Positions 1 to 32,000 of a stretch of DNA of 32,000 nt are shown here, one piece after another; within the stretch, counting starts at the first letter, position 1, and each line of letters opens with the position of its first letter. The notes below the pieces were generated by a model. It had not been told where the DNA came from and did not search any database. It saw nothing but the letters and a program-made list of their open reading frames with translations. Source of the stretch: Nautilia sp. PV-1 (GTDB lineage Bacteria > Campylobacterota > Campylobacteria > Campylobacterales > Nautiliaceae); contig NZ_CP026530.1 in assembly GCF_004006315.1 (NCBI RefSeq), forward strand, positions 585,889 through 617,888, in the 5' to 3' direction. The position numbers and the translations under genes are program-made.

Positions 1-1
1 T

Positions 2-589
2 TTATATAAAAAAGCAAAAAGTGTAGAAAAAACACCTCAGTTTCAAGCTTTAATGAAAAAAATGGCTGTTGACTACTGGCTAAAACAGCAGCTTAACAAT
101 ATGAAAATATCTGATGCAGAAGTTAAAAAATTCTATGAGGCAAACAAAGATATATATTTTAAAACTACTCCAAAAATCAAAGCTAGACATATTTTGGTGA
201 AAAGTGAAAAAGAAGCTGAAAAAATTATTAATGAACTTAAAGGTTTACACGGAAAAGCTTTAGAGAAAAAATTTGCCGAACTAGCAAAAAAATATTCAAC
301 AGGACCTACGAAAGTAAACGGAGGCGAACTTGGATGGTTTGATCCTAAACAGATGGTACAGCCGTTTGCACAGGCTGTTGAAAAAATGAAACCTGGGCAA
401 ATAACACTTAAACCTGTACATACGAGATTCGGATATCATGTAATTTTGGTTGAAGCTAAAAACGAGAAAAACTATATGCCTTTAAATCAGGTTAAATTAC
501 AAATTATTGAATATCTAAAAAGAGCAAAATTACAAAAAGAAATTCAAAAATTAAAAGACTCTGCAAAAGTTGAAATTAAAGTAAAATAA
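2..589 (+). CDS. peb4: Parvulin-type peptidyl-prolyl cis-trans isomerase / periplasmic chaperone (PEB4/SurA-like); 5' end lies upstream of the window
   Basis: The reading frame is open from nt 2 (LYKKAKSVEKTPQFQAL precedes the first Met at 53). Parvulin motifs ARHILV, GGELGWF and FGYHVILVE are present. The gene is followed directly by fba, as in C. jejuni peb4-fba. Confidence 0.8.
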   Translation, partial: LYKKAKSVEKTPQFQALMKKMAVDYWLKQQLNNMKISDAEVKKFYEANKDIYFKTTPKIKARHILVKSEKEAEKIINELKGLHGKALEKKFAELAKKYSTGPTKVNGGELGWFDPKQMVQPFAQAVEKMKPGQITLKPVHTRFGYHVILVEAKNEKNYMPLNQVKLQIIEYLKRAKLQKEIQKLKDSAKVEIKVK

Positions 590-602
590 AAAAGGGGTTT
601 AG

Positions 603-1667
603 ATGGATTTTAGTTTTGTAAAACCTGGGGTTTTAAGCGGCAGCGAAGCTGCAAAAGTTCTTGACTACTGCAAAGAAAAAGGCTTTGCTCTTCCTGCGAT
701 AAACGTTGTGGGAACTAACTCTGTGAATGCCGTAATGGAAGCCGCAAAAGAAGTGAACCTTCCAATTATTATTCAGTTCAGTAACGGAGGAGCGCATTTC
801 TGGGCGGGTAAAGGTCTTGATAATGAAGGTCAAAAAGCAGCAGTGCTTGGAGCTATTGCAGGGGCTAAACATATTCATACTCTTGCAGAAGCATACGGTG
901 TGCCTGTAATTTTACATACCGACCATGCCGCAAGAAAACTTTTACCTTGGATAGACGGTTTAATTGAAGCAAATGCTAAACACAAAGAAAAATACGGTAA
1001 ACCTCTTTTCAGCTCTCATATGCTTGATTTAAGCGAAGAGCCTCTTGAACAGAATGTTCAGACTTGTAAAGAGTATCTGAAAAAATTAAGCGCACTTGAT
1101 ATTATGCTTGAGATTGAATTAGGCGTAACAGGCGGTGAAGAAGACGGTGTGGACAATACGGGAATTGAAAATTCAAAACTTTACACTCAGCCTGAAGATG
1201 TGGCGTATGCATATAAAGAATTAAGCGAAGTGAGTGATTTGTTTACTATTGCCGCTAGTTTCGGAAACGTTCACGGTGTATATAAACCGGGACATGTTAA
1301 ACTTGAACCTATAATTCTTAAAAATTCTCAGGAATATGTAAAAAAAGAATTTAACCTAAATGATGACAAACCTATCAGATTCGTATTTCACGGCGGAAGC
1401 GGAAGTGAACTTTCTAAGATTCACGAAGCTATCGATTACGGTGTGGTAAAAATGAATATCGACACCGATACCCAGTGGGCGTTCTGGGCAGGAGTCAAAG
1501 GTTATATTGAAAAATTCAAAGATTATCTTCAAAGCCAGATAGGCAACCCTGAAGGTGAAGACAAACCTAATAAAAAATATTATGATCCTAGAAAATGGCT
1601 AAGAGAAGGTGAAAAATCTATGAAAGCCAGAGTAATAGAAGCATATAAAGATTTAAAAGCCATTTAA
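603..1667 (+). CDS. fba: Fructose-bisphosphate aldolase, class II
   Basis: 354 aa with an AGGGG RBS just upstream. Class II FBA stretches PVILHTDHA, FHGGSGS and NIDTDTQWA are present. Confidence 0.95.
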   Translation: MDFSFVKPGVLSGSEAAKVLDYCKEKGFALPAINVVGTNSVNAVMEAAKEVNLPIIIQFSNGGAHFWAGKGLDNEGQKAAVLGAIAGAKHIHTLAEAYGVPVILHTDHAARKLLPWIDGLIEANAKHKEKYGKPLFSSHMLDLSEEPLEQNVQTCKEYLKKLSALDIMLEIELGVTGGEEDGVDNTGIENSKLYTQPEDVAYAYKELSEVSDLFTIAASFGNVHGVYKPGHVKLEPIILKNSQEYVKKEFNLNDDKPIRFVFHGGSGSELSKIHEAIDYGVVKMNIDTDTQWAFWAGVKGYIEKFKDYLQSQIGNPEGEDKPNKKYYDPRKWLREGEKSMKARVIEAYKDLKAI

Positions 1668-2548
1668 TGAGCACAAAAACCTGGAGATTGGAAAATTCTC
1701 CAATCACTCCTTTTTTCTTTCAAAACAATTTTTTTCATATTAAGCGCGACGATTTGTTAAGTAATGATTTTAACGGCAACAAAGCCAGAAAATTTTATTA
1801 TTTTCTGAATAATGAATTTCCGAATGTAAAAAGAGTTGTTTCATTCGGATCTAACCAGTCGAATGCAATGATGAGCCTGAGTGTTTTGTGTAAAATAAAA
1901 AAATGGGAATTCATATATTATACGAACCATATTCCGAAATACTTAAAACAAAATCCGGAAGGAAATTATTTAAAGGCTCTTCAAAACGGTGCTAATATAA
2001 TTGAAACGGATTTAAGAGGCGAGAAACTGATCAGATTTGTTAAATCGTTAAAAGATGAAGAAACACTGATAATCGAAGAGGGCGGAAGAATTCAGGAAAG
2101 TGAATACGGAATAAAACTTTTGGCCGAAGAAGTGAATGAATATGCACTTAATCATAATTTAAAAATTTTTCTTCCAAGCGGTACCGGTACAACAGCTTAT
2201 TTTCTTTCAAAACACGTAAATGTGGAGGTTCTAACGGTTCCTTGTGTCGGTGACGAAAACTATTTAAAAAAGCAGTTTAAATGGTTGGGAGGAGGGAAAA
2301 TACCTACCATTCTTAAACCCAGAAAAAAATATCACTACGGAAAACTCTATTCTGAACTTTATTTTCTGTGGAAAGAACTTAAAAATTCAGGAATAGAATT
2401 TGATCTTCTTTACGACCCTATAGGATGGGATACGATTATGTTCCACAATTTAAAAGATATACTATATGTCCATCAGGGCGGTATTTTCGGCAACAAAACA
2501 ATGATTAAAAGATATAAAAGAAAACTAAAACTCAACTCTTATAATTAA
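1667..2548 (+). CDS. PLP-dependent enzyme of the 1-aminocyclopropane-1-carboxylate deaminase / D-cysteine desulfhydrase family
   Basis: 293 aa with a TAATG stop/start overlap with fba. The N-terminal NGNKARK resembles the GNKxRK PLP-lysine motif, and a GTGTT glycine loop is present. Substrate is unknown. Confidence 0.65.
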   Translation: MSTKTWRLENSPITPFFFQNNFFHIKRDDLLSNDFNGNKARKFYYFLNNEFPNVKRVVSFGSNQSNAMMSLSVLCKIKKWEFIYYTNHIPKYLKQNPEGNYLKALQNGANIIETDLRGEKLIRFVKSLKDEETLIIEEGGRIQESEYGIKLLAEEVNEYALNHNLKIFLPSGTGTTAYFLSKHVNVEVLTVPCVGDENYLKKQFKWLGGGKIPTILKPRKKYHYGKLYSELYFLWKELKNSGIEFDLLYDPIGWDTIMFHNLKDILYVHQGGIFGNKTMIKRYKRKLKLNSYN

Positions 2549-2627
2549 ACTTTCCAATCTGTTTAAAATTAAGTGTAACTTTTTTATACAAACCGCATAT
2601 CTTTTTAATATAAGTTTAATTTATAGT

Positions 2628-2647
2628 ATTCATAAATGAATGTTCAT
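2628..2647. promoter_or_regulatory. Overlapping palindromes upstream of echA (candidate operator)
   Basis: ATTCAT-AA-ATGAAT (2628-2641) overlaps ATGAA-TG-TTCAT (2636-2647). A TATAAT lies at 2661-2666, so the palindromes sit over the -35 position. Confidence 0.4.
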
Positions 2648-2688
2648 TTTGATATTATTATATAATCAAATTTATTTTGGAGGGTAAT

Positions 2689-4548
2689 ATGGATACATTT
2701 ATTGTTCTAAGTATCGTATTGCCGTGGATTGCCGCTTTGGTGATTTATCTGGCAAAAAACGATTTTGTAACTAATCTGCTTTCATTTGCAATGCTGCCTA
2801 TTTTAGGTTATTTTGCATGGATGATTTATTCAAGTGGCAATTTGCCTTATTACATGGATACACCTAACTGGGTCGGATATCTGATAACGGTGTATGATTT
2901 CGGTTTGCTGGGATACTTTTTTTATCAGGGTATAAAAAATAAAAGTATGCTGGTTTCTTCACTTGCCGTTTTACAGCTTGTTCTTTTAACAATTGTTGTA
3001 TTTATGATTAAAGAGAGCGATACAGCCAACATATATGTTGATAAATTAACGGCGTTTATGTATATGATTGTAGCAATTGTCGGTGTTCCTATTGCGATTT
3101 TCGCAACTAAATACATGGAATATGACGAAAAAGGAAAACATAGCTTTGTAGCTATTTTGATCTGGTTTTTGGGTGTGATGAATTTCGCAGTAAGCGTTAA
3201 TAATATCGAATGGTTTTTTGCGCTGTTTGAGACAACAACACTTGCTTCATACGTACTCATCAGATTCAGAATGGACAGTGAAGCTGTTAATAACGCAGTT
3301 TTGGCTTTATGGATGAATCAGATTGGAGGGGTTGCTATTTTATTAGCTCTTCTGACTTTAATAAAAACAAGCGGTATTTATGATTTTACGGATCTGTTAA
3401 ACGCATCTCCGAAGGTTGTTTCACTTACGGCTTTAGGGTTTTTATCTTTAAGCGCGCTTGTAAAAGGCGCTCAAATGCCTTTTCACAAATGGCTTTTAGG
3501 TGCGATGGTTGCGCCGACACCCGTCAGTGCGATACTGCATTCGGCAACAATGGTAAAAATCGCTCCTTATCTGCTGCTTAGACTTTCACCTATTATTAAA
3601 GGCACTCTTTTAGCAAAACTTTTAATTATTACAACAGGTTTCGTGTTTGTTGCAGCTGCCGTTATAGCATTAACACAGGACAATTTCAAAAAAATTCTTG
3701 CATATTCAACCATTTCTCTGCTTGGACTTATGATGCTTGCCGCTGTTGTAGGTACGCCAATTGCGGTTACCGCAAGTCTTATTCTTATTTTATTCCATGC
3801 GTTTGCGAAAGGTTTTCTGTTCATCGAAGCCGGGGTTTTGGAAAAAGTATTTCACGTTAAATATATAAAAGAAATGAAAAGATTAATAGAAAGAGCTCCT
3901 CTTACTCTTATGTTTATTTTCTTTGGATTTTTAAATATGACGTTCGTTCCTTTCGGAACTTTTATAGGTAAATGGATTATGATTGAAGAGGCAAGTGGTT
4001 TCCTCTCTCACGGCAGTTATGTTCTGTTAATTCTTTATGTGGGTGCGGGAAGCGCATTTTTGAGCGTGCTTTATATGAAAGTATTGGGTATCAGTGTCAG
4101 AAAATCTCATGGAATAGAAAAAGTTAAACTTCTGCCTCTGCCAAAAAGATTTAACTTTGTATCAATCTGGTATTATGTGTGGCTATTGGCTCTGACAGTA
4201 TTTATCGCTCCGTTTATTGCTACGCAAATCGTTCCTGTTGCCACTGAAATAACCGGAAGCGTAGCTAATATTTATTCAGAACATCTGTCTTTGATTATTA
4301 ACAATTCAACATTGTATTTCTGGCAGATTATGGGAGCATTGATTATTTTATTATTAATTCACGCTCTTCCGTTTTTCGTACATTTCAAAAATGTAGATAC
4401 CGCTATGCCGTATAACTGTGGCGAAGCGTTCCCTAGACATATTGAAACATATAATTTCGTATGTATTTCAAAATATGAAAACTATCTGATAGCATTCAGT
4501 ATTGCTCTGTTTATTATGGTATTAGTTCTTGGAGGAGGTTTATTATGA
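2689..4548 (+). CDS. echA: Ech-type (group 4) [NiFe] hydrogenase membrane subunit, NuoL/antiporter-like
   Basis: Polytopic membrane protein of about 620 aa with NuoL/HyfB-like stretches (PFHKWLLGAMVAPTPVSAILHSATMVKIA). The ATG at 2689 is preferred over the TTG at 2677 because GGAGGG (2679-2684) sits just upstream. First gene of a six-gene ech order. Confidence 0.85.
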   Translation: MDTFIVLSIVLPWIAALVIYLAKNDFVTNLLSFAMLPILGYFAWMIYSSGNLPYYMDTPNWVGYLITVYDFGLLGYFFYQGIKNKSMLVSSLAVLQLVLLTIVVFMIKESDTANIYVDKLTAFMYMIVAIVGVPIAIFATKYMEYDEKGKHSFVAILIWFLGVMNFAVSVNNIEWFFALFETTTLASYVLIRFRMDSEAVNNAVLALWMNQIGGVAILLALLTLIKTSGIYDFTDLLNASPKVVSLTALGFLSLSALVKGAQMPFHKWLLGAMVAPTPVSAILHSATMVKIAPYLLLRLSPIIKGTLLAKLLIITTGFVFVAAAVIALTQDNFKKILAYSTISLLGLMMLAAVVGTPIAVTASLILILFHAFAKGFLFIEAGVLEKVFHVKYIKEMKRLIERAPLTLMFIFFGFLNMTFVPFGTFIGKWIMIEEASGFLSHGSYVLLILYVGAGSAFLSVLYMKVLGISVRKSHGIEKVKLLPLPKRFNFVSIWYYVWLLALTVFIAPFIATQIVPVATEITGSVANIYSEHLSLIINNSTLYFWQIMGALIILLLIHALPFFVHFKNVDTAMPYNCGEAFPRHIETYNFVCISKYENYLIAFSIALFIMVLVLGGGLL

Positions 4549-5387
4549 AGTTTGAAACGTTAATGATACTGCTTACGCTTTTTGCGCCTGTTATAGGCGG
4601 TTTTGTGTATGGTGTTGAAAGAATAGTAAAAGCCAGAATGCAAAGCAGGGTGGGACCTCCTGTAATGCAGCCTTTTTATGATTTTTTTAAATTAATGGAC
4701 AAAAGGCCTTTAATGGTGCATTCTCTGCATGCGGTAATGGGTATTATGTATTTTGTGGCGTGCTGGTTTGCACTTTTAGTGCTGTTTTTGGGAAATGACT
4801 TATTGGTTGCCGTTTTTTTCCATGTAATAGCGGTACTGGCTCTTACAATCGGTGCTTTTAGCGTAAGAAGCCCTTACAGTGTAATAGGTGCGATGAGAGA
4901 ACTTATGCATATGATAAGTTATGAGCCTTTAATGGTATTGATGGTGGTGGCTTTTTATCAGGTTGTAGGCAGTTTTAATCTGAAGGATATTTTGACATAT
5001 CCTGGAGTTCCTTTATTTCAGATTCCTGTAGTGTTTGTAGCATTTGTTTTAGCGATTCCTATGATGCTTCACAAATCTCCTTTTGATGTAGCAGAAGCGC
5101 ATCAGGAAATTATCGGAGGTCCGGAAATAGAATACAGCGGACCTTTTTACGAAGCTGTTTACACAGGAAAATGGATTGAATATGTGTATGTATTTTTCTT
5201 TGTGTTTTTATTCGGAGGAAGCCATTACTGGCTGGGAGCGCTGCTGGTGTTTTTAGTGTTTATTTTTGTCAATGCACTTGATAACGCGACTGCAAGGCTT
5301 GATTTCAGAAGAATGGTTAAATTTTCCTGGTTTGTATTAATTCCGATATCAGCGCTTAATATAATCTTTTTGGCACTATGGAGGTAG
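4545..5387 (+). CDS. echB: Ech hydrogenase membrane subunit, NuoH/HycD-like
   Basis: 280 aa and polytopic, with a 4-nt overlap with echA. The motif RVGP and the PFD..EAHQEIIGGP.EYSG stretch are typical of NuoH/HycD. Confidence 0.85.
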   Translation: MKFETLMILLTLFAPVIGGFVYGVERIVKARMQSRVGPPVMQPFYDFFKLMDKRPLMVHSLHAVMGIMYFVACWFALLVLFLGNDLLVAVFFHVIAVLALTIGAFSVRSPYSVIGAMRELMHMISYEPLMVLMVVAFYQVVGSFNLKDILTYPGVPLFQIPVVFVAFVLAIPMMLHKSPFDVAEAHQEIIGGPEIEYSGPFYEAVYTGKWIEYVYVFFFVFLFGGSHYWLGALLVFLVFIFVNALDNATARLDFRRMVKFSWFVLIPISALNIIFLALWR

Positions 5388-5389
5388 TT

Positions 5390-5884
5390 ATGGGTATATT
5401 TAGTAAATTCAGAAAAAAATCCCCTTGGATATTGCATTATAATACAGGAGGGTGCAACGGGTGTGATATTGAAATTCTTGCGGCTCTTGCTCCAAAATTC
5501 GATATCGAAAGATTCGGTATGCTCAACAGAGGAAATCCGAAACAGTCTGATATTTTATTGGTTACGGGCCCTGTTACAAAAAGATGCAGAGACGTTTTAA
5601 GAAGACTTTATATTGAAATGCCCGAGCCAAAAGTGGTCGTTGCAATGGGCGCTTGTGCACACGGAGGAGGTATTTTCAGGGATTTTTATCACGTAGAAAA
5701 CGGCGTTGACAATATAATTCCTGTGGACGTATGGATACCGGGATGTGCGCCGAGAGTCGAAGCTGTTATCGACGGAATGGTTGAAGCGGTTAAAATCTGG
5801 GAGAAAAAAACAAAAGAAAAAGAATATATGAGGGGTCACAGTGTAGAATTATTAGAAAAATTAGGAGCTAGAAATGATGATTAA
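5390..5884 (+). CDS. echC: Ech hydrogenase small subunit, NuoB-like ([4Fe-4S])
   Basis: Cys ligands GGCNGCDIE, GACAHGGG and GCAPR are present. The ATG at 5390 is preferred because GGAGG lies 7 nt upstream and echB stops at 5387. The ORF-track start at 5378 would overlap echB. Confidence 0.9.
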   Translation: MGIFSKFRKKSPWILHYNTGGCNGCDIEILAALAPKFDIERFGMLNRGNPKQSDILLVTGPVTKRCRDVLRRLYIEMPEPKVVVAMGACAHGGGIFRDFYHVENGVDNIIPVDVWIPGCAPRVEAVIDGMVEAVKIWEKKTKEKEYMRGHSVELLEKLGARNDD

Positions 5885-6248
5885 TCCGGAAATAACATTT
5901 ATGGAAGCTACAATAGAAAATGTGGTTGATTTAATAAAAGACTGGTATGACGAAAATCAGTATCATTATGTAACCGTTAACGCCACTGATAACGGAGGAA
6001 ATGTTACGATTGACTGGATATTTTCAAAATATAATGACAAAAACAAATTAACGGTGTTCAGAGCCGAAAACGTACCGTACGATGCTAAAATTCCTTCAAT
6101 AGTCAGTGTTGTTCCTAGCGCATGGATTGCAGAGTGGGAGCTTGCGGATCTCTTTGGATTAGATGTTGAAAATGCGGCAAAAGGGGTGTTTATCGAACCT
6201 GACGCACCTCAGGCGCCTTTAAGAAAAGGGGAAGCAAATGGGAAATAA
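5874..6248 (+). CDS. echD: Ech hydrogenase subunit D, NuoC-like
   Basis: 124-aa hydrophilic protein between the small and large subunits, overlapping both neighbours. Position and size match EchD. Confidence 0.7.
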   Translation: MMINPEITFMEATIENVVDLIKDWYDENQYHYVTVNATDNGGNVTIDWIFSKYNDKNKLTVFRAENVPYDAKIPSIVSVVPSAWIAEWELADLFGLDVENAAKGVFIEPDAPQAPLRKGEANGK

Positions 6249-7323
6249 AATTATTGTACCTTTCGGATCACAGCATGTTGCGCTGCCTGAACCGGTAAGC
6301 TTTTTGTTTGAAACTCAAAACGAAGTTATTACAGACGTTACCGTTAATATAGGTTATGTTCACAGAGGAATAGAAAAAGCGGCAATTACGAGATTTGAAT
6401 ATACTCAGCTTCCATATCTTGTAGCAAGGGTGTGCGGGCTTTGTTCTATTACGCATGCGGGAGCTTATACTCACGGTATTGAAAAACTGCTTGGAATTGA
6501 AACAAATAAAAAAATAGACTATTTAAGAATGCTTGTTGTGGAACTTGACAGAATTCACTCCCATATGCTTGCGAACGGGCACGTTGCCGAGGTAGTCGGA
6601 TACGAAAACCTGTTTATGCAGACATTCAGATACAGAGAAGACGTAATGGATATTCTTGAAAGAATTACCGGTAACAGGGTTCAGTACGATTATCAGATAA
6701 TCGGAGGAGTTGCGAGGGATTTTGATAAAGAAACGGAAAATTTTGCAAGAGAAAAACTTTTAACTCTTAAAGCAAATACAGAAAAACTGATTGAGTTTTT
6801 CGAAAACGACTATACTTTCGGAGTAAAAACAAAAGGTGTCGGTACTATTTCCAAAGAAATGGCTGCGAAGTTTAACGCTGCGGGACCTATTGCCAGAGCC
6901 AGCGGCCTTGAAACTGACGCAAGGGCTGAATATGACTATCTGCCGTTTGAAGAAGTGGGATATAAACTTCAGACACGAACGGAAGGTGATGTCTGGGCCA
7001 GAAATATGGTCAGATTCGATGAGATTATGAATTCAATTGAAATGTGTCTTAATATACTTGACGGTATACCTGAGGGAGAACACAGGGTTAAAGTTAAAGG
7101 AAGACCGGACGGCGAAACGTTTGTAAGGGTTGAAGCGCCTAGGGGAGAATGTTTTTATTATCTCAAAGGTAATAAAACGAAAGTTCTTGAAAGAGTCAGA
7201 ATCAGAGTGCCGACATATGCGAATATTCCTGTACTTAAAGAGCTTTTTGTAGGTGAAAAATATTCAGATGCGCAGGCGATCGTGCTAAGTTTCGATCCAT
7301 GTATGAGCTGTACGGCCAGATAA
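6238..7323 (+). CDS. echE: Ech hydrogenase large ([NiFe]) subunit, NuoD-like
   Basis: N-terminal RVCGLCS (RxCGxC) and C-terminal DPCMSCTAR (DPCxxCxxR) Ni-Fe ligand motifs. The protein ends at the motif with no C-terminal extension. Confidence 0.92.
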   Translation: MGNKIIVPFGSQHVALPEPVSFLFETQNEVITDVTVNIGYVHRGIEKAAITRFEYTQLPYLVARVCGLCSITHAGAYTHGIEKLLGIETNKKIDYLRMLVVELDRIHSHMLANGHVAEVVGYENLFMQTFRYREDVMDILERITGNRVQYDYQIIGGVARDFDKETENFAREKLLTLKANTEKLIEFFENDYTFGVKTKGVGTISKEMAAKFNAAGPIARASGLETDARAEYDYLPFEEVGYKLQTRTEGDVWARNMVRFDEIMNSIEMCLNILDGIPEGEHRVKVKGRPDGETFVRVEAPRGECFYYLKGNKTKVLERVRIRVPTYANIPVLKELFVGEKYSDAQAIVLSFDPCMSCTAR

Positions 7324-7333
7324 AGGAGTAATT

Positions 7334-7843
7334 ATGATACAAATGTTTATCGAATCGTTAAAAAATTTAGTTTCAAAACCTGAAACAATAAAATATCCTT
7401 TTGCTCCTTCACCTGAGCCTAAAGGATACAGAGGTACTATTCTTTATAATGAAGAGCTTTGCATTTTTTGTGACAAATGTGAAAATATATGCCCTCCGGG
7501 AGCTATTAAGTTTGAAGTGGTTGATATAGAAAGCGGAAAAAAACAGTACAACTACAACCCGTATCTTTGTATTTACTGCGGAGCATGTGTTGATGCGTGT
7601 CCGAAAGCCGAAGAGGGATGCCTTACCCAGTCGGAAGCAAGAACTCCCGTAATGGGAGAAAGCGTGATAAAAGATCCTAAACTAGGATATTTTATAAACG
7701 AAATAAATAATCCTAAAGAAGTTGAAAAAAAATGGCGTGAGCTTGAAATAAGAGCTGCCGACAGCCGTGAAAAACTGGCTGAATACAAAAAAGCAAAAAG
7801 AGCTGCGGCAAAAGCTGCAAAAGCAAAAGCGTCTGCCGAATAA
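7334..7843 (+). CDS. echF: Ech hydrogenase 2x[4Fe-4S] ferredoxin subunit, NuoI-like, with a Lys/Ala-rich C-terminal tail
   Basis: Two CxxCxxCxxxCP motifs (CIFCDKCENICP, CIYCGACVDACP), an AAGGAG RBS, and the tail KKAKRAAAKAAKAKASAE. Confidence 0.88.
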   Translation: MIQMFIESLKNLVSKPETIKYPFAPSPEPKGYRGTILYNEELCIFCDKCENICPPGAIKFEVVDIESGKKQYNYNPYLCIYCGACVDACPKAEEGCLTQSEARTPVMGESVIKDPKLGYFINEINNPKEVEKKWRELEIRAADSREKLAEYKKAKRAAAKAAKAKASAE

Positions 7844-7886
7844 CATTTAAACCTTCCTTTTTTTTCTCTTTAGGTGTATAATATAT

Positions 7887-7904
7887 TATGAATCTTTATT
7901 CATA
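7887..7904 (+). promoter_or_regulatory. Leader inverted repeat TATGAAT-CTTT-ATTCATA abutting the SD of the dehydrogenase gene
   Basis: Perfect 7+7 IR directly followed by AAGGA, six nt, then ATG. A TATAAT lies at 7877-7882 just upstream. Confidence 0.5.
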
Positions 7905-7915
7905 AAGGAACCGTT

Positions 7916-8830
7916 ATGAAAATAGCCTTTTTTGAAATCAAACCTGAAGAGAAAACTTTTTTTGAACAAAATCTAAAAAATCAGGAGCTTTATTTTTTTG
8001 AAGAAACGATAAATGAATATGCCGGGTCTGCAGATTTTGATGTGATTTCAGTATTTATACATTCGAAACTCGATAAGAATGTACTTGATAAATTTAAAAA
8101 TCTTAAATATATACAAACCCGCTCTACCGGAGTCGATCATCTCGATTTGGAAGAAATATATAAAAGAGGACTGTTTGCAAGCAATGTAGTAGGGTACGCC
8201 GGTCCGTGTGTAAGCGAGTTTGCTTTTTCTCTTTTGCTGGAAGCTTTAAGAAAGACGTATATAGCAATACAGAGGGTAAAAAACGGAGATCTGTATTATT
8301 CTGATTTGAAAGGCAGCGAAATACAGGGTAAAAGAATCGGTATTTTAGGGCTTGGCACAATCGGGACCCATATTGCTCAAATCGCAAAAGGTTTCGGTGT
8401 TCAGAGCATAATAGGCTTTAACAGAAGCAAGAAACTGATAGAAGGCGTGGAATATACCGATAATCTTGAATACACTCTAAGAAACAGCGATATACTTTTT
8501 ATCGCCCTTCCGCTTACTAAAAGCACAAAAAATTTAATTAATTCTGAAAATATAACTTTTTTTGACGGGAATATAATTATAAATCCGGCGCGTGCCGAAA
8601 TTATCAGTTTTGAAGTTTATAACAGTTTTGAGGGTATAATTGCAGCGGATGTATTGCCGGATTGGAATCTGGCTAAAAAAGAAAATATAATAGCAACACC
8701 GCATATGGCTTATTACACTAAAGAAGCGCTATTTAGAATTATGGAAATTTCTCTTGAAAATATTAAGGATTTTATAAACGGTAAAAAACCTAGAAACTGT
8801 TTAAAAATATTTTATGAAAAGGAGAAATAA
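7916..8830 (+). CDS. D-isomer-specific 2-hydroxyacid dehydrogenase family protein (NAD-binding)
   Basis: Rossmann motif GILGLGTIGTHIA, a catalytic-region R..E (NPARAE) and H (ATPHMAYYT). Substrate is not assignable. Confidence 0.8.
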   Translation: MKIAFFEIKPEEKTFFEQNLKNQELYFFEETINEYAGSADFDVISVFIHSKLDKNVLDKFKNLKYIQTRSTGVDHLDLEEIYKRGLFASNVVGYAGPCVSEFAFSLLLEALRKTYIAIQRVKNGDLYYSDLKGSEIQGKRIGILGLGTIGTHIAQIAKGFGVQSIIGFNRSKKLIEGVEYTDNLEYTLRNSDILFIALPLTKSTKNLINSENITFFDGNIIINPARAEIISFEVYNSFEGIIAADVLPDWNLAKKENIIATPHMAYYTKEALFRIMEISLENIKDFINGKKPRNCLKIFYEKEK

Positions 8831-9189
8831 TGCTAAAAAAAACCGTCTGTTTAGCATTATTTGCAACTGTATCGCTTTATGCGTGCAGCAGCGACTGTCT
8901 GGAATGTCATCCTAAATTAAAACAGTTGGAATACAATAAAACAAATAAATATTATAAAGAGCATCATTTTTTGATTACCTGCACAAAATGTCATAAAAAC
9001 CATCCTAGTAAAGGTATGGATGAATGCGGAGCAGACTGTTTTGACTGTCACAGCAGAAAAAAACTTATAAATACGCCCGTTCCGGAACATCAGAAGTTAA
9101 GTACTTGCACAAAATGCCATAAAGATACGCTTCAGCAGATTATTCCGGCTCAGCCTAATAATGACTTTTTAAATTTCAAGCAAAAATAA
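8830..9189 (+). CDS. Small tetraheme c-type cytochrome, probable lipoprotein
   Basis: 119 aa with four CxxCH motifs (CLECH, CTKCH, CFDCH, CTKCH). The N-terminal signal ends in the lipobox-like LYAC. ATAATG overlap with the dehydrogenase gene. Confidence 0.8.
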   Translation: MLKKTVCLALFATVSLYACSSDCLECHPKLKQLEYNKTNKYYKEHHFLITCTKCHKNHPSKGMDECGADCFDCHSRKKLINTPVPEHQKLSTCTKCHKDTLQQIIPAQPNNDFLNFKQK

Positions 9190-9207
9190 AATTTAAATTT
9201 TATTTTT
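9182..9207. repeat. Perfect 26-nt A/T-only palindrome spanning two convergent stop codons (possible bidirectional terminator)
   Basis: AAAAATAAAATTTAAATTTTATTTTT equals its own reverse complement. It covers the cytochrome stop (9187-9189) and the MCP stop (9193-9195). Confidence 0.4.
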
Positions 9208-11583
9208 GTTCACTTCTTTTAACATTGCGTTTGCCATAGTGTTGACTTTGTTTGCAATATTGTCGACTGTAAGGATATTTTCTTCCATTTTTTGTGTTTT
9301 TTGATTTACATTCATTATCTTTTCGGAAGTAGTATTAATTTTGTCGGCCTGATTTACAATACTTTCTCCTATTGTCGTTATAGACTGGGTTAAAATATTT
9401 ATATTGCTATCAATTTCATTTAAACTTTTTTGTGTTTTTTCAGCTAATTTTCTGACTTCGTCTGCAACAACGGCAAAACCTCTTCCGTGTTCTCCGGCTC
9501 TTGCAGCTTCTATAGCGGCGTTTAAAGCAAGTAAATTGGTCTGATCGGCTATTTCCTGTATTATTTTTACAATATTTTTAATATCGTGAGACTGTTCTAC
9601 TACATTTTTGGTATCGTTTGATATATTTAATACTTCTTCGTTTATCATTTGAATATCGTTTGTTACTTCGGAAAGCTCCTCAGACGCTTCTTTGGCAAAA
9701 TGTTTCAGCTGATTCATTTTTTCTTTTAATTGATTGGCTGAAGCGTTTAACTCTTCACCGTTTTCTTTATTTTTGCTTAATATATTTACAATGGTTTCAA
9801 GCACGGAATTAACGGCTTTTTCAACTTTACCTACCGCATGTTCTATTTTTTTGCTGAAGTCCCTTTTCATAGCCCTGTCGAGAACATATACCGTTTTATT
9901 TATGTCTTTGCCTATTATCATTTGAAAATTTTCAAGCATCGCATTGAATATATTTCTTATTTTTTCCAATTCAGGATCTGCCGCTTTTTCACGGATTTGT
10001 CCTTCGAAAATGCCTTTTTTCATTTTTTCAACTTCATTTCCTAAAGCCGTAATCATTAAATTGTCCTGGGCTAGTTTCTGTTCTATTTTTACAATGTTTT
10101 CATTTACTGTTTTCGCCATTTTTCCAAATTCGTCCATGGTGTTGATTTCTATTTCTTTTGCTGAATCGGTTTCTTTGTTTATAAATCTGAAAAACTCGTT
10201 TAATCCGTCTTGGAATATTTGAATGTTTGTTATTATGTTTTTAGATGTTAAGAAGATCATAAATGCGATAATAATAAATAAAAGCAGATACAGCGTGCTG
10301 ATTAGTATTATAAGCTCTATGTTTGTTTTATAGTCGGAATCAACAATTTTTAATATATCTTTTTTTATATAATTTATAATATTGTTTAACGTTTTTATTT
10401 TGTTGTTAATTATTTTTAAAAACTGTTTGTTGTTTTCTTTTAAAAAGAAGAAATTGCTTAAATTTCCTATGATATTTAATACATCCCCGTCATGTTCTGA
10501 TAGTTTGTCATTTAATTTTTCTAAAGGAAGGTTGCCGTTTTTTTCTAATATTTGTATTTTTTGATTATAGATATTTAAAAGTTTGTGTAATAGATTTTTT
10601 TCTATGTCGGTAACATAAGGTAGGGCAAGATAAGAGTTAATATCGTCTTTTAGATCGTCTACGTCGCCTTTCATATCGTCAATAAGATCTTTGTCTTTTG
10701 TTGCGTAATAATTTCTTAAATCTGTTTCAAAGCCGTTTGCTCCTATATCGTCTTTAATAAAACTGACCTGGATTTTTTTGTCTATATCATGCAGAAGTAC
10801 GTTTTCAATATAAATTATTTTTCTAAAAATATTCTTATTGGCATTTATCTGTGAACTGTAATAATCCAATATGTTTTTGGGTGCATTTTTTTTGAAAAAG
10901 TTAATAAAGGTTTTTTGTTTGGTTATAACCTGTGAAAAAAGTTCATAACTTTCCGGGCTGAACAGACCGCTTGAAATAGCTTCGGAGGCTATGATTTTTT
11001 CTATTTCAGTTTTTTCTTTGGTATTTAAAATAGCAAAATAAGAATTTATTATTTTAGAAAGTTTTTCATCCGGGGATAAATATGAAAGTGTTTCAAAAAG
11101 GGAGATTAAATTTGAATTTAATTGAGAATAAAAGGTAATAACCCTGTTTGTTTTTACTAAACCTGTATCTATCTTTTTTCTGACGGTGTTTAAATTTGAA
11201 AGATTATCCAGAATGATTTTTATTTTTTTATAAAAGTCGTAATTTATGTTATTTATTTTCTGCAATGTTATGTGATTTAAAGTAGTAATAAATATATTTT
11301 TGCCGGTATCGGTGTTTTTTCTTTGTTTGAGCATTGCGTTTTTATCGGAAGGGTCTTTTGAATATAAATAAAAAACGGATAATGTTCTTTCTTTTTGAAG
11401 TTCGTTTACTAATTTTTCGGCTTTCAAAGTTAACTGCATTAAGGTCTTGATATTATTAAGCCGGTTTATGTTTTCATATCTTTTATAAATAGAACTTATC
11501 ATAAGCCATAACAAAAAAGCGGACGGAATGACTGTTATAAGCATTATCTTTCTTTTAATTGACAGGTTTTTGAAGAAATACAT
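9193..11583 (-). CDS. Methyl-accepting chemotaxis protein with a large periplasmic NIT-like (nitrate/nitrite-sensing) domain
   Basis: 796 aa with TM1 near the N-terminus and TM2 around aa 420-445. A HAMP-like segment is followed by the MCP signalling core [40 protein letters not shown]. The N-terminal [16 protein letters not shown] resembles the NIT-domain signature (LQxERG.S..yl). Confidence 0.85.
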
Positions 11584-11594
11584 TTGACATCCTT

Positions 11595-11612
11595 TATGAA
11601 TAGTTGTTCATA
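11595..11612 (-). promoter_or_regulatory. Leader inverted repeat TATGAA-N6-TTCATA abutting the SD of the NIT-MCP gene
   Basis: On the coding strand it reads TATGAACAACTATTCATAAAGGATGTCAAATG, the same architecture as 7887-7918. Confidence 0.5.
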
Positions 11613-11706
11613 ACTTTGTATTATACACATTTTTTCTTCAAATTCAATAAATATATTTTTAATTTATATTTAATTTGAATTTTTTGAATTTTTTTCATAA
11701 ATTCTC

Positions 11707-11735
11707 TTGACATTGAAAAATAATTTCCATATAAT
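11707..11735 (+). promoter_or_regulatory. Consensus sigma70-type promoter of the tRNA operon
   Basis: TTGACA (11707-11712), a 17-nt spacer, then TATAAT (11730-11735), about 35 nt upstream of tRNA-Lys. Confidence 0.75.
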
Positions 11736-11770
11736 TTCAGTCCACAACGACAAGTTGTGAAAGAAAAGCT

Positions 11771-11846
11771 GACCCGTTAGCTCAGTCGGTAGAGCATCTG
11801 CCTTTTAAGCAGAGGGCCGTTGGTTCGAATCCAACACGGGTCACCA
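11771..11846 (+). tRNA. tRNA-Lys (anticodon UUU)
   Basis: The cloverleaf folds by hand: acceptor GACCCGT/ACGGGTC, anticodon stem TCTGC/GCAGA, loop CTTTTAA, T-loop TTCGAAT, encoded CCA. Confidence 0.95.
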
Positions 11847-11854
11847 CGCTAAAT

Positions 11855-11929
<75 letters not shown>

Positions 11930-11964
11930 CTTCACAAAGTCCTAATCCATTAATAAAATTTGTT

Positions 11965-12040
11965 GGTCGCTTAGCTCAGTTGGGAGAGCACCAGCCTTAC
12001 AAGCTGGGGGTCGCAGGTTCGAGCCCTGCAGCGACCACCA
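11965..12040 (+). tRNA. tRNA-Val (anticodon UAC)
   Basis: Acceptor GGTCGCT/AGCGACC, anticodon stem CCAGC/GCTGG, loop CTTACAA, T-loop TTCGAGC, encoded CCA. Confidence 0.95.
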
Positions 12041-12057
12041 TCTACAATGCCAAGAGT

Positions 12058-12135
<78 letters not shown>

Positions 12136-12210
12136 CACTTCAAAAACTCCGTAATTTCGGTATCTTTTAAAAATCAACGAGGTAAGTGTCAGTCGTTTTT
12201 GGCGGATTTT

Positions 12211-12230
12211 TACTGACAATTTAACTGACA
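12211..12230 (+). repeat. Pair of (T/A)ACTGACA direct repeats, 12-bp register (putative integrase arm-type sites, left arm)
   Basis: TACTGACA at 12211-12218 and AACTGACA at 12223-12230. An inverted ACTGACA copy lies at 12187-12193. Confidence 0.55.
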
Positions 12231-12263
12231 AATTTTATTTGTTTTTAAAAAATTATTTTATTT

Positions 12264-12692
12264 TTATAAATGTATAATTTCTATATTAAAAAATTTTTTT
12301 AAATATTCTGCACTTAATCTTCTGTGACATTTATCAGCTGTCTTTTCACTACATAATAAAACTGCATTTTCAAAATCATTAATATTTATTTTATCTTCTA
12401 TTTTTCTTTCTTTTAATAAGTTTAAAAAAATATTTTCATATTCTTCCCATGTTATTTTTTTATTTTTATAGTTTTTCAATAATTCTTCTGTTGGAAAAAA
12501 AAGTTTGTTATGTTCATATTTAATACCATGTAATTTTAAAAAATAAGGAAAATGTTTTATATTTGTAAAGCCAGCAAGTTGTGACTTATTATTTAATCTT
12601 ATATCTATAACTTTTTGTATATTATTTCTAGTTAGTAAATTAAAAAATTCTTCCGCACTTTTTCCAGAAAATCCAATTGTAAATAATTTCAT
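12264..12692 (-). CDS. DUF488-like protein (short, divergent paralog)
   Basis: 142 aa. N-terminal LFTIGFSGKS..F..LL..N.I..VIDIR and C-terminal LLCSEKTADKCHRR match my recollection of the DUF488 pattern (TIGhs...DvR...C.E.....CHR). ATGA overlap with the upstream gene. Confidence 0.7.
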   Translation of the reverse strand: MKLFTIGFSGKSAEEFFNLLTRNNIQKVIDIRLNNKSQLAGFTNIKHFPYFLKLHGIKYEHNKLFFPTEELLKNYKNKKITWEEYENIFLNLLKERKIEDKININDFENAVLLCSEKTADKCHRRLSAEYLKKFFNIEIIHL

Positions 12693-13303
12693 TCATTATC
12701 CCCTTCTTTAGTAAATATATTGTAAGCTATATCTATATTTCTAAGCTTATATGCTTTTTGTAATCTTTCTTCATCGCTGATTTCAGGATGAAATAAATTT
12801 TTTTCTGGTAAAAATTTTATATATTTTTCCAAAAGTTTTTTTTCAAGGTAGGCTTGGGATAGTATTTTATCAGGATAAATATGATAAATATTAAATTTAT
12901 TTCTTAGGAATCTTGAAATTAAAGAAAATCTGTGGCAATCAAACGCTTCTTTTTCGCTGCACATTAATGCGATTTTATAACCTTTTTTTACCCCGTTTAA
13001 AATTCTATCAATTCCGTCTTGAAATTTTTTAGTTTGCATTACTTTTTCAAAATTTACTTTTCCATCTTCAAAAATTAAATTTTTATCTTCCCATCTTGCA
13101 CCTAAAGAATTGCCCATAAATATATAATAAATTTTGTTTTTCTTTAAATAAAATTGTAAATCTTCTTTATTGAACCAGTAAGCATATTTTGAATAAGGAA
13201 TACTTCTTACATCTACAATTACATCAATATTATTTTTTTGAAGTAATTTTATAAAATCTTCTAATTTATGTGTAGAATGCCCTATCGTGAAAATTTCTTC
13301 CAT
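12689..13303 (-). CDS. DUF488-like protein (long paralog)
   Basis: 204 aa. IFTIGHSTHKLEDFIKLLQKNNIDVIVDVRSIPYSKY and LMCSEKEAFDCHRF fit the DUF488 pattern well. A GGAG RBS lies upstream. Confidence 0.75.
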   Translation of the reverse strand: MEEIFTIGHSTHKLEDFIKLLQKNNIDVIVDVRSIPYSKYAYWFNKEDLQFYLKKNKIYYIFMGNSLGARWEDKNLIFEDGKVNFEKVMQTKKFQDGIDRILNGVKKGYKIALMCSEKEAFDCHRFSLISRFLRNKFNIYHIYPDKILSQAYLEKKLLEKYIKFLPEKNLFHPEISDEERLQKAYKLRNIDIAYNIFTKEGDNE

Positions 13304-13322
13304 TTTAATTAAACTCCTATAT

Positions 13323-13988
13323 CTATAAACCTAGGATATCCCATACCTTCTTTTCAGGAAGTATATCTACAAATACTTTTGCAATAATTTTATAACAGTT
13401 GCCGTTAAATGGTTCTCCTAAACTAACAACGAGATAAACATCTTCTATAACTTGTTCTTTTAAATATTCAAAATCCGGATCAGTTAATGGCAAATCGTAA
13501 GTTATATTATTATATATAAATTTTCCTCTTCTTTGCAAAGATTTATTATTTCCTCTATCTTTCCAATATAAACTGATTTTATTAACCTTAATTAAAAAAA
13601 GAGAATAATTAATTTTAAGGTTTTCATCATACTTTATATAATTTTCTTTTCCCCATAAGCTTTTAGGAGTATACACAAAATTTTCTAATTCCTTTAAGTC
13701 AATTTCATTTATAAATTCAATTTTTTTATCAATAATAACATTTTCTGGTTGACAATTTAAAGGAACTTCTTTTAATATTTTTATTTTTGCCAAAAAAGGA
13801 AGATTATTTCGTATTGGAAATATGCAATTATATCCGAGTATATTATAGTCACTCCAAATAATTTCTTTTCCGTTTTTATCTGCAACTATTCGGTAAAATT
13901 TTTTATTATGTATGTCAATTACTGCTACACAATTTTCTGAATGTTTTACTGATGAAGCTACAAAAATTACTTTTTTTTCCAAAATCAT
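13323..13988 (-). CDS. Hypothetical protein (221 aa), first gene of the island cargo operon
   Basis: AAGGA RBS before the ATG at 13988. No TM segment or signal peptide, and no motif I can assign. It lies 19 nt upstream of the DUF488 pair on the same strand. Confidence 0.6.
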   Translation of the reverse strand: MILEKKVIFVASSVKHSENCVAVIDIHNKKFYRIVADKNGKEIIWSDYNILGYNCIFPIRNNLPFLAKIKILKEVPLNCQPENVIIDKKIEFINEIDLKELENFVYTPKSLWGKENYIKYDENLKINYSLFLIKVNKISLYWKDRGNNKSLQRRGKFIYNNITYDLPLTDPDFEYLKEQVIEDVYLVVSLGEPFNGNCYKIIAKVFVDILPEKKVWDILGL

Positions 13989-14085
13989 TCCTTAATTTTA
14001 AATTATATTATATATTTTACTTTAATACTTTTTTAAAAGCAAGGAATAAATTTTCAACTTTAAGTTTTAGCTTTATAAAAAATCA

Positions 14086-15411
14086 TTAATCTCCAATATT
14101 TTTACTGCTTTTTATACGTTTTTTTGAAGTATGCGTTAATGTTTTGTTTATTTCATTTTTTCCGTTTTTTTCAGCTTTATTTTCTTTATTAAATTCATAT
14201 TCCATTTCCGTATAATCCCTTTCAATTTTAAGTTTGACATTTTCATTTTCTAAATCTTTGATTTTTGTTTTTAAGATTTGATTTTTCTCTTTTTCCTGTT
14301 TCAGTTCTTTTTGAAGCTGTTTTACTCTAAAAACGGCTTCGATGAATTCTTTGCCATAGTCTTTTTTGGTTGATGTTGTGGATTTGATTATCTTTTTAGC
14401 CTTATCGGTTTTAATAACTTTTTCTTTTTTAATCAATCCTGTTTCGGTTGAGTGTTTTTCGATAAGCTCAAGCTGTCTTTTTCTAATTCTCTCTTTGATT
14501 GAATTTTCAAATTCGTTTAGCATATGATTTATGTCTTTAAGGGTTGAGACTTTTAAAAGTTTTTTGATTTGAGATAACGTTTGGTAATCATCTTTGGTAA
14601 ATAGTTTATATTGTTCGTTTGCTTCTTGGAGTTTATTATAGTCTTTCATCTGGTTTCTTAATTTTTGGATTCTTTTTTCAAGTCCTTTTTTGGTAAGTTC
14701 GAGTTTTCTGATTTCGGCGTCTTTAAGTAATAAATCTTTTTTTAGTTTTCTGTTTTTCTCTTCAGTTTGTTTTCTTAAATTTTTTTCTTTTTCAAGCTCT
14801 TTTTTTAATTTTAAAACTTCATCGTTTTTAATTTTCATGGCTCTTTTGTATTCGTAGGTGTCAAGTCTTTTTGGTCTTTTTTTCTTTTCTTGCGTATAGT
14901 TTACGCCTCTAGGCATGTTTAAGAGTTTTGCGACTTCATCCTGAAGGGTAATTAAATCTTTTTTGTCCATTTTTCTTCTGACACTCACACCTTCGTTGTC
15001 TATTCCTATAAAGAGTATATGTGCATGATAGTTGATAATTTTATTTCCGTTTTCATCTATGTGTCCTTCGTCTTTATGGATGGCAAACTGGATTACTTTT
15101 GTGTTATATCTTTTCTCAATAAATCTGACTATTTTTTCCAAATCTTCTTTTGTGTGTTTTTCGTTAAGGTTGATTACGGCACTGAAAAGGGTAATCGTTT
15201 TTTTATGAAGTTTCTTACCTGTTCTTCTTTGATAAAGTTCCGTTCTTTTTTTAAGTTCATTGAAATATAATTCCATTGCTTCGTTTGCTTTAAGACTGCA
15301 GTAATTATCATCTTTACTGAATATTGAATTGTTTGTATCCTTTTCCCTGCTGTTGTGATAGAATTCACCGATATTCGCTTTTTCAATATGGATTGAGGAT
15401 TTTCTAATCAT
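14086..15411 (-). CDS. Relaxase / mobilization nuclease (MOBV/Mob-Pre-like) with a long K/E-rich coiled-coil C-terminus
   Basis: N-terminal HNSR (HxxR) and IHKDEGH...NYHAHI (HxDE...HxH) resemble MOBV relaxase motifs I and III. AAGGAG RBS. An oriT-like IR lies immediately upstream. Confidence 0.7.
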   Translation of the reverse strand: MIRKSSIHIEKANIGEFYHNSREKDTNNSIFSKDDNYCSLKANEAMELYFNELKKRTELYQRRTGKKLHKKTITLFSAVINLNEKHTKEDLEKIVRFIEKRYNTKVIQFAIHKDEGHIDENGNKIINYHAHILFIGIDNEGVSVRRKMDKKDLITLQDEVAKLLNMPRGVNYTQEKKKRPKRLDTYEYKRAMKIKNDEVLKLKKELEKEKNLRKQTEEKNRKLKKDLLLKDAEIRKLELTKKGLEKRIQKLRNQMKDYNKLQEANEQYKLFTKDDYQTLSQIKKLLKVSTLKDINHMLNEFENSIKERIRKRQLELIEKHSTETGLIKKEKVIKTDKAKKIIKSTTSTKKDYGKEFIEAVFRVKQLQKELKQEKEKNQILKTKIKDLENENVKLKIERDYTEMEYEFNKENKAEKNGKNEINKTLTHTSKKRIKSSKNIGD

Positions 15412-15434
15412 TACGTAACTCCTTTACGCACTTG

Positions 15435-15491
15435 CGATTGTAAGCTTGCCGAACAATTGCGTAGTGCGTACGCACTACACGTTTTCGTAAA
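15435..15491. other. Candidate oriT (inverted repeats upstream of the relaxase gene)
   Basis: TACGCACTTGCGATTG (15435-15450) pairs with CAATTGCGTAGTGCGTA (15464-15480) across a 13-nt loop. The perfect 14-nt palindrome AGTGCGTACGCACT (15473-15486) overlaps the right arm. The stretch is locally GC-rich in an AT-rich element. Confidence 0.55.
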
Positions 15492-15598
15492 CTCAAACGC
15501 TTGTGCTTTTTAATCTATTTATATGAGTTTAAATTTTTTTAATGGGTTACAAGAAAAAAGAAGAAGAAATTAGGAAAGATAAAATTGTGAGTCAGTTA

Positions 15599-15787
15599 TT
15601 AGTTTATCGTAGAAGATGTTTGAGGTTGTTGAATGTTATTATTTGGAAGTGAGAGAAGTTTGTTTAATTCAGATTGAGTAATATTAATCTGTTCTTTTAT
15701 CTTTTTTATTTTCGATTCCAGTAGGGCTTCTTCTTTTTGCAGTTTTTCTAACTTATTGATTAGCTGTTTTATTTTTCTGTAATCCAT
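15599..15787 (-). CDS. Small coiled-coil protein (62 aa), possible relaxosome accessory factor
   Basis: GGAG RBS and heptad-like K/E/L sequence, located upstream of oriT and the relaxase on the same strand. Function unknown. Confidence 0.45.
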   Translation of the reverse strand: MDYRKIKQLINKLEKLQKEEALLESKIKKIKEQINITQSELNKLLSLPNNNIQQPQTSSTIN

Positions 15788-15935
15788 GGGATAACTCCTT
15801 TTGAGATTAATTATAATAAAGAAGTTATCTTTAAATCGTTTTAGTAAAAAAATTTAAGAAATTTTCAGAAATTTTTTCAATTTCGAGTTTTTTTGAAATT
15901 CTTTATTATAATTAAGTAACAAAAAGGATAAGCCT

Positions 15936-16151
15936 ATGAAGCCTTTTTGTTACTCTACATCTAAAATGGCAGACTATCTCGGTGTAAGTAAAGACTTTCT
16001 TCTTAAAAACAAGAATAAACTCTTCAAAAAAGGAATCCACTATTACGAACCGTATGGAATAAAGAAAACCTTATGGAACGTAGCACAGATGGAAAAATGG
16101 ATAACGGGCAGGGAGGAAAATCCTTTTAAAGAGATTTTAAATGAGCTATAA
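15936..16151 (+). CDS. xis: Excisionase-like / helix-turn-helix DNA-binding protein
   Basis: 71 aa. MADYLGVSKDFLLKN...W...MEKWI resembles the excisionase/AlpA-type HTH. It lies immediately upstream of int. Confidence 0.6.
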   Translation: MKPFCYSTSKMADYLGVSKDFLLKNKNKLFKKGIHYYEPYGIKKTLWNVAQMEKWITGREENPFKEILNEL

Positions 16152-16190
16152 TTGTATTACGATTGACACTTACCTCATAGGAGGTAAGAG

Positions 16191-17264
16191 ATGATAGAAA
16201 ATCCAAAAGTTAGTTTGTTTAATAGAAAAGGGAGATTATACGTTCAGTATTATATAAACGGCAGGTGTGTTCAAAAGTCACTTAAAAGGGATTACACCAA
16301 AGAAAACGTTAAGCTCGCTAAAAAATACGTTATTCCCGAAATCGAGAGGAAAATACTTTTAGGCGAGATTCAGGACAGTAAATTTAAACCCAAAGAATTC
16401 AAACATTACGCCGAGCTGTATCTGAAACAAAAAGAGTCTCTTAAAACATGGAAAGAGTTTAACAATATGGTTTCAAACCAGTTGATACCCGTTTTTGGAA
16501 GTTATACGATAGATAAAATCTCAAAAGGCTTCATCAAGCAATGGGTTGATGAGAGATTAAAAGAAGTCTCACCCATAAGAATGCAAAAATTTCTTGGAAT
16601 TCTTAAAGCCATATTTGAAATAGCAATTGACTATGAGCACATAAAAGAAAATCCTTGTGACAGAATCAAACTTCCAAAACATAATCCGATTAGGCAGATG
16701 TATCCTTTCAGTAAAGAGGAAGTAACTCTTATACTTAACAATGCTGACGGATGGTTTAAAAACTATTTGGCAATCGCTTTTATGACTGGTATGCGTCCGG
16801 GTGAGATTATCGCTTTAACGATTGATGATATCGATTTGGAAAATAAAACCATTAACGTAGATAAAAGAATCAAAAAAGGCGAAATAGGCACACCCAAAAC
16901 AAAACACTCAATAAGAAAAGTTCCTATAATGGATGAGCTTATCCCTTATTTAAAAAATCAAATCGAAACTCAAAAACAAAAAGGTCTTGATTTACTCTTT
17001 ACCACAATCAATAACAGGATGTATTACGACAGCGATAAATTCCATCCCTTCTGGTACAGACTGCTTGATAAGTGCGGTATTGAGAGAAGGGTAATGTATA
17101 ACACCAGACACACGTTTGCCTTAAACGCAATAAGAGCGGGTATCAATATACTTGACGTATCACAGATACTCGGACACAAAGATTCATACGAGACTCTTTC
17201 AACCTATGCGAAATACATAAAAAACGAACATTTAAAGATTAAAAGAGACATAAAACTTTACTGA
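16191..17264 (+). CDS. int: Tyrosine-type site-specific integrase
   Basis: 357 aa with GGAGG RBS. Catalytic-domain landmarks are MTGMRPGEI (Arg), NTRHTFA (R-H), LGHKD and the tyrosine in STYAKY. The N-terminal SAM-like domain precedes them. Confidence 0.9.
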   Translation: MIENPKVSLFNRKGRLYVQYYINGRCVQKSLKRDYTKENVKLAKKYVIPEIERKILLGEIQDSKFKPKEFKHYAELYLKQKESLKTWKEFNNMVSNQLIPVFGSYTIDKISKGFIKQWVDERLKEVSPIRMQKFLGILKAIFEIAIDYEHIKENPCDRIKLPKHNPIRQMYPFSKEEVTLILNNADGWFKNYLAIAFMTGMRPGEIIALTIDDIDLENKTINVDKRIKKGEIGTPKTKHSIRKVPIMDELIPYLKNQIETQKQKGLDLLFTTINNRMYYDSDKFHPFWYRLLDKCGIERRVMYNTRHTFALNAIRAGINILDVSQILGHKDSYETLSTYAKYIKNEHLKIKRDIKLY

Positions 17265-17278
17265 CAGTTCTACTGACA
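17259..17278 (+). repeat. Pair of TACTGACA direct repeats, 12-bp register (putative integrase arm-type sites, right arm)
   Basis: TACTGACA at 17259-17266 (contains the int stop codon) and at 17271-17278, about 41 nt from attR. Confidence 0.55.
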
Positions 17279-17318
17279 ACATAACGAAAAACACCATAAA
17301 TTCAATGTTTGAGAAATT

Positions 17319-17336
17319 TCCCGTCGGCTCCGCCAT
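17319..17336 (+). repeat. attR core (direct repeat copy 2, displaced tRNA-Asp 3' fragment)
   Basis: TCCCGTCGGCTCCGCCAT, identical to 12118-12135. No tRNA body lies upstream of it. Confidence 0.9.
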
Positions 17337-17514
17337 TTAATGCTTCTCAATGTTTAGTGTCTGTCACTTAAAGTTTTATATTAATTCATCTTTTCTTTAC
17401 AGTAATTTTACAATTATTAAATTAAATTAAGTTAATTTTTCTTTATTTGTTTATTTATTGTCTCCGTACTGATATAATTTAAGTAAGAGAAATATATTTT
17501 TATAGGAATGCTGT

Positions 17515-17763
17515 ATGATGCCTGAAGAAAAAATACTAATTAAAAATTTAAAACATGAAGGTATTGATTTAAATTTTAAACAAAAAGCAATAGAGGCATT
17601 GAGTATAAACAACTTGGAAGATTTAAAAAAATATATTGAGAGATATAATATTAATATGATTATAGATATAACAGAAAGTATTGAAGAAAATAAAGAAAGG
17701 CTTTATTATTTGCTTAATGAAGAATTTTATAATTTGAGAGAAAACAATATTAATCTGTTTTAA
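17515..17763 (+). CDS. Hypothetical small protein (82 aa)
   Basis: AGGAA RBS and an extended -10 (TGaTATAAT, 17470-17478) upstream. No recognisable motif, and very AT-rich. Confidence 0.4.
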   Translation: MMPEEKILIKNLKHEGIDLNFKQKAIEALSINNLEDLKKYIERYNINMIIDITESIEENKERLYYLLNEEFYNLRENNINLF

Positions 17764-18307
17764 AATAATTATGTAAATGTTTTAACGAATTAATATGATA
17801 AAGATTGTATTTGTCGTTATTTTTTTCTAAAGTAAAAAACTCGATATTTTTATATGATGTCAAAAATATCAGTTTTTGGGTTGAGAGCCATTTATGCGTT
17901 GCTTCTATTTTTTTATTTATTTTTTCAAATCTTTCTTCATAAAATGAGGAATTATAAAACTCTTTTTTGTTTAAAGGCAGATATTCGCCTTCACACCCGA
18001 CGCCGCTGCAGCTTAAATCTAATAATATTTTATCATACCAAGGCGAGTAGGGATATATTTTACAAGCAGGAGGTCTGTTTTCGTATATTGTACATTTGCC
18101 GTTATTTAAATATGGGCAGGATATTTCGTTACTGAGCAGCATTACCGGTCTTAAATAATCAAGTTTAGCTATTAAAATAGGAAAATAATTATAAACTTTT
18201 TTGAAATCTTCAAGTATTAAAGGTGCCAGAGGTTTTTTACAGCATTCGGTACATTCTTTGCATCCTTTGAATTTAAGCAGTTCCAGATGTCTTATATCTA
18301 CAAACAT
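17750..18307 (-). CDS. YkgJ-family cysteine-cluster protein (CxxCxxCC)
   Basis: CKECTECCKK near the N-terminus, and CPYLNNGKCTIYENRPPACKIYPY, typical of the YkgJ/UPF0153 family. Confidence 0.7.
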   Translation of the reverse strand: MFVDIRHLELLKFKGCKECTECCKKPLAPLILEDFKKVYNYFPILIAKLDYLRPVMLLSNEISCPYLNNGKCTIYENRPPACKIYPYSPWYDKILLDLSCSGVGCEGEYLPLNKKEFYNSSFYEERFEKINKKIEATHKWLSTQKLIFLTSYKNIEFFTLEKNNDKYNLYHINSLKHLHNYFKTD

Positions 18308-18309
18308 AT

Positions 18310-19119
18310 TTATACTTTGTAAAATTTTTTTAATTCTTTGTGGATATCCGGAAAATGCTTTTTTAAAATATCCGGTTTAGAAAAATAATATTCGCTCATT
18401 ACTGCAAAAAATTCTGCAGGATTTGTAGCTGCATATTTGTCAATTAACGAATATTTCCCTAAAAATCTGTTTAATGAAAGTCTTTTTTTGAATTTTTTAT
18501 ATTCACCGTACATTATTTTGCTCCACTCGCCAAACTGTTCTTTTTCCAAAGGAGGTATTCCGTTTACGGCGCCTTCTTCAAAATCCAGCTCATGCGCAAA
18601 TTCATGAATAACGACATTTCTTTTGTTGGTTTTAATTTCTTTTTTTAACTCATCCCAGGCTATTACAACCGCTTCACCCACAGCTTCTCCGCTGATCAGT
18701 ACGGTTTCATGTGATGCTATATCGTTTATTATCGATTTTTGGTTAAGTATCATTGTATGCGGATATACATATATGTATTGAAGCATCGGATAACAAAAAT
18801 CTTTAAAGGATATAGTCGGAATACATGCAAAAAAGCTTATAGTGTATTTTATTTCGTCTGTAATTTTTAATTTAACGCCTATGAACTGTTTTTCTTTACA
18901 AAATCTTAGAATTTTATAGTGAAGGATATTTTTTTGGTGATTGTTTAGATTTTTATACTGAGGAAAGTTTGCAATAGTTTTTATTAATAAAGGAGGGGGA
19001 GGGGTCTTTTTTAAAGACCGTATCCATATTCTGTATTTAATTTCTATTAACAGCTGAATCAGGATAAATATAAAAAAAGCAATCCATAAAACAATTAAAA
19101 ATGTTTTAAAATTATCCAT
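18310..19119 (-). CDS. Membrane-anchored zinc metallopeptidase, M90 (MtfA-like) family
   Basis: N-terminal TM helix, HEFAHELD (HExxH), and downstream NPAEFFAVMSEYYF, which matches the MtfA-like motif. TAATG overlap with crcB. Confidence 0.7.
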   Translation of the reverse strand: MDNFKTFLIVLWIAFFIFILIQLLIEIKYRIWIRSLKKTPPPPLLIKTIANFPQYKNLNNHQKNILHYKILRFCKEKQFIGVKLKITDEIKYTISFFACIPTISFKDFCYPMLQYIYVYPHTMILNQKSIINDIASHETVLISGEAVGEAVVIAWDELKKEIKTNKRNVVIHEFAHELDFEEGAVNGIPPLEKEQFGEWSKIMYGEYKKFKKRLSLNRFLGKYSLIDKYAATNPAEFFAVMSEYYFSKPDILKKHFPDIHKELKKFYKV

Positions 19120-19505
19120 TATCTCAATATGGCTTCAACAGCTTTAAAACCGGCTCCCGCTAAAATAATACATCCTATTACATTTAATAAAACATATGAT
19201 AACGCCTGAATATATAAAGCGTTTCTAAATAAGAAAAAGCTTTCAACGGCAAATGTTGAAAATGTGGTAAATGCGCCCATCATTCCTGTGGTAAGAAGTG
19301 ATTTTAAATAAGGGTTTTGAATTCCACCGTACTGAATGGCTCCTATAAAAATTCCTAATAACAGACTACCGATAAGATTAACGCTTAAAGTACCGAAAGG
19401 TATATCGTGTTTAATGGCATTATTAACAAGTCCTGCGGTATAAGCTCTCAAAATCGCACCTATAAATCCGCCTATACCTATAGCAATCATAGTATCGAAT
19501 TTCAT
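19119..19505 (-). CDS. crcB: Fluoride ion channel CrcB/FluC
   Basis: 128 aa with four TM segments. GGFIGAILR and GAFTTFSTF motifs are characteristic of CrcB. Confidence 0.88.
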   Translation of the reverse strand: MKFDTMIAIGIGGFIGAILRAYTAGLVNNAIKHDIPFGTLSVNLIGSLLLGIFIGAIQYGGIQNPYLKSLLTTGMMGAFTTFSTFAVESFFLFRNALYIQALSYVLLNVIGCIILAGAGFKAVEAILR

Positions 19506-19561
19506 AACTTTCCTTTATAATTAAATTAATATAATCTTATAATTTTAAACTTAAATTATTA

Positions 19562-20257
19562 TTAAAGCTTTTGATATTCTTTATCTAAAATATTTTGCAT
19601 TTTTGCTTTTGTCTCTTCAAACCAGTCAGGGTTTTCCTTAGGATTAAATGAAGGCAGAAAAATTACTTTTAAAGTCTGTTTTTCAATTCTGAACGGATGT
19701 TTCTTAAACGCATAAGGAAGGTTTATAATTACAAAAGGCTGAACCTTTAAGTTTAATTTTTCGGCAACCGCTTTTGTACCGTTTTTCCAATTAATCATTT
19801 TTGCAGGATTTTTTTGGTTTCTTGTACCTTCCGGAAAAAGCACAACTTTAAAACCTCTGTTTGTTCTTTCTTTTATTTCTTTCATCATTGTCAGGACCGA
19901 TCTTTTGTTGCTTCTGTCAACCAGTATCATGTCAGTTTTTGTTACCATGTATTTAATAACGGGTATTTCTCCCAGTTCTTTTTTTGCAACCCATATCAGC
20001 TTTTCGGGAATGACCGTTTCCATTAAGGCAATATCCAGATTGTTAGTGTGGTTTCCGATAAGCAGATTAGCGTTTTTGTCAACCTCTCCTTCTATTATTA
20101 TGTCATTAGCTACAAGCGATGTGAGAAATTTTGCGCAGCCTTTTCGGTATTTTAGCTCGTTTTTTGGGTTTATACCGCATAAAAGACCGGTAAAAAATAC
20201 ACATACCGCACCTGCGGCTAATTTTATAAAACTGATTATGCTATTTAATATCTTCAT
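19562..20257 (-). CDS. plsC: 1-acyl-sn-glycerol-3-phosphate acyltransferase
   Basis: Acyltransferase motifs NHTNNLD (HxxxxD) and FPEGTR, plus an N-terminal TM segment. Confidence 0.85.
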   Translation of the reverse strand: MKILNSIISFIKLAAGAVCVFFTGLLCGINPKNELKYRKGCAKFLTSLVANDIIIEGEVDKNANLLIGNHTNNLDIALMETVIPEKLIWVAKKELGEIPVIKYMVTKTDMILVDRSNKRSVLTMMKEIKERTNRGFKVVLFPEGTRNQKNPAKMINWKNGTKAVAEKLNLKVQPFVIINLPYAFKKHPFRIEKQTLKVIFLPSFNPKENPDWFEETKAKMQNILDKEYQKL

Positions 20258-21212
20258 TTTTCACCCATCCTATTTTATTGTTTATTTTGACTTTTGTGTA
20301 ATGTTTTTCTTTTTTTAATATTTCAACTTTTGTTCCTATCGGAGCAATATAAAACACTGTAGAGTTTATTGTAGGCAATATGTATATTTTTGTTCCTCTT
20401 GCCAAAAACGCTTCTCCTTTAGGGAGATTCATATAAATTAGCAATGCAGATAGCAAAATAGGAGGAATTAAAAGCCATATTTTCTGATAAACAAGAAATA
20501 CTATAATTAAAAAGGCGATAAATGAAAGTATAAGAATGTTTACAGGCGTAAATATAGTGTTTTCTTCAGGGTTTAGATCTGTTTGTGTGCTTATTGTCTG
20601 TTCTTTTATATTAATCGGAATAGAAATTTTTTGAAAATTATCGTTTTGGGTGTTAAAGTAATAGAAAATTATCTTTTTTTTATCTTTTCCTACCAGACCG
20701 AAATATGTAGCTTTGTTTGCCGATACAAGAGTAAGATTTTCATCTTTAAGATGTAGCGTAAAATCTTTAAGGTTTGCGTTTTTTGCATTAATTGTAAAAG
20801 AAACCATATTGTGATTTTTATCATATTCGCTTGAAATAGGGTTGCTGATGTTTAATTTGTCTGCCAGTACATTGCAAAAATTTTTAACTTTAGTAAGAGG
20901 TACGCTTTTATACAGGTCGCTTAACGTAATCTGTTTATAAGTGTTTTTGCCTATAATAAAAAAATTTTTTATTTCATTGTCGTTTTTGTATTTTAAGTGA
21001 ACGTTATAAATAAACTTGTTAGTTTTTGTTATGTTAATATCTGATCCTAAGGGAGGGATAAAAGTAAGATTCATTTCTTTTGGCGTGATGACTTTAACGT
21101 CCAGATTTATTATCTGATTTTCATAATATTCTTTTTTTAGATTAGGATATTGTATTATTAAATTTGAAGCAAAAATAAAAGAAGTTAAAAGAGTAATAAT
21201 TAAATATCTCAT
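20241..21212 (-). CDS. Exported/membrane protein with a C-terminal SH3b-like domain
   Basis: Signal peptide, two TM helices near aa 225-270, and a C-terminal segment (GTKVEILKKEKHYTKVKINNKIGWV) resembling bacterial SH3. Confidence 0.55.
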   Translation of the reverse strand: MRYLIITLLTSFIFASNLIIQYPNLKKEYYENQIINLDVKVITPKEMNLTFIPPLGSDINITKTNKFIYNVHLKYKNDNEIKNFFIIGKNTYKQITLSDLYKSVPLTKVKNFCNVLADKLNISNPISSEYDKNHNMVSFTINAKNANLKDFTLHLKDENLTLVSANKATYFGLVGKDKKKIIFYYFNTQNDNFQKISIPINIKEQTISTQTDLNPEENTIFTPVNILILSFIAFLIIVFLVYQKIWLLIPPILLSALLIYMNLPKGEAFLARGTKIYILPTINSTVFYIAPIGTKVEILKKEKHYTKVKINNKIGWVKNEDIK

Positions 21213-22309
21213 TTGAGGGCTATATTATTCTCTTTTGTAAAATTTTTAATGTAAGCTAAAAATTGTTTTCTTTTTTTGCCGTAAAGAGTTACTTTTACCG
21301 AATGCTTAAGTTTAAGAGGGTTAATCCACTTTCCGTAATGCATAACTCCGAAATGCAAATGAGGGCCAGTTGAAAGTCCGCTGTTTCCAAGATAGCCTAT
21401 TACCTGTCCCTGTTTTACCCATTTTCCTACATATATACCTTTTGGCCATCCGTGAAGATGCGCATAAAGTGTCATATAGCCGTCTTTGTGTTTTATCTCT
21501 ACGGCTCTTCCGTAACCTCTAATCCACCCTTTATATATAATTTTTCCGTCTGCTACCGAATGGATAGGAGTGCCGATTCTGTTAACGTAGTCAATTCCGT
21601 CGTGCATTCTCCATTTGTGCAAAATAGGATGAAATCTCATTCCGAATCTTGAAGAAATACGTTTGTATCTTAAAGGTGCGGCTAAAAACATTCCTTTTAA
21701 ACTTCTTCCTTTAGAGTCATAATATCTTCCGTCATAAGGATTTAAAAATGCGTCAACCTGATAGTGTCTGTTTGATATTTTTGCGTATAGTATTTTAACG
21801 TCTTTTACTTCTCCGAATTTTATTTTTTCCTGATAAACAATATCAACTTTTGTATTTTTCGGAATAGCTCTGAAATTAATTCTGTCTGAGAATATGTTAA
21901 TAAGTTTTGATGAAAGACTTTTTAGTTTTGTCGCTTTGTATATATCGTAGCTCAGATAATTGTTAATTGTGGCACTTGCTTCTTTTTGAACGGTTTCGTA
22001 TATTATCGGGACTATTTTAGTGACATATCCTTTGTCCGTTTTAATAATCTGAAGCTGTTGTTTAGAGTTTATAGGTATAAGCGCCTGCTTGATAATGTTG
22101 TTGTCTCTTAAAATAAAAACGCTTTCGCCCTTTGGAATAGCGCGTACGTATCTTTTGATTTTAGGCGGAAGGTTGTAATATATACTTAACGGCAGAGAGT
22201 TTTGTTTTAAAAAACCGTAAAAGGTGTCTTTACTGCCCCATTTATGTATATCAACCTTGTATGCCAGAACAAAAACAGGAATCAAAAGATAAATTAAAAA
22301 TTTTTTCAC
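21209..22309 (-). CDS. M23 family metallopeptidase (peptidoglycan endopeptidase)
   Basis: Signal peptide plus the HDGIDY and GNSGLSTGPHLHFG (HxH) LytM-type motifs. Confidence 0.88.
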   Translation of the reverse strand: MKKFLIYLLIPVFVLAYKVDIHKWGSKDTFYGFLKQNSLPLSIYYNLPPKIKRYVRAIPKGESVFILRDNNIIKQALIPINSKQQLQIIKTDKGYVTKIVPIIYETVQKEASATINNYLSYDIYKATKLKSLSSKLINIFSDRINFRAIPKNTKVDIVYQEKIKFGEVKDVKILYAKISNRHYQVDAFLNPYDGRYYDSKGRSLKGMFLAAPLRYKRISSRFGMRFHPILHKWRMHDGIDYVNRIGTPIHSVADGKIIYKGWIRGYGRAVEIKHKDGYMTLYAHLHGWPKGIYVGKWVKQGQVIGYLGNSGLSTGPHLHFGVMHYGKWINPLKLKHSVKVTLYGKKRKQFLAYIKNFTKENNIALK

Positions 22310-22974
22310 TTAATAAATCCTTCTATCATTTTAATTCCGTCGCTTCCTCCTAAAAGACTTTCCATTGCTCTTTCAGGGTGAGGCATTAGTCCGAATACGT
22401 TTTTATTTTCATTGCATATGCCGGCGATTGCGTCTATACTTCCGTTAGGGTTTAATTCGTTACCGTCAGCATCGCAGTATTTTAAGATTACCTGTCCGTT
22501 ATCGTACATTTTTTTAAGTGTTTCTTCGTCAACTTTATAATTTCCTTCGGCATGTGCTATAGGTATGTTTACGATATCCCCTGCATTTAGATTTTGTAAA
22601 AATTTATTGTTATTGTCGACAACTTTTAAATGATGGAATTTTGATATAAAATGAAGATTTTCATTTCTCGTCATACCTCCGGGAAGAAGGTGCGATTCAA
22701 GCAGAATCTGGAATCCGTTACAGATTCCTAGTACATATCCGCCTTTATTGGCGAATTCTTTAACTTCCTGCATAATCGGTGAAAATCTTGCAATTGCACC
22801 GCTTCTTAAATAATCTCCGTAACTAAACCCTCCCGGAAGAACAACCAAATCAGGATTTTTCAAATCATGTTCGTTATGCCATACGAATTCCACGTCGGCA
22901 CCTATTTTTTCAAATGCCCATTTAGTGTCTCTGTCGCAGTTAGTTCCGGGAAAAACAATAACCGTTACTTTCAT
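22306..22974 (-). CDS. purQ: Phosphoribosylformylglycinamidine synthase, glutaminase subunit
   Basis: 222 aa. FPGTNCDRD, GICNGFQ (nucleophile Cys) and MPHPER are present. Confidence 0.93.
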   Translation of the reverse strand: MKVTVIVFPGTNCDRDTKWAFEKIGADVEFVWHNEHDLKNPDLVVLPGGFSYGDYLRSGAIARFSPIMQEVKEFANKGGYVLGICNGFQILLESHLLPGGMTRNENLHFISKFHHLKVVDNNNKFLQNLNAGDIVNIPIAHAEGNYKVDEETLKKMYDNGQVILKYCDADGNELNPNGSIDAIAGICNENKNVFGLMPHPERAMESLLGGSDGIKMIEGFIK

Positions 22975-23213
22975 TATTTTACCTCAATTTCAAAGTTTTC
23001 AATAACAGGGTTTGCCAACAGTTCCGCAGCGGCTTCTTTAGCTATTTCAACTGCTTTTTCTTTATCTTCAGTATCTATGTCAAGTAAAATCTGTTTTCCG
23101 ACTCTTACGCCTTTAACGTCTTTAAAGCCCAACGTTTCAAGTGCATGGTGTACAGCTTTTCCCTGAGGGTCAAGCACGCCTTTTTTCAAATGTACGTTAA
23201 CAGCAACTATCAT
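22974..23213 (-). CDS. purS: Phosphoribosylformylglycinamidine synthase subunit PurS
   Basis: 79 aa with VLDPQG...L..LG.. and NPVIE.. motifs, located between purC and purQ. Confidence 0.9.
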   Translation of the reverse strand: MIVAVNVHLKKGVLDPQGKAVHHALETLGFKDVKGVRVGKQILLDIDTEDKEKAVEIAKEAAAELLANPVIENFEIEVK

Positions 23214-23917
23214 TTTACATCCTTTAATCTGTTTAATACTTCAGTATATGCTTCTTTTATATTTCCTAAATTAAATCTGAATAAATCTTTATCAAGTTTT
23301 TTTCCTGTTTCTTTGTCCCATAATCTGCAAGAATCTGGGGTGATTTCATCGGCTAAAATAATGTTTCCGTTTTCGTCTCTGCCGAATTCTATTTTAAAGT
23401 CTACCAAAGTTAGGCCTACTTTGTCAAAAAACTTAGTTAGAAAATCGTTTACTTTTAATCCGTATTCCCTTAATAAATCAAGTTCTTTTCTGTCTTTTAC
23501 AAGTCCTAAAACCATTGCATGATCGTCATTTATTAAAGGATCGTTTAAATCGTCGTTTTTATAATAAAACTCAACTATGGTGAACGGCAGTTTTGTTCCT
23601 TCTTTAATTCCCAGTCTTTTGGCAAGACTTCCCGCTACAATGTTTCTTACAACCACTTCTATTAATATGATATCGACTTTTTTGACAAGCTGTTTAGTGT
23701 CGTCAATCTGTTTGATTAAGTGTGTAGGAATTCCTTCTTTTTCCAATGCTTCAAAAATTAAAGTGGTAATTGCACAGTTCAGCGCTCCTTTTCCTTCTTC
23801 TTCATCGGCTTTTTCACCGTTAAAAGCAGTTAAAGAATTTTTATATTCGCATATTACCTCATTGGGTTTGTCTGTTTCATAAATTCTTTTTGCTTTTCCT
23901 TCGTATAACAGTTTCAT
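23210..23917 (-). CDS. purC: Phosphoribosylaminoimidazole-succinocarboxamide (SAICAR) synthase
   Basis: 235 aa. LYEGKAK.IY and LVDFKIEFG / DEITPDSCRLWD signatures are present. Confidence 0.93.
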   Translation of the reverse strand: MKLLYEGKAKRIYETDKPNEVICEYKNSLTAFNGEKADEEEGKGALNCAITTLIFEALEKEGIPTHLIKQIDDTKQLVKKVDIILIEVVVRNIVAGSLAKRLGIKEGTKLPFTIVEFYYKNDDLNDPLINDDHAMVLGLVKDRKELDLLREYGLKVNDFLTKFFDKVGLTLVDFKIEFGRDENGNIILADEITPDSCRLWDKETGKKLDKDLFRFNLGNIKEAYTEVLNRLKDVK

Positions 23918-25167
23918 TTTTCTCCTTTACTTATTATTAAAGCTTTTAAAATATTTGCGCCTGTGAGCAGTTGTAAGTCGCCGTCTATTTTTTTAATGTT
24001 TTTATCTTCTTTTTTGGTTTTTTTCTTATGGTCTATTTTATTTAATTCCGCTTTTAAATGCGCTTTTAAATTTGCTTCTTTAATTAAATCTTCAGTTAAG
24101 TTTTCTTCTTCCACTTTCCCTGGATGTACGATAATATCCGGAGTTACACCTTTGGCCTGAATTGTTCTGCCGCTTGGCAGGTAATATCTGGCTACCGTAA
24201 GTCTTAATGCTTCATCTTTGTTTACAGGAAGAATTGCCTGAACGCTTCCTTTACCGAATGTCTTTTCGCCTACTATTACGGCGCGTCTGTGATCCTGAAG
24301 ACCTCCGCTTACGATTTCTGCCGCACTTGCCGTTCCTCCGTTTACAAGCACTACTATCGGAATGTTTTTATATGTTCCCGCGCTGTGTGCGTAATATACT
24401 TCGTTTTCGCTAGGAACTCTTCCTTTTTGCGATACTAATATACCGTGGGATATAAACAGATCAAGTGTACCTGTAGCCTGATTTAACAGTCCTCCCGGAT
24501 TGTTTCTCAAATCTATTATGATTCCTTTTTTACCTTGTTTTTTAAGGTTTGCGAGTACTTTTTTAAGACTAGGCACTACATTTTTGTCAAACGAAGAAAT
24601 TCTTATATATTCTATATCAGGGTAATGCTGTAAATCTTTTGCTTTAACGGATTTGATTTTTATAATTCCTCTTGTAATCGTGACTTCAAAAGGTTTTTTC
24701 CCTTTTCTTACGATGGTAAGAGTAACTTTTGTCCCGGGTTTGCCTCTCATCAGATTTACCGCTTCGTCAAGCGTCATATCGATTGTGGCGTGATTGTTGA
24801 TTTTTAAAATAATGTCACCGGCTTTGATTCCGGCTTTATAAGCAGGAGTGTCGTCTATCGGAGAAATTACTGTAAGTACACCGTTTTTCATTCCGATTAC
24901 TACACCGAGTCCTCCGAACTCACCTGATGTCTGAACTTTTAATTCTTTATATGCTTTCTTGTCCAGGTAGCTTGAATGCGCGTCTAAATTCGGAAGAAGT
25001 CCTTTAAGCGCTTTATTTATTATAGTTGTCGTATTAATGTCGTCTACGTAATAAGCTTCGATCATATTGACGACTTTTACGAATTTTTCATATGCAGCCA
25101 GTCTAGTCTGCTGGTTTTCAGCGAATAGCGATACAATAAAAAGTGCTGCTAAAATTAGTTTTTTCAA
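23914..25167 (-). CDS. ctpA: Carboxy-terminal processing protease (S41 family)
   Basis: Signal peptide, PDZ region (GIKAGDIILKIN), and S41 catalytic regions DLRNNPGG, ASAAEI and GKGSVQ. Confidence 0.9.
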   Translation of the reverse strand: MKKLILAALFIVSLFAENQQTRLAAYEKFVKVVNMIEAYYVDDINTTTIINKALKGLLPNLDAHSSYLDKKAYKELKVQTSGEFGGLGVVIGMKNGVLTVISPIDDTPAYKAGIKAGDIILKINNHATIDMTLDEAVNLMRGKPGTKVTLTIVRKGKKPFEVTITRGIIKIKSVKAKDLQHYPDIEYIRISSFDKNVVPSLKKVLANLKKQGKKGIIIDLRNNPGGLLNQATGTLDLFISHGILVSQKGRVPSENEVYYAHSAGTYKNIPIVVLVNGGTASAAEIVSGGLQDHRRAVIVGEKTFGKGSVQAILPVNKDEALRLTVARYYLPSGRTIQAKGVTPDIIVHPGKVEEENLTEDLIKEANLKAHLKAELNKIDHKKKTKKEDKNIKKIDGDLQLLTGANILKALIISKGEK

Positions 25168-25316
25168 AACGGCTCCTTGGAGTTTTTGAAATTCTATTAT
25201 ATTGGGCAGTTAAAATCAAGTTTTAGGTATAATGTTTAAATATATATTATTAATATGTTAATTAAAGATTATTTTTCATTATTTTTATATAAATTGAATT
25301 TTTTTAATTAAAAACC

Positions 25317-25345
25317 TTGACATAAACTGACTAAAGTTGTATAAT
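25317..25345 (+). promoter_or_regulatory. Consensus sigma70-type promoter of clpB, overlapped by a HAIR-like inverted repeat
   Basis: TTGACA (25317-25322), a 17-nt spacer, then TATAAT (25340-25345). CTTGACA-N7-ACTAAAG lies at 25316-25336. Confidence 0.7.
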
Positions 25346-25376
25346 TACATCAACTAAAACTTTTAAGGAGGAGAAT

Positions 25377-27977
25377 ATGGATAGAATATTTGAAAAATTA
25401 ACAAATCAAATGATGGAAGCACTTGAATCAGGTTTAAGTCTGGCATTACACAACAAAAACCCGGAAGTACATCCTTTACATATAGTATGGGGGCTTGTGA
25501 CTAATACAAATACGGTATTAAACCAGGCTTTAAACAAAATGGGAGTTGACAAAGTTGCTATTGAGCTTGAACTTAAAAGCGCGGTAGACAGACTTCCAAA
25601 AGTTGACAATATCACAAAAGAATCAATTAAAATAGGAAGGGAATTAATTGAAAGTCTGCAAAAAGCCGAAGGTCTTGCTACTAAACTCGGAGATCAGTAT
25701 GTAGCGGTTGATACATGGCTTATTGCAAACCTTGAGAGATTTAAAGACACTCTAGGAAAATTTGTAGATTTATTCGAACTTAAAAAAACTCTTGAAGCAA
25801 TAAGAGGTGATAAAAAGATTGAAAGCAAAAGTGCGGATGAAACACTTGACGCATTAAATAAATACGGAATCGACCTTACTGCAAAAGCGAGAGAAGGTAA
25901 ACTTGACCCTGTAATCGGAAGAGACGAAGAAATCAACAGAATGATGCAGATTCTTATCAGAAAAACTAAAAACAATCCGATTTTACTTGGTGAGCCTGGG
26001 GTTGGTAAAACAGCGCTTGTAGAGGGGCTTGCTCAAAGAATAGTTAAAAAAGAAGTACCGACAAGTCTTCAAAACAAACAGATAGTAGCTCTTGATATGA
26101 CAGCACTTATTGCGGGTGCTAAATACAGAGGTGAGTTTGAAGACAGACTAAAAGCCGTTGTGGATGAAGTAAAACAAAATCCTAACATTATATTATTTAT
26201 AGACGAAATTCACACAATCGTCGGTGCAGGTGCCAGCGAGGGAAGTATGGACGCTGCCAACATATTAAAACCTGCACTTGCAAGGGGAGAACTCAGAACA
26301 ATCGGTGCGACAACACTTAAAGAATACAGAAAATATTTTGAAAAAGACGCGGCTCTTCAAAGAAGATTCCAGCCTGTAATGGTAAACGAGCCAAGCGTAA
26401 ATGAAGCAATCAGAATCTTAAGAGGTCTAAAAGAAAGACTAGAAGCGCATCATAACGTTATTATTAAAGATGAAGCGATTGTAGCTGCGGCAAAACTGAC
26501 TGACAGATATATCAGTGACAGATTCCTGCCGGATAAAGCAATCGACGCAATTGACGAAGCTGCGGCTGAAATCAAAATGCAAATCGAAAGCGAACCGTTC
26601 GAGCTTGCAAAAATTAAAAGAGAAATCGAACAGCTGATGGTTGAAAAAGAGGCTCTTCAGATGGAAGGTGAGAGCGATAAGTCTAAAAAAAGACTTGCTG
26701 AAATTGAAAAAGAACTCGCTAATCTTGAAGAAGAAAAAAGAAGACTTGAAGCTAAATTCGAAGAAGAAAAAAGAGTTCTTAAAGAAATAGCCGAAATTAA
26801 ACAGCAGATTGAAGAGCTAAAAGTTCAGGCAGATATCGCTAAAAGAGAAGGTAACTTCCAAAAAGCGGCAGAAATTGAATACGGAAAAGTTGTAGAACTT
26901 ACCAAAAAATTAGAAGAGCTTGAGAAAAAATGGGACGAAATGTTAAAAGAAGGTACGCTTCTTAAAAACGCTGTTGACGAAGAAGCGGTAGCAGACGTAG
27001 TAAGCAAATGGACAGGTATTCCTGTAAATAAAATGTTGCAAAGCGAGCTTGAAAAAATATTACATATTGAAGACGAGCTCAAAAAATGGGTAGTCGGACA
27101 GGATGAAGCCATAAAAGCGGTAGCAAGAGCGATCAAAAGAAATAAAGCCGGACTTGGTGATCCAAATAGACCAATCGGAAGCTTTATGTTCCTAGGACCT
27201 ACAGGGGTAGGTAAAACAGAAACAGCTAAAACGTTGGCAAGATTCTTGTTTGATGATGAAAAAGCGATGATCAGATTTGATATGTCTGAATATATGGATA
27301 AAATAAGTGTATCTAAACTAATCGGTGCTGCGCCTGGTTACGTAGGATACGAAGAAGGCGGACAGCTTACAGAAGCTGTAAGAAGAAGACCGTACAGCGT
27401 AATTCTGTTCGATGAAATCGAAAAAGCGCATCCGGATGTATTCAACATCCTGTTACAGGTGCTTGACGACGGTAGACTTACAGATAATAAAGGTGTGACA
27501 GTAGACTTTAAAAACACAATTATTATCTTAACAAGTAACATCGCAAGTGATATTATTATGGAAATTAAAGATCCGGAAGCAAGAAAAGAAGCAGTTTGGG
27601 CTGAACTTAAAAGAAGAATGAAACCGGAATTCTTAAACAGACTTGACGATGTAGTGGTATTTAACCCGCTTGGCAAAGAGCAGGTTAAAGAAATCGTTGA
27701 CATATTGCTTAGAAAAATTACAAAAAGACTCAGTGAAAGAGAAATCGAACTTACTCTTACAGACAGAGTTAAAGAAGTTATCGCTGAGGTTGGATTCGAT
27801 CCGATTTTCGGTGCAAGACCTCTTAAAAGAGCGCTTGCCGAAATTATCGAAGACAGACTTGCCGAACTTATCCTTGAAGGAAAAGTTAAAGAAGGCGACA
27901 GAGTTGAATTCGACGCGGATGATAACAGTATCATCATTAAAGTTAACGATCAGGAAGTTGCAAGAGATCCTAGATAA
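25377..27977 (+). CDS. clpB: ATP-dependent chaperone/disaggregase ClpB
   Basis: 866 aa with a GGAGG RBS. Two AAA+ modules ([16 protein letters not shown]), a long coiled-coil middle domain, and a Clp N-domain. Confidence 0.97.
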
Positions 27978-28093
27978 AAGGGCTCTTGCTTACTTTATTT
28001 GTTTATTAAAAGTGACAGACACTAATTATTATTTAATTTTAGCTTTATTTGTGTCATAAATGTGTCTGTAGAATATATTGATACGACAATTAT

Positions 28094-28122
28094 TTGACAA
28101 AATGAATATTTGTTTATATAAT
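28094..28122 (+). promoter_or_regulatory. Consensus sigma70-type promoter ahead of the membrane-protein/PAS/MCP genes
   Basis: TTGACA (28094-28099), a 17-nt spacer, then TATAAT (28117-28122), 25 nt upstream of the ATG at 28148. Confidence 0.7.
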
Positions 28123-28147
28123 TTTTCAAAACAGATGAGGGGGAGAG

Positions 28148-28513
28148 ATGAACCTGCTGTATATGCATATGATGGTAGTATTTTGTTGGGGTTTGTTTAT
28201 GGTGTCTTTGGCTAAGTCGGTTGGATGTAAAGAAAATTCAAAATTACTTGCAATAATCAGTATTGTGTTTATGGGACTGGTGCTTTATCTGGGTACGAAG
28301 TTGATGCTCGCAATGCCTGGTATTTCAAAAAGCGGAAACTGGCTTCATGTTAAGCTTTCCATAGATATACTTGCAATGATTACAAATATTTATCTTTCAT
28401 ATTTGGCTTTTAGAAACAAGAATACTTCAAAACTTCTTTCACAGATTCTGTACTGGGGAAGTGTTGTTATGTTTGTATGCATGTATTATTTAACATTATT
28501 TAAACCTTTTTAA
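28148..28513 (+). CDS. Small integral membrane protein (about 4 TM), family uncertain
   Basis: 121 aa with a purine-rich RBS GAGGGGGAGAG and four hydrophobic segments. Possibly SirB-like, but I cannot support that from motifs. Confidence 0.5.
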   Translation: MNLLYMHMMVVFCWGLFMVSLAKSVGCKENSKLLAIISIVFMGLVLYLGTKLMLAMPGISKSGNWLHVKLSIDILAMITNIYLSYLAFRNKNTSKLLSQILYWGSVVMFVCMYYLTLFKPF

Positions 28514-28541
28514 GGTGTGAATAAAGGAAAAAGGAGAAAAA

Positions 28542-29126
28542 ATGATTGACCAGGCAAGGATTGACGAGAAGTTGAAAGCCGGAAAAAGGCTTTCCAAGCT
28601 TGATGCTCCTAAAACTATTACCAATGATGAAAAAGTAATGAGCGAAAATGATTTTATCGTTTCCAAAACTGATACAAAAGGATACATAACATATTGTAAC
28701 AGAATATTTGTGAATATGGCCGGTTGGAGCAGAAAAGAGCTTATAGGTGCAAATCACAATATAATCCGTCATCCTCATATGCCGAAAATCGCTTTTAAAA
28801 TTTTATGGGATCTGATTCAGGCTAAACATGAGTTTTTCGGTTTTGTAAAAAATTTAAGAAAAGACGGAGGATATTACTGGGTTTTGGCTTATATTACCCC
28901 GGATTTGGATCTGAACGGAAATATTATAGGATATACCTCTTTTAGAAAAAAACCGTCAAGAAAAGGAATAGAAACTATAGAACCGATATATGAACAATTG
29001 GTAGATGCAGAAAAAAGCGGAGGAATCAGCGCCAGTTATGAACTGCTTAAGAAACTGTTAAAAGCCGATGACGAAACGGTTGTAGATAAGTATCACGAAT
29101 TAGTATTTAACTTGCAAAAAGGGTAA
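28542..29126 (+). CDS. Soluble Aer-type PAS-domain sensor (CetB-like energy-taxis protein)
   Basis: 194 aa. TDTKGYITYCNRIFVNMAGWSRKELIGANHNIIRHPHMP...KNLRKDGGYYWV matches the Aer/CetB-type (FAD-binding class) PAS. AAGGAG RBS. Confidence 0.8.
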   Translation: MIDQARIDEKLKAGKRLSKLDAPKTITNDEKVMSENDFIVSKTDTKGYITYCNRIFVNMAGWSRKELIGANHNIIRHPHMPKIAFKILWDLIQAKHEFFGFVKNLRKDGGYYWVLAYITPDLDLNGNIIGYTSFRKKPSRKGIETIEPIYEQLVDAEKSGGISASYELLKKLLKADDETVVDKYHELVFNLQKG

Positions 29127-29129
29127 AAA

Positions 29130-30602
29130 ATGAAATTTAAAGAAATGTTAACATTAAGATTTATTGCGATTTTAATTGCAAATTTTTTGCTTTTAGCTTA
29201 TATGATTTATCTTAAGCAGTATATTGCAGTAGGAGTATATGTTGTTTTTATAATACTGGCATATTTTTTACCCTCTAATAAAAAGAGGGAGTCAGACCAT
29301 AAAAATATTTTTCAAAAAATCGGCAAAACCGTCGATGACGCTTACAATGGAAAACTTTCCAGCAGAGTACTCTTGGACGGAGAAAGTACTTTGGAAGAAC
29401 AGATAGGCTGGAATATAAATGAAATGCTTGATCAGATAGAAGATCTGCTCAGAGAATCCAAAAACACAATACAGGCTATTATAAACGGAGACGAATACAG
29501 ATATATAATGCCAAGTGGGCTTCACGGAGAATTCAGAAACGTTGCTTTGGAATTTGAAAAGGCGATTGAATCTCTGAAAGTATCAAAAAAAGTTGAAAGA
29601 ATAAGCGCGCTTTCTAAAAAGTTTATTGAAATAGACGGCGGTGTTACCGCAAATATGGAAAGAGTCGGAAATGAAATTTATGAAATAGACAACGCATTTA
29701 AAGAAATAACCGCAAAAGTTAAAGCTTCTACAACACAGGCTGACAAAACATATTATTTAATGCAGGAAAGCAAAAACGATTTTACTCTTCTTAGCGAAAA
29801 AGTTCAGGAAACATCCAATGAAATAACCCAGATGGCTGAAAATATTCATTCGATTTCCAATATTGTGGAACTTATTAAAGATATCGCCGACCAGACAAAT
29901 CTGCTTGCTTTAAACGCGGCGATTGAAGCAGCCAGAGCCGGAGAACACGGAAGAGGGTTTGCCGTTGTCGCCGACAACGTAAGAGACTTGGCTGAAAGAA
30001 CGCAAAAAGCCACAAACGAAATTGCCATTACAATACAAACCCTGCAGCAGCAGTTTAACGGTATAGAGGAAAACACTAACCAGGTTGTTAAAATCGGAGA
30101 CAAATCTTATGAAACGCTTCAGAATTTTGAGCAGGTGCTTGATATTCTGAAAAAAGAACTTACAGAAGTGAGTACCATTTCAGACAAAAACACATTAAAG
30201 CTTATTTTTATTACATTTAAAATATCTCATATTATCTATAAATCAAATATATATTCTGCCATTACGAAAGAAAAAGTTGAAGACGAAATCTTAAGTATTA
30301 CGGATAAAAACTGCAAACTAGGCGAATGGCTCAATAAACCTGAAATTAAAGAAATGTTAAAAGGATTTAAGGATCTGAACAATTTGATGAAATACCATAA
30401 ATTAATACATGATATAGGTATTGAAATACTTGAAAGAGTAAGAAAAGAAGGTATAACCAAACAAAATCCAAAATGGTATTACGAAAGACTGCTTGAGCTT
30501 GAAAAATATGCTAAACTTACGTTCCAAGAATTAGACAAATTAGCAGAATATGCTACAAAAGAAAATATTGTAGCGGATTTACTTGAAAAATCTAAGGAGT
30601 AA
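29130..30602 (+). CDS. Methyl-accepting chemotaxis protein (CetA-like membrane hairpin, no periplasmic domain) with a C-terminal CZB zinc-binding domain
   Basis: Two adjacent TM helices at aa about 10-47. MCP core [40 protein letters not shown]. The C-terminus has H (ISHIIY), C (NCKLGEWL) and HxxxH (HKLIH), the 3His/1Cys CZB pattern. Confidence 0.85.
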
Positions 30603-30603
30603 G

Positions 30604-31908
30604 ATGTTAAGATTTGCGCCGAGTCCGACAGGTGATATGCATATAGGTAATTTAAGAGTTGCTATTTTTAACTATATAGTTGCAAAACAGAAAAACGAAA
30701 AACTTTTAATAAGAATAGAAGATACGGATAAAGAAAGAAATATAGAAGGCAAAGATGTTGAAATACTGAATATTTTAAAATTATTCGGTATAGAATACGA
30801 TAACGTTGTTTACCAGTCCGCAAATTTACATTTGCATCAGGAAATGGCAAAAAAACTGCTTGATTTTAAAAAAGCGTTTGTCTGTTTCTGTGATGAAGAA
30901 GAGATAAATTTTCAAAGGGAAAAAGCAAAAATTGAAAAAAGACCTTACAGATACAGCGGTAAGTGTGAAAGTCTTTCAAGTGAAGAGATAAGAAACAAAA
31001 TTGAAAAAAAGATACCGTTTGTGGTGAGACTCAGAAAACCGCAGCACAATATAAAATTTAACGATTTAATCAAAGGCGAATTTGATTTTTCACCTTTTGA
31101 AATAGACAGTTTTATTATTATGAGAAAAGATTTTACGCCTACATATAACTTTGCGTGCTCTATTGACGATATGCTGTATGACATTACTCTGGTAATAAGA
31201 GGAGAAGACCATCTGAGCAATACTCCTAAGCAGATAGCAATAAGAGAGGCGTTAGGCTATGATAAAGAGATAAAATATGCACATTTGCCAATCATTCTTA
31301 ATGAAGAAGGCAAAAAAATGAGCAAGCGTGACAGTGCCAGCTCTGTTAAATGGCTTTTGGAAGAAGGGTTTTTGCCTGAAGCGATTGCCAATTATCTGAT
31401 ACTGCTAGGTAACAGTTTCGAAAACGAGATATTTACTTTAAAAGAAGCCATAGAGTTTTTTGATATTACTAAAATTTCAAAAGCACCGGCAAAATTCGAT
31501 TTAGGGAAACTCAGATTTATAAATAAAGAACATATGAAAAGAATAGAAAAACTTACTCATTATATTGCGTACCATGAAGAGTACGAACCGTTGGCAAAAC
31601 TGTATCTTGATGAAGTTTCAACTATAAAAGAGCTTAAAGAAAAACTTGACAATATATTTTCAAAACAAAACTTTAACGAATTTACAGAAGAAGTGGAAAT
31701 ATTAAAACAGGAAATTTTAAACAGCGAACTTGAAGACGATTATAACGATTTCAAGAAAAGAATTATGAACAATACCGGTTTAAAAGGTAAAAAACTGTTT
31801 ATGCCTCTTAGAATGATAATGGTCGGTTCAAAACAGGGTCCTGAAATAAAAGATTTATATGCTATAATGAAACCGTACCTGAAAATGATTATTAAGGAGT
31901 ATAGATGA
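30604..31908 (+). CDS. gltX: Glutamate--tRNA ligase
   Basis: [17 protein letters not shown] (HIGH) and KMSKR (KMSKS). The ATG at 30604 is preferred over 30583 because AAGGAG lies 5 nt upstream and the MCP stops at 30602. Confidence 0.93.
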
Positions 31909-32000
31909 ATACGTTATTGATATCTATATTGCAGTTTATATCCATTTTAATAAGTATTTATATATGGGTTGTAATTATTGCCGCGCTTATTACCTGGGTG
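31905..32000 (+). CDS. YggT-family membrane protein (3'-truncated by window edge)
   Basis: ATGA overlap with gltX. The hydrophobic start [32 protein letters not shown] resembles the YggT N-terminus. Only 32 codons are visible. Confidence 0.5.

Follow-up and report, generated by a model that had tools for sequence, protein, structure and literature searches.

The window analysed here is a 32,000-nt stretch of DNA from Nautilia sp. PV-1 (contig NZ_CP026530.1, positions 585,889 to 617,888). It holds a 5.2-kb island whose two borders are identical 18-nt copies of the 3' end of a tRNA-Asp gene, itself the final gene of a Lys-Glu-Val-Asp tRNA cluster (Table 1). A first-pass annotation had described a mobilizable island of about 5.2 kb at this tRNA, and the two repeats, the integrase gene and the relaxase-like gene bear out that the island is real. 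With its integrase and its repeats of the tRNA 3' end, the element has the makeup of a tRNA-integrated element, and it is putatively mobilizable. The small HTH protein encoded upstream of the integrase gave only a weak HTH_17 match (E 0.036, under threshold). The 441-aa relaxase-like protein, whose C-terminal part is long and coiled-coil, had no match in Pfam, NCBIfam, PHROG or PADLOC. Its N-terminal ~190 aa are matched by ORFs on 159 plasmids, which are mostly 3-5 kb plasmids of Campylobacter, Arcobacter, Helicobacter and Bacteroides; mobilizable types account for 72 of the 159. Judging from its motif and this plasmid context, the protein is a putative relaxase. As cargo, the island carries the three genes A, B and C that are the subject of this analysis.

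Table 1. Features of the tRNA-Asp island, in coordinates of the window.
Feature	Coordinates	Strand	Basis
tRNA-Asp (GTC), integration target	12058..12134	+	ARAGORN; Rfam tRNA 69.8 bits
attL, 18-nt direct repeat TCCCGTCGGCTCCGCCAT from tRNA-Asp 3' end	12118..12135	+	exact repeat
Gene C, short DUF488 (N3a subclade), 142 aa, PDC-M45C	12264..12692	-	Pfam DUF488 E 2.7e-18, 67.2 bits
Gene B, long DUF488, 204 aa, PDC-M45B	12689..13303	-	Pfam DUF488 E 2.6e-23, 83.4 bits
Gene A, DuOB (dual OB-fold), PDC-M45A component	13323..13988	-	Pfam PF22557, PADLOC
Promoter-like site TTAAAA-18 nt-TATAAT	14007..14036	-	consensus scan, 10/12 positions matched
Relaxase-like protein, 441 aa	14086..15411	-	H-x-D-E ... 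H-x-H motif (IHKDEGH...YHAHILF)
Putative excisionase / AlpA-like HTH, 71 aa	15936..16151	+	upstream of integrase; role from position
Tyrosine integrase, 357 aa	16191..17264	+	Pfam Phage_integrase E 1.5e-22; PHROG 1 E 6.8e-69
attR, second exact copy of TCCCGTCGGCTCCGCCAT	17319..17336	+	5201 nt from attL

The three genes lie in the order A-B-C on the minus strand, as ORFs of 221, 204 and 142 aa, with 19 nt between A and B and a 4-nt ATGA overlap shared by B and C. The earlier description of a same-strand unit with this gap and this overlap was thus accurate to the nucleotide. The triad has 23.0% GC, compared to 34.0% beyond the island, and falls below every 1725-nt segment outside the island (lowest there 26.1%). 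Since each ORF has hundreds to thousands of homologues, none of them is a chance reading frame. Gene A is preceded by a gap of 97 nt that contains a promoter-like site; the scan that found it has low specificity in AT-rich DNA, with 32 sites detected where 22.5 were expected.

The product of gene A had been set aside as an orphan that fits no family. Instead, it is a full-length DuOB protein: its match to Pfam PF22557 (E 8.7e-36, 124.4 bits, cutoff 27 bits) runs from residue 5 to residue 205 and spans the entire 210-position model. The protein is identical to C3L23_03335 of Nautilia sp. PV-1, which NCBI annotates at 219 aa, compared to the 221-aa ORF; the TTG at 13982, which yields 219 aa, is the likelier start because it is better placed relative to the AAGGA sequence. 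The AF2 model of A (pLDDT 81, pTM 0.81) comprises two beta-rich halves, and its top PDB Foldseek matches are tandem-OB DNA binders (E about 2e-3, TM 0.3-0.44), including the HIN-200 domains of MNDA, IFI16 and AIM2, as well as LEF-3 and RPA. At these weak Foldseek scores the model appears to contain two OB folds, and protein A is predicted to be a DNA-binding or sensor subunit. A tentative assignment to the OB-type nucleic-acid binders, offered earlier alongside the orphan label, is therefore upheld by the DuOB match and the tandem-OB-like model. Searches for a HIN domain returned no Pfam HIN match to A, and no PDB sequence match was found. The residues that are invariant among DuOB proteins are all polar (S13, K15, C20, R33, Q80, E82, N83, Y164, T169, D170 and K200), which could mean that the protein recognizes one particular small ligand or has a catalytic pocket, instead of binding DNA generically. 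The idea that A is a housekeeping protein or a structural protein of phages was rejected in view of the lack of a PHROG match and of its patchy, horizontally spread distribution.

Both downstream proteins had been recognized as DUF488 proteins, and the HMM search agrees, as both score above the 22.2-bit gathering threshold of PF04343; the motifs quoted for the two proteins are present as well. They belong to different parts of the family. C scores 32.1 bits against DUF488-N3a (PF22751, 'active DUF488-N3 subclade'), above the threshold of 27 bits, and B is a DUF488 protein outside the N3a subclade, since its 19.2 bits fall under this cutoff. B consists of a phosphatase-like core (residues 1-135), followed by a conserved C-terminal extension with an acidic EGDNE tail. 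A winged helix in this C-terminal part was rejected, with HTH_45 (E 0.027) and Sso10a (E 0.009) far under their thresholds. Across 30 homologues of B, the invariant residues are G8 H9 S10, D31 V32 R33 S34, M114 C115 S116 E117 and C123 H124 R125; C has its own invariant residues, D30 R32 L33 N34 N35, C114 S115 E116 and C122 H123 R124 R125. C is the most conserved component of the triad: its homologues in other phyla, bacterial and archaeal, are 47-66% identical to it. With 31% identity, B and C are old, divergent paralogues, and their genes nearly always lie side by side with coupled translation. A recent duplication was rejected in view of this low identity and of the retention of both lineages across phyla.

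The AF2 model of B (pLDDT 86.7) found its best PDB Foldseek matches among cysteine-dependent dual-specificity and atypical phosphatases, namely MKP5, the plant glucan phosphatase LSF2, a DUF442 phosphatase and Tk-PTP, with a baculovirus RNA 5'-phosphatase and Siw14 also among the best (E 4e-3 and weaker, probability <=0.97, TM 0.3-0.5, identity 9-21%). Against the viral library BFVD, the best match was entomopoxvirus PTP1 (E 6e-4, probability 1.0). In the model, the invariant Cys115 closes strand 111-115, and the invariant His124-Arg125 start helix 124-133. The predicted fold of B shows a moderate resemblance to the PTP/DSP domains of the rhodanese-phosphatase superfamily (TM 0.35-0.46). Burroughs and Aravind reportedly placed DUF488 in this superfamily in 2023 by computational means, and our comparison of the B model appears to agree with that placement. 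The statement in the first-pass annotation that DUF488 has no assigned function holds for experimental function, of which we found none; it overlooks the computational placement. The structural matches are weak, at E 1e-3 to 1e-2, TM <0.5 and 8-21% identity, and a sequence search of solved structures returned no relative of A, B or C.

The triad had been put forward as an undescribed system; it is in fact catalogued. The three proteins match the PADLOC models PDC-M45A (E 3.2e-27), PDC-M45B (E 7.8e-57) and PDC-M45C (E 2e-52), respectively, near full length, and their genes are adjacent and co-oriented. On the strength of these matches, the Nautilia triad is the same system as the candidate PDC-M45, and the Nautilia copy is one more instance of it. 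PDC-M45 is one of 145 candidate phage-defence systems that Payne et al. 2024 drew from genes lying inside BREX, DISARM and type I RM loci (bioRxiv 10.1101/2024.01.29.577857). Further PADLOC matches were confined to the candidates PDC-M19A and PDC-M63B. Dedicated Pfam models exist for the constituent domains DuOB and DUF488-N3a. A divergent DuOB, recognized by Pfam, occurs in about a quarter of the triads that we found; four such proteins that were scanned had no PADLOC match and were positive with Pfam. We found no functional study of DuOB, DUF488, PDC-M45 or DUF4326 in the literature, where many apparent matches to DUF488 are probably prefix matches to other DUF numbers.

A search for the C-type gene gave 402 matches among 185,579 species genomes, a patchy distribution. 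We surveyed the neighbourhood of this gene in 80 species-representative bacterial and archaeal genomes, which include Campylobacterota, Desulfobacterota, Actinomycetes, Chloroflexota, Planctomycetota and Bacillota, as well as CPR, Methanoregula, Methanosarcinaceae and Thermoplasmatota. A B-type gene lies immediately upstream of C in 74 of the 80 genomes. The complete same-strand triad is present in 69 of them, in the order B-C-DuOB in 50 and DuOB-B-C in 19, and in 60 of the 67 loci with adequate flanks. The three genes therefore form a conserved unit that recurs outside Nautilia, as had been suspected. Tight coupling of the two enzymes is common, with an overlap of 4 nt at 27 and of 1 nt at 11 of the 56 scorable B-C junctions. 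No recurrent fourth gene emerged among 134 nearest neighbours. In Sulfurihydrogenibium the copies are decayed, with DuOB or B lost or fragmented. The 47-66% identity of C across phyla and domains points to horizontal transfer.

The neighbours and fusion partners of the triad add further context. In the 80 loci the nearest neighbours are mostly housekeeping genes, so that this sample does not show enrichment in defence islands; some neighbours are defence genes, namely SoFic, HsdS, Mads, RmrA, Cas1 and AbiEi. DuOB has HRDC, RQC and HTH_40 modules as fusion partners; in one locus (L059) the partner is a complete RecQ helicase, directly upstream of B-C. A B-type DUF488 is fused to a SNF2 helicase in two further loci (L061 and L064). 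The module is conserved across bacteria and archaea, with swappable variants that include DUF488 or DUF4326 as well as the helicase fusions.

The variant with DUF4326 was found on plasmids; 133 plasmids carry C-like genes and 23 carry DuOB. In this arrangement, DuOB is followed on one strand by a C-type DUF488 (~50% identical to C) and by a second small enzyme, which is a DUF4326 protein in place of the long B-type DUF488. Plasmids of Enterobacteriaceae, Acinetobacter and Moraxella carry it, and on some 4.2-kb plasmids DuOB-DUF488-DUF4326 is the only visible cargo. Shallow-profile hhalign comparison of DUF488 (B or C) with DUF4326 gave a probability of about 1% or less, which is not significant; Burroughs and Aravind are said to have grouped the two in one clade. 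When 5,426 complete E. coli genomes were searched by megablast with the plasmid variant, none matched. None of 50,697 phage genomes yielded a close homologue for A or C, and a DNA-level search of phages with the triad gave no match either. DUF488 domains do occur in phage proteins, as seen from PHROG matches and in phages CampHawk and HGTV-1, and the domain is therefore not specific to defence.

We tentatively favour, with a little under half of our confidence, the explanation that the triad is a self-contained, horizontally spreading module that acts as a DNA-directed conflict system, aimed at phages or foreign DNA, of which PDC-M45 is the catalogued form. It is plausible that the module plays a part in conflict, or an accessory part, on mobile elements. 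In the mechanism that we propose, DuOB would bind DNA through its two OB folds, probably at single-stranded regions or ends, and would target or activate B and C. The latter two might be co-translated, cysteine-phosphatase-like enzymes of the rhodanese-phosphatase superfamily that jointly process a phosphorylated terminal group on a nucleic acid. Candidate targets are a phosphate at the 5' or 3' terminus of DNA, or a sugar-phosphate-linked adduct. Such end processing could keep the invader from being ligated, replicated or packaged. The domain identities, the conserved triad with its two gene orders and its B-C coupling, the helicase fusions, the presence on an island and on plasmids, and the likeness of the predicted folds to tandem-OB DNA binders and cysteine phosphatases are observed, whereas the DNA-end substrate, the heteromeric B-C enzyme, the recruitment by DuOB and the defence phenotype are inferred. 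In favour of this explanation we count the match to PDC-M45, the conservation of the module, its links to DNA, the fold of B, and the mobile setting with some defence genes nearby; against it stand the weak structural matches, the C-X9-R spacing, the mostly housekeeping neighbours, the DUF488 domains of phages and the invariant polar residues of DuOB. It is doubtful, though worth stating, that the module embodies a new immune mechanism, in which a HIN-like tandem-OB sensor would recognize foreign DNA ends or ssDNA and a heteromeric phosphatase-like pair would edit invader DNA termini by removing or transferring phosphates. To our knowledge, no validated defence system employs cysteine-phosphatase-like editing of the termini of invader DNA.

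Several other explanations were weighed against the conflict system. The module might serve the mobile element itself, either by healing or trimming incoming single-stranded DNA ends or as an anti-defence factor against host restriction. On its mobilizable island the Nautilia triad adjoins a relaxase-like gene, mobilizable plasmids of 4.2 kb to 10 kb carry the related DuOB-DUF488-DUF4326 module as their sole visible cargo, and both the fusions to RecQ-type repair modules and the presence of DUF488 domains in phages would fit such a service. However, most of the 80 loci surveyed on chromosomes have no mobility gene as nearest neighbour, and archaea and bacteria carry the module without a relaxase or integrase as nearest neighbour. 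The embedding of PDC-M45 in BREX, DISARM or RM loci also fits defence better, and we regard a service to the element as unlikely. The fusions to RecQ, RQC and HRDC also bear on an accessory role in DNA repair with RecQ-type helicases, without any part in conflict, for which the mainly housekeeping neighbours and a solo C-like gene that adjoins uvrB on an Aeromonas plasmid could also be cited. Against this, a patchy occurrence (402 matches in 185,579 species genomes), the horizontal transfer implied by 47-66% identity across phyla and domains, the location of the module on an island and plasmids, and the atypical GC content are poorly suited to a repair factor, which makes this account very improbable.

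Alternatively, the substrate could be a molecule derived from a nucleotide, NAD or ADP-ribose, or an ADP-ribosylated adduct, with DuOB recognizing the modified ligand. The replacement of the B-type DUF488 by DUF4326 in the plasmid variant and the defined pocket suggested by the invariant polar residues of DuOB argue for this possibility. Yet the 25 commonest of 157 neighbour Pfam families include no ADP-ribosyltransferase, Macro, NADAR, SLOG or cyclase, and it is DNA helicases, and not domains of nucleotide signalling, that recur as fusion partners; we consider a substrate of this kind quite unlikely. A toxin-antitoxin-like addiction system, in which damage to nucleic acid, or its modification, by one enzyme would be undone by the paralogue, thereby stabilizing the island or plasmid, is suggested by the small, translationally coupled genes on small plasmids and on the island, by the possibility that paralogous enzymes act in opposition, and by the decayed copies in Sulfurihydrogenibium. 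However, three genes are conserved rather than two, both paralogues retain the same Cys, His and Arg motif, and an IncFII plasmid with the variant module has a separate ccdAB module. PADLOC reports no validated toxin-antitoxin or defence family, only the PDC candidates named above, and Pfam shows DUF488, DuOB and sub-threshold matches only, so that addiction seems a remote prospect.

Should the module be an immune system, it would bring a new effector chemistry, with phosphatase-like enzymes acting on nucleic-acid termini under the guidance of a double-OB binder, and it would provide the first biochemical function for DUF488, a large family in bacteria, archaea and phages. The survey suggests that three genes are sufficient, without a fourth conserved partner. 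DuOB and a short, N3a-type DUF488 are common to the Nautilia-type triad and the plasmid variant, and the second enzyme appears to be interchangeable, being either a long DUF488 or DUF4326. The enterobacterial and Acinetobacter plasmid orthologues could be used for work in E. coli.

The module touches on several known systems. PDC-M45 is a bioinformatic candidate identified through guilt-by-embedding (bioRxiv 10.1101/2024.01.29.577857), and unlike the loci behind it, the Nautilia copy is island cargo that lies outside BREX, DISARM or RM. A second parallel is the RQC-HRDC region at the C-terminus of RecQ, since DuOB occurs fused after RQC, HRDC, HTH_40 or a full RecQ; these fusions group DuOB with DNA-structure-binding accessory modules. 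In Nautilia, by contrast, DuOB stands alone and the island encodes no helicase. In the B model an invariant Cys closes a central strand, a loop follows, and an invariant Arg lies where a helix begins, an arrangement that may correspond to the strand, P-loop and helix layout of the cysteine phosphatases. These enzymes have a canonical C-X5-R motif, whereas the spacing is C-X9-R in both B (C115-R125) and C (C114-R124), and DUF488 differs further in an additional invariant Cys-His and in its own GHS and DVRSxPxS motifs. The DuOB model, in turn, has its two-OB architecture in common with HIN-200 proteins (AIM2, IFI16 and MNDA), RPA and LEF-3, with a weak likeness of fold, 8-12% identity and no detectable sequence similarity, and unlike these proteins DuOB is marked by invariant polar residues of its own. 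A functional analogy lies in the sensing of DNA by HIN domains during innate immunity.

The three genes, encoding a DuOB protein (A), a long DUF488 protein (B) and a short DUF488 protein (C), form a unit for which the analysis establishes what the proteins are, how the genes are linked and distributed, which fusions occur and which folds the models resemble. They occupy exactly the coordinates proposed in the first-pass annotation, on the minus strand, and the tight packing claimed for them is present: a 19-nt spacer containing AGGAG separates A from B, and an ATGA is common to the B stop and the C start. The start of A is ambiguous, as the ATG at 13988 abuts the GGA of a Shine-Dalgarno-like AAGGA; the TTG at 13982 sits better relative to this element, coincides with the beginning of the alignment of A homologues and is consistent with the NCBI length of 219 aa. 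The low GC content noted earlier also held, at 23.0% for the triad versus 34.0% outside the 5.2-kb tRNA-Asp island, a value below that of every equal-sized window outside it.

Features of the triad, its island and homologous loci (L-numbers) in other genomes, contigs or plasmids
Feature	Position	Strand	Remarks
Gene A	13988..13323	-	221 aa; C3L23_03335, identical protein
Gene B	13303..12689	-	204 aa; C3L23_03330, identical protein
Gene C	12692..12264	-	142 aa; C3L23_03325, identical protein
441-aa island protein	14086-15411	-	N-terminal HxDE...HxH motif
tRNA cluster	11771-12134		Lys(TTT)-Glu(TTC)-Val(TAC)-Asp(GTC)
att repeats	12118-12135; 17319-17336		TCCCGTCGGCTCCGCCAT; exact, 18 nt; first copy at tRNA-Asp 3' end
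Inner direct repeats	12209-12231; 17257-17279		TTTACTGACAnTTnnACTGACAA; imperfect, 23 nt
Divergent DuOB, examples	L008:6444-7133; L053:6448-7161; L061:6448-7146		
RecQ-RQC-HRDC-HTH_40-DuOB	L059:1944-4856		970 aa, complete
SNF2 helicase-DUF488	L061:2639-6061; L064:2639-6061		1140 aa
Plasmid variant	L088, L089, L091, L092, L093		from Citrobacter, Salmonella and Acinetobacter plasmids

The proposed tRNA-Asp island was likewise borne out, since an exact copy of the tRNA 3' end recurs 5201 nt away with an integrase inside. Besides the triad and the gene for the 441-aa protein, the att repeats enclose the tyrosine integrase gene and two small ORFs, one of 62 aa with a coiled coil and one of 71 aa that is weakly HTH-like. 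The 441-aa protein has no match in Pfam, NCBIfam, PHROG or PADLOC models. Homologues of its N-terminal ~190 aa, mostly annotated as hypothetical, are encoded by 159 Campylobacterota and Bacteroidota plasmids (Campylobacter, Arcobacter, Helicobacter, Bacteroides), mostly 3-5 kb in size and in 72 cases typed as mobilizable; from its motif and this plasmid context, the protein looks like a putative relaxase or Mob family for which no model exists. The tRNA cluster lies directly upstream of the island, and only its last tRNA serves as the integration site. The 23-nt repeats are positioned ~75-125 nt inward of each att repeat, the right-hand one overlapping the integrase stop codon, and contain all three exact copies of TACTGACA in the 32-kb window (0.38 expected); they are probably arm-type binding sites of the integrase.

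Protein A had been regarded as an orphan, a status refuted by its full-length match to Pfam DuOB ("dual OB-containing domain"; E 8.7e-36). Its AlphaFold2 model (pLDDT 81, pTM 0.81) consists of two beta-rich halves, and in the PDB it comes closest, though weakly (E ~2e-3, TM 0.3-0.44, identity 8-12%), to DNA binders with tandem OB folds, namely HIN-200 domains (MNDA, IFI16, AIM2), LEF-3 of baculovirus and RPA. Searched by profile, 1.84 billion cluster representatives yielded 1598 DuOB clusters; in longer members of the family DuOB is fused to HRDC, RQC and HTH_40, the DNA-binding modules of RecQ helicases. A scan of species-representative genomes with Nautilia-type DuOB patterns returned no close relative of A, and its nearest relatives are all on short metagenome contigs. 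At two of these loci, on unclassified contigs (L001, L002), genes for DnaJ-domain and sigma-70 region 4 proteins surround the triad.

The assignment of both downstream proteins to DUF488 was upheld by a Pfam HMM search (B 83 bits, C 67 bits; cutoff 22). They share 31% identity, and only C passes the DUF488-N3a model ("active DUF488-N3 subclade"), which B fails. D-x-R, C-S-E and C-H-R are invariant in both families; G-H-S is kept in the B family, its C-family counterpart being G-F/Y-S/A/T. C is remarkably well conserved, its counterparts in archaea and remote bacterial phyla being 47-66% identical to it, and B carries a conserved C-terminal extension of ~70 residues ending in an acidic tail. 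Structure searches with the AlphaFold2 model of B (pLDDT 86.7) gave Cys-dependent phosphatases as the closest matches, with E values between 6e-4 and 1e-2, probabilities reaching 1.0 and TM 0.35-0.46: MKP5, LSF2 from plants, a DUF442 phosphatase, Tk-PTP, baculovirus RNA 5'-phosphatase, Siw14 and entomopoxvirus PTP1. In this model, strand 111-115 ends at the invariant Cys115 and helix 124-133 starts with His124-Arg125, a predicted strand, P-loop and helix layout that is Cys-phosphatase-like, although the Cys-to-Arg spacing is C-X9-R rather than the canonical C-X5-R. Burroughs and Aravind reportedly placed DUF488 in the rhodanese-phosphatase superfamily by computation in 2023.

Recurrence of the triad, for which the first-pass annotation had proposed a survey, was found to be extensive. 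Scanning 185,579 species genomes for a C pattern produced 402 matches, and among the best 80 of these, analysed with custom HMMs, a B-type gene lies immediately upstream of C in 74 and a complete same-strand triad is present in 69 (60 of the 67 loci with adequate flanks). Fifty of these 69 triads are ordered B-C-DuOB and 19 DuOB-B-C, as in the window; B and C overlap by 4 nt at 27 of 56 junctions and by 1 nt at 11. About a quarter of triads (~20 loci) have a divergent DuOB of ~230 aa downstream of B-C, which the first custom DuOB HMM did not detect. The four that were scanned match Pfam DuOB (E 1e-8 to 4e-12) and have no PADLOC match, so PADLOC probably under-calls such triads. No recurrent fourth gene was seen among the 134 nearest neighbours, which are for the most part housekeeping genes; the few defence genes among them include SoFic, HsdS, Mads, RmrA, Cas1 and AbiEi. 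Sulfurihydrogenibium azorense (L003/L004) retains B-C and lacks DuOB, a related metagenome contig has DuOB and B reduced to 51-aa remnants, and DuOB is split into two ORFs at L031, L038, L058 and L073; these copies reflect either pseudogenisation or MAG assembly error.

Both A and B have helicase fusions, which link the system to DNA: a complete RecQ-type DuOB protein is encoded immediately upstream of B-C, and an SNF2 helicase ends in a B-type DUF488. We infer, tentatively and with somewhat less than even confidence, that DuOB would bind DNA at single-stranded regions or ends and direct the B-C enzyme pair, which would process phosphorylated termini of foreign DNA and so produce a putative conflict or defence phenotype.

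Among plasmids, 133 carry C-like genes and 23 carry DuOB; in Enterobacteriaceae, Acinetobacter and Moraxella the module takes the form of a DuOB-DUF488(C-like)-DUF4326 variant, which is the sole visible cargo of 4167-bp plasmids. The triad could instead serve the mobile element itself, for example in establishment or anti-restriction, which we regard as unlikely. A search of 50,697 phage genomes turned up no close homologue of A or C; DUF488 domains as such are present in phages. In the plasmid variant DUF4326 takes the place of the long DUF488; DuOB and a C-type DUF488 are kept in both arrangements, and the second enzyme is a related one. This swap suggests action on NAD- or ADPr-derived adducts, as does earlier work (Iyer et al. 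2022), a reading to which we give a rather smaller chance still. A role as an addiction module would be improbable, and we hold accessory repair to be just as doubtful. B-type DUF488 (...EGDNE) and DUF4326 (...DDGE) share a short conserved acidic C-terminal tail, a possible peptide for docking onto the OB protein.

The triad was first interpreted as an undescribed orphan system. It is indeed a genuine, conserved and mobile module and a reasonable candidate conflict system, but it is neither orphan nor undescribed, because it is built from families that already have Pfam models and is an instance of PDC-M45, with A, B and C matching PADLOC PDC-M45A (E 3e-27), PDC-M45B (E 8e-57) and PDC-M45C (E 2e-52). 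Our literature search found no paper with an experimental test of PDC-M45. The PDC systems are 145 candidates derived from genes that lie within BREX, DISARM and type I RM loci, and PDC-M45 is a three-family cassette in the supplement of that study (Payne et al. 2024, bioRxiv 10.1101/2024.01.29.577857). By its sequence matches, the Nautilia triad is a further instance of this previously catalogued candidate, and the significance lies in the PDC-M45 family as a whole, and in an enzymology that would be new, rather than in the Nautilia copy itself.
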